DNA from: Candidatus Poribacteria bacterium
Lineage (GTDB): Bacteria; Poribacteria; WGA-4E; WGA-3G
Direction: 5' to 3'
DNA length: 64,000 bases
Assembly: GCA_965197475.1 (NCBI GenBank)
Contig: CBDANF010000003.1
Coordinates: 2,176,001-2,240,000 of the forward strand
The translations under genes were made by a program, and so were the position numbers. The notes beneath the pieces are model-generated. The model did not search any database, was not told where the DNA came from, and was given only the letters and a program-made list of their open reading frames with translations. Shown here one piece after another: positions 1 to 64,000 of this stretch (positions are counted from its first letter, which is position 1; every line of letters begins with the position of its first letter).

Positions 1-2
1 TT

Positions 3-1022
3 ATGTCAAAAACCTATCGCGTTGGCTTTGCTTCGTTAGTACATGACCATGTCTGGGGTGAACTGAACCGTTGGAAAGCACACCCAAACGTTGAAATCGT
101 CGCGGCAGGCGATGTCAACGCGGAATTACGCGACCAATTCAAATCAGAAACTGGTGTTGAAACCGTTTATAATTCTTGGCAAGAATTGCTGGAAAAAGAG
201 GAATTAGACATCATTCAAGCATGTGCAGAAAATAACGCGGGACCAGAAATAGTTGAAGCAGCAGCGGCGAAAGGTATTCACGTTGTTTCTGAAAAACCGA
301 TGGCAGCACGACTATCACAGGCTGATCAGATGCTTAATGCTGCACAAAACGCTGGCATCTACCTTATGATCAATTGGCCTACTGCGTGGAGTCCTGCGCT
401 GAATATCGCAATGGAACTTATCAAAGATGGCGCAATCGGTGATGTTTTCTATTTCAAATGGCGTTCAGCACATAATGGTCCAAAAGAAATCGGGTGTTCC
501 CGCTATTTCTACGAGTGGCTATACGATGAAGAGAAAAACGGCGCAGGTGCTTTGATGGATTACTGCTGTTATTGCGCCGATATGTGCGCTTATCTACTCG
601 GTTTACCTGAACAGGTAACAGCCTTCCGTGGCACGTTTGTCAAAAACTATCCACTTCCTGACGATAACGCCGTTATCCTGATGAAATACGGCAACGCATT
701 CGGTATCACCGAGGCATCGTGGACACAGAAAACAGGCTATGTCACACCAAATCCTGTAGTCTACGGCACCGAAGGAGCCTTAACGGTAACTGGTAATCAA
801 GTAAATTTGAGTCCCGCTGGCGGCGATGCCCAAGTCATAGACCCTGACCCACTTCCAGCAGGCAAGCGCAATGCGGCAGAATACTTCATCCACTGCTTGG
901 AAACAGGAGAACCGATAGAAGGTTTGTGTTGTCCCAAAATCAGTCGAGATGCGCAAGAAATCTTGGAGGCAGGTCTCGTTTCAGCAGATAGCGATCAGGT
1001 TGTCAACTTGCCGATGACGTAA
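3..1022 (+). CDS. Gfo/Idh/MocA family oxidoreductase
   Basis: N-terminal Rossmann-like start, SEKPM motif, GAGALMDY motif, typical C-terminal region. Confidence 0.9.
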   Translation: MSKTYRVGFASLVHDHVWGELNRWKAHPNVEIVAAGDVNAELRDQFKSETGVETVYNSWQELLEKEELDIIQACAENNAGPEIVEAAAAKGIHVVSEKPMAARLSQADQMLNAAQNAGIYLMINWPTAWSPALNIAMELIKDGAIGDVFYFKWRSAHNGPKEIGCSRYFYEWLYDEEKNGAGALMDYCCYCADMCAYLLGLPEQVTAFRGTFVKNYPLPDDNAVILMKYGNAFGITEASWTQKTGYVTPNPVVYGTEGALTVTGNQVNLSPAGGDAQVIDPDPLPAGKRNAAEYFIHCLETGEPIEGLCCPKISRDAQEILEAGLVSADSDQVVNLPMT

Positions 1023-1099
1023 GACTTCATAAACAGACGAATAATTTATATAATTTCTCTGGCTCTTTTCACAAACTAATTCAAACAAGGAGAACCTAA

Positions 1100-1858
1100 T
1101 TGAGCGAAAGAATACCGATAGCATTACAGTTATATTCCGTTAGAGGGGATTGTGCGCAAGACCTATCCCTCACACTTCAAGCAGTCGCACAGATGGGATA
1201 TGAAGGCGTTGAATTTGCTGGCTACCATGACCGAACTGCCGAAGAATTGCGGGGAATGTGTGATGACCTTGAATTAAAAGTTGTTGGAACACATACAGGT
1301 TTGAACACACTGCTCGGCGACGAGCTCGCTACGACAGTGGAATTCAATAAAATCCTTGGCAACCCCTATCTGATTGTTCCAGGATTGCCAGCAGAGTACA
1401 GTAATTCGCGGGAGGCGTGGCTGAGCACAGCAAAACTTTTCAATGAGATTGCAGAAAAAATCTCTGACCAAGGCATGTTCACCGGCTATCACAACCACAC
1501 TGGTGAATTTATGCCTATAGATGGAGAAGTTCCATGGGATACGTTTGGCAGTAACACTCGTGATGATGTCGTGCTGCAACTTGACACGGGACACGTACTC
1601 CGCGCAGGTGCCGACAATGTCTCATTTATCGAACGTTACCCAGGCAGATCGAAACTGGTACACATCAAAGAATACTCTGCCACGAACGACAAAGCAATCA
1701 TTGGAGAAGGTGATATACCTTGGGATGATGTGTTTCATGCCTGCGAAACCGTCGGCGGCACCGAGTGGTACATCGTTGAGCAAGAAAGTTATGCGTATCC
1801 ACCGCTTGAATGTGTCGAAAAATGCCTTGAAAATCTAAGAAAGATGGGGAAAATTTAG
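1100..1858 (+). CDS. Sugar phosphate isomerase/epimerase (xylose isomerase-like TIM barrel)
   Basis: LQLYSVR, GYEGVEFAG, YHNH, QLDTGH, VHIKE and WYIVEQE motifs; AGGAG RBS before TTG start. Confidence 0.9.
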   Translation: MSERIPIALQLYSVRGDCAQDLSLTLQAVAQMGYEGVEFAGYHDRTAEELRGMCDDLELKVVGTHTGLNTLLGDELATTVEFNKILGNPYLIVPGLPAEYSNSREAWLSTAKLFNEIAEKISDQGMFTGYHNHTGEFMPIDGEVPWDTFGSNTRDDVVLQLDTGHVLRAGADNVSFIERYPGRSKLVHIKEYSATNDKAIIGEGDIPWDDVFHACETVGGTEWYIVEQESYAYPPLECVEKCLENLRKMGKI

Positions 1859-1860
1859 GT

Positions 1861-2601
1861 TTGCGTGAACCCGATGCATCGCAACTGAAAGGTGGTGCCA
1901 ACGCCATTGAGACAGACCTCTTGCTCTGGTGGGAAGATTTCTACCTACCTGTCTTTGAGTACATCCTCCTCAAAATGGGGGCGTTGGAAGGAAAAAAGAT
2001 ACTTGAGTTAGGCACAGGCACAGGCGGCACTGCAACGTTGCTCGCAAAACAGGGAGCAACCGTTGTCGGAATTGACTTGTTGCTCTTTCGGATCGTTGAA
2101 GCAAAAGAGAGAGCAGCACTACACAAAGTCGCTGATGCAGTTGATTTTGCACTAATGGATGCCACCCAACTTGCATTTCCAGACAACACCTTTGACTTTA
2201 TCATCTCGAAATCTGTGCTGGTATTTACTGATCACGAGCAAACTGCTAAAGAGTGCTATCGTGTTCTCAAACCGGGCGGCAAGGCGATTTTCATCGAAAA
2301 TATGCGAAATCACCCCGCGGTGTGGCTCTATCGCAAACTGTTTCTAAAATATTCCCGCGAGTTGCATTATTTTTCTCTCACCGATATTGAGGCAATTGGC
2401 AAAAAATTCGAGGAGATGGAACACCGTGAATTCCATCTCCTCTCTTTAGCAGCACTGTTTTGGAAAAAAGGCATCCCTATCCCAACATTCTATCAAGGGA
2501 CACTTCAGTTTCTCAAATCAATCGATAGAAATCTTTTACGAATGTTCCCAATACTTAAACGTTTTTGTTGGATCACTGTGATGATTTGCCACAAACAATA
2601 A
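1861..2601 (+). CDS. Class I SAM-dependent methyltransferase
   Basis: ILELGTGTG motif I, FPDNTFDFI, YRVLKPGGK. Confidence 0.9.
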   Translation: MREPDASQLKGGANAIETDLLLWWEDFYLPVFEYILLKMGALEGKKILELGTGTGGTATLLAKQGATVVGIDLLLFRIVEAKERAALHKVADAVDFALMDATQLAFPDNTFDFIISKSVLVFTDHEQTAKECYRVLKPGGKAIFIENMRNHPAVWLYRKLFLKYSRELHYFSLTDIEAIGKKFEEMEHREFHLLSLAALFWKKGIPIPTFYQGTLQFLKSIDRNLLRMFPILKRFCWITVMICHKQ

Positions 2602-2620
2602 AAAACCTATCTCATACTAC

Positions 2621-3340
2621 TTCTAAGTGATTATATTGCATTAATTCGTAGGTTAGGTAGAGCTTGCGAAACACAACACTTTTCCTGCGTGGTTTGATGG
2701 ATATGGTGCTACAAAGTTGGGTTTCACTGCCGCCTTGTTGGAAAATGATACGTATAGTTTTGAGGTATGTTTGAGTATTTACCCATCTTTCTCTGTTCCG
2801 TTCTACCCAACCTACAAACTAATACCATTTCTAAGTGATTATATTGCATTAATTCGTCCGTTGGGTAGAGTTTGCGAAACACATTATAGCCATCAATTTA
2901 AGGATTTTCCGAATATGAGAAACCCTCTTTAGTCTCGTAGGGACGATGTGTTTATAGAAAACGTGGTAACCAATTTCTTGAGCCCCGTAGGGGTGGTATG
3001 TTTATAGCGATGGGTTACCAATCGGGATATGCCGCTCCTACGGAGCTCAAGAGATGTGCCTAAACGAGGCCCTATAAACATATCGTTCCTACGGGACTGA
3101 ATATAATACCAAATTAACTTGATTCAACTTGTAGGCGCGCTTTGTAAGCGCGCTGTCTGCCCAGAAAAATGAGATAAATCTCGTTAATTTGGTATAAGAC
3201 AGTTTCAATCCTCATGCATATTGAGAAGTGTTCATAAAAACAGAGTCGTTTCTTAAGTTGACACATAAGGGTAGAACGCAGCGAAACACAACAAAAGTGT
3301 GACAGAGTTGGGTTTCGCAAACTCTACCTAACCTACAGGC
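2621..3340. repeat. Cluster of GTAG-type REP-like palindromes (BIME-like) between convergent genes
   Basis: 29-bp direct repeat at 2621-2649 and 2829-2857; GTAGGTTAGGTAGAGCTTGCGAAACACAAC at 2648 with a near-identical inverted copy ending at about 3336; nested inverted repeats at 2931-3098. Confidence 0.75.
3105..3196. mobile_element. MITE-like element, copy 1 (TIR ATACCAAATTAAC / GTTAATTTGGTAT)
   Basis: 13-bp perfect terminal inverted repeats; related copies at about 32502 and 39405. Confidence 0.75.
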
Positions 3341-3384
3341 TACTATGACAATTTGTCAATTAGATATAATATAATAAGCATCAG

Positions 3385-4533
3385 TCAATCTCTCTGATAA
3401 ACCATTTGTCCCGCCAGAATCGTCGCTATCAACTCTATTCCACAAGTTGCATCATTCCATTCAAATAATATTAGGCTTGGTTGATTATTTTCAACGACTC
3501 TACCAATATCTTCTATACCGAGCAGCCGGGAGGGTTGTAGTGTAGCGAGTGAAACAGCTTCTTTAAGAGAGATTCCTGCAAACCGCACAATGTTTTCAAC
3601 ACCTCGCGCCAACACAATGGCAGAACCAGCGAGATACTCAGTACCAGCTAAACGGATACACCTATCCGCAGTCAATTCCACCGGTTGTCCAGCGAACTGA
3701 TAAGTCCCAGGAGGCATTCCTGCTAATGCCGTAGCATCGCTGATGAGGATACACCTATCCAGCGTTTTTGCACGCATCATTGACTTGACAACAGCAGGCG
3801 GAAGGTGATGTCCATCAACGATGAGACTTGCCCAGAGTTCATCAGCACCGAGCTGTTCCCAAATATAGTTCGGGTGTCGCCGAATCATGGCGTGTGCACC
3901 ATTGCCGAGGTGTGTAGATAGTTTCGCACCTACGCTAATTGCCGCGCGGATATCTTCCGCAGACGCGTTCGTATGCCCTAATGCCACAACGATGTCATTC
4001 GCAACTAATTTTTCTATAAACGGAATAGCACCTTTTTTCTCAGGGGCAAGTGTTACAATACGGATCATGCCTTCAGCAATGTCCTGCCACCGCTGAAACT
4101 CGTCTAAATCCGGTTCCCTGACGTGTTTTAACGGATGCGCTCCGCGCGGTCCATCTACTGCAGAAATATAGGGTCCCTCAAGATGAATGCCAAGTATTGA
4201 GTGAGCAACCATTTGGTCTGCTTTACACGCTTTTACAACTGCGCGGAGGGAATTACGGATGCTGTCAAAGGATGCTGTCACTACCGTCGGACATAAAAAA
4301 CTGGTGCCCGCACGCCAGAGTGCGCGAACCATCTTACACACATCCGCTGCCGTGACGGTGGCAACATTGAGATCATATCCCGCAAAACCGTTCACTTGGA
4401 TATCAACCAAGGCAGGTGCAATCCACGTTTTGCTGTCAATAGATTCTACCTCTTGGATTGACTGAACGCGATTGTTCGCGAGGGTAATTTCAATAGGTCT
4501 GTGATCAAAAATAGTACGTCCACTAAATTTCAT
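3385..4533 (-). CDS. nagA: N-acetylglucosamine-6-phosphate deacetylase family amidohydrolase
   Basis: PALVDIQVNG, GIHLEGPYI, RGAHP, VTLAPE, ALGHT, THLGN, DGHH and LAGS motifs; ATG at 4533 preferred over TTG at 4554. Confidence 0.85.
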   Translation of the reverse strand: MKFSGRTIFDHRPIEITLANNRVQSIQEVESIDSKTWIAPALVDIQVNGFAGYDLNVATVTAADVCKMVRALWRAGTSFLCPTVVTASFDSIRNSLRAVVKACKADQMVAHSILGIHLEGPYISAVDGPRGAHPLKHVREPDLDEFQRWQDIAEGMIRIVTLAPEKKGAIPFIEKLVANDIVVALGHTNASAEDIRAAISVGAKLSTHLGNGAHAMIRRHPNYIWEQLGADELWASLIVDGHHLPPAVVKSMMRAKTLDRCILISDATALAGMPPGTYQFAGQPVELTADRCIRLAGTEYLAGSAIVLARGVENIVRFAGISLKEAVSLATLQPSRLLGIEDIGRVVENNQPSLILFEWNDATCGIELIATILAGQMVYQRD

Positions 4534-4739
4534 TTTTCGTTGGTAGCTTGGCAATAGGGTATCAATTGTTATTGCATTTATGAGATGATACCCAAAAAAT
4601 GGATTTGTCGCAAGAAAAAGGTTGCATTTTTAGTCAAATTCGGCTAATGTATGTTAAACCTTGGATGAATCATGAACGGTATATGGGCAACATGCAATTC
4701 TGCTCTTGCGCCTGAATATGTGAAAAAGTGGAGGCATAA

Positions 4740-5519
4740 ATGGAATACTTAACTTATGGAAAAACAGGTTTGGAAATCTCACGTCTCTGCTTCGGTGCAG
4801 GACATCTTGGTAAGACCTACGACAATGAAACCGGTGGTAAACTGATGCTGCAGGCATTTGATGAAGGAATAACTTTCTGGGATACTGCGGAGGGATATGG
4901 AACCCAACCGCACCTCGGAGAAGCAGTCCGTCAAATTAACCGAGAAGAGGTTGTCATTCAGACGAAAACCGCTGTAAAGGATCACGAAAGTGCGTCCGCC
5001 AGTATTCAGAAAGCATTGCGAGAATTGCAGACTGAGTACATAGATGTCATGTTGTTGCACGCAATCTCTTCACCTGATGATTTAGCGACGCGCGAACGTG
5101 AAGGCGCGTTTGATGCGTTCCGAGAAGCAAAAATCGCTGGCAAAATCCGAGTCATCGGATGTTCCACCCATTTCTACACGGGTCCTGTGATGGATGCTGT
5201 CATTGACCATCCTGAGATTGATGTTATCCTCACAACGGCGAACAAGGAAGGCAGAATGTTGGAAGGTGGAACGTTTGAAAAACATCTGGAATATATTCAA
5301 CGTGCTTATGGCCTCGGTAAAGGCATTAGTATTATGAAAGTTGTCGTAGCGGGAGATATTCCGGAGGCAGACATGCCCGAATGGATTGAGTGGGGTTTCA
5401 ACCTTGAAACAGCACACGCGATTAACCTTGGCATGACTGAATATAGACATATCACGCTCAATGTTGGATTGGCACGGGCAAGCGCGCGGAAACGTCTCGT
5501 CCAACGCAAGGCGGCATAA
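4740..5519 (+). CDS. Aldo/keto reductase
   Basis: GKTGLEISRLCFG, GITFWDTAEGYG, IQTK, YIDVMLLH, GKIRVIGCSTH. Confidence 0.9.
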   Translation: MEYLTYGKTGLEISRLCFGAGHLGKTYDNETGGKLMLQAFDEGITFWDTAEGYGTQPHLGEAVRQINREEVVIQTKTAVKDHESASASIQKALRELQTEYIDVMLLHAISSPDDLATREREGAFDAFREAKIAGKIRVIGCSTHFYTGPVMDAVIDHPEIDVILTTANKEGRMLEGGTFEKHLEYIQRAYGLGKGISIMKVVVAGDIPEADMPEWIEWGFNLETAHAINLGMTEYRHITLNVGLARASARKRLVQRKAA

Positions 5520-5543
5520 TACACCTATCCGAGGAGACTTCGG

Positions 5544-6617
5544 ATGTCAAAAACGATGCGCGCTATAATGTGTCGTGCACCGCAAGATTATCAACTTGAA
5601 GAAGTCCCGATACCGCAAGCTGGTCCTGGCGAAGTCGTCATTAAGGTAAATGCGTGCGGTGTTTGCGCAAGCGACATCAAATGCTACACAGGCGCACCAC
5701 TTTTCTGGGGTGATGAAAACCGCAAGCCTTATGTAGAAGCACCCGTCATCGCTGGACATGAATTTATTGGAGAAGTGGTTCAACTCGGTGAAGGGGCAGG
5801 TAAAAAGTACGGGCTTCAACTCGGAGATATAGCTATCGCCGAACAGATTGTCCCGTGTTGGGATTGTCGGTACTGCCGAACTGGAAAGTATTGGCTCTGT
5901 CAAGTTCACAACATTTACGGATTTCAACAGGTTGTCAACGGCGGCATGGCGGAGTATATGAAATTCCCCGCACGCTCGCTTGTCTACAAGGTGCCATCTG
6001 ACATTCCCACAGCAAGTGCAGCGATGATTGAACCACTTGCCTGCTCAATTCATGCTGTCCAAAGAGGAAACATTGAGTTCGGCGATGTTGTCGTAGTTGC
6101 AGGCGCGGGCCCACTCGGTCTCGGCATGATAGGCGCGGCAAAGTTGAAAAACCCCGCGACACTCATTGCCATTGACCTCATCCCTAAACGGTTAGATGTA
6201 GCCAAGAAATTAGGAGCAGATATCGCCATCAATCTATCGGAAACGGATGCAGTTCAACAGGTGTTGGACTTAACTGATGGCTACGGGTGTGATGTCTACA
6301 TTGAGGCAACGGGACACCCGAAGGCAGTAGAACAAGGACTTCACATGATTCGGAAGGCAGGCACTTTTGTTGAATTCAGCGTCATGCGGGAGCCAGTAAC
6401 CGTAGATTGGACAATCATAGGCGACACGAAAGAGTTGAATATCCACGGTTCACATTTAGGTCCCTACGCGTATCCGCTCGCTATTGATTATATTCACAAA
6501 GGTGCAATTGATGTGAACCTTATAGTTACGAATCAACTACCGCTGGAAGACTATCTAACTGCATTTGAGATGGTGCAAAAAGGATCTGATTCCATTAAGG
6601 TACAGTTGGTACCGTAA
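5544..6617 (+). CDS. Zn-dependent polyol dehydrogenase (erythritol/L-threitol dehydrogenase-like)
   Basis: CGVCASD, GHEF, CxxCxxCx7C structural Zn site, GAGPLG; the PLFWGDENR insert recalls EltD-type enzymes. Confidence 0.85.
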   Translation: MSKTMRAIMCRAPQDYQLEEVPIPQAGPGEVVIKVNACGVCASDIKCYTGAPLFWGDENRKPYVEAPVIAGHEFIGEVVQLGEGAGKKYGLQLGDIAIAEQIVPCWDCRYCRTGKYWLCQVHNIYGFQQVVNGGMAEYMKFPARSLVYKVPSDIPTASAAMIEPLACSIHAVQRGNIEFGDVVVVAGAGPLGLGMIGAAKLKNPATLIAIDLIPKRLDVAKKLGADIAINLSETDAVQQVLDLTDGYGCDVYIEATGHPKAVEQGLHMIRKAGTFVEFSVMREPVTVDWTIIGDTKELNIHGSHLGPYAYPLAIDYIHKGAIDVNLIVTNQLPLEDYLTAFEMVQKGSDSIKVQLVP

Positions 6618-6644
6618 GCGTTCATATTACATACTGAAAACAAC

Positions 6645-6674
6645 TTGCCTCATTTCTTTTTTCTATGGTATAAT
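6645..6674 (+). promoter_or_regulatory. sigma70-type promoter with extended -10
   Basis: TTGCCT-18 nt-TATAAT with TGn before the -10; near-duplicate at 7341-7370. Confidence 0.55.
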
Positions 6675-6780
6675 AAATTAAGTAGAAACAGCATAACGTA
6701 TTTTAAATTTGCGCGAATGTTTAATGTAGTCGTAAGTTGGGTTAAGAGATAAAAATCAATTTTCAAGGAACGAAGATATT

Positions 6781-6969
6781 ATGGGAGAAAAGGATAAAAA
6801 ACGAGACCCAATGCCTTCTCCTGATGCTACACCAGAGGAAATTGGCGAATTTTGGGACACACATAGCCTTGCCGATTTTTGGGACGAAACCCACGAAGTG
6901 GAATTTAAGGTTAATCTCAAATCAGGGCAGAAGCATATTCAAAATGACACAAAAAGTAAGACGTGTTAA
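6781..6969 (+). CDS. Short CopG-type antitoxin-like protein, probably a truncated N-terminal fragment
   Basis: PEEIGEFWDTHSLADFWDE motif typical of that antitoxin family; no toxin gene adjacent. Confidence 0.55.
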   Translation: MGEKDKKRDPMPSPDATPEEIGEFWDTHSLADFWDETHEVEFKVNLKSGQKHIQNDTKSKTC

Positions 6970-6975
6970 ACGGTC

Positions 6976-7094
6976 AGGGCTTACGCAAATTTGAAATACA
7001 TAACAAAATTGAGTATATTTTGCTAAAGAACGCACAATGAATTGTACTACTATAGACGCTACAACGCTTGAAAAAAGTAGATTGCGTAAGTCCT
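6976..7094. mobile_element. MITE-like element (TIR AGGRCTTACGCAA)
   Basis: AGGGCTTACGCAA ... TTGCGTAAGTCCT, 12/13 inverted match; related element at 15786-15870. Confidence 0.6.
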
Positions 7095-7340
7095 AATGGT
7101 AATAAAGTCGTAGTGAATCAACAACTAAATCCTTTTACCAAACTGATGTTGGTATAAACTACGGCAGCACAATTTAACATATTCGCTGAAAACCGTAAAA
7201 TTTCAGAGTCGCATTTTTCCTAAAATTCCGATAAACCCACGTACAGACTAATCGGATAGGTATTTTTCGCTAACTGTTTTTTAGCATTTTACTCTGAAAA
7301 CTCTGAAACTTGGTAAAACGACTCTACAAACTAAAACAAC

Positions 7341-7378
7341 TTGCCCGATACCGCTTCTCTATGGTATAATGGTATAAT
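7341..7378 (+). promoter_or_regulatory. sigma70-type promoter with duplicated -10
   Basis: TTGCCC-18 nt-TATAAT-GG-TATAAT. Confidence 0.55.
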
Positions 7379-7467
7379 AAAATCCGAACAACGCGGAAAA
7401 ACATAACGATTTTGAGATTGTTTGGTCCTTTTAGAATTAATCTGGAGTTATGTTGCCCTGAGAGAAT

Positions 7468-8352
7468 ATGCTATTAGATGTCAAGAAACCGAAAGCATCT
7501 CGAATCGCGCTAATTGAAAGCGATACCCCAGAAGCATTTCAACAACTGCTTCAAGATTACTGGACCTGGCACTATAACGATTCACTCTGTGATGCTGTCA
7601 AACTGCTATTAAGTATAGAATTAGGATGGGAAAAAGTCCCACAACTCACAACACCACCAATAGGTGAGGTCATTTCTCCTCTGGGATATGCGCTTGCACA
7701 CAAGGCAACGGAGGTGCACGATGCGGCCCTTCAAGTATTAGATGCAACCGTGTGTGTTCCTATGGGAACTGCACTTATCGGTGAAGAATGTGCATCACTG
7801 AATATTGGCGAATTTGAAATCGGTGTCTATCCCGTTTCTAACGCGCAATACCTTCGGTTCGTTCAGGAAACTGGATATGAACCTCCAAAAGACTGGACGG
7901 ACAGTCCTCAGCTAAGTTATAATGTTTACGCACTAAAAGGTGACCATCCTGTCGTTTGGGTTAGCTGCGAAGATGTAGAAGCGTATGCCAATTATGCAGG
8001 AGGTAGATTACCAACATTTCCAGAGTGGCAATACACAGCGCGCGGCACCGATGATAGACTTTTTCCGTGGGGGTATGAAATAGATAAACCACGGTGCAAC
8101 ACTGCAGAACTTGGTGCTGAAGGCACTACACCGGTCGGAGCGTTCAAAGATGGGATAAGTCCTTTCGGGTGCTACGATATGATTGGTAATGTTTGGGAAT
8201 GGACTGACACACCCTATGACGACAAAGAAGCTTTCCGTGTGGCTTGTGGTGGAGCATGGTACTACAATCACGACTATAGCACCTGTACCAGTTTCGATTT
8301 TTTTAGTACTAACTATGCAGAGTTTGTGATAGGATTTCGCATTGCTCGTTGA
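7468..8352 (+). CDS. Formylglycine-generating enzyme (FGE-sulfatase/SUMF1) domain protein
   Basis: YPVSNAQY, HPVVWVS, RLPTFPEW, FPWG, DMIGNVWEW, IGFR. Confidence 0.9.
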   Translation: MLLDVKKPKASRIALIESDTPEAFQQLLQDYWTWHYNDSLCDAVKLLLSIELGWEKVPQLTTPPIGEVISPLGYALAHKATEVHDAALQVLDATVCVPMGTALIGEECASLNIGEFEIGVYPVSNAQYLRFVQETGYEPPKDWTDSPQLSYNVYALKGDHPVVWVSCEDVEAYANYAGGRLPTFPEWQYTARGTDDRLFPWGYEIDKPRCNTAELGAEGTTPVGAFKDGISPFGCYDMIGNVWEWTDTPYDDKEAFRVACGGAWYYNHDYSTCTSFDFFSTNYAEFVIGFRIAR

Positions 8353-8465
8353 TACCGCATTAACCGCGATCGAGCGAAAATCTCTATTTTTTGCCACTTT
8401 TTCAGGACAAAGGTGTTAAGTACAAACAATCGATTTTTCTGCAATTGGGCAAATGGAGTTAACGG

Positions 8466-9074
8466 ATGAAAGACATTAAAACCAATGAAGAACAGGCAAC
8501 TACTAAAGACGAGTCCGAAAGCTCTGCCCTCAAGCCTGATGATTCAGTTATTTCATCAGAAAAATTACAAAATCAGTTTATTCAGCGCGGACGTTTGGAT
8601 ATTCATCATCATCAAGCCGCTGCCAAACATTTAAAACAGGGGGCGGATGCCTTAAACGCTCGGAACTATCAAAAAGCAATTGAAGAATTTCTACTGGTAA
8701 TTCAACATAATCGTGAATCCGCTGAAGCACACTTTCACCTCGGTTTGGCTTATTTTATGTTAGAGGACTATGAAAAGGCAATAGATGCTTACAAAATGGC
8801 GATTGCTTGTGAACCGAGCGAAGTTGCAGTTTATACCAATCTTGCTGCGACCTATCGTTTGCTAAGACGTTATGATGAGGCTATTGACGTTTACGAACGC
8901 GCCATCCGGTTTATTCCGAATAACCCTGAATTACATTCGGAACTCGGAGCAGTTTACTCTCTTCGAGGTAAACGCAGTGAAGCCGTCGGTGCCTTTAAAA
9001 CGGCAATGCGTCTGAAGTTAAAGTCTTCTAAAGAGTTTCGCCCAACAGAAACAGAAAACACTGAGGAAGAATAG
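8466..9074 (+). CDS. Tetratricopeptide repeat protein
   Basis: About four TPR units (AHFHLGLAY, VYTNLAATY, LHSELGAVY). Confidence 0.9.
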   Translation: MKDIKTNEEQATTKDESESSALKPDDSVISSEKLQNQFIQRGRLDIHHHQAAAKHLKQGADALNARNYQKAIEEFLLVIQHNRESAEAHFHLGLAYFMLEDYEKAIDAYKMAIACEPSEVAVYTNLAATYRLLRRYDEAIDVYERAIRFIPNNPELHSELGAVYSLRGKRSEAVGAFKTAMRLKLKSSKEFRPTETENTEEE

Positions 9075-9132
9075 AACAAGCCAATCACTTGAGTTGTCAT
9101 CTTACTTTTACCTGACCAAACAGGAGAACACC

Positions 9133-9732
9133 ATGATAGTTTCAGATGAAGATTTGATGATGGAATGTCGCAAAGGGGACATGAGTGCGTTTGAGCTACT
9201 TGTCAGAAGGTATCAGGATGCACTCGTTAACTATATCCACTACACTATCAACGATTATCATCGTGCCGAAGATCTGGCGCAGGAAACGTTTCTACGTGTT
9301 TTCAAGAACGCGAGTCGTTATGAACCGAAAGCCTCCTTTAAAAGTTGGCTTTATACAATCGCAACCAATTTGTCTCGAAACGAAATCCGGAATCGTGCGC
9401 GTCGAAAAACCTATTTTCTGGAAGACATGGTTGAAGAAAATGAAGATGTCTACCACTCCGAATTTATGATAGATACCCGTTTCCAACCGGATATCCTTTA
9501 CGAAAAGAAAGAACGACAGCAACTCATTAAGAAAGCTCTGAAGCAGCTTCCTGAAAATCAACGTTTAGCATTAACACTCGTAACATATCAAGAACTAAGT
9601 TATGAAGAAATCTCAGGGATTCTGAATTGTTCAGTTGGAGCGGTGAAATCGCTAATTCATCGAGCACGTCAAAACATGAAAAAACTGCTTATTAAGGCCG
9701 GAATAGGAGGCGGTGTCAATGCCAAAATATAA
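9133..9732 (+). CDS. ECF sigma factor (sigma-70 family, RpoE-like)
   Basis: AFELLVRRY, AEDLAQETF, FKSWLYTIA, LSYEEIS, VKSLIHRAR; AGGAG RBS before ATG at 9133. Confidence 0.92.
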   Translation: MIVSDEDLMMECRKGDMSAFELLVRRYQDALVNYIHYTINDYHRAEDLAQETFLRVFKNASRYEPKASFKSWLYTIATNLSRNEIRNRARRKTYFLEDMVEENEDVYHSEFMIDTRFQPDILYEKKERQQLIKKALKQLPENQRLALTLVTYQELSYEEISGILNCSVGAVKSLIHRARQNMKKLLIKAGIGGGVNAKI

Positions 9733-10246
9733 AACAAACGAATGTGAAAACGTTCAAACCCAACTTTCTGCCTATTTTGACAATCAAATACCAACGTGGA
9801 AACGACATCTCATTCGATGGCATCTAAAGCGATGTTCGGTTTGCAAAACCCAAGCCAAGACGATAGAGCAAACGGATAAACTCCTCCGCTTTGTAGAACC
9901 TGTCAAAGCTTCTAACACTTTTCTTTCAGATGTAATGCTACAGGCATCCGCGATGAAAACATCTCAAAAAACACACCAGTCACTCTTTAACCGTTTTGGA
10001 TCGTTTGTTGAAAGCTTACAAGTATGGACGCGAAACAATATTCGTGCCTATAACCCAATTTATATGTTCGGGCTAATTTTCGGTGTATTCATGATGATAG
10101 GTGTAACACTTTACTCCCCTCGTATGGAAAAACTTAATCCGTTCCCGCAATTTAGTTCTAAATCACCAGAAGACCAACAGGAAAGACTAATTTCGTTTGA
10201 AGTAATTTTACAGCAAGAACCCAAACGTTCCCTTAAAATTCGTTGA
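9719..10246 (+). CDS. Zinc-finger (zf-HC2/ZAS) transmembrane anti-sigma factor
   Basis: Cys...LSAYFD...HLKRCSVC motif and one TM helix; overlaps the sigma gene 3' end; AGGAGG RBS. Confidence 0.85.
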   Translation: MPKYKTNECENVQTQLSAYFDNQIPTWKRHLIRWHLKRCSVCKTQAKTIEQTDKLLRFVEPVKASNTFLSDVMLQASAMKTSQKTHQSLFNRFGSFVESLQVWTRNNIRAYNPIYMFGLIFGVFMMIGVTLYSPRMEKLNPFPQFSSKSPEDQQERLISFEVILQQEPKRSLKIR

Positions 10247-10259
10247 TGAGGTATAAGCA

Positions 10260-12062
10260 ATGAAAAATATAACCCACCGTACTGTGAAATCGATTACTCG
10301 TAATGCGTTGTTTATTTCAATGATACTCCATGTATTCTTCCTAACTGCGCTGTTTTATTTTACTGTCCGTAACCAGCCAATTTTTCCTTTTCAAGACAAG
10401 CTGGACGCAACAATTGAAACACTACCGAAACAACTATCAAAGAAGCCGATGAAAACACCGATACGTGAACACAGGAAAACAACTGTATTTCAAGCAGCAA
10501 AAATGCCATCTACTACAGTTGAAACACCTAAGCCGCAAATGCCATTTCAACCGAGAGTAGGACCAACTTCACCTGTTATTACAGCACAACCGAGACTCAA
10601 GGAGACAAATACTGCCCCAGATGTAGAAGTGAATGTCAGCACCGCACTCCGCGAACTTCGTCAAGTTGAAGATGGGTTATCAAGGACTGAAGCAGCACAG
10701 CCAACAGTTGATGACACTCTCGGTTCAAAACGCTCTGGTGGCGTACCAGGGGTTCAACGTACACCTGTCCGTTCAACGCTTGATTTTGCTGAAACAGTAG
10801 GTGGTGATGGTGATGGCGCGGCACAAGTAGGCGGTTTATTTGAAAATAAACCTGCTTTACCTAACATCCAATTTAGTGATGTAATGAGGATGCTCGGAAG
10901 TGAAATTATAGGAACAAGTGATGGCGGGCCTATTGATGTCGTTTTTGTTATTGATGCCAGTGGTAGTATGGGGGATAACATCAAGGCAGTCGCTAATCAT
11001 TTAATTCATATGATTGATGTATACAAATCCACTGGAATTGACTACGCCCTCGGATTGACGCATTTTTCCACGCGGCCAGGTGAGGACGGGCGTGAAAGGG
11101 AAAATGAAATTCAAGTTATCCCATTGACCACGGATATACAAGATTATAAACGGGAAATATACGAAATTTTCGTTCGCAGAGACGAAAACGCATTGGATGC
11201 TATTGTGAAAACTGTTAACGAGATGCGGTTCCGTGCCACATCTAAAAAACATCTTATCCTCGTCACCGATGAACCTTTCACAAGCATAGAAGGCAAGACA
11301 GTGTATGACGCAATTGCACTCTGTAGCGAGTTCGGTATCTATGTCAACGTACTCGGGTTGCCAGACAAGGAACACCAATTACTCGCAGCAAGGACGCAAG
11401 GCAAATGGCACCCCATTCCTGGAAGACAAGGTGCCCCACAGTCCGTAGTCCAACGCAATACTGCCAGTACAGCAGCTGCGAAAGCAGAATTACTTAGAAA
11501 AGCACAATGGCAGAATGTCCAAAGGCTCAGCAGGGTCTTACTTCAAAATCCTGCGAATACGCCAGCGGATATTGTTTTGTTTATAGATAGTAGTAAAAGT
11601 ATGGAAAATAAACTGCCACATTTTGTAAATCAACTGGAGGTTTGGACTCGCGATTGGGATAGTGCACTCATTGACTATCAGATAGGTGTAGTGAGGTTTC
11701 ATTCACACGAATCCGATAATTCAGTGAATGTTTACAATGCTCCCCAAACCCTTGAGCAGGTCCGCAAAACCATTGAAATGCCGTGTCAAGATGATGAAAA
11801 TCTCCTACATGCAATTGCTGAAGCTTACAGACAGATTGAATTTCGTCAAGGCGCGAAAACCTATCTTTTTATTGTCACAGATGAACCTATAAGTAATAAA
11901 GCTTCATCTGCTGATGCTGTTATTCAGTTTCTGGAGAAAAAACTTGCCATTGTAAGTATTGTAGGAACTATTGACTATTTCCAAGAAGAGGTAACGGCTA
12001 AAACAGGCGGTATGTGGGTGCCGATCCCAGATGGACATACCACTAACGACCCAAACTGGTAA
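10260..12062 (+). CDS. Membrane-anchored protein with Pro-rich linker and two VWA domains (paralog 1)
   Basis: TM helix with SMILH; MIDAS motifs DASGS and DSSKS; two VTDEP motifs. Confidence 0.85.
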   Translation: MKNITHRTVKSITRNALFISMILHVFFLTALFYFTVRNQPIFPFQDKLDATIETLPKQLSKKPMKTPIREHRKTTVFQAAKMPSTTVETPKPQMPFQPRVGPTSPVITAQPRLKETNTAPDVEVNVSTALRELRQVEDGLSRTEAAQPTVDDTLGSKRSGGVPGVQRTPVRSTLDFAETVGGDGDGAAQVGGLFENKPALPNIQFSDVMRMLGSEIIGTSDGGPIDVVFVIDASGSMGDNIKAVANHLIHMIDVYKSTGIDYALGLTHFSTRPGEDGRERENEIQVIPLTTDIQDYKREIYEIFVRRDENALDAIVKTVNEMRFRATSKKHLILVTDEPFTSIEGKTVYDAIALCSEFGIYVNVLGLPDKEHQLLAARTQGKWHPIPGRQGAPQSVVQRNTASTAAAKAELLRKAQWQNVQRLSRVLLQNPANTPADIVLFIDSSKSMENKLPHFVNQLEVWTRDWDSALIDYQIGVVRFHSHESDNSVNVYNAPQTLEQVRKTIEMPCQDDENLLHAIAEAYRQIEFRQGAKTYLFIVTDEPISNKASSADAVIQFLEKKLAIVSIVGTIDYFQEEVTAKTGGMWVPIPDGHTTNDPNW

Positions 12063-12095
12063 GGTCTTACGAAATTCGTTGATGAGGTATAAACA

Positions 12096-13871
12096 ATGAA
12101 AAGTATAACCAACCGTACTGTGAAATCAATTACTCGTAATGCGTTGTTTATTTCAATGATACTTCATGTATTCCTCTTAATTGCGCTGTTTTATTTTACT
12201 GTTCGTAACCAGTCTATCTTATCTTTTCAAGACAAATTGGACGCAACAATTGAAACAGTACCAAAACCACCGCCATCAAAGAAGCTGGTGAAAGCACCAA
12301 TACGCCAACAGCGGAAAGCAACTGTGTTTGAAGCAGCAAAAATGTCACTTGCAGAAGTTGAGTCAATTGCCCCTGAAATAACATTTCAACCTCGTATTGC
12401 TCCAACGGCACCCGTTGTTACAGAACAACCACGACTTAAGCAGACAAATACTGCACCGGACATAAAAGTCAATGTTAGCACTGCACTCCGCGAACTCCGT
12501 CAAGTTGAAGATGGGTTATCAAGGACAGAAGCAGCACAACCGACAGTAGGCGGTTCCCTCGGTTCAAAACGCTCTGGTCCTCACGGTGTGCAACGTACGC
12601 CTATCCGTTCTACACTTGATATTGCTGGAAAAATAAGTAGTGATAACCCTACACAAATAGATGATCTCCAAGATAAAAAACAGCCTCTACCCCGTATTCA
12701 ATTTAGCAATGTTATGAAGAGTCTCGCAAACCAAATTGCTGAAACAAGCGATGGTGGACCGATTGATGTCGTTTTTGTCATTGATGCCAGCGGTAGCATG
12801 GGGGATAACATCAAGGCAGTTGCTAAACACCTAACAGAAATGATTGATGTTTACAAATCCTCTGATATTGATTATGCACTCGGCTTAACGCAATTTAATA
12901 CGTTTCAAAAGGAAAATGTCATTGAAGTTCTCCAATTGACCAAAAACTTATCCGAATACAAGCAGAATATACTTGCGATTGTCCCTGGCAAAGACGAAAA
13001 CGCATTGGATGCTATTGAGGAAACTGTCAATGCAATGCGGTTCCGTGCCACATCTAAAAAACATCTTATCCTCGTCACTGATGAACCTTTTACAAGCATA
13101 AAAGGCTTGAAAGTGCATGACGCAATTGCGCTCTGTAGTGAATTCGGCATCCATGTTAACGTACTGGGGCTCCCAAAAAAGGAACACCAACTACTTGCAT
13201 CTAAAACAAAAGGTAAATGGCACGCTATTCCTGAAAAACCAAGGAAACTACGGACAGCGCAGCGACGCAGTACTAACCTAACAGCAAACGCAAAAGCACA
13301 ATGGTTTAGAAAAGCACAATGGCAGGACGTACAGCTGATAGGCAAGGTACTGCTCCAAAATTCTGGGAATTCATCTGTGGATATTGTCTTATTTATTGAT
13401 GGAAGCAAGAGCATGGAAGATAAAATTCCACAATTTTTACAACAACTTGATATTTGGACTCGGGACTGGGATAACGCTCACCTCAATTATCAGATAGGTG
13501 TAGTTAAGTTTCGGAAACGTGGCTCCGTTAATACCGTGAATGTTTACAAGCCTCCCCAAACCCTTGAGCAAATACAAAAAATTGTTGAACTGCCGTGTCA
13601 AGATGACGAAAATCTATTACATGCCATTACTGAAGGATTGAGCCGGATTAAACTCCGACCGGATGTCCAAACGCATCTCATCCTCGTTACGGATGAACCC
13701 GTAAGTAAAAACGCTCCAACTTCAGCAATGATTCAGTATTTAATGGAAAAACCCGCAGTCGTAAGTGTTGTCGGAACTTTTGACGATTTCCAAGAAGAAG
13801 TTGCAGTTAAAACAGGCGGAATATGGGTGCCGATCCCAGATGGATACATCAGTAACAACTCAAACTGGTAA
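12096..13871 (+). CDS. Membrane-anchored protein with Pro-rich linker and two VWA domains (paralog 2)
   Basis: Same architecture; DASGS and DGSKS; long identical stretches with paralog 1. Confidence 0.85.
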   Translation: MKSITNRTVKSITRNALFISMILHVFLLIALFYFTVRNQSILSFQDKLDATIETVPKPPPSKKLVKAPIRQQRKATVFEAAKMSLAEVESIAPEITFQPRIAPTAPVVTEQPRLKQTNTAPDIKVNVSTALRELRQVEDGLSRTEAAQPTVGGSLGSKRSGPHGVQRTPIRSTLDIAGKISSDNPTQIDDLQDKKQPLPRIQFSNVMKSLANQIAETSDGGPIDVVFVIDASGSMGDNIKAVAKHLTEMIDVYKSSDIDYALGLTQFNTFQKENVIEVLQLTKNLSEYKQNILAIVPGKDENALDAIEETVNAMRFRATSKKHLILVTDEPFTSIKGLKVHDAIALCSEFGIHVNVLGLPKKEHQLLASKTKGKWHAIPEKPRKLRTAQRRSTNLTANAKAQWFRKAQWQDVQLIGKVLLQNSGNSSVDIVLFIDGSKSMEDKIPQFLQQLDIWTRDWDNAHLNYQIGVVKFRKRGSVNTVNVYKPPQTLEQIQKIVELPCQDDENLLHAITEGLSRIKLRPDVQTHLILVTDEPVSKNAPTSAMIQYLMEKPAVVSVVGTFDDFQEEVAVKTGGIWVPIPDGYISNNSNW

Positions 13872-13957
13872 GATTACTCACATCTGTTTTCTTAAGGGAC
13901 AGTTTATAATAAGGTTTTAGACAGCAAGTGGTTTCAAAATCATAAAAGAGATAAACA

Positions 13958-14563
13958 GTGAAAATTGCGGTCCTCGTTTCAGGAAGCGGAACTAATCTGC
14001 AAACCCTGATTGAGCAGTTACATGAAGACAAAACCAGCGGCATTGAAATCGCAGTTGTGATTAGTGACCGGCAGAAAGCATACGCATTGACACGGGCAAA
14101 ACATGCTGGTATACCAACACAAATTGTCAGAACCCAAGATTTTGAGAGCCGCGTTGCATTTGATGCTGAAATTGCAAGGCAAATTGAAAACTACTCGGTC
14201 GAACTAATTGTGCTTGCGGGTTTTATGAAATTGTTTCAACCCCCGTTCGTCCGAAAATATCGCAATCGGATTATTAACGTACACCCCAGCCTTTTGCCTG
14301 CTTTTCCAGGTGCAACCCCTGTTGCTGATACGTTAGCTTACGGCGTTAAAGTGACAGGTGTTACCGTTCATTTCGTTGACGAAGACGTAGATTCAGGGCC
14401 GATTATAGCGCAAACACCTGTCCCAGTTTATGATACAGACGATGAAGAGACCCTGCACAACCGGATTCAGATTGCAGAACATAAACTCTACCCGAAAGTG
14501 ATAAAGCACTATGCACAAGGCAAACTGAAAGTTGAAGTACGAAAAGTTATCAAAATGCCGTAA
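13958..14563 (+). CDS. purN: Phosphoribosylglycinamide formyltransferase
   Basis: VLVSGSGTNLQ, LAGFM, NVHPSLLPAFPG, TGVTVHFV, DSGPIIAQ. Confidence 0.95.
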   Translation: MKIAVLVSGSGTNLQTLIEQLHEDKTSGIEIAVVISDRQKAYALTRAKHAGIPTQIVRTQDFESRVAFDAEIARQIENYSVELIVLAGFMKLFQPPFVRKYRNRIINVHPSLLPAFPGATPVADTLAYGVKVTGVTVHFVDEDVDSGPIIAQTPVPVYDTDDEETLHNRIQIAEHKLYPKVIKHYAQGKLKVEVRKVIKMP

Positions 14564-14642
14564 GATTCCAGTACTTCCAAACGCAAATATCTGTTTTCCC
14601 ACACCATACACATTTTTTCTCCCGCAGAATTCGGAACAAATA

Positions 14643-15569
14643 ATGTTAGCAATTTCAACAATGTGGAACGCTTTGAAGCAACCGGATGGAGTTGCCCTAT
14701 TTGATGAGTTGAAAGAGCTCGGCTTTGAAGTAATCGCACTCAGTCGCCATCTCTCTCTTGAACAGGTTGAGCAACTCAAACCTATACTTCGTGACATTGG
14801 ACAAACGTCTCCCTGCACTGTCCAGAATTTCTGTCCCATCCTTCCCGGAACGCCACAAGCAGAAGCTGAAAATGACAAAATTCTCCTATCCAGCCTTGAT
14901 AACGATGAACGGAAAGAAGCAATTCGAAGAACCGTTCAAACAATGGAACTGGCTGCTGAAATGGAAGTGCCTACGATGATTCTCCGACTTGGGGAAGTGG
15001 ATACCTATGATCGCTCGTATCTGATGACGGATCTTTACGAGTACGGAGAACGAGAGTTTGAGGCATTTCGCAAAAAAGTGACCGAAGCAACAGAATGGCG
15101 AAAACGAAAAGAAACGAAACATCGTGACGCAGTGCTGCGAAGCCTGGATGAACTAAATGAACGCGCTTTACGAATGGAACTCTGCATCGCTATTGAAAAT
15201 AGACAACATTATTACCAAATTCCCAGTTTTGATGAAGTCGGGTTATTCTTTGATGAATTTTATGGCAGCCCGATGCGTTATTGGCACGATGTCGGACACG
15301 CCGCCCTCCAGGAAAAACTCGGACTTTGTCGGGCACATGAATGGCTTGAAGCATACAATGAACACCTCATCGGCGTAACGCTGCACGACCTACAAGAACT
15401 TGAGCCTTATCATCCACCAGGAGCCGGTGACCTTGAGTGGAATGAGTTTTTCACACAATTGCCATCCGATATAGTGAAAGTCATGGAAATTCAACATGGA
15501 GAAGCAGAAACAGTAATACAAGCACGAGAATTATGCGAATCGCTAACGAATACACAGAACGAGGCATAA
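14643..15569 (+). CDS. Xylose isomerase-like TIM barrel protein
   Basis: LSSLD..ERKEAI, IAIENR, YWHDVGH, LHD, HPPGAG; ATG at 14643 avoids overlap with purN. Confidence 0.8.
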   Translation: MLAISTMWNALKQPDGVALFDELKELGFEVIALSRHLSLEQVEQLKPILRDIGQTSPCTVQNFCPILPGTPQAEAENDKILLSSLDNDERKEAIRRTVQTMELAAEMEVPTMILRLGEVDTYDRSYLMTDLYEYGEREFEAFRKKVTEATEWRKRKETKHRDAVLRSLDELNERALRMELCIAIENRQHYYQIPSFDEVGLFFDEFYGSPMRYWHDVGHAALQEKLGLCRAHEWLEAYNEHLIGVTLHDLQELEPYHPPGAGDLEWNEFFTQLPSDIVKVMEIQHGEAETVIQARELCESLTNTQNEA

Positions 15570-15688
15570 TCTTCGTATCTCCCGAATCTATCTCGTATGA
15601 AAAATAAAAGGATTACCTACCTTTTGCAAAACGCACTTGAAAATACGAATCGCGTCATTTTTTTACAAGAAAAGATTAAACATTATAT

Positions 15689-15717
15689 TTGACAAAATTT
15701 TGCTAAATTGGCATAAT
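15689..15717 (+). promoter_or_regulatory. sigma70 promoter
   Basis: TTGACA-17 nt-CATAAT with extended -10 TG. Confidence 0.65.
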
Positions 15718-15785
15718 AGTTAACATTAAATAATTAGTCAAAAATTGGATCTCATCTGTCTCAAAACAGTAACTTCATTCCTAAC

Positions 15786-15870
15786 AGGACTTACCCAAAT
15801 TTGTTGATCATTATTAAATGATCGCACCTTACCAAAAAATCGAAAAATGGGAACTTATTGCGTACGTCCT
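15786..15870. mobile_element. MITE-like element (degenerate TIR AGGACTTACGCAA)
   Basis: AGGACTTACCCAAATTTG ... TTGCGTACGTCCT; ends match the element at 6976. Confidence 0.5.
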
Positions 15871-15919
15871 ATTATTCTAAGGCGGATAAGGTTCCGCTTC
15901 CACAAAGGAGTACTATCAA

Positions 15920-16774
15920 ATGACGAAACTTATTTCCATATTAAGTATCTTGCTTATGCTGGTAGCAGTCACAAGTTTTGCAGCAAAAGATGAAGCCACT
16001 GTTAAAGCAATTTGGAATTTTGATGAAGGTAATGTTACAGATTCCGCCGAAAACAATGTGATAGATTCTTCTGGTAACGAAGTGCACGGAACGTTCCTCG
16101 GCGAACCGGAAATCGTGGATGGCATCGTAGGAAAAGCGTTACATTTTGACGGTGAAACCCAAGGCGTTAAATTACCAGATGAAGAAGGTCTCAACACGGG
16201 TGGACCTTTTACTGACCGAACGATTATAGCTTTCTTCAAATGTGATGATGTGAGCATTCCAGAAAAAAAGCAAACGATTTTTGAAGAAGGTGGACGGTCA
16301 CGCGGTTTGGTTCTTTACGTCTTTGAGAGTAAAGTTTATGTTGCTGCTTGGAACCGCGCCGAATACAATTGGCCAGGGGCGTGGCCCTCAGTTGAAGTTG
16401 CTTCAGAGAGATGGTATCACGTTGCGCTGGTGATCCGTGAGGGTGGCAACGCAGTTGAAGCTGGCAAATTTGAGATGTGGCTTGATGGTGAAATGGTTGC
16501 AAGCGAACCCGGCGGACAAGTCTTCGCACACAGTGCTGATATTGGCATCGCGCATATGAATAGTGATACTCTTTTCCACGATGAAGACGGTTCAGGCACC
16601 GATATGCACTTTTTTGGTGGAACTGTTGATGAAGTAGAAGTCTATAACTCTGCATTTGATGCAGCTGATTTCGCGCATTATGCCGAAGTAATTAGTGAGG
16701 CTACAAGTGTGGAACCACAAGGGAAATATACGACTACGTGGGGCACGCTTAAAGTAGAAAGGACAAAACAGTAA
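15920..16774 (+). CDS. Secreted LamG/concanavalin A-like domain protein with C-terminal TTWGxLK tail
   Basis: Signal peptide; WNFDEG, GKALHFDG, WYHVALV, FGGTVDEV; ends SVEPQGKYTTTWGTLK. Confidence 0.88.
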   Translation: MTKLISILSILLMLVAVTSFAAKDEATVKAIWNFDEGNVTDSAENNVIDSSGNEVHGTFLGEPEIVDGIVGKALHFDGETQGVKLPDEEGLNTGGPFTDRTIIAFFKCDDVSIPEKKQTIFEEGGRSRGLVLYVFESKVYVAAWNRAEYNWPGAWPSVEVASERWYHVALVIREGGNAVEAGKFEMWLDGEMVASEPGGQVFAHSADIGIAHMNSDTLFHDEDGSGTDMHFFGGTVDEVEVYNSAFDAADFAHYAEVISEATSVEPQGKYTTTWGTLKVERTKQ

Positions 16775-16825
16775 TAGCGCAGCACGCATTCAAACAGTGT
16801 GCGGACATACGTTATCTCTGTTCTG

Positions 16826-16860
16826 AAGCACGGTAGTTTTTCTGACTACCGTGCTTTTTA
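16826..16860 (+). terminator. Rho-independent terminator
   Basis: AAGCACGGTAGT-loop-ACTACCGTGCTT followed by a T run. Confidence 0.75.
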
Positions 16861-16999
16861 TTTGCGTTGCAAAATTTACACAGTCGTTGCCAAAATGGCA
16901 CAATTCGTGCCACATTTGTTCAATCTATACTCCAATTATTCCCAATCAGATGCAGGGCAAAGCTTAGTCCCTCAGCCTGCCAAACTAACAGACAATTAT

Positions 17000-17015
17000 T
17001 GGCACAAATTTTGCT
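17000..17015 (+). promoter_or_regulatory. sigma54 (-24/-12) promoter upstream of clpB
   Basis: TGGCACAAATTTTGCT matches TGGCAC-N5-TTGC with GG-N10-GC spacing. Confidence 0.75.
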
Positions 17016-17105
17016 CCTAATAGTAAAATAACGTGAGTTCGATTTATGGTAATATTGAACATAATTCACCATTTCAGCGAACTTTACCCACAAAACCACA
17101 CACGA

Positions 17106-17129
17106 GTAGGTGCGGTTTCCTAACCGCAC
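17106..17129 (+). repeat. GTAG-type REP palindrome
   Basis: GTAG-GTGCGGTT-TCCT-AACCGCAC; related copy at 46309. Confidence 0.6.
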
Positions 17130-17174
17130 ATTATCAAACTCACGTTAAAATAGGAATGTCCAGGGAGATAAAAA

Positions 17175-19762
17175 ATGAGATTAGATAGATTTACAATTAA
17201 AGCACAAGAAGCACTACAAACAGCACAAACTATAGCAACCGAAGCACAAAATCCAGAACTCGGGATTGAGCACCTGATGCTTTCCCTCATCAAACAGGCA
17301 GACGGAATAGTCACACCAATTTTTCAAAAATTAGGGGTGGATATTCAAGGAATTACATCAGCACTTGAGGATGTCGTTCAGAAATCACCAAAAGTCCAGG
17401 GGCAAGTTCGGATCTGCGTATCTCCGCATCCTTACAATCCGTTCTGGAGAATGCTCTCAAAGAGGCAACTACGCTAAAAGATGAATACGTTAGCACTGAG
17501 CATCTCCTTATTGCTTGTGCTGAATCAAAGCAGGGCAAAGCAGGACCAATCCTACGGGATGCTGGTGTAACGAAGGATAAAATCCTCAAAGCACTCGTTG
17601 ACATCCGCGGCACACAGCGAATAACCGATCAAAACCCTGAGGACAAATACCAAGCACTCACCCGATTTGGCAGAGAACTCACGCAAGAAGCGATGTCCGG
17701 TAAACTTGACCCTGTAATCGGCAGAGATGACGAAATTCGTCGCGTGATGCAAGTACTATCCCGCAGACGCAAAAATAATCCTGTACTTATCGGTGAACCG
17801 GGGGTTGGAAAAACCGCTATTGTGGAGGGCTTAGCACAGCGCATTGCCGATGGTGATGTACCAGAAAGTTTGCGGGAGAAACGACTCATCGCGCTGGATT
17901 TAGGCGCGCTCATTGCAGGCAGTAAATACCGTGGTGAATTTGAGGACCGACTCAAAGCGGTTCTTGCTGATGTTGAACAAGCGGAAGGACAGGTTGTCCT
18001 ATTTATTGACGAACTTCATACGATTGTCGGTGCAGGTGCTGCGGAGGGAGCGGTGGATGCATCAAACATGTTGAAACCAGCATTGGCACGCGGCGAATTG
18101 CGATGCATCGGTGCGACCACACTTGATGAATACCGCAAACATATTGAAAAAGATGCCGCTTTGGAACGGCGATTCCAGCCAGTTCAAGTACAGGAACCTT
18201 CTGTTGAAGGGACGATTGCGATTCTACGTGGCTTAAAGGAAAGGTATGAAACACATCACGGCGTTCAGATTCAGGACAATGCTATCGTTGCTGCTGCTAC
18301 CCTTTCAAAGCGGTATATTTCTGATCGCTTTCTGCCAGATAAAGCCGTCGATTTAGTTGATGAAGCAGCGTCTCGATTGCGGATTGAAATTGACAGTGTA
18401 CCAGAGGAAATTGACGAGGTGGAACGCCGTATTATCCAACTCCAAATTGAACAGCAGGCATTAGAAAAAGAGGAGGATGATACATCAAAACAACGCTTAG
18501 AAAACCTGAATGCTGATCTTGCCGAATTAAAAGAGAATGCAGATGCCTTGAAAGCAAGTTGGCAAAACGAGAAAACAAACTTGATACACATTAGAGAGTT
18601 GATGGAGCAGATTGAGGGATTACGTATTGAATCTGAACAAGCAAAACGCACCGGTAACCTCGCCAAAGCATCTGAACTTGAATATGGCAAAATACCTGTG
18701 CTTGAATCGCAACTCAAAACCTTGCGAGAGGCAATTGAGGCAGATGCTAACGGCATACACATGCTAAAGGAACGCGTTAGCGCAGAAGACATCGCTGAAA
18801 TTGTAGCGAAATGGACCGGTATTCCGGTGTATCGCCTCATGGAAGGTGAAACACAAAAACTGCTTCACATGGAAGAACGGTTACGTGAACAGGTAATCGG
18901 GCAGGATGAGGCGGTTTCTGCTGTATCCAACGCCATTCGCCGTTCCCGTGTCGGTCTCGGCGACCCGGAGCAACCACTCGGTTCGTTCCTCTTTATGGGA
19001 CCTACAGGTGTAGGCAAAACACACCTCGCAAAATCACTCGCTGAATTTCTGTTTGATGATGTCAATGCTATGGTGCGAATTGACATGAGCGAATACATGG
19101 AGAAACATACCGTCTCTCGACTTATCGGTGCACCCCCAGGATACGTCGGTTACGACGAAGGTGGGCAGTTGACCGAAGCTGTCAGACGACACCCGTATTG
19201 TGTTATCCTCCTTGACGAAGTTGAAAAAGCACACCCGGAAGTATTCAATATCCTACTCCAGATGCTTGATGATGGTAGAATGACAGATGGGCAAGGACGC
19301 ACGGTGGATTTCAAGAATACGGTTGCTATCATGACCTCTAATATCGGCAGCCAGTGGATTAGCGACACACATCTTGGCACAGAAGAAATTCGGCGTAAGG
19401 TGACGGAAGCTTTACAGACACATTTCCCGCCAGAATTTCTGAACCGTGTTGATGACCTAATCATCTTCAAGCGTCTTGGCATTGAGGAATTGAAGCAGAT
19501 TGTCACACTTGAACTGTCCAAACTAAGCGTTCGATTCGCAGAGAAGGATATGACGCTAACGTTATCTGAATCGGCGAAAGCGGAATTGGTGAACCGTGGT
19601 TTTGATGCGGTTTATGGTGTGAGACCACTTCGGCGGACATTACAGCGCGATATTCTCAATCCGTTGGCAATTGATATACTTGAAGGCAACTTCCGCGATG
19701 GTGATGCCATTGTGGTAGATTTCACGGATGATGAGTTCGTTTTCAGCAATGAAAAAGATTGA
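17175..19762 (+). CDS. clpB: ATP-dependent chaperone ClpB, split by an apparent 1-nt deletion at about 17400
   Basis: N-domain [14 protein letters not shown] continues in the -1 frame as ASSDLRIS...[10 protein letters not shown] into GKLDPVIGR; two AAA+ modules ([16 protein letters not shown]) and a coiled-coil middle domain. Confidence 0.93.
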
Positions 19763-19765
19763 TTT

Positions 19766-19789
19766 GTAGAGCGGGTCTTTGTGCCTGCC
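19766..19789 (+). repeat. GTAG-type REP-like palindrome
   Basis: GTAGAGCGGGTCTTTGTGCCTGCC, similar to 36179-36203; lies between convergent genes. Confidence 0.5.
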
Positions 19790-19798
19790 TTCCATTTC

Positions 19799-22141
19799 CT
19801 ACTTCGTTTTCAAATCACCCCATGTTTGGATCAACTTCCCACCGGCAGACACATGTCCTTTCATGCGAACGGTTGCTAATTGCTTCCTGTCTCCAGCATA
19901 AGAGACATCCTCTATCCGATAATAATAGACAACATTTGGTTTGGCAGTAGTATCTGTCCAAGTGTAGGTATTCCGTTCGCCGGTGGTGCCTGCGCCTTGA
20001 ATTAGTGTGGAGTTGACAACCTTGAATTCACCGTCTTTTGTTGGACTGCGGTAGATATAGAACCCTGCATTGTCAATTTCCGATTCGGTTGTCCACTTGA
20101 TCATAACACCTTTCGCTGTGTGTTCGGCACGAAAATAAGACAGAGTAACAGGCAACACACCGCCAAGTGTATACCCAGGATTTCCCACATCTGTAGCATT
20201 TCCAAAATAAGTAGACTTACCCAGTTTTGCATCTACAGCGCGCCGCCAACTTGATGCCTCCGTGCCTACAAGCGGCATCCGAGTCGCATGATGATAAAGC
20301 CTAAGCACCGAATTACGGCTTCCGTTTTCTGTCTTTCCAGAAGGCAATTTCCAAACGGGAGCATCCTGTGTTTGGCTATCACCATCAAGATTGCCAACCG
20401 TGTCAACCACAGTCCCATCCGGTGTTGATAGCTGCAGGAAAAACCCATCCGGACTTAGCACGTTATTACGTCCAAACTTAAATGCAAAATCCGCAATATG
20501 CTGAAGGAAAAAATTATAAATGCGGCTTTCTGGAACATTGGAACTTCCTGCTGTTCCTGATACCAAAAGCACCGTTTGCTTCGGCAAGACAACCAAATCT
20601 TTAAGGGTGAAAACCACATGACGATTCTGTTTACCGTGCCGCGCCTCAATTTTTATTTCCCATCCAGTGAAATTAACCGTTTCCATTGCGGAATTGTTGT
20701 CCAGTTCTATCCACTGCGGCACCGTTCGATTGCCGACTTTGTTGGTAAACATGACCTCGCTTATACTTATCTGTTCAATGCGCGCCTGCCTTACTAATGT
20801 ATCGTTATGGTATCCGGGTGTGCCGGGGCTTGTGTCTTTTGGAGCCGTCGGTTGATATCCAATTCCTACTTGATACCCACTTTCACTCCACGCCGCAACA
20901 GCATATCCTACATATCCGATTGTTGTACGCTGCCATGCTGTCCCCTGTGTTAATGGTTGATCTGCCGAAAACTTGTCATGGAAATATGTTCCTGCCACGT
21001 CTTCAATTGCTTCCTGTGTGTCATTTTTATCCCGCGCACTTCGTAGCAACAGTAGATATGGGATGTTCGGTAATATCAATTTTTCTGCGATCAGATAATC
21101 GTGCTGTGCGCCCCTTCTAATATCCGGTGTTCTGATATTGTGTCCCCGCAGCAGTGTGGTCTCACGCGGATCGGTGTTGGTTATCAGCAAAATCCCGCCA
21201 ACTGGCAGTGTGTAGTCGGGAAATGAGACGACATCAATTTCCGGGTTGACCGTTTTATCTTCACGGGTGATGATGCTAATCTCCCACTCGTTGAGAGAAA
21301 TATCGCTACTGCTGATGTTTCTGAGTTCGACCCAGTCGTTTTTATCGTCAGTTGCGTTACGGATTTCATTAAAAAGCACACCTGTTAATGCGACTTGGGA
21401 TTCGTGCGGCACTGAAGTTTCAAAGTCAATTTCCACGCCCGCGGCAATCAGTTCATGGATTTGAAAAATATTCGTAATCGGGTTATCCGTTATATCTAAT
21501 TCCTCTAAATTCGGCAATAATTTGAGCGGACCTACGCTGCTTATCTGATTGAAGCCAACTAATAAAACCTCTAATTCTGTCAATCCCCGAAGTGCACTGA
21601 CGTACCGAATTTGATTGGATTCAAGGTCTAATTCCACCAGTTGCGTTAACTCTCTAAGCGGGATTAGATTGCTAATTTGATTAGAGCCAAGCAACAACTC
21701 CTCTATTCGTGTTAATTCTGTGAGTGCCGTGATGTTGCTGATTTGGTTGTCCGTGAGCCGCAACGCTGACAGATTTGTTAACCCCGCAAGCGGTGTGATG
21801 TCACTGATCTGATTGGATTCAAGGGATAAGCTTCTTAATTTTGTTAGCTCCGTAAGTGGTGTGAGGTCAGTGATCTGATTGTTGTTTAGATTTACATTTC
21901 TCAGATTTGTTGCGTGTTCCAACCCCGTTAAATCGGTAATTTCTAAACTTTTCGCATTGAGGCTTGTAAGTTGCTGCATCAATTGTTGTGTGATAAGTAT
22001 CTCTTGTGATAACTCAAGCGCGTTCCGCACAGCAGATTCTAAATTCGGGTCGGGGATTGATATCTCCTGTGCATAAGTAGTTCGGTTCAATCCGATGATA
22101 ACAATTAGGACACAAAATATCGTATAAATTCGTTTTGTCAT
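19799..22141 (-). CDS. Secreted protein with internalin-type LRRs, two lamin-tail-like domains and a C-terminal Ig-like/TWGxLK region
   Basis: Signal peptide; IPDPNL cap with 22-aa LRRs; FNEI...DWVELRN and ISEVM...QWIEL.N; LPVTLSYF; GKLIQTWGDLK. Confidence 0.85.
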   Translation of the reverse strand: MTKRIYTIFCVLIVIIGLNRTTYAQEISIPDPNLESAVRNALELSQEILITQQLMQQLTSLNAKSLEITDLTGLEHATNLRNVNLNNNQITDLTPLTELTKLRSLSLESNQISDITPLAGLTNLSALRLTDNQISNITALTELTRIEELLLGSNQISNLIPLRELTQLVELDLESNQIRYVSALRGLTELEVLLVGFNQISSVGPLKLLPNLEELDITDNPITNIFQIHELIAAGVEIDFETSVPHESQVALTGVLFNEIRNATDDKNDWVELRNISSSDISLNEWEISIITREDKTVNPEIDVVSFPDYTLPVGGILLITNTDPRETTLLRGHNIRTPDIRRGAQHDYLIAEKLILPNIPYLLLLRSARDKNDTQEAIEDVAGTYFHDKFSADQPLTQGTAWQRTTIGYVGYAVAAWSESGYQVGIGYQPTAPKDTSPGTPGYHNDTLVRQARIEQISISEVMFTNKVGNRTVPQWIELDNNSAMETVNFTGWEIKIEARHGKQNRHVVFTLKDLVVLPKQTVLLVSGTAGSSNVPESRIYNFFLQHIADFAFKFGRNNVLSPDGFFLQLSTPDGTVVDTVGNLDGDSQTQDAPVWKLPSGKTENGSRNSVLRLYHHATRMPLVGTEASSWRRAVDAKLGKSTYFGNATDVGNPGYTLGGVLPVTLSYFRAEHTAKGVMIKWTTESEIDNAGFYIYRSPTKDGEFKVVNSTLIQGAGTTGERNTYTWTDTTAKPNVVYYYRIEDVSYAGDRKQLATVRMKGHVSAGGKLIQTWGDLKTK

Positions 22142-22172
22142 TTTTTCTCCTTTTGATTTTGTTTGAACATTT

Positions 22173-22347
22173 TGTCTGAACCAGGATTCTCAGGATTATA
22201 GGATTTTCAGGATTGTTGGAAGATAAATGTTTGTGAAACGGATAATCGTTCCACGCTAAAATACCGATTGTTTTTATTGTGAGACTATGACGAGAGCCTG
22301 AGAGTAATCCTGGTAATCTGGTAATCCTGAGAATCCTGGTTCAGACA
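22173..22347. repeat. 175-bp element bounded by perfect 26-bp inverted repeats
   Basis: TGTCTGAACCAGGATTCTCAGGATTA (22173-22198) and its exact reverse complement (22322-22347); internal AGGATT sub-repeats about 9 bp apart. Confidence 0.8.
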
Positions 22348-22368
22348 GACGCGATTCGGAGATCGCTC

Positions 22369-25300
22369 CTACTTTCTTATCAACATCTTTCGTATTTTCG
22401 TCCAATCGCCCGCCTTGAATTTGACGAAATAGAGCCCTGCCGCCACCTTCTCACCGAGATCGTTCTTACCATCCCAATGCGCCGCACGGCTCCGACTATA
22501 ATAGACTCCCGCTGACCGATGCCCCAATGACAATCGCCTAACGACTACACCTTGCACATTGTAGAATGTCAATGCTACATCCGCAGGTTTTGCCAACTGA
22601 TACGGTATCCACGTCTCTGGATTGAACGGGTTGGGGTAGTTGGGGAGCAGTACTGTTTCTGTGGGAGTTGCCTGTGCGGACGGTGCATTGTTGGGATCTG
22701 TTGTGATATCAACACCAGAAATACTTACATCCGGGTTCGCCGCCTTGAGCCTACGGAGTGGTGCAAAATCCGTAATAGAATTTCCGAAGAGAGATACGAA
22801 TGATAGAGAAGTCAAACTCTCAAGTGGTGATACATCGCTGATTTGATTCTGTTGAAGAGACAAAATCTGAACTGATTTTAAATCTTTAAGTGGTCTGATG
22901 TCGCTGATTTGGTTACTATCAAGACTTAACGTTGTGAGTGCGGTCAAATCTTCAAGCGCACTGATGTCACTAATCTGATTATTAGAGAGAAGTAACGTGG
23001 TAAGAGCGGTCAAATCTTCAAGCGCACTGATGTCACTAATCTGATTATTCCAACCCCTTAACGTTGTGAGTGCGGTCAAATCTTCAAGCGCACTGATGCC
23101 ACTGATCTGATTATCAGATAGATATAACCACGTGAGTGCGGTCAAATCTTCAAGCGCACTGATGTCACTGATCTGATTATTAGATAGATATAACCACGTG
23201 AGTGTGGTCAAATCTTCAAGCGCACTGATGTCACTAATCTGATTATTAGATAGATATAACGTTGTGAGTGCGGTCAAATCTTCAAGCGCACTGATGTCAC
23301 TAATCTGATTATTAGATAGATATAACGTTGTGAGTGCGGTCAAATCTTCAAGCGCACTGATGTCACTAATCTGATTTTCATCAAGTCTTAAACTCGTGAG
23401 TGCGGTCAAATCTTCAAGCGCACTGATGCCACTAATCTGATTATTAGATAGATATAACGCTGTGAGTGTGGTCAAATCTTCAAGCGCACTGATGTCACTA
23501 ATCTGATTATTAGATAGATATAACGTTGTAAGTGTGGTCAACTTTTCAAGTGCACTGATGTCACTAATCTGATTACCAGAGAGATTTAACGTCGTGAGAG
23601 ACGTTGCATATTCTAATCCTGTCAGATCACTAATTTGACTTGCGGGAGCATTAAACAATGTTAGTTTTGCTATTGCTGACTGTATCAAGACATCACCTTC
23701 CACTAGTCTAAGGCTAGCGCGAACTGCAGCACGTAAATTGGCATCTGGCATCAAAGTCTCCTCGGGAACAGCAGCATTGACAGTCACGGAAATAGTCTGT
23801 GTTCCAGTTAGTGTGCCATCACTGGCTGTTATCGTGATTGTCGCGCTGCCAGCGGCCACAGGTGTTATTGTTACCACAGCACCGGACACGCTTACGGTTG
23901 CTATGCTGGTATCACTGGAACTTGCGGTATAGGTGAGATTGTCGTTATCCGGATCGTTGAACTTACTGGAGACATCTACCGTCGCCGCGGAACCACCTAC
24001 TGTTACGGACTGATCTGAAATCGTGCCGACTGCCGTAGGTGCCTGATTGGTAACTTGCCCAGCTGAAACAGTCACAGAAATAGTCTGTGTCGCTGTTAGC
24101 GCGCTATCACTTGCGGTAACCGTGATTGTCGCACTCCCCGCCGCTACTGGTGTGATTGTTACCACGGCACCGGATACACTGACAGTAGCAACACCGGTGT
24201 CACCGGAATTCGCTGTATAAGTAAGAGTATCATTATCGGCATCACTGAAGTTGCCGGAAACATCCACTGTTACGGATGAACCACCAACTGTCAGTGTTTG
24301 TGATGTAATCGTGCCGACTGCAACGGGCGCACGGTTGGGAGTAGGCTCTGAGGGAATCGTAATGTCTATATTCACATTTGGATTCGCTACCTTGAGTCTG
24401 CGGAGTGGTCCGTAATCCGTAATCGAATTTCCCGAGAGATATAAGCGTGTTAGAGCAGTCAAATTTTCAAGTGAGGATACATCACTGACTTGATTATTTT
24501 CAAGATCTAAGTGTGTAAGTGCTGTTAGATCTTCAAGCGGACTTAGGTCACTTATTTGATTATTACGGAAACGCAATGTTGTAAGTGCTGTTAGATCTTC
24601 AAGGGGACTAATGTCGCTAATTGAATTCCCCCAGGCATTTAATTGCGTAAGTGCGGTCAAATCTTCAAGCGGACTTAGGTCACTTATTCCAGTCTCATTT
24701 ATATGTAAACGTGTAAGTGCCGACATATCTTCAAGAGGTGTTATACTGCTGATCTGATTGCCAGTGAGTGATAAGTTATTAAGTGCGGTCAAATCTTCAA
24801 GAGAACTAATGTCACTAATTTCATTACCATCCACAGATAAGGTGGTTAGTGCGGTCAAATCTTCAAGGGGCGTGAGATCGCTGATTTCATTGTCAGAGGC
24901 TACTAACCACGTGAGAGCGGTCAAATCTTCAAGGGAGCTAATGTCGCTAATTTGATTGTCAGAGAGATTCAATTGCGTGAGAGATGTCAAATCTTCAAGT
25001 GGACTAAGATTGCTGATTTGATTGTCCCAGAGATATAATGTTTTTAAATTTGCTGCATATTCCAACCCAGTAAGATCCTTTATCTGTTTTTGTTGGGCAA
25101 CTAACCTTGTTAACGACTCCATTGCCTGCTGGGTGAGATCATCGTCTTCCTGTAATGAGAGTGCGGAACGGACTGCTGAGCGTAGAATCGGATCTGGCAT
25201 CCAAGTCTCCTCAGTCACATCGGTAATAACAGAAACCGATATACGCTGTGTTGCAGTCAATGTGTCATGGTTTGCCTCTACCGTCACAATCGCGCTGCCC

Positions 25301-28300
25301 GCTGCCACCTGTGTGATGGTTACCACGCTACCACTCACACTCACAGTTGCAACCGCAGTGTTATCAGATGTCGCATCATAAGTAAGAACGATACTATCTG
25401 GAGATACATTAAAGTATTGTGCTACATTAATAGATCTTGTTGTGCCGCCTGTTGTGAGTGTTTGAGAAGGAATTGTGCCAACTGCTACGACGGTGTTCTC
25501 AATTTCCGGGATACTAATATCTATAGCCACATTCGGATTTTGAAGCTTTAGTCTACTAAGCGGTGACAAATCAGAGATCGGATTCCCGATGAGAGATAAT
25601 GTTCTTAACGATGTCAAACTTTCAAGAGATGTGACATCACTGATATGATTCCGTTGAAGACCTAAATTCGTAAGATTTGTTAAATTTTGAAGGGGTGTTA
25701 TGTCACTGATTTGATTATCATGAAAATATAAAGCCGTAAGTTGAGTCAAATTTTGGATAGATGTTATGTCGCTAATTTGATTATATCCAATAGATAAATG
25801 TCCAAGATTTGTCAAATCTGCAAGGGAACTAATATCGGTAATACTATTTCTATTAAGACTCAAAAATGTTAATGCTGTCAAACTTCCGAGAGGTGTGATA
25901 CTGTTGATTTGATTCGTCCCAAGATGTATGGACGTTAATGTTGACAAATTTTGAAGAGGTGTGACATCGTTGATTTGATTCGTCGTGAGATCTAAACTCG
26001 TGAGAGCAGTTAAATTTTGAAAAGCACTGATGTCACTGATTTGATTATGTGAGACATCTAAGTTCGTGAGTGCTGTCAATTGATTAAGTGGAGTGACATC
26101 GCTAACTTGGTTATTTTCGATCACTAAGGTAGTAAGCGCAGTCAAATTTTGAAGCGCACTGATGTCGCTGATTTGATTCCCGTTAAGATATAACTGTCTT
26201 AGATTCGTTGCACGTTCCAATCCTGTGAGATCACTTATCTGTCTATTGCTTGCATTTAGCCTTGTTAATCCTGTCATTGCATCTTGGGTGAGGGCTACAC
26301 CTGACTGCAAACCGAGTGTGGAGAGTACAGCAGCACGTAAGTTCGCATCTGGGATCCAGGCAGCCTCAGCTACAGGAGTAGTAACAGATACCGAGATGAG
26401 CTGCGTTGCCGTGAATTCGCCATCGCTGGCTACCACGGTAATCGTTGCAATACCAGCATTGACTGGCGTAATTGTTAGCTGGTTCCCTATTATACTCGCT
26501 GTTGCCACTGTCGTGTTATTGGATGTCGCAGTATAGGTAAGTGCGTTGTTTTCAGGATCATTGAAATATAGTTCCATCGGCAAAGTCTTAGCATCATCGT
26601 CAGTTGTGAAATGTTGAGCAGGTATTGTGCTGACGGGTACCGGGGGTTGATTCGCAACAGGAACATTAGTAACAGAAATGGCGATAGTCTGAGATGCTGT
26701 CAACTCACCATCGCTGGCTACCACGGTAATCGTTGCACTACCAGCATTGACTGGCGTAATTGTTAGCTGGTTCCCTGTTATACTCGCTGTTGCTACTGTC
26801 GTGTTATTGGATGTCGCAGTATAGGTAAGTGCGTTGTTTTCAGGATCATTGAAATATAGTTCCATCGGCAAAGTCTTAGCATCATCGTCAGTTGTGAAAT
26901 TTTGCACAGGTATCGTGCTGACAGGTACCGGGGATTGATTGGCAGCAGGTACATTAGTGACAGAGATAGCGATAGTTTGCGTTGCTGTCAACTCACCATC
27001 GCTGGCTGCCACAGTGATGGTTGCACTGCCTGCAGCTACGGGCGTGATTGTGATTTGAGAACCGGACACACTTGCGGTTGCTACACTGGTGTTATTGGAG
27101 TTTACAGAATAGGTAAGCGTATCATTATCCGGGTCTTGGAAGTTACCAGAAACATCTATCTGAATAGAAGAATCACCTTCTGTCAGTGTCCGAGAGGATA
27201 TAGCACCTACGGTGAATGGCGCGCGGTTTACCACAGGAGTAACAGAGATGGTGATAGTCTGAGATGCTATCAACTCACCATCGCTGGCTGCCACAGTGAT
27301 GGTTGCACTGCCTGCGGCTACGGGCGTGATTGTGACTTGAGAACCGGACACGCTTGCGGTTGCTACACTGGTGTTATTGGAGTTTACAGAATAGGTAAGC
27401 GTATCATTATCCGGGTCTTGGAAGTTACCAGAAACATCTATCTGAATAGAAGAATCACCTTCTGTCAGTGTTCGAGAGGATATAGCACCAACGGTGAATG
27501 GCGCGCGGTTTACCACAGGCGCGGCTGTTACCGTGATAGAGATAGTCTGCGTCGCTGTCAACTCACCATCGTTTGCTGTTATGGTGATTTTCGCATTCCC
27601 CGCACTCATAGGTGTTATTGTGATTTGAGAACCGGACACACTTGCGGTTGCTACACTGGTGTTATTGGAGTTTACAGAATAGGTAAGCGTATCATTATCC
27701 GGGTCTTGGAAGTTACCAGAAACATCTATCTGAATAGAAGAATCACCTTCCGTCAATGTCCGAGAGGATATAGCACCTACGGTGAATGGCGCGCGGTTTA
27801 CCACAGGCGCGGCTGTTACCGTGATAGAGATAGTCTGCGTTGCTGTCGACTCACCATCGTTTGCTGTTATGGTGATTTTCGCATTCCCCGCACTCATAGG
27901 TGTTATTGTGATTTGAGAACCGGACACGTTTACCCTTACCACACTTGTGTTACTGGAGCTTGCCGTATAAGTGAGGGTATCATCGTCTGGATCGTTGAAG
28001 TTGCTGGACACATCTATAACTATTGCGGAATCGTTGACTGCTAACGTCCGATCAGAAATCGTGCCGATTGCTACCGGCGCATTGTTGGAGACCTCAGGAA
28101 TGTCAATATCTATAGACATCGCTGGATTTTTTGTCTTGAGGTTACGGAGCGGTGCAAAATCAGCTATCGGATTATACTTAAGATACAAGAACCTTAGTGC
28201 TGCCAAGTTTTCAAGTGGCATGACATCTTTGATTTGATTGTCAGTGAGATTTAGGCTCGTAAGCGATATCAGATTTTTGAGTGGCTCAATGTCAACGATT

Positions 28301-31300
28301 TTATTCGTCCCAAGATGTAAGAATGTAAGTGCTGTTAAACCTTGGAGAGGTGTGATGTCAACAATCTTTTGGGTATACCAGAGATTCAAACTTGTAAGTG
28401 CCGTCAGATTTTGGAGGGGTGTGATGTTACTGATTCCATTAAACGAGAGATCTAAATACGTGAGTTTTGTTAAACTTTGCAGGGAGGTTATGTCCGTGAT
28501 ACCGTTTCTTCCAAGGTCTAAGTGTGTAAGTTCTGTTAAACCTTGGAGCGGTGTGATGTTGCTACTGGAATTCTGATGAAGATCTAACCACGTGAGTTTC
28601 GTCAGATTTTGGAGTGACGTGGTGTTCCGAACCTGATTATACTTAAGATCTAAGTTCGTGAGTTTTGTTAGTTTCGCAATTGGTGTTATGTCACTAATTT
28701 GGTTCCTACCAAGGTTTAAGTGTGTGAGTTCTGTTGCATGCTCCAATCCTGTCAGATTTTGTATATTTCGTTGATCACTATTTAATGTTGTTAATCCTTC
28801 CAGTGCTTTTTGTGTGAGGGATTCACTTTGTTGTAATCCGATTGCGGAACGCACAGCGGCGCGTAAATTCGCATCCGGCATCCAAGATACTGCTTCCAAC
28901 AAAACAGAAATAGTGAAAGTCCGCTTTCCTGTGAGGGTGCCATCGCTTGCGGTTACCGTAATGGTTGCACTCCCTGCACTTTTAGCAGTGATTGTCACTT
29001 GTGAACCAGAAGCGGTCGCCGTGGCGATACTGTTATTACTGGAATTCACACTATAGGTCAACGTATCGTTATTTGTATCTGTGAAGTAGGCGGAAACATT
29101 TAGAGTATTTGGTGCTCCCACATTCAACGTCTGTGCTGGAATTGTTCCTCGCGCACGAGGCGCGACATTTCTAATCGTTATTTGAATAGGATTGGAGCAG
29201 TTATTGTCTGCATCAATTTCATTTGCCAGAGTATCTACGCAGACAAAGCAGTAGAAAACGCCTGAGGTATAAGGCGAGCGGATCGTTGCAGACTGCGCGT
29301 TAGTTGACGCACCAGAATTGATAGCACTTATGCTGACTGTTTGAACTTCAGAATCATCTAATTCAGAAAAGGTTTGGTCAGTGGAGATATAGTAACGGGC
29401 TGTTGTCGCAGCTGCAGTGCTTGTCCCCTGATTTCTGATGGTGGCATTCAGTGTAAAAGTTCCGTTAGGATTGATACTGCCTGTCTGTCCTAATAAATCT
29501 GCCGAAACTGATTCAACAACCAAGTCAGCACCGCGAACACTGATTAAGAGAAAGTTAGAGTAGTTATTATTCGTATCATCTTCATCTGTCACACTGTCCA
29601 CGTACGCATAGTAATAGTATTGTCCCGGCTGACTCGGCGCACGGACACCGTGATCCTCGTCGCCTGAACTACCTTGATTTAGACTCCTGACAGAATCTGT
29701 GGCGATTAATTGATCGTCCGATGAAACTGCTGCATCCGTGGAACGATAGTAACGTAACGTTGTAGAATTTGACGCATCTGCCGCGCCTTGATTTTGGACA
29801 GTGGCTACCAAATCAATATATTCATTCGGCTCAACGAGGCTACTGTTTGATGAAAGCGAAACAACCAAGTCAGGCGAACCCGTAACTTCAACGGGGGTTG
29901 TCGTAGCACGCACAGTAATAGCAACAGCTGCAGAGCAATTATTATCCTCATCACTCTCATTATCTACATCCGACACACATGCACCGTAATAGTAGACACC
30001 CGGAGTAGTCGGTGCCGTCAGACTGACGGATTCATTGCCTGTTTCATCTGTATCTAATCTGGACACAGTGTCATCGCCTACCCATCTGTCACTTGTTGAT
30101 ATACGTGCATCGGATGAGCGGTAATAATCCAGATCAGCAGAAGATGTCGGCTCACCTAATCCTTGATTACGGATAGTGGCTTTCAGCGTAAATGACTCAC
30201 CAGGGTCAAGGGTCGTTCTATTATTGCTCAGTCTAATGGATTCAACGATATAGTCCGGAGAACCGACAACCCGAACCCGTTCCTCGCGGGCGAAGTGATT
30301 TCCAAAAAAATCATCAATATCAATATCTTGGACGTAATCTGTTGTATGGACATTAGATGTTAATATAGCACCATAATAGTATCTATCAGGTGTCATAGGT
30401 GCATCTACTGTGCGTGTCAACGTTATGTCCTCATCTTCTTGTAAGGCAGGCACGCGAAGCGTCCAACCGCCTCGTAAATCACGTTCTTCACGTAATTCCT
30501 CAAGGTCATCGTTACGCCTACCTGAATGATAGTAAAAAGAAACTTCTGTCGCAGCAGACTCGCCGGGACCGTTGTTGCGAATCTCAACTTCTAACTCAAT
30601 TTCTTCCCCTGGACCGACCTCATCATCATCAACATTAAGGTCTCTAATTTCCAGGTCCGGCGGACGGCGTAATAATACCTGGACACCCCAAATAGCTTCT
30701 GCACTCCATCCTTCTAAATTTCTGGAATCCCACTCTATTTTCCACCATCTGTGATTTTCGGTATCTTGAGGACCGTCTATGATAATCCCGGTGTAATCTC
30801 TGTATACATCACCTATATCCCTATAGTTAGTTCCGGGTCCTGTTCTAACATTAAGATTACCAGTAAGTTTTTCACCAGCAATCACAGAAGATCCCACTCT
30901 AAGTCCCTCAGCGCGAGGGTTGCTTACGACAGAGGGATTCCATTCCGGATCAGTGTTTATGGGACGAAAGATAACAGCACCGGTTTGTCTCACTGAAACA
31001 GAGATAGTCTGGACTGCGGTTAAGCCTGTTACTGTATCGCTTGCTGTGACGACTACTGTCGCGACACCTGGTGATACAGGTCTAATCGTGACTCGCGAAC
31101 CGGAAACAGATGCAGTTGCGATACTGCTGGGATTTGACTCTATCTCATAAGTAAGGTTATTTTCTGAAGAGAAGTATGGTGCAACGTCTACAGTTTGAGA
31201 ACTACCGCCCAACGTCAAGTCTTGATGAGGGATCGCACCTTCAGGCAACGGGGGCGACAAAAGTGGTGCAAAAAATCCTGCCTGTTCAAGAGCTGCTCGG

Positions 31301-32270
31301 GATTGTTTTTTCCCTCCGCTATACGGGCAAGGGTATTTTTCTTAATCTCCTCCTCACCTTTCTCAGCTAAGTCCAGCAATTGCTGTCTATGTTCCTCAAT
31401 TGTATCAATGGCATTGTTTGTTTCAATAGTTGATATGACTAACGATGTTATAACACCAGCACTCTGTATTCCCGTTGTTGATGACGCAATTTGGCCGGCA
31501 GCTATGCTACCGGATCGATCTACCAAGCGATCACTTAAATCAGGTGCCTGGAGATAGTTATTCACGAGTTCGTAAGTAAGCAAATGGTACTGGACCATAT
31601 AGTCGTAACCCTTCCACGTTTCGTTTATATCATCAATTGAAATGGTAATGCTTGGCGTTTCGTAAGATGTCCTACGCTGACGAATTAAACTCTCTAAGTT
31701 TGTTGTCACTCTTCCACAAATTATAGCAAGCTTGCCCGCAAATATTAACAACTGATATTCAGGTTCAAGTGGTCTTGCTGTATTAATTGCTGATACAATT
31801 ACGCCGACTACACTTGTGAGTGAGAAACCACTAATTGCGGAACCAAGAGCACTAATTGCACCACCAAAAATCATGTCTCCCAATTGTGTTAGATTTAGGT
31901 TAATTAGCGCAGTTTTGGCAATGCCTCTAACTACCTGCTCCCAATCCTCTAAAGGTATTTCAGGAGAATAATAAGTCCTAATAACCCACAACAGTTTTGA
32001 GGCATGATAGAGTTCTACAGCGATTTCACGTTCTTCCTCTGTAACTCCAATAAGCATTTGCCCCTCTAAATTTCGGATAGAGAAATCTTCAACATCTGTG
32101 CCTTCGCCAACTGTAATAGTGTATATCTCACCATCACTCGCTTGTATATGGTAATCTCTCGCTGCAACTGACATCGGTAAAACCAGCATGAATAACAGTA
32201 GACTCAGCACCCCAATAACGTTTTTAACATTTACTTTCCAACCGTGTAATAAATGACAATGAAATCGCAT
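22369..32270 (-). CDS. Giant secreted multidomain protein of about 3300 aa (unknown N-domain, SH3b, CARDB-like, Ig/cadherin-like repeats, four LRR blocks, FlgD/T9SS-like C-terminal domain), frameshifted near 31310
   Basis: ORF 31215-32270 has the signal peptide; ORF 22369-31260 has none and overlaps it in the -1 frame; LNVRTGPGTNY, PDL...GPYYYG-type domains, NRAP...DPDNDTLTY, PDANLRAAV LRR caps, NYPNPFNPETWIPY. Confidence 0.82.
22940..23599 (-). repeat. Ten tandem 66-bp coding repeats (LRR units)
   Basis: GYGGTCAAATCTTCAAGCGCACTGATG recurs every 66 bp from 22940 to 23534, with the last unit slightly diverged. Confidence 0.9.
26390..27930 (-). repeat. Near-identical 282-288-bp coding duplications (Ig-like domains, one pair and one triplet)
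   Basis: FTTDDDAKTLPMELYFNDPENN twice; VVNRAPFTVGAISSRTLTEGDSS three times; near-identical at DNA level. Confidence 0.88.
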
Positions 32271-32501
32271 AATAAATCTCCTTTTAACATATTTGCTTAA
32301 AAGACACTCTATTTGTCAATTTTTTTAGATATATAAAGCATGAAAAGATTATATCATTGTAAATCATATTAAGTCAAATCTAAAATTAATTTTTATTTAA
32401 ATATATATTGACTTTAAATGAATAAATTAATGACATCTGTCTAAATTGAATCTGTAGATTCTCTTAGAAAATGAGATGGGATGGGGACTTTTGGAAGGTA
32501 T

Positions 32502-32579
32502 TATACCAAATTAACTTGATTCAACTTGTCCGCGCGCTGTCCGCCAGAAAAATAAGATTGATCCTGTTAATTTGGTATT
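32502..32579. mobile_element. MITE-like element, copy 2 (internally shortened)
   Basis: ATACCAAATTAAC...GTTAATTTGGTAT; abuts the selenoprotein stop codon. Confidence 0.75.
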
Positions 32580-33105
32580 ATTTCATCAACCGCTCAACAA
32601 TTTTGTCAACAATCCCCTCAGCACGTTCCCGAATCTGATCCGGTGTTAGACTCTGGATCGGATGCGCAACGGTGAGCGGTTCTAATTCATTATATCCAAG
32701 CACACGTGCCTGAACTTTTCCCGCCGCGAAAAAGACCTCTGTACATACTGCCACACTCGGCACGCCGCGTTCCTCTAAAACACTCCCATCGTGCATACTG
32801 CACGATATACAGGAACCTCAGTCAGCAAGTCCTTCAATGACGAAATCAACTTGTTCAGCAAGGTCATCAAGCAGCGCAATCGGTGCTGGACGCGCGAACG
32901 TCGGTTTTTTGACACGGACAACTTCAGCAATATCAAAACGTTCGCGCATTAATTCTTCAACCCGATCAAGGAAAATATCACTGCCGTTTTTAGTGATATC
33001 CAATAATCCCATTACTTTTCCATCAAAATTCTCAAGCCGTGGTGCAAGAAATTTCACGGCTGCATCCGCTTGAGCGGTGGGATCAAGTAAAGTAACGTTT
33101 ATCAT
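32578..33105 (-). CDS. UGSC-family selenoprotein (in-frame TGA read as Sec), 175 aa
   Basis: Two same-frame ORFs joined by TGA GGT TCC TGT ATA TCG TGC AGT ATG CAC GAT, which reads LAD-U-GSCISCSMHD. Confidence 0.88.
32785..32817 (-). promoter_or_regulatory. Bacterial SECIS-like hairpin
   Basis: ATCGTGCA-GTA-TGCACGAT perfect 8-bp stem; the loop starts with G, 19 nt after the UGA. Confidence 0.75.
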
Positions 33106-33117
33106 AATCGAATATCC

Positions 33118-33450
33118 TTATGTGGTTGGAGGGGACGTTTCCATCTGGACCTGTTGTGACTTTGCCATAGCATCCTCCGCTTCTTGGATCATCCCTTTTC
33201 GTTGATAGCAAATAGATAAACTTGTGTAAGCAAGCGGATCATTCGGATTGATTTCAATCGCTTTCTGAACAGCTTCAATAGCTTCATCGTATTGACCAAG
33301 CCGTTCGTAAGCATGCCCTAATCCGAGATACCCCTCAATATAGTCTGGATAAACCTCAATAAGTTCCTTAAAAGCTTTAACTGCCGCCTCTAAATCATTT
33401 TCTGCGAAATGCGTAAGTGCTACATCGTAAAGTTCTTCTTGTGTTGCCAT
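33118..33450 (-). CDS. Small TPR protein
   Basis: GYLGLGHAY and AYTSLSICY TPR units; 12 nt upstream of the selenoprotein gene. Confidence 0.85.
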   Translation of the reverse strand: MATQEELYDVALTHFAENDLEAAVKAFKELIEVYPDYIEGYLGLGHAYERLGQYDEAIEAVQKAIEINPNDPLAYTSLSICYQRKGMIQEAEDAMAKSQQVQMETSPPTT

Positions 33451-33525
33451 TTTTTCTTCCTTACAAAATTTGAATACATTTTAACAGAAACCGAAGCGAA
33501 AGTCAATTGGAATTTATTCTTTGGG

Positions 33526-33870
33526 CAGGGCTATTTAGTTTTAAGAATATTCATTCTATGAGTTTAACTTCGAGTTTAGGTTTTGTCGCCGACACTGCGT
33601 TGTGTGAGTGTGATCCCAAACTCGTGAGAGATGGCAGAAAACAAGCGTTTTATTATCGCATCCTGTTTGTCGGTAGAACACATTGTTTGGCCATCGATTG
33701 CGACCACAGTGAAACAATCTATCAAATCGGGATGACTTTCAAGGACTGTGTTTACCCATTTTGTCAGTGCCTCTTCTAATGCCACAACATCCGAATTTCT
33801 CAAAAGATTATGGATCGTTGCGGGACAAGGTGTTGTCTTGTGTGAAACCGAGTGCTTTTGCGAGTTCCGG
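33526..33870 (-). pseudogene. ISAs1-family transposase remnant
   Basis: TPCPATIHNLL, VAIDGQT (family AIDGKT), SAISHEFGITLTQ, DKT then a stop; CAGGGC end-like sequence at 33526. Confidence 0.7.
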
Positions 33871-33949
33871 TTGAGTCGGCCCTCGTTATCTTCCACCTCC
33901 CAATCTTTCCAACATACAGGCTTTAAAGACGACTTTAACGCAAAAATAC

Positions 33950-34717
33950 TCAACGAAACCACTTGACCATGATAGGGAAAATCAGGAGAGATAATACACA
34001 AAACAAGCAAATGTTCCATGCCCACAGATGCGTTGCCCCTGATCGAAAAATTGATAATAGTGCACAGACCGGACTTATCGCACCTAACATCGGGATGTCC
34101 GAAAATGGTGTTATCGGAATCAGTGGTAGAAATGTAATGGCAATTACGCATCCCAAACAGATGCCTTTTGCGCGAATTGCGGTGTGCCACAACGTAAACC
34201 CAATGCCGATCAGTGCGAAAAAGACACAACTCACCAATATCACCATTCCACATTTCACTAACTGCCAAATCGCTAACCCCCCTATGTAGCTTGAAAGCAC
34301 GAATAACGGAATTGTCAACCATATACCCCATAATGCCCAAATCACAACTGCAATCAACTTCCCACCTAAGATTTTCCAATTAGCCAACGGTGTTAAAGCT
34401 AACAGCGCACCGTTTCCATTTTCTTCGTGTAGACCATCATGTGAAAAAGCCTGAGAACGTTCCATATTCATTGCCTCAACACCATGTTTCGACACAAAAA
34501 ATTGTGTAATGAAAAGGCAGATGATCAAAAGCGTATATGTCTGTTTTCCTACATCAATTGAATTTCCGTTTCGTTGCGTGTCTATTCCTTGTGCGTAGAA
34601 CTCTACTGTACCAACAAAAATCAGCAGCGCAAAGACGCATATAAAAATGAACTGGATAATCCGGTATTTGCGTGAATTGGAATATGAACGAAGATCTTTA
34701 AGGATGATAGCTAACAT
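33950..34717 (-). CDS. ABC-2-type transporter permease-like membrane protein
   Basis: IILKDLR start, about six TM helices, LLALTPL...ILGGKL motif. Confidence 0.7.
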   Translation of the reverse strand: MLAIILKDLRSYSNSRKYRIIQFIFICVFALLIFVGTVEFYAQGIDTQRNGNSIDVGKQTYTLLIICLFITQFFVSKHGVEAMNMERSQAFSHDGLHEENGNGALLALTPLANWKILGGKLIAVVIWALWGIWLTIPLFVLSSYIGGLAIWQLVKCGMVILVSCVFFALIGIGFTLWHTAIRAKGICLGCVIAITFLPLIPITPFSDIPMLGAISPVCALLSIFRSGATHLWAWNICLFCVLSLLIFPIMVKWFR

Positions 34718-34881
34718 AATTGTATTTGAGAGTAAAGATATCTAACAATTCTTGAAATTATATAATTCAAAGCAAAAGTATTTTCATTGACGGATTTTCA
34801 CAAAGATGCTATTTTTTGTACATCGGTAAAACCTATAACGCAACCTTGATAAAAGTCGCAGTGTAAAACAAGGAGAAATCC

Positions 34882-36072
34882 ATGTCAAAACTCAATATCG
34901 CTTTGGTCGGTGCTGGACGACGGGGTGCTGGTGCACATCTGCCTGTCATTGCAAAACTGAAAGATGTTTACAATCTTGTCGCAATTTGCGATATAGACGC
35001 AGAAACAGCAACGCGCTACGCAAAACAATACGGCGCGAATCCGTACACAAACGTGCGTGATCTTATCGCGCATGAAGAACTTGATGTCGTAGACATCACC
35101 GTGCCGGGTGTAGCACATCACGCGATCGCATGTTTTATGGCGGATGCAGGTATTCATATCCTCTGTGAAACCCCTATTGCGGTAACTCTCCTAACATCTG
35201 ACATGATGATTGAAAGTGCAAAAGCAAATAACGTTAAACTTGAAGTCGCAGAAAATTATTATCGGGCACCACGGGAAAGGTTTCTATCAAAGGTAATTGA
35301 CGCAGGCATTATCGGTGATGTCGCTCGGATTTACCGAATTTTCTATGAAGGCGGCTACCACGGTATGAGTATGCTCCGTCTACGCGCAGGCGGTGAACCG
35401 AAATCTGCACTCGGTATAACGCAATCAAGTCCTGTAATTCCCATTATTGATCGTATGAAACGCAATCATACTAATGAAAATTGGAGCCTCGGCTTTATTG
35501 AATTTGACAACAATGCAACCGCAATTATGATATACTCCAATGTCATCCATGCTCGTTCCTTAGGACGGGGACAAACAGGCATTTCACAAATTGATGGCAG
35601 TAAAGGCACCATCGTAGGAGACGAAATCTACGTGACACCCGAAGCAGACCTGCAATCCGGTGCAAAAGGCATCGCTTACCGTCCCAAACGCACCACGATT
35701 GAGGTGGATGGTGTAGATGTTATAGAGAAGATTGAACTGGAACTCCCAGAACAAACGGTGACTTGGGAAAACCCACTCAAGCACTACCCACTTTCCGAAG
35801 GACAAATTGCGGTAGCAGATGAACTCCTCAGCATCGCTACAGCAGTACTTAATGATACTGAACCGGAATACGGTGCAGCTCTTGCAAGACAGGATCAGGA
35901 AATGAATATCGCCATGAACGAATCTGGAAAACGTAGCAGAGAAACGCTCCTTTTCCCGTTGACCGAACTCACTGAAACTGAACGCAGCACTCACGAAAAC
36001 TATCAAAAACAGAATGGACATCCGATCGAAGATGTTCAAGCTGGAATTGATATCTTCTTCCCCCGTCGTTGA
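34882..36072 (+). CDS. Gfo/Idh/MocA family oxidoreductase
   Basis: IALVGAGRRG, LVAICD, HILCETP; AGGAG RBS. Confidence 0.88.
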   Translation: MSKLNIALVGAGRRGAGAHLPVIAKLKDVYNLVAICDIDAETATRYAKQYGANPYTNVRDLIAHEELDVVDITVPGVAHHAIACFMADAGIHILCETPIAVTLLTSDMMIESAKANNVKLEVAENYYRAPRERFLSKVIDAGIIGDVARIYRIFYEGGYHGMSMLRLRAGGEPKSALGITQSSPVIPIIDRMKRNHTNENWSLGFIEFDNNATAIMIYSNVIHARSLGRGQTGISQIDGSKGTIVGDEIYVTPEADLQSGAKGIAYRPKRTTIEVDGVDVIEKIELELPEQTVTWENPLKHYPLSEGQIAVADELLSIATAVLNDTEPEYGAALARQDQEMNIAMNESGKRSRETLLFPLTELTETERSTHENYQKQNGHPIEDVQAGIDIFFPRR

Positions 36073-36178
36073 CATAATAGCATTTCCAGAAAATTGAGTC
36101 AACTTTTTGGCTTTACCACGGATGTAAATATTTTGTCACATAGGTTCAATGGACGAAGCGTGTGGCGCGTTTTCAACT

Positions 36179-36203
36179 GTAGGGCGGGTCCCTGTGCCCC
36201 GCC
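36179..36203 (+). repeat. GTAG-type REP palindrome
   Basis: GTAG-GGCGGG-TCCCTGTGC-CCCGCC. Confidence 0.6.
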
Positions 36204-36422
36204 GAATCATGCAGAATACCACACGCGTATTCTGTCACGCGCATGAGGCGTTGATTCCCTACTTTAGTCAAACTCATGTTACGTATTTGTCCGTATTGTC
36301 AATTTTTGTAATCATACCAATGACCCAAAATTATCAAATTTTGTTGTTCAATATATATATTATATGATATACTTATAAATTATATCGGCCTGCCACATTT
36401 CATCAAAGGAGGAACAAAGGAG

Positions 36423-36635
36423 ATGGGAATAGGCGGAATGGAGATATTTTTTATCTTGGTAGCTGCCTTGATAATTTTTGGCCCACAAAAGTTGCCGGAA
36501 ATGGGACGATCTTTAGGAAAAGCTATTCGAGAATTTAAGAGTGCCGGTAGCGAGATACAAGATGAAATTACAAAGGCAACAAACGACATAGATATTGATC
36601 CAGATAAAACAATCAAACCCCCGAAATCAGTCTAA
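36423..36635 (+). CDS. tatA: Twin-arginine translocase subunit TatA
   Basis: GIGGMEI...IIFGPQKLPEMGRSLGKAIREFK. Confidence 0.93.
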   Translation: MGIGGMEIFFILVAALIIFGPQKLPEMGRSLGKAIREFKSAGSEIQDEITKATNDIDIDPDKTIKPPKSV

Positions 36636-36655
36636 GTCCGTAAACAAGAATCATT

Positions 36656-37483
36656 ATGGAATCTAACGATGTTGAAATGAGTATCTGGGAGCATCTTGAG
36701 GAACTCCGACGACGTATTATAATTTCTCTCGTTGCTTTAGGTGTTTTTACGGTCCTAGGGTTGTCCTTTACTAAGCCAATTAGATATGTTCTTGAGCTCC
36801 CAATGAAGAGTCCTATAACCAATCTGATTGCCAACGCAATTGAAACAACGGCTGGCGTAGAAGGGTCAACACTCGGTTTTTTGGCACTCGCTTTGCGCGC
36901 TGGAGGATCAAATGTGAGAGCTGAACTCATCCTAACGGGTGCTTTTCAAGGTATCATGGCATACCTAACAATTGGAATTACTACTGGCGTATTGCTTTCA
37001 CTACCGATAATTCTTTATCAAATCTGGATGTTTGTGTTTCCAGCGTTGAATAGATCGGAACAGCGATTTGCGTTACCACTTTTCTTCACAATCATCTTCT
37101 TCTTTTTGCTGGGAGCTGTTTTCGCTTATTTTATCGTTGTTCCAGTTGTGTTGCAATTCGCAGCGGGTCTTTTTCCAGAATTTCAAAATCTTTGGGATTT
37201 GAAAGGATATATTAGTTTTGTAACAGGATTAATTTTAGGATTCGGTATCGCTTTTGAGTTACCGATAGTAATGGCGTTTCTTGCACGTATCGGGGTTATT
37301 GACTGGCGTGGTTTTCGTGGGAAACAACGATATGCCTTGTTAGGTATTTGTGTGATGTCAGCTTTGTTAACCCCTGCAGATCCGGGTTCAATGCTCCTGA
37401 TGGCATTCCCACTCTTCATTTTGTATCAATTGGGTATTTTTTTCGCATACCTCGTTGAAAAGGAGGCTGAATATAATGGCTAA
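36656..37483 (+). CDS. tatC: Twin-arginine translocase subunit TatC
   Basis: MSIWEHLEELRRR, YQIWMFVFPAL, FELP, LTPADP. Confidence 0.93.
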   Translation: MESNDVEMSIWEHLEELRRRIIISLVALGVFTVLGLSFTKPIRYVLELPMKSPITNLIANAIETTAGVEGSTLGFLALALRAGGSNVRAELILTGAFQGIMAYLTIGITTGVLLSLPIILYQIWMFVFPALNRSEQRFALPLFFTIIFFFLLGAVFAYFIVVPVVLQFAAGLFPEFQNLWDLKGYISFVTGLILGFGIAFELPIVMAFLARIGVIDWRGFRGKQRYALLGICVMSALLTPADPGSMLLMAFPLFILYQLGIFFAYLVEKEAEYNG

Positions 37484-38219
37484 CGAATCTTTGCGGCAAC
37501 AACTCGCTTTGCTCTACCAGCTCCAGGAGCAGGACAGGGAGATGTTGTCTTTCCACCAACAATTACAAACTATTCCTCGTCATATTGAACAATTGGATGC
37601 AAGTGTTACAAAATTTAAAGTGGAAATTACCGCAAAATCTGATGAGCTTGCCGAAGTTGAAAAATCACAACGCTCCAAAAACGCTGAATTAGAAATGAAT
37701 GAGGTTCAACGCGAAAAATATAAGAAGGAACAACGCGAAGTTACCTCAAATGAAGCCTATATCGCACTTGAAAATCAGATTGAATATCTTGATCAGAAGG
37801 ATGCAGAGTCAGAAGAAGAAATCTTAGAACTGATGGAAAAGGGCGATCAGTTGAAGGTAGAATTGACAGAACTTGAAGCCGATGTCGCTCGCGAAGATGA
37901 AAAAACTACTCAGAGAAAAAACGAGTTCCGGGAGGAACAGAAACTTTTAGAAGCACGGATAAATGATAAATTAGAAAAGCGGAACACATTTATCCCGAAA
38001 ATTGACAAGAAACTTACCACACAGTACCATCGCTGGATGGAACGGCATAAAACCGATTTTGTCGCGTTGGGAAAAAATGGAACTTGTGGAAGTTGCTGTC
38101 TCACAATCCAGCCGCAAAACCTCAAGGAAGCGCAAAAATATGAAAAATTGGTTTATTGCTCCAGTTGTAAACGAGTACTTTATGTTGAACCCGCGACTTC
38201 GAATATACCCTTTCCATAG
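37476..38219 (+). CDS. Coiled-coil protein with C4 zinc ribbon (DUF164 / CT398-HP0958-like)
   Basis: LYQLQEQD start, long coiled coil, CGSC...CSSCKRVLY. Confidence 0.85.
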   Translation: MANESLRQQLALLYQLQEQDREMLSFHQQLQTIPRHIEQLDASVTKFKVEITAKSDELAEVEKSQRSKNAELEMNEVQREKYKKEQREVTSNEAYIALENQIEYLDQKDAESEEEILELMEKGDQLKVELTELEADVAREDEKTTQRKNEFREEQKLLEARINDKLEKRNTFIPKIDKKLTTQYHRWMERHKTDFVALGKNGTCGSCCLTIQPQNLKEAQKYEKLVYCSSCKRVLYVEPATSNIPFP

Positions 38220-38271
38220 CGAAACTTTATAAACGGTTTTCACGTTTGTAAAATAGTGTGGAGTCGTCTCT

Positions 38272-38598
38272 GTGCCATTTATTGATATTAATATTCAACC
38301 TGAAAAACAAGTTTTTGATGGGGTTACAATTCGCACAATCCATGGCGAAAAACTCATGATGTCCTATGTCCATCTGCAACCGCACAGCACGGTCACAGAG
38401 CATAGCCACCTACATGAACAGATGGGCATCGTTTTAGAAGGCACTTTTGAATTGACTATTGACAGGGAATCACGAACGCTCAAAAAAGGTGATACTTACC
38501 TTATCCCCTCTCACATAAAACATAGTGCTAAGGCATTTGACACAACGGCAATAGTCCTTGATATTTTTAGCCCGCCCCGGGAAGATTATATATCTTGA
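38272..38598 (+). CDS. Cupin domain protein
   Basis: HSHLHEQ, H..HS and LDIFSPPREDY motifs. Confidence 0.88.
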   Translation: MPFIDINIQPEKQVFDGVTIRTIHGEKLMMSYVHLQPHSTVTEHSHLHEQMGIVLEGTFELTIDRESRTLKKGDTYLIPSHIKHSAKAFDTTAIVLDIFSPPREDYIS

Positions 38599-39365
38599 CA
38601 ACAAAGTTATTCTATACAATTAATGAATTAACCGAAACCCGTTTAGTCAAGGCGGGAATTAGTCTACGTTCTGGTGGCGTTAGCAAAGCACCTTACGCCT
38701 CTCTTAATTTAGCGCGTCATGTAGGAGACACCCCAACTGCGGTTTTTCAAAACCAACAAATCTTCTCTGCCCAAACCGGTATTAAAGCACTTAAATATTG
38801 TCAGCAAATTCACAGTGACACTGTTATCAATGCAGATGCTATAACAAGTTCATTTTGGAACGTTGAAAATCAAAACAATTCCCATAAAACTGGAGATGGC
38901 CTGATTTCAGCGCAGCAAGGAAATACTTTAGGTATCTTCTCTGCGGATTGTGTCCCGATATTCATCTTGGATATGGCAACACCAGCTATCGGTATAGCAC
39001 ATGCTGGTTGGCGCGGCACCTTAGCACAAATTGCTACCAAAACCGTAGCACAAATGAATGCCAATTTCGGCACTCTCACAGAAAATTGTCTTATCCATTT
39101 AGGACCCTCTATCCAGAAGTGTTGTTATAATGTAAGTCCAGATTTGATCGTTCAGTTTGTCAACCATTTTGGTAGTACCGTACATAATGGACTTCGTCTG
39201 AGTCTACAGACAGCTAACTTTCGCCAATTGGTGGATGCTGGTGTAGCACCTGATTCAATTTCAATATCGCGTTTTTGTACTGCCTGTAGCACAGATAAAT
39301 TTTATTCATATCGTGCTGAGGGAGAGCAAACAGGGAGAATGCTGTCATTTATACAACTCATATAA
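38595..39365 (+). CDS. pgeF: YfiH/PgeF family (laccase-domain) protein
   Basis: GGVS..PY.SLNL, QIHS, ADCVPI, HAGWRG, GPSI..CCY, CTAC, FYSYR, TGR. Confidence 0.9.
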   Translation: MTTKLFYTINELTETRLVKAGISLRSGGVSKAPYASLNLARHVGDTPTAVFQNQQIFSAQTGIKALKYCQQIHSDTVINADAITSSFWNVENQNNSHKTGDGLISAQQGNTLGIFSADCVPIFILDMATPAIGIAHAGWRGTLAQIATKTVAQMNANFGTLTENCLIHLGPSIQKCCYNVSPDLIVQFVNHFGSTVHNGLRLSLQTANFRQLVDAGVAPDSISISRFCTACSTDKFYSYRAEGEQTGRMLSFIQLI

Positions 39366-39404
39366 ACAAAGTAATAAAACATCTCATCAGGTTCAAGAGT
39401 GAGT

Positions 39405-39497
39405 TATACCAAATTAACGGATTAGTCTTATTTTTCTTGGCAGACAGCGCGCTTACAAAGCACGCCTACCGAGTGGGATCAAGTTAATTTGGTATTA
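39405..39497. mobile_element. MITE-like element, copy 3 (inverted relative to copy 1)
   Basis: Same TIRs; internal AGCGCGCTTACAAAGCACGCCTAC is the reverse of the copy 1 core. Confidence 0.75.
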
Positions 39498-39679
39498 GAC
39501 AATATTTTTCACGGAGGCAGCACAAAACCTAAAAATTTTTCTCCTAATACTGAACCCATCAAGCAATCTAAGTAATAAGACTTACGGCTATTGGCATTGA
39601 AACAAATTTGCATTGCCGATAAAAAAATGGTATCATTAAGTGACCGACGTTAGTCTTCGGTCTGAGACCAAAGTGAGAA

Positions 39680-39988
39680 TTGGAAATGCGTTCTTTTTTT
39701 GCATCGCTATCAATCTTAATGAGCATTATAGGTCTCATCTTTATCATGCGGGGTTGTATCCATCCCAGTACATATCAAAAGGAGTTGTCTAAGGAAACAA
39801 CGACCGCAGTTAGAGTCACGCAAGTTTATACTGAGGCTACCCATATTGTTATCGTGGGTATTGGGATTGTGAGTTTAGGAATATTGACAGCTTTTATCGG
39901 TATCCTGATCTGCACAGAAGAAGTGAAAAATCTGTATTTACGCTGCATTGATAAAGTTAAACAGAATTTAAAAGATTCACACGGTTGA
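39680..39988 (+). CDS. Small hypothetical membrane protein with two TM helices
   Basis: Two hydrophobic segments; promoter-like TTGCAT-17-TATCAT upstream. Confidence 0.55.
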   Translation: MEMRSFFASLSILMSIIGLIFIMRGCIHPSTYQKELSKETTTAVRVTQVYTEATHIVIVGIGIVSLGILTAFIGILICTEEVKNLYLRCIDKVKQNLKDSHG

Positions 39989-40094
39989 ATAACACCGCAA
40001 CTTGTAAGCGCGCTATTAGCGAGTCTCAAAATTCCAGATTTACTGTAAAAAAATCACATATTTGAGTAACGTCTCAGTGTAAGGAGAATAGCAA

Positions 40095-40823
40095 TTGAAC
40101 CAGATTGCTGAAAACCTTGCAAGTGTCAAGGAACGTATTGTGGCAGCTGCGGAAAGGAGCGGTCGCGAGGCACCCACAATTAAGCTTGTTGCTGTTACAA
40201 AAGGACGTTCAGTAAAAGAGATTCAGGCAGTTCTTGGTGTTGGACTTACCACTATCGGTGAAAACCGGGTGCAGGAAGCGCAGCAGAAATACGATCAAGT
40301 TCGATCTTTTTTCGGAACAGTACCAAACACAGCTGCAACCGATCAAACATGTGAATGGCATCTTGTCGGACACCTTCAAAGAAATAAAGTAAAGTCCGCT
40401 TTGGAAATGTTTACATTGATACATTCCGTTGATAGTTTGAGACTTTTAGCGGAGATCGCGCGCCGGGCAGAAGAACAGACAAAACAGACAGATATTTTAA
40501 TTCAAATAAATACAACTGGCGAGGCAAGCAAATTCGGTTTAAATGTGGAGGATGTGCACGACTTTATGGAAAAATCATTGGCGTATTCGGGCGCACGCAT
40601 TGTTGGCTTAATGACGATGGGTATGTTAAGTCCTTCTGCTGATGCAAACCGTCCAGCTTTTGCTTTGTTGAGAAATATTGCAGAAAAGGTAACGACTGAG
40701 AAATTCCCTGGGGTAACGATGCAATATCTCTCCATGGGAATGACAAACGATTTTGAAGTTGCAATTGAAGAAGGCGCGAACCTTGTTAGAATAGGTAGAG
40801 CAATTTTCGGAAATGTCAGTTAA
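40095..40823 (+). CDS. yggS: PLP homeostasis protein YggS
   Basis: LVAVTK, GENRVQE, WHLVGHLQRNK, IHSVDS, GLMTM, LSMGMTND, VRIG. Confidence 0.95.
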   Translation: MNQIAENLASVKERIVAAAERSGREAPTIKLVAVTKGRSVKEIQAVLGVGLTTIGENRVQEAQQKYDQVRSFFGTVPNTAATDQTCEWHLVGHLQRNKVKSALEMFTLIHSVDSLRLLAEIARRAEEQTKQTDILIQINTTGEASKFGLNVEDVHDFMEKSLAYSGARIVGLMTMGMLSPSADANRPAFALLRNIAEKVTTEKFPGVTMQYLSMGMTNDFEVAIEEGANLVRIGRAIFGNVS

Positions 40824-40903
40824 CACAAACCTATATTTATGGTGAAATACAAAAATATAGATATCAATTGGTAGGTGCTGATTGAGATACTGTTAGGAGT
40901 AAA

Positions 40904-41740
40904 ATGGTGGTAGAAAACCCAAAATTAGGTGTGATTGGCATAGGGAAAATGGGCGGTATCATCGCAAGGAGTATTGTTGACCGTCTGCTTCCAGCTGATC
41001 AGATTTGGATTACCGATCTGGACAAGGACCTTGTTACCCAACTCTGTGATGAAAAAAGTGTGAACGCTGCCTCAGACATTGAGGAACTCATCCAAAAGAC
41101 AGATATTATTCTCTGTGCCGTTCCACCTGTAGCTGTGCCGCACATCCTTCCACAAGTAGCGCAACACCTATCATCACCACAATGGCTCATTAGTATCGCA
41201 GCTGGAGTTACAACTAAAACGCTTGAATCATATTTTGAAAACCCGCCGCCGGTTGTTCGTGTGATGCCGAATATTGCGGCTTCCGCTGAAGCAGCGATCT
41301 CTGTGTTAACACCAGGCAGTGCTGCGGATGAGAAACATCTCTCCATAGCGCAAAAGATATTCAATACTTGTGGAACTACATTAGTCATGGAGGAACGCCA
41401 TCTGAATGCGGTTACAGGAGTCAGCGGCAGCGGTCCTGCTTATGTTGCGCTTTTTATAGAAGCATTAGCGGATGCGGGGGTACATGTCGGTTTACCTCGG
41501 CAGGAAGCACAAACACTCGCAACCCATACGGTTTTCGGTGCAGCAAAAATGTTGGCAGAGTCGCAGGAACACCCAGCTGTTCTCAAAAACCGAGTTACAA
41601 CACCAGGTGGAACAACAGCTGCCGGTCTCCATGTGCTGGAGCGGGGAAGTTTGCGCGCTACACTTGCTGAGGCTATACTTGCCGCTACAAAACGTGCAAA
41701 ACAACTTGACTCTGAAAATAGGAAAGGGAATATACACTAA
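40904..41740 (+). CDS. proC: Pyrroline-5-carboxylate reductase
   Basis: GIGKMG, SIAAG, RVMPN, SGSGPAY, VTTPGGTT. Confidence 0.95.
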   Translation: MVVENPKLGVIGIGKMGGIIARSIVDRLLPADQIWITDLDKDLVTQLCDEKSVNAASDIEELIQKTDIILCAVPPVAVPHILPQVAQHLSSPQWLISIAAGVTTKTLESYFENPPPVVRVMPNIAASAEAAISVLTPGSAADEKHLSIAQKIFNTCGTTLVMEERHLNAVTGVSGSGPAYVALFIEALADAGVHVGLPRQEAQTLATHTVFGAAKMLAESQEHPAVLKNRVTTPGGTTAAGLHVLERGSLRATLAEAILAATKRAKQLDSENRKGNIH

Positions 41741-42000
41741 TGCTTCTTGCCTATATTCTCAGTCGATTGCTTAATATTTATACGGTGATCGTCTTCGCGC
41801 ACGTGTTCCTTTCATGGATAGTGTTCGGCACGAAAAATTCAGTCATTCGTAGAATCTATATAGTTACAGGTCAATTGGTTGATCCGCTTCTGCAACCGAT
41901 TCGAAACCTGCTATATCCGATGACTCGAAATATTGGAATTGATCTTTCGCCAATAATTTTACTTGTGCTCTTACAAATTCTGAATTCATGGTTAATTTAG
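41740..42000 (+). CDS. yggT: YggT family membrane protein
   Basis: LSW, DPLLQPIR, IDLSPII; follows yggS-proC. Confidence 0.9.
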   Translation: MLLAYILSRLLNIYTVIVFAHVFLSWIVFGTKNSVIRRIYIVTGQLVDPLLQPIRNLLYPMTRNIGIDLSPIILLVLLQILNSWLI

Positions 42001-42035
42001 TCAGCGTACTCTTTCAGCCATGTCTATACTATATC

Positions 42036-43021
42036 GGCTCATGTAAAAAGTAAGTGCTATTTTTTCAAAGTTATGTTAGCGTGTTACCTATGGACTTTCC
42101 AATACAATCTCTCCTGGATGAAGAAAAAACTCAAGCGTGGGTGTTGGATCATTTCCACCTTCAAGGGCTGTGTTGCCCAAAATGCCAAGCGAGCGTGGCG
42201 GAGGCACGCAAGTTCCGTCCGACTGAAACAAGTGGTCTACAAGTGTATCGCTGCAAACACTGTGAGAGCATCTACAACCTCTATACCGGGACGGTCTTTG
42301 CTGGCACGCAGTTTCGTCCCTCACAGGTCGTTCTGCTTTTGCGCGGTGTCTGTCAAGGTGTTTCAAGTGCACAACTCGGGTGTGAACTGGGTCTAAGTCG
42401 TCAAACCGTTCTTTCTATAAGACGTAAACTCCAAACTTCGGCAGAGCAGATACAACCCGAAGCTGCTTTACCTGATGCTGAAGTCGAAACAGATGAGATG
42501 TTTCAAAACGCCGGTGAAAAAGGCGATAAGCACGTTGATGCTTCGGATCCGCCGCGTCGGCGTGGCAATAAACGCAGGGGACATGGGACTTATGACAATG
42601 ATCGTCCGCCTATTGTTGGGACGAAAGGTCGCGAAAGCGGTCTCCTGAGATTACGTGTTGTGCGGCACACCGATTCTGCGACGCTTTCAACACACGTTCA
42701 TCAGTGGACGTTGCCGACTTCAACGGTGTATACGGATGGTTGGCGTGGCTATAACCGTATTCAGCGCGCCCGTGAGATTGTTCTCCATAAGGATGGCGAG
42801 TGGGCAAGAGACGCAGACGGTGATGGTCTTTACGAGATCCATACAAGGACGATTGAAGGTGCCTGGACGACGCTGCGAAACTTCCTTCGTCCCTTTCGTG
42901 GCGTTCATAAAAAGTTCCTCGCCGGTTACGTCGCAATCTGTGAGTTCGTCATGAATCTAAAAGCTGTCAGTGTTGATTTTATAGCAAAACTCGTCAAAAG
43001 CACTTACTCTTGACATGAGCG
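42036..43021 (+). mobile_element. IS1595-family insertion sequence, 986 bp
   Basis: 23-bp TIRs with 20/23 identity; 8-bp TSD ACTATATC at 42028-42035 and 43022-43029. Confidence 0.93.
42090..43013 (+). CDS. IS1595-family (ISXO2-like) transposase
   Basis: Zn ribbon CPKC...CKHC, HTH, EVETDE, VYTDGW, HTRTIEGAW, RGVHKKFL. Confidence 0.92.
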   Translation: MDFPIQSLLDEEKTQAWVLDHFHLQGLCCPKCQASVAEARKFRPTETSGLQVYRCKHCESIYNLYTGTVFAGTQFRPSQVVLLLRGVCQGVSSAQLGCELGLSRQTVLSIRRKLQTSAEQIQPEAALPDAEVETDEMFQNAGEKGDKHVDASDPPRRRGNKRRGHGTYDNDRPPIVGTKGRESGLLRLRVVRHTDSATLSTHVHQWTLPTSTVYTDGWRGYNRIQRAREIVLHKDGEWARDADGDGLYEIHTRTIEGAWTTLRNFLRPFRGVHKKFLAGYVAICEFVMNLKAVSVDFIAKLVKSTYS

Positions 43022-43076
43022 ACTATATCTTGTTTCCTAATCTGATATTATCTTATAGGAAACGGCTACATGTTTT

Positions 43077-45659
43077 ATGAAAAAGGCAAATTCTCCTTCA
43101 CGGAACACAAAGACAAAACCTTCTAAAGGTCAATCTACAAAGAAAACACCTAAATCGGAAAACACCGAGAACGTTTTGCACAGTTCGCGAGAATCGGAAA
43201 TTCTCAAATTGTGGGAAACCCGAAAGGTGTACAAGGTTGATGAAAAAACAACAGAGTTGCCGACTTACGTGATCCGAGAAATGCCGACTCCTGTTCATGC
43301 ACTGAGTTTGGATACCCTCCGAAGAAAAATCTATCAAGATATTTTTCTGAAGTCTGAAATGATGCGGGGGCACACTGTTGCATATTCTCCACTTTGGGAA
43401 ACCTTTCCCTTTAGCACTGAAGCAAGCGTAATAAAGAAAAAAAGACCGACAGCTTCGCGAAACATTCTCAATTTCCGAAAACATTGTCGGCAATTATACA
43501 GAGAACATTTGGAAACACAACGGAAGAAATTACAGAAACTCGGAATTTTTGCAGATTGGACCTCTGCTGACAAAACATTAGAAGCACGCCACGAAACTAA
43601 GCTTTTTAGCTTCTTTGATAGACTACGGGACTCTAAATTTCTACGCTCTGAACTCAAACTCAGCCATTGGTGTCCGCATTGCGTATCACCACTGGAAGCT
43701 GGCAAAACTGCTACATCCGTATCTACTAGTGCTTTATATACCTATGTCAAGTTTCCATTCAACAACGGGTTTGAAGAATTTGGCAAAAATGTCTTTTTCG
43801 CTGTCCGTTTTCCACTTTCTCAATTGTGGGAGATCGCTGGCACCATCGCAATAGGCATTTATGAAAATGTTACCTTTTGGCTCACCGAATTTGAAAACCA
43901 ATATCTAATTTTTGCGGAGCCGCAGCTGAAGAAATTTGTTGATCCGAACACTAAAAAGAAAAAATATCCCGAACCTATCGCGAAATTAAAAACAACGAAG
44001 CTTAATAATTGCACTGTTTCTCACCCACTATTTTCGTTAACTGACCTGCCATTTTTTACAATATCAGATAAAGTTGTTGAAAACATTCCTGATACATCAG
44101 AAAGAAAGGAATTGATAGAAGGAATCATTCCGTTAAATCCCGCACATCATTCACTTAGTTATAATATCTTCAATGTGGTGCCTGAAATTAGGAACATCAT
44201 CAACTCTGATTTCTTTTCATCTACGTCAACAACACCTATGTTTGATGAAACCGGTAGGTTTACGGAAGATGCAGATACCCTATGCGGATTAAACTTGTTT
44301 AACGCTATTCAATTTATCACCGATGAATTGGAAGCACGCGGGTGCTTGATTAAGACGCGAAAACAAAAAATTCAACAACTTCACTGTCAACATTGCAACG
44401 GTTTATCAGTTTCTCGGCCTTATCGCCATTGGATGTTTTCCAGTACTTCTACTGATATTAGTGAGGAAGTTGATACTTCGCCAGAGTATTGGGGACATTA
44501 CCATGACGATATACGCGACCATATTCAGAATGAAGTGATGAATATCTCTGATATGCCGATTTCATCACAACGTCAGTGGGGAATACCGCTCCCAGTATTG
44601 CGATGCGATAACTGTAATCAGCTTATCTCGGATAAAAAAATCCTTCGAGCAGTTCGGAGTTCCATACGCCGTGGTTCTGAACACTGGTTCCGACTCAGTG
44701 TGGAAGAATTATTGCCTGCGGATCTGGTTTGTCCCAATTGTCATTCAAAGGATTTTCGAAAAGAGTCAACCTATATTGAAAGCTATTTTGCGAACTTACT
44801 TCATGCACTTGACACTTCCGATTTCAAGAAGTCAATAATTGAGACTTCTACCAATGTCGTTTTTCTGCCGCGAACCATTTTCTTCAAGTGGTTGGGCGAA
44901 TTGAGTGTGCTTTCTGCATCACTTCAACTCAGTCGACCATCTAAAGAGAGCCATCCTTTTAAACACTTGAAACTACACTGCATTGAAGAGGAAGTATGGG
45001 AAACTGAGGTACACGAACAATTTCTACAAAAATATCCAGCAGATATTCTAAGGTTAATCTCAATAGTTCCCGAATTACATCAAGTTCCACTTGAAGAAGA
45101 TGGAACACAGCAGCTTGAGTCGTTGATCGAAAACTACAATCAAAATTATACCCAGCTCAAAGAGATATTATTTCAAACAGTCGAATTGTTGACTGACCTT
45201 CGGAAGAATGGGAATTCTGATGCCCAAATAACTTTATCAAAAGAACCTGACGAGAATGTTTTTGACGCACTGTGGGAAACAGATGCACTTGCAGTTTCGT
45301 TAACCAAACTGCTTTTGATTGACGTTGAAGCGGCTTATCAGGAAAGGGATTTTTACGGGATGTGGCAGCTACTGTTTGATTTTTGTCAAACAGAGCTTCT
45401 ATTTTATATTCACTTATGTCGAACTGAAGTCTCATATAAGAGGTCAGAATCCACGCAAATTGCACTATCAACAATATTCAAAGTGGTTGTTCAACGTCTT
45501 GCCCCGATTTTTCCTTACTTAGCAGAAGAGATTTATGCTGACGGATTTTCTCCTTCGGTAAGTATTTTTGAAGAAAAGTGGTGTAATTTATCACCAATCA
45601 TTAGCGATAATAACACGAGAGCGCAGTGGGAATCGTTGAAAAATGTCCATCAATCCTAA
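43077..45659 (+). CDS. Isoleucyl-tRNA synthetase-like protein lacking catalytic motifs
   Basis: Colinear with IleRS (LKLW, KLGIFADW, WCPHC, YVKFP, ISSQRQWGIPLP, FRKE, YPADILRL, LAPIFPYLAEEI) and directly upstream of lspA, but no HIGH or KMSKS. Confidence 0.8.
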   Translation: MKKANSPSRNTKTKPSKGQSTKKTPKSENTENVLHSSRESEILKLWETRKVYKVDEKTTELPTYVIREMPTPVHALSLDTLRRKIYQDIFLKSEMMRGHTVAYSPLWETFPFSTEASVIKKKRPTASRNILNFRKHCRQLYREHLETQRKKLQKLGIFADWTSADKTLEARHETKLFSFFDRLRDSKFLRSELKLSHWCPHCVSPLEAGKTATSVSTSALYTYVKFPFNNGFEEFGKNVFFAVRFPLSQLWEIAGTIAIGIYENVTFWLTEFENQYLIFAEPQLKKFVDPNTKKKKYPEPIAKLKTTKLNNCTVSHPLFSLTDLPFFTISDKVVENIPDTSERKELIEGIIPLNPAHHSLSYNIFNVVPEIRNIINSDFFSSTSTTPMFDETGRFTEDADTLCGLNLFNAIQFITDELEARGCLIKTRKQKIQQLHCQHCNGLSVSRPYRHWMFSSTSTDISEEVDTSPEYWGHYHDDIRDHIQNEVMNISDMPISSQRQWGIPLPVLRCDNCNQLISDKKILRAVRSSIRRGSEHWFRLSVEELLPADLVCPNCHSKDFRKESTYIESYFANLLHALDTSDFKKSIIETSTNVVFLPRTIFFKWLGELSVLSASLQLSRPSKESHPFKHLKLHCIEEEVWETEVHEQFLQKYPADILRLISIVPELHQVPLEEDGTQQLESLIENYNQNYTQLKEILFQTVELLTDLRKNGNSDAQITLSKEPDENVFDALWETDALAVSLTKLLLIDVEAAYQERDFYGMWQLLFDFCQTELLFYIHLCRTEVSYKRSESTQIALSTIFKVVVQRLAPIFPYLAEEIYADGFSPSVSIFEEKWCNLSPIISDNNTRAQWESLKNVHQS

Positions 45660-45686
45660 ACCTAAAATCAATGGGAAACTCAGGAA

Positions 45687-46181
45687 GTGAATTCTCCGAT
45701 TCAATACTTTAAAAAGATTTTGCCATTAGTAATAGTGGCTATTCCAACATTGTTACTTGATATTTTCACCAAATTGCTTGTCCGCATGCACATTTCTATA
45801 GGGCATGGGCATGCGATAATCCCAGGTTTCTTTAATTTGCGACACCATAGAAACACAGGTGCAGCTTTCGGAATTTTTTCAGATCAACGTACATTACTCA
45901 TCATAGTAACAATCGCAGCGTTAATCTTTATTTTTGTCTATTCTTTCAGATTCCAGAATAGCAGATGGATGCAAACCGCACTCGGTTTTCTACTTGGTGG
46001 GGCAGTCGGAAACTTTATTGACCGCATCTATTTGGGCGAAGTGGTTGATTTTCTTCAGTTTGGTATAGAAAGCAAAAAACTATTTTGGCCCACTTTTAAC
46101 GTTGCTGATATCTCAGTGTGTATAGGCGCAGGGATGCTCATTGTTTACCTTTTTCGTCTTCAGAATCGAAGCGTAAATTGA
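45687..46181 (+). CDS. lspA: Lipoprotein signal peptidase II
   Basis: D..TK, NTGAAFG, GGAVGNFIDR, VVDF, FNVAD. Confidence 0.95.
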   Translation: MNSPIQYFKKILPLVIVAIPTLLLDIFTKLLVRMHISIGHGHAIIPGFFNLRHHRNTGAAFGIFSDQRTLLIIVTIAALIFIFVYSFRFQNSRWMQTALGFLLGGAVGNFIDRIYLGEVVDFLQFGIESKKLFWPTFNVADISVCIGAGMLIVYLFRLQNRSVN

Positions 46182-46255
46182 GTTGACAACGATGGAAATT
46201 ATGCAAACAGAACAATATCTATCTCGTGTCCGCATTTGTAAACAGTTGACGCAAA

Positions 46256-46380
46256 ACTATAGTGGATATAGACATGTTGTGACCCACATGCGCGGGGATT
46301 CCACTTCGGTAGACGAGGTTTCCTAACCTTGCCTGTTCAGACTGTCTCAGACTGCCTCGTTAATTCTAAAATCTACCATA
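46256..46380. repeat. Degenerate inverted-repeat element enclosing a GTAG REP
   Basis: TATAGTGGATATAG ... CTAAAATCTACCATA imperfect ends; GTAGACGAGGTTTCCTAACCTTGC at 46309. Confidence 0.45.
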
Positions 46381-46393
46381 AAAGGATTGAAAA

Positions 46394-46951
46394 ATGTTGA
46401 AATTTAGAAGTGGAATGTTTGTGCTTTCTTTTGCAGTTTTCTTTGCAATCGTGCCATATTCACAAGCTCAAAACCAAACAACCCAAGAGGAAGAATACAG
46501 CGAAAGCGCGTTACGTAGGTTTGAAATAGTAACGTTAAGTGCGCTCCCATTTACAGCAGTCCATAGTTATTTAGGGGTTCGCGGCATAAAAATGATTCAG
46601 ACAAGTAAAATCGCGCCTATATTGACACCGCAGAATTATCGTGTAATGGGTATTACTGCCGTTTCGTTATCCCTATTCATCGGTTTTTGGGATTGGTTAC
46701 ATACCCGCAATGTAGACAGGTCAGCACCGAGTGTGCCAGGGCGAAAACCCCCATCACCTCCGACTGAGGATGGCATCCCTCCTGATGGAAGTATTGCGCG
46801 TGCTCCAAGTTTTGGACCACATGCGAATATGTATGGCATCTCAACATATCTTGGACAGCCTCACCGATGGTCGCAAAACACTGCGCTGAATATGTGGGCA
46901 ACCCAACCATCTGTTGGTTTAGTCATCCCACTGTTTGAAATACGATTTTAA
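46394..46951 (+). CDS. Hypothetical exported/membrane protein
   Basis: Signal peptide, hydrophobic helices, Pro-rich linker, C-terminal LVIPLFEIRF. Confidence 0.7.
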   Translation: MLKFRSGMFVLSFAVFFAIVPYSQAQNQTTQEEEYSESALRRFEIVTLSALPFTAVHSYLGVRGIKMIQTSKIAPILTPQNYRVMGITAVSLSLFIGFWDWLHTRNVDRSAPSVPGRKPPSPPTEDGIPPDGSIARAPSFGPHANMYGISTYLGQPHRWSQNTALNMWATQPSVGLVIPLFEIRF

Positions 46952-47002
46952 TCGCATTTTTCTTGATCGCTCAATGATTAATGGACATAGGTAGTATACA
47001 AA

Positions 47003-47965
47003 ATGCGTATTCTCTTTATGGGTACCAGTGAATTTGCGATTCCAGCACTGAAAGAACTTATTGCTCACGGTTTTGAAATCATAGCAGTCGTTACGCAACC
47101 TGACCGCCCCAGTGGTAGAGGAAAAAAGTTAAGTCCTCCGCCAGTAAAGAAGGTCGCAATAGAATATGACCTCAATGTTTTTCAACCTGATAAGGTGAGA
47201 AAACCAGAATTTGTCAAGACGCTTAAACATCTTCGTCCGGATGTTATTATAGTTGCAGCTTTCGGTCAACTTTTGCCGCAATCGGTGTTGGATATTCCAC
47301 CATGCGGTGTAATAAACCTGCATCCGTCTCTGTTGCCAAAATATAGAGGTGCAGCCCCAATCCAATGGGCATTAATTAATGGTGAGAAAGAGACGGGTAT
47401 AACACTTATGCTGTTGGATGCTGGTGAGGATACGGGTGATATAATCTGCATGGAGCGAATACCTATTGAACTTGAAGATACAGCAGAAACACTACACCAG
47501 CAATTAGCAGATATCGGCGCGCGGCTTTTAGTAGAAGTATTGATGAACTTGCCACAAGGGCAACATCCAACAGCGATGCCACAAAATCACGATGAGGCGA
47601 CACATGCCCCGCGTTTAACAAAAACCATCGGACATGTCAATTGGAGCGAATCTGCAACGACAATTCACAATCTTATTAGAGGTACAGCAGGATGGCCAGG
47701 CGCATACACCTATTTTCGAGACGGTATGTTCCTTAAAATTATTCAATCTCTACCGCATGAAAATGAATCCGAAATCAAACAAGGTATACCGAATGAACTA
47801 CCCGGCACTATTAAAATCACTTCTGAAAAGCGACTTTTTGTGGTAACAGGTAAAGACGAACTTCAGTTGTTGCAAGTTCAACCCGCTACAAAGAAAATTA
47901 TGGCAGCTACGGATTTTGTGAATGGATACAAGTTAAAAACTGGTGAAAGTTTTTCCACCGTGTGA
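47003..47965 (+). CDS. fmt: Methionyl-tRNA formyltransferase
   Basis: FMGTSEFA, VTQPDRPSGRG, NLHPSLLPKYRGAAPI, DTGD, WPGA. Confidence 0.96.
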   Translation: MRILFMGTSEFAIPALKELIAHGFEIIAVVTQPDRPSGRGKKLSPPPVKKVAIEYDLNVFQPDKVRKPEFVKTLKHLRPDVIIVAAFGQLLPQSVLDIPPCGVINLHPSLLPKYRGAAPIQWALINGEKETGITLMLLDAGEDTGDIICMERIPIELEDTAETLHQQLADIGARLLVEVLMNLPQGQHPTAMPQNHDEATHAPRLTKTIGHVNWSESATTIHNLIRGTAGWPGAYTYFRDGMFLKIIQSLPHENESEIKQGIPNELPGTIKITSEKRLFVVTGKDELQLLQVQPATKKIMAATDFVNGYKLKTGESFSTV

Positions 47966-48004
47966 TGTAATCGCAAACGTTTTGTATATGGATTCAAAGA
48001 TTAA

Positions 48005-48970
48005 ATGAACACGCTTAATAAGACTTTATGGGAAATGGTCAAGATTGCTGCCTATTGCTTGATTGTAATGGGAATAGTCGGGTCGTTGACACTTTTCATT
48101 GTTATTCCGCAATGGATAAAGTCAACTGAAATTTTGGTTCCAAACCTTGTAGGTAAACACTATTACCAAGCACTGCAGACACTTAAAAATGCAGGACTTA
48201 AACCAAATAATACGCTTCTATTTGAGAGTAGTAGCAAACCGAAAGGGGATGTCATCAAGCAAACCCCCCTTGCCAATATTAGTATTAAACCCCAGCAAAC
48301 TGTTCAACTTACAGTCAGTATTGGTGCTGATCTAATGGCTGTTCCATCAGTTATTGGAAAATCGGAAGATGCAGCACACGAAACGCTCAAAACTGCTGGT
48401 TTTCGTCCAAATTCGGTTGCTTATGTCCATTCAACAAATTATTTACCGGACACCGTCATCGCTCAAAATCCTGCAGAAAGTATTCCAAAAAAACGCGCCA
48501 GCGATGTGAACCTATTGATAAGTCTTGGAAGAAAACCGGAAAACATTCAGCTGCCAGACCTGCAGAACTATCTCGTCAGCGAAGTATTACCCGCACTTAA
48601 AGCGATTGGTTTGGATGTTGAAATTAAAAATAGTCCACATCCAAAAATTGAGCAAGGGAGGATTATTACACACAATAAACTTGTTCAAAGCGGCGACCTA
48701 ATTACACTTGAAGTCAGCGGTAAACGTGGTAACACCGAAAATATTGGCAGGTTATTAACATATAAACACACCGTTAGTGAAGAAGGGAATCGAGCAAAAG
48801 AAGTCCGAATCATTATTATTGATGAATATCGTGAACGCGAAGTCCTTAAAGGATCTTATGCGCCTGGAACCGTAATTGACTTGGAAAAAAGAAGAGTCAG
48901 GGTTTTCGGTCCAACACTGGTAATTGTGTTTGAAGATGGTAAAAAAATGTATGAGCGTCAATATCAATAA
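48005..48970 (+). CDS. Membrane-anchored PASTA-domain protein with no kinase domain
   Basis: N-terminal TM helix; VPNLVG, VPSVIG and LPDL repeats with VIxQxP motifs. Confidence 0.85.
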   Translation: MNTLNKTLWEMVKIAAYCLIVMGIVGSLTLFIVIPQWIKSTEILVPNLVGKHYYQALQTLKNAGLKPNNTLLFESSSKPKGDVIKQTPLANISIKPQQTVQLTVSIGADLMAVPSVIGKSEDAAHETLKTAGFRPNSVAYVHSTNYLPDTVIAQNPAESIPKKRASDVNLLISLGRKPENIQLPDLQNYLVSEVLPALKAIGLDVEIKNSPHPKIEQGRIITHNKLVQSGDLITLEVSGKRGNTENIGRLLTYKHTVSEEGNRAKEVRIIIIDEYREREVLKGSYAPGTVIDLEKRRVRVFGPTLVIVFEDGKKMYERQYQ

Positions 48971-49026
48971 AAATCGTATTGCAAAACTCTTAGGTAATTA
49001 GAAATAATTGTTCCATCGAAAATCCG

Positions 49027-49698
49027 ATGAAAAATCAAAATAATAAAGTACCCAAAATTGCGCCGTCACTATTAGCAGCTGATTTCAGTCGTTTTGGTGA
49101 AGAGGTCAACCGTGTTGTCACCGCTGGTGCCGACCTGCTTCATTTTGATGTGATGGATGGCGAATTTGTGCCAAACTTCGGTATAAGTCCACTATTAATT
49201 GCTGCGGTTCGAGAAAAAACGGAGGTGCTTTTTGATGTCCATATCATGGTAACACATCCGCTCCGATATATTGATGCCTTAGCTGATGCCGGGTCAGATA
49301 TCATAACCTTCCATATTGAAAGTGACGATGAACCCAATGCGGTAATTTCAGCAATTAAAGCACATAACATAAAAGCCGGTTTAGCATTTTCACCAAAAAC
49401 ACCAACTGAGGCAGTTACACCTTACCTGTCGGATATTGATCTCGTCTTACCGATGAGCGTTGAACCGGGATTCGGGGGACAAGCCTTTATACCGGGTACT
49501 CTTGAGAAAATAGCAAAATTGGATCGTAAGATTCAAGAGATTGATAATTCGCCTGAAATTTCTGTTGATGGGGGTGTAACAGTAGAGATAGGACCACGTG
49601 CTGCTCGTCAAGGTGCTACAATCCTTGTCGCAGGCACAGCAATTTTTCGGAGCCAACACCCAAAAGCAATCATTGAAAAATTACGTACTGTAGAGTAG
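49027..49698 (+). CDS. rpe: Ribulose-phosphate 3-epimerase
   Basis: IAPSLLAADF, HFDVMDG.FVPN, DVHIM, MSVEPGFGGQ, VDGG. Confidence 0.96.
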   Translation: MKNQNNKVPKIAPSLLAADFSRFGEEVNRVVTAGADLLHFDVMDGEFVPNFGISPLLIAAVREKTEVLFDVHIMVTHPLRYIDALADAGSDIITFHIESDDEPNAVISAIKAHNIKAGLAFSPKTPTEAVTPYLSDIDLVLPMSVEPGFGGQAFIPGTLEKIAKLDRKIQEIDNSPEISVDGGVTVEIGPRAARQGATILVAGTAIFRSQHPKAIIEKLRTVE

Positions 49699-49733
49699 CT
49701 CTAAGTTCCTACTTGATTTTGTTAGGAAGAAAG

Positions 49734-50453
49734 ATGCATACGTTCTATGTTCCCTCAACTCAGATCAATGAAGATATCGCTGCGATTACGGACGTAGAAC
49801 AACACCATCTCCGAAATGTGCTCCGTGTGAATCTCGGTGATAAAATCCGAATTATTGATGGAAAGGGAGGTGTCTTTATAGCAGAAATAAAGAGTATTAA
49901 CACCGAATCAACGGCTGCAAAAATACTTAATCGTGAGTTTCACGAGAGAAAATCACCGTCCATAATCCTTTTTCAAACGTTACCCAAAAACGATAAGATG
50001 GAGTTGATTTTGCAGAAGACAACTGAACTTGGTATTACACAGATTGTTCCTATATCCACAGAACGGTCACTACAAAAACCGAGTGAAAGTCGTTATCAAC
50101 GTTGGCACCGAGTCGTTATTTCTGCAACAAAGCAGTGCAAACGAGCGTGGTTACCAGAACTATGTGAAATTCAAAAATTTCAAGACTGCCTAAACACGTT
50201 CCAATCATTTGCACTCACCCTAATCTTCTGGGAAAATGAGAAGCAACAACATATCAAAAAAGTCTTGAGAGAGACACCAAAGATAGAATCTATAGCACTT
50301 TTAGTCGGTCCAGAAGGGGGCTTTACCGAAAAGGAAGTCAATGATGCAATTGAAAACGGATGTACCCCTGTGACGATCGGATCAAATATCCTGAGAACAG
50401 AAACAGCCGCAATCGCAGGAATTACCATCGCCGCTTATGAATACCAACTTTAA
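49734..50453 (+). CDS. rsmE: 16S rRNA m3U1498 methyltransferase
   Basis: HHLRNVLR, QKTTELG, VGPEGG, ILRTETA. Confidence 0.95.
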   Translation: MHTFYVPSTQINEDIAAITDVEQHHLRNVLRVNLGDKIRIIDGKGGVFIAEIKSINTESTAAKILNREFHERKSPSIILFQTLPKNDKMELILQKTTELGITQIVPISTERSLQKPSESRYQRWHRVVISATKQCKRAWLPELCEIQKFQDCLNTFQSFALTLIFWENEKQQHIKKVLRETPKIESIALLVGPEGGFTEKEVNDAIENGCTPVTIGSNILRTETAAIAGITIAAYEYQL

Positions 50454-51780
50454 TTCGACACAAAAAGCAATGAAGACAGCCAAACTCATTACGATGGGGT
50501 GTAAGGTTAATCAATACGATACGCAATCAATGCGGGAAGCACTTGTCCGTAACGGGTATGCGATTGTTGATGAAACACAGCCCGCTGACCTCTATCTCAT
50601 TAACACTTGCACAGTAACAAACGCCGCTGATCAGAAAGCAAGACAAGCAATTCGGAGATCTATTCGACAGAACCCGAATGCTGATGTCTTGGTTACGGGG
50701 TGTTACGCTGAAAATGACCGAAAGGCAATTGAGGAAATCCCCGGCGTGAAGTTTGTCTTCGGAAACCGGGAGAAAGCAGACTTTCAAACCTATCTTGATA
50801 AGTTACATACTGAGACACCACTACAGATTCAACCTATTCAGCACGATGCGATTCGGGAACATGCGCGTTTTAGCAGCGGTGTAAGCAATGCCGGAAAACG
50901 CACACGCGCCCTTATTAAAGTCCAAGATGGTTGTAGTGCTTTCTGCACCTATTGCATCATTCCTTATGTACGGGGACGAATGACCAGTCGTCCTTTGACA
51001 GAGATCGTGGATGAAGCGCATCGAATTGCCGACAGTGGTATCAAGGAAATTGTGATTACCGGTGTGCATCTTGGTGCTTACGGACAAGACACGGGCAGAG
51101 ACAAGGATATTGCGGATATATTAGAACGGATACACGGAATTGATGGCATTGAACGTATCCGCTTCAGCTCAATAGAGCCGATGTATTTTCCCGATATTCT
51201 ATCAGAACGGATGTCAGCACTACCGAAGTGTATGCCTCACTTCCACCTCCCAATTCAATCTGGGTCGGATGAGGTGTTACGCAGAATGCGCCGCCGTTAT
51301 ACAACCACAAAATTCGCTCACCTCGTTGAAAACCTACGTGCCCGTTTTTCCGATGATGTTGGTATCACCACAGATATTATGGTTGGATTTCCTGGTGAAA
51401 CGGAAATTGAATTTAAGAATTCGCTTCAGTTCGTTGAAGATATTGGATTCAGTCAACTACATGTGTTTCGATATTCTCCGCGCAAAGGCACACCTGCAGC
51501 CGCTTACACAGACCAAGTTCCTCCACATATTTCAGCTGTGCGGAGCCGAGAGATGATTGAATTAGGTGAACAACTTAGTGCAGCATTTCGAAAGCGAATG
51601 CTTGGCAAACATAAAAACGTTTTAGTCGAAGAAAGTCGGGAGGGTCAGAAAAACCTTCGCGCAGGATTCACGGATAACTATCTCCGTGTGCTTGTAGATG
51701 CTCCAGAAACTGTAATTAATCAAATTTTGCGAGTTAAGTTAACAACTTTAGATAGCGAATTTGTCTATGGGGTATGTTAG
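50437..51780 (+). CDS. mtaB: tRNA t6A37 methylthiotransferase (radical SAM)
   Basis: TMGCKVNQYD, INTCTVT, KVQDGC...CTYCIIP..RG, GFPGET, HVFRYS.RKGT; alternative start at 50470. Confidence 0.92.
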   Translation: MNTNFNSTQKAMKTAKLITMGCKVNQYDTQSMREALVRNGYAIVDETQPADLYLINTCTVTNAADQKARQAIRRSIRQNPNADVLVTGCYAENDRKAIEEIPGVKFVFGNREKADFQTYLDKLHTETPLQIQPIQHDAIREHARFSSGVSNAGKRTRALIKVQDGCSAFCTYCIIPYVRGRMTSRPLTEIVDEAHRIADSGIKEIVITGVHLGAYGQDTGRDKDIADILERIHGIDGIERIRFSSIEPMYFPDILSERMSALPKCMPHFHLPIQSGSDEVLRRMRRRYTTTKFAHLVENLRARFSDDVGITTDIMVGFPGETEIEFKNSLQFVEDIGFSQLHVFRYSPRKGTPAAAYTDQVPPHISAVRSREMIELGEQLSAAFRKRMLGKHKNVLVEESREGQKNLRAGFTDNYLRVLVDAPETVINQILRVKLTTLDSEFVYGVC

Positions 51781-51836
51781 GAATGACTATTTATCGTGAA
51801 GCCCAGAAATTAGATGCCGAATGTCATACATGCATT

Positions 51837-51861
51837 CGGCGTTGATTCGCTTAGCTTAAGT
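51837..51861. terminator. Possible hairpin region between convergent mtaB and nadB (stem GCCGAATG...CATTCGGC lies just upstream, about 51817-51840)
   Basis: 8-bp inverted repeat in the convergent intergenic gap; no clear T-tract. Confidence 0.3.
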
Positions 51862-51932
51862 CAAATCACGTGAGTTATAGAGTCGGTTCCACTATGCTTT
51901 GTGGGTGGAAATCTTATATAAGGTAGGATGCC

Positions 51933-53615
51933 CTATAGGTTCACAATTTCTGGGTCATTGTCTTTGGTCATGATGATGCGTTGTATCCAATCGGCATTAT
52001 CTTGATCAGGGAAGTCAGCACGGTAGTGTGCACCACGGCTTTCCGTTCGAACGAGTGCCGCTTGCGTTATTATCCACGCAACATTGAGCATATTTAGTGT
52101 TTCACATAATGCTACCTCAGTCGTTTGTAGATATGTTGGTGAATAGGGACAGAGATTGATTTCTGTCCCTATTTCTTCCAAATCAGTGAGGGTTAGTTCT
52201 AACCCTTCGCTGTCGCGTTCAATTGCAACATTTTCCCAGAGTGTTTCGCGAATAGCATCCTGTGTAGCGAGTATAGAATATTCATCTTCATTTTTTGAGT
52301 ATTCACATTTTGGAATCTGGATATTTGGTGGGGATTGCGATGTCTGTGAAGTAGCATAAGTTGCAGCGTTAATTCCAGCACGTACACCGAAGACGAGGCA
52401 TTCTAACAGTGAATTGCTTGCTAAACGATTTGCACCGTGCACGCCAGTGCATGCAACTTCACCGCAAGCATACAAGCCATTTAGGTTTGTTTCTGTATCA
52501 ATGTTTGTGCGGATACCGCCCATCATAAAATGCGCGCCGGGGCGGACAGGAATTAGGTCAATATTAATATCCAGCCCGTAGTGTTTAGTCGTATCATAAA
52601 TTGTGGGGAATCGTTCCTGAATAAAGTCGGCAGATTTATGGGTAATATCAAGATAGACACATGAGAATCCTGTGAGGTACATTTCGTTTTGAATAGCTTG
52701 ACTGACGACATCACGGGGTGCAAGTTCTCCTTTCTCGTGATATTTATCCATAAATTGTTCACCGAGAATGTTGACAAGTTTTCCACCTTCGCCTCGGACT
52801 GCCTCAGATATTAGGAAATTAGGAGCACCGTCAAGATAGAGTGTCGTGGGGTGAAACTGAACGAATTCCATATCTATCATATCGCATCCTGCGCGCCAGG
52901 CTGCTGCGAAACCGTCACCGGTTGCTACCTCAGGATTGGACGTACAGGGATATAGACGACCAAGTCCTCCCGTTGCGAGAATTGTCGCTTTGGCATAGAG
53001 ACATACCAGTTCACCGTCCACGATTGTGGAAACACCGTAACAACTGACGCTCTCACTTCCCAATCGTAATTCGGTATCTGTAAGCAGATCAATTGCAAAC
53101 GCGTTTGAGAGGACACGGATCCGTTCTGTGCTTAAGACCCGTTGAACGAGAACATCCGTTGTTTCTCGTCCAGTAGCATCACCTTTGTGAACGATCCGCC
53201 GCCGACTATGTGCTGATTCTTGTGTAAAACGGGGTAGCGTCCCTTCCCAGTCAAAATCTGCACCCCAATCTAACAACTCAGTCACACGGGGGATACCCTC
53301 AGCAACCATAGTTTCAACGGCGTTGACATCGCATAAGCCGCACCCAGCAGCGCATGTATCTTCAACGTGCAGGTCTATCGTGTCATCAATGTTCATGGCG
53401 ACTGCGATGCCACCTTGAGCGTAAAGCGTATTACTCTCTTTGAGGGTTGTTTTCGTGATTAGGGTCACATCAACATTCTCGCTTGCGGCGAGTGCCGCGC
53501 GCAACCCAGCTGCGCCGCTACCAATTATTAGGACATCTGTATCCCAGCTTGAATGCACTTCTGAATTCAACACAGAAAAATCTGTTTTGGTCTTCATATT
53601 ATCTTGGCAAGCCAC
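51933..53615 (-). CDS. nadB: L-aspartate oxidase
   Basis: IIGSGAAG, YAQGGIA, HSRRRI, QFHPT, LISEAVRGEG, ELAPRD, HGANRLASNSLLE, ESRGAH. Confidence 0.95.
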   Translation of the reverse strand: MACQDNMKTKTDFSVLNSEVHSSWDTDVLIIGSGAAGLRAALAASENVDVTLITKTTLKESNTLYAQGGIAVAMNIDDTIDLHVEDTCAAGCGLCDVNAVETMVAEGIPRVTELLDWGADFDWEGTLPRFTQESAHSRRRIVHKGDATGRETTDVLVQRVLSTERIRVLSNAFAIDLLTDTELRLGSESVSCYGVSTIVDGELVCLYAKATILATGGLGRLYPCTSNPEVATGDGFAAAWRAGCDMIDMEFVQFHPTTLYLDGAPNFLISEAVRGEGGKLVNILGEQFMDKYHEKGELAPRDVVSQAIQNEMYLTGFSCVYLDITHKSADFIQERFPTIYDTTKHYGLDINIDLIPVRPGAHFMMGGIRTNIDTETNLNGLYACGEVACTGVHGANRLASNSLLECLVFGVRAGINAATYATSQTSQSPPNIQIPKCEYSKNEDEYSILATQDAIRETLWENVAIERDSEGLELTLTDLEEIGTEINLCPYSPTYLQTTEVALCETLNMLNVAWIITQAALVRTESRGAHYRADFPDQDNADWIQRIIMTKDNDPEIVNL

Positions 53616-53621
53616 ACCATT

Positions 53622-54053
53622 CTATTCAGTTGAAGGCGTAGGTGCGTAACTTTCATTGACCGGCATTACCTTGCCGGTGCCAGTAGCGATGAGGGTACTG
53701 TCACTGAGCTTTACCTCTGCTTTTGCCTCCACTAAACGTCGTGACACCTTCATACGTTCTGCGAAAACAAAAAGTTTCACTCCTGTTGGTGCGGGCTTCC
53801 GGAATCTGACTTCAAGTTGCGCTGTAACAGCGGGACCGTCAAAAATTCCTATACCGATGTGGGTTATTGCCTCATCCAACAGAGTACTTATTATACCACC
53901 GTGTAGAATGTTTGCCCACCCTTGCATGTGTTCTGGTGGTGTGCATTCTATGTGAACCGCTGCGCCTGCATCTCTGATTTCCGGATTGACTTGCAAGCCG
54001 TAGGGATTTTTCTTGCCACAAACAAAACATCGGTTGTTATTTTCTATTGCCAT
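53622..54053 (-). CDS. PaaI-family (hotdog fold) thioesterase
   Basis: CFVCG..NP.GL, HGGIISTLLDE, VTAQL.VRFRKP. Confidence 0.9.
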   Translation of the reverse strand: MAIENNNRCFVCGKKNPYGLQVNPEIRDAGAAVHIECTPPEHMQGWANILHGGIISTLLDEAITHIGIGIFDGPAVTAQLEVRFRKPAPTGVKLFVFAERMKVSRRLVEAKAEVKLSDSTLIATGTGKVMPVNESYAPTPSTE

Positions 54054-54093
54054 TTTTATCCTAAAAGTCGTTTTGTGTCAAAATACATATTGG

Positions 54094-56730
54094 TTATGAG
54101 GATGTAAGCATTGTAAGGCTACGTGCTAACTTTTCCTGTTCAATCGACAGTCGTTCAAGCAGTTCACGCTTTTGTGCGACAACTTTTTCAGGTGCACGTT
54201 CAATAAAATTAGGATTTTCTAATGTTTTCTGTGCTGCTTCAATGTCCTTGACTATCTGCCGATGCCGTTTCGTTAGTCGTGCTTTTTCTGCTTCAAGATC
54301 GATTACTCCTGCTAATGGAATATAGATAGCGAGTTCTCCTATAACAGCCTCTGCTGAGGCAGGTGGTTTCGGCAAAGATTCAGCAATGATGATATTTTCT
54401 ACTCGCGTAAATGCAGGTAAGTATTGTTTGAGATAGGTTTTGAGCCGATTCCGTACTTCAGCATCTGGTGATTGAATGTGAACGTCCACAAATGCTCCGA
54501 TCGGAACATTTAACTCGCCGCGGATGCTTCTAATATTCTCAACAACTTCCATGACGGTTGCCATAGTGGCTTCTGCAGTTGGATTTTCTTTTGTCGGTTT
54601 TGGCCAAGGTGCTACTGTAACTGAAACTCCTACATCGTGTGGAAGTTGTTGCCAAATCTCCTCTGTTAAAAACGGCATGAGTGGGTGTAGGAGCCGCATC
54701 ATCTGTTCTAAAACATCGGTTGCAACCCACAACGCTTTTGGATCGTCAGTGGTGAGACGTTGTTTAGCGAATTCCAGATACCAATCACAGAATTCATGCC
54801 AGAGAAACGCATAGAGAGTTTGTGCTACTTCGTGGAAGCGAAAGTTCTCAAGTGCATCGGTAGCAATTTTTATGGTATGGCTCAAGCGGCTCTGTATCCA
54901 CTGAACTTCTAATGGATTTTCCCTTTCTGTTACCTCTTGTCTTGAAGGAATAGGATATTTCTCTAAATTCATGAGAATGAATCGGGCTGCGTTCCACACT
55001 TTGTTAGCAAATCGTTTACCTGCCTCAATCTGAGATTCAGGCAACGGCACATAAGGGTTCGGCGTACTGGCGTTTACAAGCGAGAATCGGAAGGCATCTG
55101 TGCCATAAGTAGCAATCGTCTCCAATGGATCAATGCTATTCCCTTTCGACTTGCTCATCTTCTGTCCCTTCTCATCCGCAACAAGACCGTGTAGGTAGAC
55201 AGTACGGAATGGAACTTCATCCATACATCCCAATCCTAACATTATCATTCTTGCTACCCAGAAAAAGAGAATGTCCCACCCTGTTACAAGCACAGATGTA
55301 GGATAAAAGGTATTCAACTCATCGGTTTCTTCGGGCCAACCCATTGTTGAGAAGGGCCACAAACCTGAACTGAACCAAGTATCTAAAACATCTTCTTCTT
55401 GATGGAAATCAGTTGCACCACACTTGCACTGTTCCGGCGTATCCATTGCGGCAGTTGCTTTTTCGCAAGCATTACAGTACCATATTGGCAGTCGATGTCC
55501 CCACCATCTTTGGCGTGAAATCGGCCACGGTTCAATATTTTCCATCCAGTGAAAAAACCGCGAGGTTTCGCGTTCGGGAATAAATGATACTTCCCCTTTT
55601 TTAGTGGCTTCTATAGCACGTTGTGCAAGCGGACGAACATTCATAAACCATTGCAGCGATATTGCAGGTTCAACTATTGTTCCACATCTATCATGATGTC
55701 CAACAGCATGTCTATGCGGCACAATTTTAACTAAATATCCTGCCTTATCCAAGTCTTCAACTACCTTTTTCCGGCAATCCCAACGCGATAAACCTACGTA
55801 GTTCTTGCCTGCATCCTTATTCATGTGTCTGTCAGCGGTGAAAATCGTACGTTGTTCAAGGTTGTGCCGCAAGCCGATTTCATAGTCGTTGGTATCGTGG
55901 GCAGGCGTAACTTTCAACGCACCTGTCCCAAATTCTGTATCCACATATTCATCAGCTATAATCGGAATCTCTCTGTCACAAAGCGGGAGGAGAACTTTTT
56001 TCCCTATTAGGTGCTGATAACGTTCATCGTCAGGATGGACTGCAACTGCAGTATCACCCAACATCGTTTCAGGACGTGTGGTTGCGATTTCAAGCACAAC
56101 ATCGCTATCTATAACAGGATAGTGGATATGGTAAAAATTACCATCAATTTCAATCGGTTCCACTTCAAGGTTACTCACTGCGGTATTGCATTGTGGACAC
56201 CAATTCACCATATAGGTATCTTGATAGATAAGTCCCTGATTGTAGAGTTTAACAAAGGCGGTACGAACTGCTTCTGACAACCCGTCATCAAGTGTAAACC
56301 GTTCACGTTTCCAATCACAAGAACATCCGAGTTGTTGAAGCTGTGAGACGATATATCCTGCGGATTCATCTTTCCACTGCCACATCCGTTCAATGAATTT
56401 TTCACGACCCAGAGCGTTTCTACTTGTGCCCTCTTCGGCAAGTTTCCGCTCCATGATAAGCTCAGTTACAATGCCCGCGTGGTCGGTTCCAGGCATCCAG
56501 AGAACGTTGTAGCCTTGCATGCGTCGCCATCGGATAAGACAATCTTGTAGTGTGTTATCAAGCGCGTGTCCAATGTGCAAGCTGCCAGTAATGTTCGGGG
56601 GTGGAATCACAATCGCATAGGGAGGTTTGTCGGAGGTGGCTTCGGCATGAAAGAAACCGTTGTTTTGCCAAAATTGGTACCATTTACCCTCAATTTCCTG
56701 AGGGTCGTAAATCTTTGGAAGACTTGTCAT
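54094..56730 (-). CDS. valS: Valyl-tRNA synthetase
   Basis: PPPNITGSLHIGH, GTDHAG, ATTRPET, GTGALKVTPAHD, DVLDTWFSS, KMSKSKGN, C-terminal coiled coil. Confidence 0.97.
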   Translation of the reverse strand: MTSLPKIYDPQEIEGKWYQFWQNNGFFHAEATSDKPPYAIVIPPPNITGSLHIGHALDNTLQDCLIRWRRMQGYNVLWMPGTDHAGIVTELIMERKLAEEGTSRNALGREKFIERMWQWKDESAGYIVSQLQQLGCSCDWKRERFTLDDGLSEAVRTAFVKLYNQGLIYQDTYMVNWCPQCNTAVSNLEVEPIEIDGNFYHIHYPVIDSDVVLEIATTRPETMLGDTAVAVHPDDERYQHLIGKKVLLPLCDREIPIIADEYVDTEFGTGALKVTPAHDTNDYEIGLRHNLEQRTIFTADRHMNKDAGKNYVGLSRWDCRKKVVEDLDKAGYLVKIVPHRHAVGHHDRCGTIVEPAISLQWFMNVRPLAQRAIEATKKGEVSFIPERETSRFFHWMENIEPWPISRQRWWGHRLPIWYCNACEKATAAMDTPEQCKCGATDFHQEEDVLDTWFSSGLWPFSTMGWPEETDELNTFYPTSVLVTGWDILFFWVARMIMLGLGCMDEVPFRTVYLHGLVADEKGQKMSKSKGNSIDPLETIATYGTDAFRFSLVNASTPNPYVPLPESQIEAGKRFANKVWNAARFILMNLEKYPIPSRQEVTERENPLEVQWIQSRLSHTIKIATDALENFRFHEVAQTLYAFLWHEFCDWYLEFAKQRLTTDDPKALWVATDVLEQMMRLLHPLMPFLTEEIWQQLPHDVGVSVTVAPWPKPTKENPTAEATMATVMEVVENIRSIRGELNVPIGAFVDVHIQSPDAEVRNRLKTYLKQYLPAFTRVENIIIAESLPKPPASAEAVIGELAIYIPLAGVIDLEAEKARLTKRHRQIVKDIEAAQKTLENPNFIERAPEKVVAQKRELLERLSIEQEKLARSLTMLTSS

Positions 56731-56786
56731 ATTCTTACCTGAAAGGAAATCTATTATACAAAATTGATCAGATTTTGAAGTTAATG

Positions 56787-56810
56787 GCGCGCTTACAAAG
56801 CGTGCCTACA
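56787..56810 (-). repeat. Free-standing GTAG REP matching the MITE core
   Basis: GCGCGCTTACAAAGCGTGCCTAC without the flanking TIRs. Confidence 0.6.
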
Positions 56811-56828
56811 CGCAGGTATCCGATGATA

Positions 56829-57386
56829 CTAAGTAAAGGACGGTTCTATCCAACCATAAGCACCATCATCGGATTGAAAAAGTAAGTTTACCTGTCGCGT
56901 TTCAGAGTTTAAAAACATCAAAAGCGTTTCTCCAGATGTATGAAGTTCAGTCGCAGCTTCACTAACTGAAAGGGGTTTTGCGGCAAACTTCTCGGAGGCA
57001 GGGACAATTATTGGAGCGTCCGCTGAATCCATATCTGCTGGGATTTCTGATGCCTCTGGATTCAATTGTGCTACCACCTCGCGATGTGGGATATCATGCC
57101 GTTTATCCTTTACACGTTCTTTGTATTTACGAATCTGACTGATAACTTTGTCCACAGCACCGTCTAAAGCTGGTATGATTTCGTGGGTATTATTTTTTGC
57201 ATAAAACGAAACCCGGGGTGCTGTAACTTTAACCTCTGCTTCAAAACGATGTTTTTCAGCTTTAAGAATAACATTAAACTCTTGAAACTCTGCGAAACGA
57301 GATTCAATCTTGTCTGCACGTTTTAGGATATAATTATGAAGATCATCTGTTATTTTCAACTGATGTCCTGAATACGTAATTTTCAT
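56829..57386 (-). CDS. hpf: Ribosome hibernation promoting factor (long HPF)
   Basis: S30AE N-domain (MKITYSG...QIRKYKER) and C-domain (KPLSVSEA, GAYGWIEP); downstream of rpoN; GGAGG RBS. Confidence 0.9.
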   Translation of the reverse strand: MKITYSGHQLKITDDLHNYILKRADKIESRFAEFQEFNVILKAEKHRFEAEVKVTAPRVSFYAKNNTHEIIPALDGAVDKVISQIRKYKERVKDKRHDIPHREVVAQLNPEASEIPADMDSADAPIIVPASEKFAAKPLSVSEAATELHTSGETLLMFLNSETRQVNLLFQSDDGAYGWIEPSFT

Positions 57387-57491
57387 GATATTTTCCTCCC
57401 ACATAAATATCTAAAATTTGATAAATTCCTATCGTATTATATCAAAACCGCAAAAGGATAAAATAATTCCGTTGGTAAAAGGAATACGAAA

Positions 57492-59303
57492 CTACTTGTA
57501 GTGATATTCAAGATTTTTCCTTTGACGGGAAGGTAGAATGCTAAGTTCTTCTCGATATTTTTGGACAGTCCGTCTTGCAACCACAATACCGCGCTTTTTC
57601 AACGCTGCGCTTACCGCTTGATCGCTTAGAGGTTTTGTTGGGTCTTCTTTGCGTATCACCTCTTTAAGTGCTGCTTTGACCTGCTTGGCAGACACTGAAT
57701 TGCCATGGGTTGTTGCCAATTGATTACTAAAAAAGAACTTCAAAGGATAAGTTCCCAGAGGTGTCTGTACATATTTGTTGCTCGTAACGCGACTTACTGT
57801 TGATTCGTGGACACCTGCCATATTAGCCACAGTTTTCAAAGTCAAAGGCTTGATACTCTCCGGCCCTTGCGTTAAGAATTCGGACTGAACATTGAATATA
57901 GCCTCCGTGACTCGCTCAATGGTACGACCACGCTGAGCAATACTGCTGAGGACATCTGCAGCATCATTATATTTTTTTTCTATCCATTTTTTTGTCTCAG
58001 AATCTAAAACCTTACCATCATCCCGCATGAGGTTAATGTAATGCGGATTCATGCGTAGACGTGGTATATAATTGTCCATCGGAAAAATTTGGATATCCCT
58101 GTCAATGTCCATTATTTGTACATCAGGTGTAATCCCTTGTATTGTCTCTGTAGATTTAACCCAGTTGACTGATAAGTCAGAAAAATATCGTCCTGGATAG
58201 GGAGATAAAGTGCCAATCCATGAGGCTGCTTGTAGGATGTCGGTTCTTTCTACCTCAAGCACCTCTGAAATAGCAGCGATTCGGCTGTTTAATAAATCCT
58301 CCAGGTGATGCTCTACAATCTTTTTAGCAATCTGAAGCGGAATATCGTTATCATACGGAGTCGCTCCGTTTTGCTTAAGATGCTGCATTTCATGATGTCG
58401 AATTTGTATACTCAGTGTTTCTTTAAGGTCCCGATAAGCAATACCGGTCGGTTCAAATGTCTCTTGTATAATGTGTAGCACCGTTTCTACATCGGATACC
58501 GCACATCCGGTTTCTGATGCGATATCTTCTAAAGTAAGTAGGTAGAGGTTCAGTTCACTTTCTTCTTGTTTAACGGTATATGTTTTTTTGTTGGTTGTAT
58601 CAATGAGTTGCCAACTATTATTGGATTCGCATCCGATGTCGGAATTCCCAGGTGATATACCTATCGAATTAACCTGAAAATCTAATTTTTTAACTTCTTT
58701 CTTAGATGTCTTGCTTTTTGCTGATGATGCACTGAGATGTACCGATAATACACGTTGCAATTCTTCCGAAACACATCCATTCTGGAAGTCTGTCTCGAAT
58801 TCTTGAGGTACGGAAAACAGTTTTAACTGGAGTTCACCGTCGTCGTTTAAATTTCCAATAATCAATTCTCCGATAGCGCGTTCAGCATCTGTAAAAGGTG
58901 CAAGCTGAAGTTGCTGATAAAGATAATCCTGAAGGGAGTGTGCTTCAGCTATGTCTGGTTCGGGGGCATCTGGATCATCATATTGGTCATTTAAATTTAT
59001 GACAGGTGCTCGCATGTCGTCAAACACTGATTGCCAGTCAATATCAACAGAAGTGTCCTCGTGATTGATATTTTCTTCAGATTTGTTCCATTCAGGAGCT
59101 GGATCATAATCTTCCGTAGACAGTCCCGTTTCATACTCTTCCTCAATTTCCAAGAGCGGGTTTTGAGTTAGCTCTTGTTCAATAAATTGCTTTAACTCAA
59201 GCTGCGACATCATAAGCACCTTTATTGCTTGTTGCAGCTTCGGTGTCATGACAATTTTTTGTTGTTGTTGTTGAGTTTGAATAAGTTTCGCTTGTATTTT
59301 CAT
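57492..59303 (-). CDS. rpoN: RNA polymerase sigma-54 factor with a large internal insertion
   Basis: Gln-rich region I (TPKLQQAIKVL), NPLLE, HESTVSR, PLSD, RpoN box ARRTVQKYRE. Confidence 0.95.
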   Translation of the reverse strand: MKIQAKLIQTQQQQQKIVMTPKLQQAIKVLMMSQLELKQFIEQELTQNPLLEIEEEYETGLSTEDYDPAPEWNKSEENINHEDTSVDIDWQSVFDDMRAPVINLNDQYDDPDAPEPDIAEAHSLQDYLYQQLQLAPFTDAERAIGELIIGNLNDDGELQLKLFSVPQEFETDFQNGCVSEELQRVLSVHLSASSAKSKTSKKEVKKLDFQVNSIGISPGNSDIGCESNNSWQLIDTTNKKTYTVKQEESELNLYLLTLEDIASETGCAVSDVETVLHIIQETFEPTGIAYRDLKETLSIQIRHHEMQHLKQNGATPYDNDIPLQIAKKIVEHHLEDLLNSRIAAISEVLEVERTDILQAASWIGTLSPYPGRYFSDLSVNWVKSTETIQGITPDVQIMDIDRDIQIFPMDNYIPRLRMNPHYINLMRDDGKVLDSETKKWIEKKYNDAADVLSSIAQRGRTIERVTEAIFNVQSEFLTQGPESIKPLTLKTVANMAGVHESTVSRVTSNKYVQTPLGTYPLKFFFSNQLATTHGNSVSAKQVKAALKEVIRKEDPTKPLSDQAVSAALKKRGIVVARRTVQKYREELSILPSRQRKNLEYHYK

Positions 59304-59406
59304 CACGCGGCACTCCGTTAAATCCCTATTAGAATTATAGAGTATTGTGCCTGCAAACACCTTTTAATAAAGTAGTTTTCAAGTGAAGAATGATGCCATG
59401 GTTTGA

Positions 59407-60183
59407 CTAAGCTCTGATTTCTTGTTTTGTATACTGAAAGTTATGCCCGAAATAGAGATCTCTGGCAACTTCGCTATTTAGGAGTTCATCAGGTGTACCA
59501 GTCAAAGTTATTTTCCCCTCTGCTATGAGATACGCCCGATCAACGATATTCAAGGTTTCAACAGCATTGTGATCCGTAATTAGAATGCCAAGGTTCCGGT
59601 TTCGTAAATGAAGAATGAGCTGTTTAATGTCAGCAACAGCAATCGGGTCAATCCCTGAAAGAGGTTCATCAAGTAGGATAAAGTCGGGTTGTGCAGCCAG
59701 CGCGCGAGCGATTTCTGCGCGACGACACTCACCTCCCGAAAGCGTATACGCCTTGCGATTTAAAAGGTTTGAGATTCCGAGTTCATCAGTGAATTCTTCT
59801 ATGCGCGCTTCTCGCTCATTTTTCGGCATACCTCTCGCTTCTAAGATTGCTTCTACATTCTGTTTGACGGTCAATTTACGAAAAATTGAAGTTTCCTGTG
59901 AAAGATACCCTATTCCGAGTCGCGCCCGTTTATACATCGGTAAGAAGGTTATATCCCTGTCTCCATAAGTAATCCGACCCGCATTTGGACGAATTAGCCC
60001 GACTACCATGTAGAATGTTGTTGATTTTCCTGCACCGTTCGGTCCTAACAAACCTACTATTTCACCTTGTTGTACCGATAAACTTACTTCGTTGACGACG
60101 ATTGGACCTCGCCGTGTATATTTTTTTACGAGATTGTGTGCTTGTAGTTCTGTTGCCACGTTGTTGGTACCTGTGTGCTCCAT
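59407..60183 (-). CDS. lptB: LPS export ABC ATPase
   Basis: GLLGPNGAGKSTTFYM, LPMYKRARLGIGYL, LSGGE, LITDHN; upstream of rpoN. Confidence 0.93.
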   Translation of the reverse strand: MEHTGTNNVATELQAHNLVKKYTRRGPIVVNEVSLSVQQGEIVGLLGPNGAGKSTTFYMVVGLIRPNAGRITYGDRDITFLPMYKRARLGIGYLSQETSIFRKLTVKQNVEAILEARGMPKNEREARIEEFTDELGISNLLNRKAYTLSGGECRRAEIARALAAQPDFILLDEPLSGIDPIAVADIKQLILHLRNRNLGILITDHNAVETLNIVDRAYLIAEGKITLTGTPDELLNSEVARDLYFGHNFQYTKQEIRA

Positions 60184-60261
60184 CTACTTCAAAGTTGGTG
60201 TATTGTTGTCAAGAAAGCATATTGTAAGTAACGTCAACTACCGATAACCGACTGCTAACAA

Positions 60262-61254
60262 TTACTGTTTTTCCTCTGGTGCTTCTGCTTTATCAGTCTC
60301 TTCTGATTCGGTTGGTTCAGTCTCTTCTGATTCAGTCGGTTCAGTCTCTTTATCTTTTTCAGATTTGGAGTCTTTCTCTTCTTTTTCCGTTTCAGAAGGT
60401 GTGGTTTTTTCTTCAGTGTCTGGTTTGTCAGAATCACCTTCAGGTTTTTCCTCAGACTCTTTTTCCGTCTCTGGAGAGACGGCCTTCTTTTCAGTTTTAC
60501 TTGGAGTTTCAGAAGTATCCTTGCTATCAGAATCGGTTTCTTCTGATTCCTCTGGTGTACTCGTTGGTGTTGCTTGTGTAACGGTTACCTTAAATTTAAC
60601 GCCACCAACGCCTGTCTGTTTACCTGTTGTTCTATTGAAGGTGAAAAGTTTCGTTTCAAGTCTATCTTTGTTTTGTAATACTACGACATTACCTTTTAAC
60701 GTAATGATGTTCGTTAGATTGTTCATCGTAGCGTGGTCGGATGTTGCGAAGATATCTTCATCACGTATCTCAACATTGCCTACGGCAATAATTTCTACGG
60801 TCTCACCAGTTTCTGGATCACTCTTGAGCGTAATTCTATCAGCATTGAGAAACCCGATCTCAATACCTTCCTCGTTATGCCTTACCGTTTTCGCATTTCC
60901 AATAAGAATCGTAATACCTGCTTTCGGATCCCGTTCCATTTCATCTGAAGTCCCTGTAATAACCTCTTTTGTCACCTTTACTTTCACAGGTTTCTCATCA
61001 ATATCAGAAGTTGATGTGTCAGAATTCGTAGATTGATTGTCTTGAACAAGTTTATCTGAAACTGCCGGGGTCTCTTCCGCTTGCTTTACAACTTCACTAT
61101 CCTTTTCTTCTGACTCAGGTGCTTCGGCTGCCCACGCAGGGAAGGTTGTCAAACAGATTACTATCCCTAATAATACGAACCAGTTTCTAACGAATTGAGA
61201 TAGTTTCAGAGACGCGCCAGTATTGTTTTTGGAGATGATTTTCTTTCTATTCAT
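60262..61254 (-). CDS. lptA: LptA/OstA-like LPS transport protein with long acidic tails
   Basis: Signal peptide, beta-jellyroll motifs (AVGNVEI, ITLKGNVVV); lies between lptC and lptB. Confidence 0.7.
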   Translation of the reverse strand: MNRKKIISKNNTGASLKLSQFVRNWFVLLGIVICLTTFPAWAAEAPESEEKDSEVVKQAEETPAVSDKLVQDNQSTNSDTSTSDIDEKPVKVKVTKEVITGTSDEMERDPKAGITILIGNAKTVRHNEEGIEIGFLNADRITLKSDPETGETVEIIAVGNVEIRDEDIFATSDHATMNNLTNIITLKGNVVVLQNKDRLETKLFTFNRTTGKQTGVGGVKFKVTVTQATPTSTPEESEETDSDSKDTSETPSKTEKKAVSPETEKESEEKPEGDSDKPDTEEKTTPSETEKEEKDSKSEKDKETEPTESEETEPTESEETDKAEAPEEKQ

Positions 61255-61840
61255 TTACTTCCTCATCTTTAAGATAAAGTTTAAATCGATTGTTTGACAT
61301 CTTTACAGTTTCAAGGTCTGGATGGGCTACCATTTCGGTTCCATACCATGTAGAGTCGCCACGGACTATCTTTACTTCAGTCGGTGAGTAAAGTGTTCCA
61401 TCTTTATTTCGCCAATGGAGTTCTTTTGTATAGAGCGTTCCATTTTCGTTGACACCGACCACCTCACCGTAGAGATACACGTTATCTTTTTCACGCCCAG
61501 CGCGATAAAGAGTTCCTGTTTTACCTGTCAATGTAAGTGAAACTTTTCCCTCTTCATAAATTTCCACCTTCGGATTCTGGATGATCACCTTGTTCTCTCG
61601 TCTCCCTGATGATGCACTGACCAGTTTTGATGATTCACCGACTAGCGTCCATTTCAAAACCCCCTCTTCTCTGTGCTGTGTGGAAAAGGTATTAAACTGC
61701 TGAATCGGTTGAGGTTCAATAGGTTGATTTTTTTCTTCCTCACGCTCACATCCTACAACAGCCAGACATAGACTCAGAAAAAGAACAAGACATCTATTGT
61801 TCCAAAATGTTAGTAGTCGAAATCGGTTTACAGGTTTCAG
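61247..61840 (-). CDS. lptC: LPS export protein LptC-like, start codon uncertain
   Basis: G.LKW.L, LYTKELHW, V.IVRG, GTEM motifs; lipobox-like LAVVGC; operon position. Confidence 0.7.
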   Translation of the reverse strand: MKPVNRFRLLTFWNNRCLVLFLSLCLAVVGCEREEEKNQPIEPQPIQQFNTFSTQHREEGVLKWTLVGESSKLVSASSGRRENKVIIQNPKVEIYEEGKVSLTLTGKTGTLYRAGREKDNVYLYGEVVGVNENGTLYTKELHWRNKDGTLYSPTEVKIVRGDSTWYGTEMVAHPDLETVKMSNNRFKLYLKDEEVNE

Positions 61841-62738
61841 AACGGGTTTTCCACCGCTCGTGCATCCAAATCCACTGTTCTGGATATTTTCGTATGTAAG
61901 ATTCAATGATTTTCGTGAATTTCTGTGTATTGATAACAAGTTCTTTCTCTTTTACATCACACCGTTTTAACGTTAACGGTGGCTCAATTATCGCTCGATG
62001 TGTGCCATCGGGTTGACGTATAATAAAAGATGGTAGTATAGCCGCACCTGTTTTCAGCGCAAAAGCAATAGGACTGTAGGGTGTATAAGCAGGTCTGCCG
62101 AAAAAGTCTACAAAAACACCTTTCACGGTGGTATCCACGTCAGCAACTATACCGAGCAGTTGGTTACTTTTAAGGCACCAAAGTGCTTGTCGGACACCTG
62201 TATCCCTGTCTATGGTGGAATATCCTGCTTTTTCTCTGTAACTGCCCACTATCGCATTTAAGCGGGGTGAACGTAACTCTCGAACAATAGGGGTCAACGG
62301 TGCAACAGTAGCAGTGATACTTGCTGCAAGAAGTTCCCAATTCCCAAAATGTCCGGTTAAAATGATTGCCCCTTTCCCTTGTGCTAAAGCGTTCTCCACA
62401 TGTTGAATGCCTTCAAATTTGACATATTGTTGAATCTGCTTTGGATTCATGCGTGGAAACTTCATGAATTCTATGACAGTCTTTCCTAAATTTTCAAAAC
62501 ATTTTTTCGCTATCACTTTAACGCGGTGGTCGTCAGAAATATCCAGACTTTGTTTCAGGTGTTCACATGCCAGTTTTCTATGCTGCGATGCAAACCAATA
62601 GACGAGGTGTCCCAACCATCCGCCGAGAGCCAATGCTACCGAACGCGGAAGTCGAGATATACAGAATCCGGTCAGTTTGGCAGTAAATCCATAACACCAA
62701 TCTTTCATTAGAAATATAGTATACCAAATTTCCTGCAA
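61794..62738 (-). CDS. Lipid A late acyltransferase (LpxL/HtrB family)
   Basis: GKGAIILTGHFGNWE, FVDFFG, PEQWIWMHERWK; alternative start at 62708. Confidence 0.9.
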   Translation of the reverse strand: MQEIWYTIFLMKDWCYGFTAKLTGFCISRLPRSVALALGGWLGHLVYWFASQHRKLACEHLKQSLDISDDHRVKVIAKKCFENLGKTVIEFMKFPRMNPKQIQQYVKFEGIQHVENALAQGKGAIILTGHFGNWELLAASITATVAPLTPIVRELRSPRLNAIVGSYREKAGYSTIDRDTGVRQALWCLKSNQLLGIVADVDTTVKGVFVDFFGRPAYTPYSPIAFALKTGAAILPSFIIRQPDGTHRAIIEPPLTLKRCDVKEKELVINTQKFTKIIESYIRKYPEQWIWMHERWKTRSETCKPISTTNILEQ

Positions 62739-62927
62739 AATTACAAAGAAAAATGTACAGCAAGGATAAATTCAATCGCATATAGATTGGATATAACAGT
62801 TTGTTGCATGACCTACAGATTTTCTTTGTAAATTTTGAGCCACAACATTTCCGATTTCCATCATCCATCAACATGACTTGATTTTCACAATAATTTCAGA
62901 TATACTCTAAAATAGAACGGAACCCTT

Positions 62928-64000
62928 ATGCAAAAACCCGCAAACATTAACCAACAGATCGTCCGGCTTTCAATCCCAAATATCATCAGCAACTTCTCTA
63001 TCCCGCTTCTGGGGGCAGTGGATATGGCGTTGATGGGTCGTCTGGAAACCGAACACTATCTCGGTGCAGTTGGTATCGGTGGGGTTATCTTCAGTTTTAT
63101 TTACTGGGGATTCGGATTTGTCAGAATGACTACGACGGGGTTGACTGCACAAGCCTTCGGAGAAAACGATACTGCAGAATGTGGTCTGTTGCTACAGCGG
63201 AGTTTATCCATCGGCATCATCGGCAGTCTTTTGCTGTTAATCCTGCAGGGGGTTCTTGCAGATATAAGTTTTATCCTCATAGGCACGAGTCCTGAAGTAG
63301 AAGAACTGGCGCGAACGTATTTTCACATTCGCATCTATGCTGCCCCTGCGACACTCTGCCTACACGCATTCCACGGTGTCTTTCTCGGTTTACAGAATGC
63401 CAATTATCCGATGGTGTTGACAATTATCGTCAACCTCGTAAACATTGTGCTAAATCTGATATTTGTGAACCTGCTCGGAATGAAGGTAGAGGGTGTCGCT
63501 TTGGCGACGGTCATTGCACAGTATGTAGGTCTCATTCTGGCGAGTGCGCTTTTCTTGGCGCGCTATCGTAATCTCCTTACAACGTGGGACTTCCGAAAAG
63601 TCCCTGCGTTTTCTAAACTGAAGCGATTTCTCAGTATCAGCAGCGACATCTTTATTCGGACACTCTGTCTTGTGTTTAGTTTTGCCTACTTTACTGCACA
63701 ATCAGCGGCTTTGAGTGATGCCTTCTTGGCAATTAACACTATTTTGCTCCAGTACATTAATCTAATGTCATACGCAATTGATGGGTTCGCATTTGCGGCG
63801 GAGAGCATGGTTGGCAAATATAAAGGCGCGCAGGATATGCAGAATCTAAAACGGACAACGCGCCAGATTTTTCTATGTGCCTTTCTGTTCGGCGGCGTGG
63901 TGATGTTGATTTTTTTTGTATTTGGAAAACAGTTGCTCTATCTCTTCACGGATCAAGTCAAGCTGATCGAACAAGCAAAACCTTATCTTGTTTGGATAAT
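62928..64000 (+). CDS. MATE (DinF-like) efflux transporter, truncated by the window end and absent from the ORF track
   Basis: Manual translation gives LSIPNIISNFSIPLLGAVD...FGFVRMTTTGLTAQAFG, and the same frame reads LFTDQVKLIEQAKPYLVW at the window edge. Confidence 0.9.
   Translation, partial: MQKPANINQQIVRLSIPNIISNFSIPLLGAVDMALMGRLETEHYLGAVGIGGVIFSFIYWGFGFVRMTTTGLTAQAFGENDTAECGLLLQRSLSIGIIGSLLLLILQGVLADISFILIGTSPEVEELARTYFHIRIYAAPATLCLHAFHGVFLGLQNANYPMVLTIIVNLVNIVLNLIFVNLLGMKVEGVALATVIAQYVGLILASALFLARYRNLLTTWDFRKVPAFSKLKRFLSISSDIFIRTLCLVFSFAYFTAQSAALSDAFLAINTILLQYINLMSYAIDGFAFAAESMVGKYKGAQDMQNLKRTTRQIFLCAFLFGGVVMLIFFVFGKQLLYLFTDQVKLIEQAKPYLVWI

Follow-up and report, generated by a model that had tools for sequence, protein, structure and literature searches.

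Synthetase paralogs without catalytic function are already known, HisZ and others among them. HisZ is a HisRS-like regulatory subunit of ATP phosphoribosyltransferase, a class II protein with HisG as its partner and a known pathway, and SLIMP is a SerRS-like insect mitochondrial protein, eukaryotic and likewise of class II, which dimerises with its active paralog. HisZ is listed among the synthetase paralogs in PMC9437257, where archaeal LeuRS-I is described as still making leucyl-adenylate and the double-length TyrRS of trypanosomatids as a fused pseudo-dimer. SbzA is an IleRS-like aminoacyl transferase of SB-203208 biosynthesis which keeps HYGH and KMSKS, aminoacylates weakly and is encoded in a biosynthetic gene cluster (PMC6331615, PMC12945691), and a survey of 2023, covering 379 sequences of IleRS, states that IleRS1 with a non-canonical signature motif had not been met in nature (PMC10485003). 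Here we describe pseudo-IleRS, an IleRS1-derived protein of the Poribacteria; the literature that we searched held no description of it, nor any report of a stand-alone, full-length IleRS that is without synthesis, editing and anticodon reading and yet conserved.

The pseudo-IleRS gene lies at 43077..45659 (+) of the window, i.e. the whole 64,000-nt stretch of DNA that was analysed, which comes from a sponge-associated bacterium. It starts with ATG and encodes 860 aa with zero internal stops, and the ORF check, Pfam and PDB alignment agreed with the initial annotation, which had described an uninterrupted 860-aa ORF colinear with IleRS. Residues 42-634 match Pfam tRNA-synt_1 (E 2.5e-26) and residues 740-857 match Anticodon_1 (E 7.1e-11), while the top NCBIfam match is TIGR00392 ileS with 180.7 bits (hmmscan), which is below the whole-protein curated cut-off of 621.4 bits of this equivalog that we used to recognise a functional IleRS; when the genome was searched with the TIGR00392 profile, pseudo-IleRS scored 147.8 + 35.3 bits. 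A phmmer search of PDB gave E 3e-30 for IleRS1 vs 3e-15 for IleRS2. The AF2 model has a pLDDT of 85.8 and a pTM of 0.86, its best Foldseek matches are the IleRS1 structures 8c9f, 8c9e and 1qu3 (E 1e-35 to 1e-31, TM ~0.6), and ranks 1-18 and 20 are all IleRS entries, with a ValRS at rank 19 (E 1e-35 to 1e-25), so that the multi-domain IleRS fold is kept overall in the predicted structure. At source, pseudo-IleRS proteins are labelled 'isoleucyl-tRNA synthetase' or 'class I tRNA ligase family protein', and the IleRS labels could mislead metabolic reconstructions of sponge symbionts.

The gene is also where an ileS would be expected. Upstream are proC (pyrroline-5-carboxylate reductase, 40904..41740, +, identified with Pfam) and yggT (41740..42000, +; Pfam YGGT, E 1.6e-15), the upstream neighbour in the ancestral arrangement, and lspA (signal peptidase II, 45687..46181, +; Peptidase_A8, E 8.7e-41) begins 27 nt downstream on the same strand, in line with the earlier assignment to the canonical ileS-lspA locus. 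The genes around pseudo-IleRS comprise yfiH-like, yggS, proC, yggT, lspA, fmt, rpe and rsmE. Across related loci it occupies the same proC-yggT-X-lspA slot, with lspA at the equivalent position (including the basal G041) and, for proC, correspondingly placed ORFs of 270-300 aa in the majority of them. In a ValRS-rooted IleRS tree, the 20 pseudo-IleRS rows formed one clade (SH-aLRT 100) within IleRS1 (99) and separate from IleRS2 (100), although the tree was made by a quick method and these rows are long branches, so this support is provisional. The basal Poribacteria lineage G041/P0136 keeps an IleRS1-type C-terminal zinc domain (CERC...CHKC). Pseudo-IleRS is the positional and phylogenetic descendant of an ancestral bacterial-type IleRS1. 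Partly degenerate IleRS1 copies were also seen in other phyla, in Bacillota and Armatimonadota MAGs.

Like the catalytic IleRS1 enzymes (8C9E/8C9F of Priestia megaterium, 1FFY/1QU2 of Staphylococcus aureus), pseudo-IleRS has the domain order HUP, CP1, editing domain, CP2, ARD1, sits at the ileS-lspA position, finds its best sequence and fold matches among them and is nested in their clade; unlike them, it is without HIGH, KMSKS, WFDSG, DQxRGW, the T-rich peptide and the editing Asp, lacks the anticodon contacts and the ARD2 plus zinc domain, and has gained a basic tail. Residue correspondences were taken from the phmmer alignment to PDB 8c9e/8c9f (IleRS1) and from multiple alignments. The HIGH site (43305..43316, +) reads SLDT (aa 77-80) where 8c9e has HMGH, the GWD(T/C)HGLP site (43392..43415, +) reads LWETFPFS (aa 106-113) opposite GWDTHGLP, and the KMSKS site (44979..44993, +) reads CIEEE (aa 635-639) in a loop which the multiple alignments show to be ~9 residues shorter than in IleRS1, together with the changes of WFDSG to YFANL and of EGxDQxRGWF to LPRTIFFKWL. 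In the editing domain, the T-rich peptide WTTTPWT (43809..43832, +) is replaced by FPLSQLWE (aa 245-252) and the GTGxVHxAPxHGxxD site (44118..44159, +) reads EGIIPLNPAHHSLS (aa 348-361), in which the G, P and H of the motif are kept and the Asp is gone; these remnants (G349, P355, H357) are conserved among pseudo-IleRS relatives. The losses of the HIGH region, GWDCHGLP, KMSKS and both CP1 editing motifs that the initial annotation had read from the sequence were all confirmed by alignment, as was its retained IleRS block ISSQRQWGIPLP (aa 495-506; 44559..44594, +), which pairs with ISRQRAWGVPIP of 8c9e/8c9f.

The losses extend throughout the family. None of the 122 pseudo-IleRS family proteins contained HxGH in the first 200 aa, K[MLIF]SKS or W[TS]TT[PT]W[TS], and HxGH, KMSKS, the T-rich peptide and DQxRGW were found in 0/122 family proteins, 0/30 orthologous loci and 0/20 phylum-wide representatives. 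What has taken their place is itself conserved: the block replacing HIGH (REMPTPV..L..DTLRRK) is shared by pseudo-IleRS relatives, W107, E108, T109 and P111 each show an invariance of 98% or more among 117 relatives, and the invariant replacements at old active-site motifs include R67, E68 and P70, the W107 E108 T109 P111 group, H357, and R499 and Q500.

A working IleRS is encoded elsewhere. The same genome carries a second ileS (G000:C3:3693198-3696350, minus strand, 1052 aa), 1.5 Mb from pseudo-IleRS, which scores 972.3 bits on TIGR00392 and has GVHH, WDTHGLP, WTTTPWT and KMSKS; it is a bona fide type-2 enzyme, in agreement with the separate, possibly type-2 IleRS that had been postulated. 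Type-2 IleRS was found in 22/24 genomes of the genus, and the 16 genomes from other families that the search covered all had one. Of 35 IleRS2 loci inspected in Poribacteria, 33 have GVHH and 33 have KMSKS, and within the relatives set a catalytic IleRS2 is encoded separately in every genome that is a single contig. No catalytic ileS was found in two same-genus assemblies, G004 (99% complete, 120 contigs) and G013 (81% complete, 140 contigs), which we attribute to assembly gaps, although this cannot be proven. According to PMC10485003, GVHH gives hyper-resistance to mupirocin, and a swap of the GXHH signature is tolerated by IleRS2 enzymes but abolishes IleRS1 activity. From its motifs and score, the separate GVHH-type IleRS2 is predicted to perform isoleucylation in this organism. 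A whole phylum carries a non-canonical IleRS1-derived protein beside a GVHH-type IleRS2, which gives a concrete fate for an essential enzyme displaced by a resistant xenolog: it was kept, not lost.

With its catalytic residues lost and a working synthetase of the same specificity present, pseudo-IleRS classifies, as far as motifs can tell, as a pseudo-synthetase. It resembles HisZ as a synthetase paralog that is predicted not to aminoacylate and to be retained for a non-catalytic role, but is of class Ia and full-length with an editing domain; with SLIMP it shares being a full-length synthetase paralog that is apparently without aminoacylation activity and yet maintained. As with LeuRS-I and the trypanosomatid TyrRS, a synthetase body has been duplicated and one copy stripped in part of canonical activity, but here the product is a stand-alone IleRS without any catalytic centre. 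Like SbzA it is a second IleRS homolog beside the housekeeping IleRS, presumably with a task outside the charging of tRNA for translation, but it has neither a HIGH-type nor a KMSKS motif and its gene neighbours are housekeeping genes; on motifs and gene cluster we rejected it as an SbzA-type transferase.

Other parts of the protein have been retained. The four CxxC pairs that had been pointed out (CPHC, CQHC, CDNC and CPNC) start at aa 199, 437, 510 and 552, and all eight cysteines are present in 117/117 full-length relatives. Knuckle 1a (CPHC, aa 199-202; 43671..43682, +) pairs with knuckle 1b (CQHC, aa 437-440; 44385..44396, +) at the base of the CP1/editing insertion, and CDNC and CPNC delimit a second zinc module (aa 510-555; 44604..44741, +), 1b and the second module being defined by CxxC search and conserved cysteines. 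The stretch aa 495-600, which includes this second module, is the most conserved of the protein, with 17 invariant polar residues between aa 519 and 585. The Lys-rich N-terminal tail noted earlier is real (aa 1-37; 43077..43187, +), with 11 K+R among the first 45 aa and residues 1-32 disordered in the model (pLDDT <50), and is specific to the window's own family (f1), where 15 sampled members have 7-15 K+R in the first 45 aa; no basic tail was present in the f3/f4 orthologs.

For the C-terminal part the picture is mixed. The initial annotation had the anticodon-binding helical bundle retained, and this holds for the fold, i.e. the helical ARD1 domain (aa 666-860; 45072..45656, +) recognised by Pfam Anticodon_1, but not for the residues that read the anticodon. 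We scored the equivalents of N647, F651, S713 and R721 of PmIleRS2, which are experimentally defined ARD1 anticodon contacts (PMC13752280): the N, F/Y and S contacts are all gone in pseudo-IleRS of the window, where position four alone still has a basic residue (R), and the canonical residues occur in 2, 4, 2 and 7 of 20 pseudo-IleRS rows vs 21, 24, 23 and 24 of 24 IleRS1-clade rows and 9/9 IleRS2 rows at each position. The C-terminal ARD2 and zinc-binding domain, over which IleRS1 runs ~110-120 aa further, is absent and there is no CxxC in the C-terminal tail. The net charge per domain is no different from that of real IleRS. With neither conserved anticodon-reading residues nor a C-terminal zinc domain, the protein is unlikely to recognise tRNA-Ile canonically and the canonical anticodon-reading mode of binding is disfavoured, which is also supported by ARD1 being the least constrained globular part (dN/dS 0.32). 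Ile-AMP formation, transfer, editing and canonical anticodon reading are all predicted to be lost.

The gene is nevertheless widely maintained. It is an intact ORF in 25/25 same-genus genomes (52-100% identity) and is matched at E <= 1e-20 in 154/176 Poribacteria genomes, including 111/111 of f1, with no stops in the 25 same-genus orthologs or in any phylum match listed. It was found in 0/11 f2 genomes and 0/4 g3 genomes, where yggT and lspA are ~200 bp apart or separated by a small unrelated ORF; pseudo-IleRS has been cleanly deleted in a few lineages and is dispensable there. For pairs with dS 0.05-1.0, the median dN/dS is 0.175 (35 pairs, range 0.136-0.387), compared with 0.053 for IleRS2 (29 pairs), 0.096 for lspA (33) and 0.086 for proC (34), i.e. 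far below 1, with constraint ~3x weaker than on IleRS2. By part, HUP, CP1, ED and CP2 have values of 0.14-0.17 and the N-terminal tail 0.54, with the lowest (0.137) for aa 446-600, and an alignment of 117 proteins, which share 38-100% identity with the query, has 141/860 positions with an invariance of at least 98%. Relatives have no intact catalytic ileS at the locus but the same degenerate gene (HxGH/KMSKS in 0/122 proteins and 0/30 loci). The second ileS, the degenerate orthologs and dN/dS well below 1 together exclude recent decay and support the selection for a non-catalytic role that the initial annotation had proposed. We are highly confident that pseudo-IleRS is not a pseudogene, being folded, zinc-binding, full-length and subject to purifying selection that began before the diversification of the Poribacteria; a dead copy has been kept over a divergence amounting to hundreds of millions of substitutions. 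Evidence for expression is weak, consisting of one 193-nt contig in a sponge metatranscriptome with 0 differences from the window, of low depth and maybe DNA-derived.

As a whole, these data are in all likelihood best explained by a maintained, non-catalytic, IleRS1-derived binding protein. IleRS2 would have taken over isoleucylation, and the displaced IleRS1 copy would have stayed, dead, in the proC-yggT-ileS-lspA slot, with constraint strongest in the body of the editing domain, the zinc modules of CP1 and CP2 and the Rossmann (HUP) core, which has been remodelled, and weaker in the anticodon domain. In real IleRS, it is the HUP/CP1/CP2/editing side that is turned towards the acceptor arm of the tRNA. 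The basic disordered tail is an addition in the window's own family. As to what is bound, our first but tentative choice, possible rather than probable and with an inferred mechanism, is RNA: the protein may have a regulatory or chaperone role in which the tRNA acceptor arm or another structured RNA is held without charging, although the anticodon contacts survive in just 2, 4, 2 and 7 of 20 rows, the C-terminal zinc domain is gone and the charge per domain is like that of real IleRS.

After RNA binding, we rank next a role in protein-protein contacts, as scaffold or regulator, or one in sensing a small ligand. The former, which is rather unlikely, would have the dead synthetase bind e.g. IleRS2 or a product of the envelope/division-linked block and thereby tune the activity or localisation of its partner, a common way for pseudoenzymes to act. 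It would fit the purifying selection that covers the entire globular body, with its 17 invariant polar residues at aa 519-585, the lost anticodon-reading residues and the tight co-directional placement with yggT and lspA across the phylum, but no candidate partner emerged and the conserved downstream ORF and lspA are unchanged in lineages without pseudo-IleRS. We also know of no oligomeric IleRS, which counts against a scaffold.

A new enzyme, in which the remodelled Rossmann or editing pocket performs other chemistry (e.g. as an SbzA-like aminoacyl-tRNA-dependent transferase, or a hydrolase), is less probable again. The residues replacing the old active-site motifs are themselves invariant and the IleRS-like transferase is a precedent (PMC6331615, PMC12945691), but the latter keeps HYGH and KMSKS in a biosynthetic cluster, while pseudo-IleRS has neither, has lost the loop, lies among housekeeping neighbours and does not conserve the tRNA-Ile anticodon contacts. 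Slightly more doubtful still is a reading of the dead IleRS1 as a separation-of-function allele made by nature, in which a second, non-translational job of IleRS1, tied to the ancient yggS-proC-yggT-ileS-lspA envelope/division block, would alone have kept the old gene after aminoacylation passed to the GVHH-type IleRS2. If true, pseudo-IleRS would lay bare a moonlighting function that has gone unrecognised in a universal enzyme, and would explain the ileS-lspA linkage across bacteria; the partly degenerate copies of Bacillota and Armatimonadota would then be less advanced along this route.

A sensor of a small, isoleucine-like ligand, which would report amino-acid status without activation through a surviving part of the hydrophobic pocket, we consider quite improbable. 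The Ile pocket of T. thermophilus IleRS is lined by Pro46, Asp85, Trp518 and Trp558, which by motif alignment presumably correspond to P70, E108, Y570 and W605 of pseudo-IleRS, and all of these but Y570 reach an invariance of at least 98%; yet the polar EGxDQxRGW pocket residues (Glu, Asp, Gln) have become L, T and I, and no output domain or partner is known. That pseudo-IleRS is a working IleRS with non-canonical catalytic residues is very improbable: two same-genus assemblies show no other ileS and IleRS2 enzymes tolerate a swapped GXHH signature, but the swap alone abolishes IleRS1 activity (PMC10485003), pseudo-IleRS has lost HIGH, KMSKS (in a shortened loop), WFDSG and DQxRGW as well as the editing motifs, it scores 180.7 bits where the cut-off asks for 621.4, and each single-contig genome of the relatives set has its own catalytic IleRS2. 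Least credible of all, and refuted by frames open in 25/25 same-genus orthologs (52-100% identity) and in distant families, dN/dS of 0.14-0.39 rather than 1, the 141 invariant positions and the confident full-length predicted fold, is a recently inactivated gene drifting neutrally, with its frame open by chance or since translation through it aids lspA expression, even though its dN/dS is above that of its neighbours, it is deleted in some lineages and an IS element landed just upstream in the window's genome.

This element, which the initial annotation did not mention, is an IS1595-family insertion of ~990 bp (42030..43027, +; DDE_Tnp_IS1595) between yggT and the pseudo-IleRS gene, with 32-nt terminal inverted repeats and 32 copies of 99-100% identity in the genome. 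A jump in depth together with loose ends marks its borders (42033 and 43022), and among the 25 same-genus loci it is confined to the window's genome (the other 24 are without it). The valS gene of the window (open frame ~54097-56805, minus strand) keeps the corresponding synthetase motifs, as had been stated earlier, with HIGH, KMSKS, TTRPET and GTG all present.

The ORF at 43077..45659 (+ strand) is an uninterrupted frame of 860 codons with an ATG start, and its product (P0001, here called pseudo-IleRS) matches Pfam tRNA-synt_1 (E 2.5e-26) and Anticodon_1 (E 7.1e-11), with ileS (TIGR00392) as best curated family at 180.7 bits versus a cut-off of 621.4. Aligned by phmmer to the solved structures 8c9e and 8c9f of the bacterial-type enzyme IleRS1 (E about 3e-30), it reads SLDT for HMGH, LWETFPFS for GWDTHGLP, FPLSQLWE in the WTTTPW region and CIEEE for KMSKS, with ISSQRQWGIPLP retained, and multiple alignments place YFANL at WFDSG and LPRTIFFKWL at EGxDQxRGWF and show a KMSKS loop shortened by about 9 residues. 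The frame, the Pfam and TIGR00392 matches and the structure alignment thus bear out the initial annotation of a full-length IleRS-like ORF lacking the catalytic motifs, and its descriptions of four CxxC pairs, a basic N-terminal tail and lspA downstream hold as well. The valS in the window retains HIGH, KMSKS, TTRPET and GTG. Since the ATP- and carboxylate-binding motifs are all gone, formation of Ile-AMP would be unlikely, and the loss of the T-rich peptide and the Asp makes editing unlikely as well.

AlphaFold2 with a 100-sequence alignment gave a mean pLDDT of 85.8 and a pTM of 0.86, with pLDDT below 50 only at residues 1-32 and 714-717, and Foldseek searches of the PDB returned IleRS1 structures first (8c9f, 8c9e, 1qu3 and H. 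pylori IleRS; E 1e-35 to 1e-31, TM about 0.6), followed by IleRS2, yeast IleRS and ValRS; from this confidence and these matches, a complete IleRS body is predicted to fold. According to excerpts of a 2026 GTDB-wide IleRS survey (PMC13752280), mutagenesis of PmIleRS2 showed that N647, F651, S713 and R721 of ARD1, the anticodon-binding-type helical domain, matter for anticodon recognition. When transferred through the PDB alignment, the canonical residue at these four positions was present in 2/20, 4/20, 2/20 and 7/20 pseudo-IleRS rows, respectively, compared with 9/9 IleRS2 rows throughout and 21/24, 24/24, 23/24 and 24/24 IleRS1-clade reference rows, four of which have partly degenerate catalytic motifs. 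The two pseudo-IleRS rows with Asn at the N647 position are both from the basal lineage. Judged from these residues, canonical reading of the tRNA-Ile anticodon by the pseudo-IleRS appears unlikely.

A word search of 5.8 billion proteins gave 144 matches; among the 120 matches listed, identities were 38-74%, the named sources were Candidatus Poribacteria, and the labels were 'class I tRNA ligase family protein', 'hypothetical protein' or 'isoleucyl-tRNA synthetase'. In a set of 122 family proteins, no member has HxGH, KMSKS, the T-rich peptide or DQxRGW, and the replacement sequences are conserved too (for instance REMPTPV..L..DTLRRK, WET[FY]P, LWEIA, G[IV]IPLNPAHH and QPFKxLKL). In the 117 full-length members, 141 of the 860 positions are at least 98% invariant and all eight knuckle cysteines are always present. 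An open-frame copy occurs in the whole genomes of all 24 same-genus relatives as well as in the window's own genome (52-100% identity), and phylum-wide 154/176 genomes have a match at E <= 1e-20, with no internal stop among the phylum matches listed, which do not include 24 weaker ones. By family, the window's own genome left aside, the counts are 111/111 in f1 (the window's own family), 25/29 in f3, 6/7 in f4, 7/8 in f8 and 0/11 in f2, and the genus g3 has the gene in 0/4 genomes. The proC-yggT-X-lspA order of flanking ORFs is kept even in the basal genome G041; in f2 the slot is empty, with yggT and lspA about 200 bp apart, and in g3 it holds an unrelated ORF of 111-122 aa. We found no clean pattern linking gene loss to the type of IleRS2, as genus g6 keeps the pseudo-IleRS alongside a divergent IleRS2, and g2 lacks it in the presence of the common IleRS2. 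In two f4 loci of genus g4 (L035 and L036, in genomes G027 and G030), most of the cysteines in the first knuckle pair are lost (WCYNRN and YCSMSK) and the second pair is kept. One member of the pseudo-IleRS cluster of P0131, P0268, carries the NCBI nr label 'Deltaproteobacteria bacterium', the other named members of the wider family being Poribacteria; the label may reflect a binning error or a copy from outside the phylum.

Pairwise dN/dS (Nei-Gojobori on codon alignments, pairs with dS 0.05-1.0) had a median of 0.175 for the pseudo-IleRS (35 pairs, range 0.136-0.387), compared with 0.053 for IleRS2 from the same genomes (29 pairs), 0.096 for lspA (33 pairs) and 0.086 for proC (34 pairs); the pseudo-IleRS is clearly under purifying selection, approximately threefold weaker than that on the working IleRS2. 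Within the genus, pseudo-IleRS proteins share 52-73% amino-acid identity with that of the window's genome, and IleRS2 proteins share 84-94%. When pooled over ten non-overlapping genome pairs, dN/dS was 0.54 in the basic tail, 0.16 in the N-terminal part of the Rossmann core (HUP-N), 0.17 in CP1 plus the editing domain, 0.14 in aa 446-600 (CP2 and second zinc module), 0.15 in HUP-C and 0.32 in ARD1, so that constraint is tightest in the former catalytic body and looser in ARD1. Decay of the gene was rejected on the frames open across the genus, the 141 invariant positions and the range of dN/dS values. In a sponge metatranscriptome, the library of which may contain DNA, 6% of the sampled words were present, and the evidence for expression is a single exact 193-nt contig (43254-43446, depth 2.9) inside the gene, with none over the rest of it; such contigs give neither expression level nor strand, and the uncovered parts of the gene are uninformative.

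The initial annotation had placed the real IleRS elsewhere in the genome, possibly as a type-2 enzyme, and this proved correct: a TIGR00392 search of the 5.7 Mb assembly gave a single match above the cut-off (972 bits, C3:3693810-3696320, - strand), corresponding to a gene outside the window (C3:3693198-3696350, - strand, loci L001/L039) whose 1052-aa product carries GPPFANAPPGVHHV, WDTHGLP, WTTTPWT and KMSKS, and scores above 1000 bits against Priestia megaterium IleRS2 structures. A type-2 enzyme therefore accounts for isoleucylation. Five distant genomes tested all combine a full-score IleRS2 (920-997 bits) with a sub-threshold IleRS1-like gene (110-445 bits). Two same-genus genomes, G004 (99% complete, 120 contigs) and G013 (81% complete, 140 contigs), yielded no catalytic ileS in either protein or TIGR00392 family searches, which is probably an assembly gap; both carry a pseudo-IleRS as degenerate as elsewhere (HxGH or KMSKS in 0/30 loci). 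The signature of the window genome's IleRS2 is GVHH rather than HxGH, as in 33 of the 35 Poribacteria IleRS2 loci examined, with TIAH in G041. The accessible text of Brkic et al. (PMC10485003) links a swapped GXHH motif to mupirocin hyper-resistance in IleRS2 and describes it as not tolerated in IleRS1, which together with the GVHH signature hints at a role of an IleRS-targeting antibiotic in shaping how IleRS1 was replaced. In genera g5, g6 and g3, the IleRS2 proteins (L068 and those of G026, G028, G029, G031, G032, G034, G035, G037, G038 and G040) are 39-47% identical to that of the window's genome and have longer open frames (1125-1194 aa), with identities of 64-94% in other families; they may represent a second xenologous replacement inside the phylum.

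With regard to origin, a quick IQ-TREE analysis (59 rows, 928 columns, LG+C20+F+G4 by PMSF, SH-aLRT only, rooted on the window's ValRS) placed the 20 pseudo-IleRS rows, which represent each of the sampled lineages of Poribacteria, together in one clade (SH-aLRT 100), a monophyly which could be inflated by long branches and the quick method. This clade is nested within the IleRS1 clade (SH-aLRT 99), separate from the IleRS2 clade (100), and its internal branching roughly follows taxonomy, f10 being basal and f8, f3/f4 and f1 following in that order. The basal lineage (G041/P0136) scores 445 bits on TIGR00392 and retains an IleRS1-type C-terminal CxxC...CxxC domain and the RIRNxFRY helix, already without HIGH and KMSKS; f8 members have a Cys-free remnant at the C-terminus, and those of f1, f3 and f4 stop at ARD1. 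These features of the basal lineage, the f8 remnant and the pairs of IleRS2 and IleRS1-like genes in distant genomes support the tree independently. Catalysis would thus have been lost a single time, ahead of the divergence of the Poribacteria sampled and when IleRS2 was already there, followed by stepwise C-terminal erosion. As a positive control, strict motif regexes found all four motifs in only 7/24 IleRS1-clade rows; many rows use HxGT/HxGQ or KISKS-type variants in the alignment, and four first labelled IleRS1 (P0165, P0167, P0171 and P0182) are themselves degenerate, and we therefore refer to IleRS1-clade reference rows and not to catalytic IleRS1. Together with P0141, P0145, P0150, P0151 and P0153, these four are partly degenerate IleRS1-clade proteins of other lineages (those named being Bacillota and Armatimonadota MAGs), with HIGH and/or KMSKS affected and GWDxHG, DQxRGW and the anticodon residues mostly intact. 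As they branch apart from the Poribacteria clade, IleRS1 may also have degenerated independently elsewhere.

Constraint on the pseudo-IleRS is concentrated on the HUP core, the zinc modules and the body of the editing domain, 17 invariant polar residues lie at aa 519-585, and the f1 proteins have an added basic tail of conserved composition and variable sequence. The reading we favour, tentatively, is a non-catalytic RNA-binding role via the side facing the acceptor arm. Per-domain net charge and pI, compared with IleRS1 and IleRS2, pointed to no distinctively basic surface apart from the N-terminal tail; this comparison is uninformative on RNA binding and separates none of the functional readings, including that of a protein scaffold or regulator, which ranks second and seems rather unlikely, and that of a new enzyme, ranked third, which we consider improbable. 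A sensor of an amino-acid-like ligand is the most doubtful: P70, E108 and W605, which by motif alignment occupy the positions of Pro46, Asp85 and Trp558 of the T. thermophilus Ile pocket, are all invariant, but the polar EGxDQ residues are lost.

Among IleRS homologs, the closest functional precedent is SbzA, which according to the available excerpts keeps HYGH and KMSKS, has weak charging activity and sits in a biosynthetic cluster (PMC6331615, PMC12945691), and HisZ and similar non-catalytic synthetase paralogs are, in the portions available, the same kind of protein from a different family (PMC9437257). The accessible text of Brkic et al. reports no natural IleRS1 with a non-canonical signature in a 379-sequence sample (PMC10485003), and the 2026 survey, which filters candidates by similarity to COG IleRS, says nothing relevant about inactive or degenerate forms in its main text (bioRxiv version of PMC13752280); its supplements may list some. 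Literature searches, mostly of titles and opening lines of abstracts, found no description of a dead IleRS, and no paper on Poribacteria and isoleucyl-tRNA synthetase. Given these precedents and the absence of reports, we regard a full-length, triple-dead IleRS1 that is maintained across a phylum next to a GVHH IleRS2 as new within the already known class of non-catalytic synthetase paralogs.

Finally, an IS1595-family element of about 990 bp (approximately 42030-43027), with 32-nt imperfect terminal inverted repeats, had been overlooked between yggT and the pseudo-IleRS ORF. The genome has 32 copies at 99-100% identity and four at about 71%, and the element is absent from the corresponding site in the other 24 same-genus loci; in a DNA run its contigs are about 50 times as deep as the flanks, and contigs of it are also present in a sponge metatranscriptome, which looks like a recent, active expansion. 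The window copy sits 54 bp upstream of the pseudo-IleRS start, and may alter transcription in this genome specifically. An Rfam search of the whole window at gathering thresholds gave no match, and no T-box or leader was recognised. The upstream block (38595-41740) consists of yfiH-like (Cu-oxidase_4), yggS-like (Ala_racemase_N), proC and then yggT, the tail of the division-cluster-associated block that precedes ileS in Bacillus, which fits the ORF being the positional ortholog of ileS1. Further downstream, a 185-aa ORF (46394-46951, + strand) without a Pfam match has a hydrophobic N-terminal region and a proline-rich middle, and ORFs of 172-216 aa occupy the same position after lspA in related loci, including those without the pseudo-IleRS.
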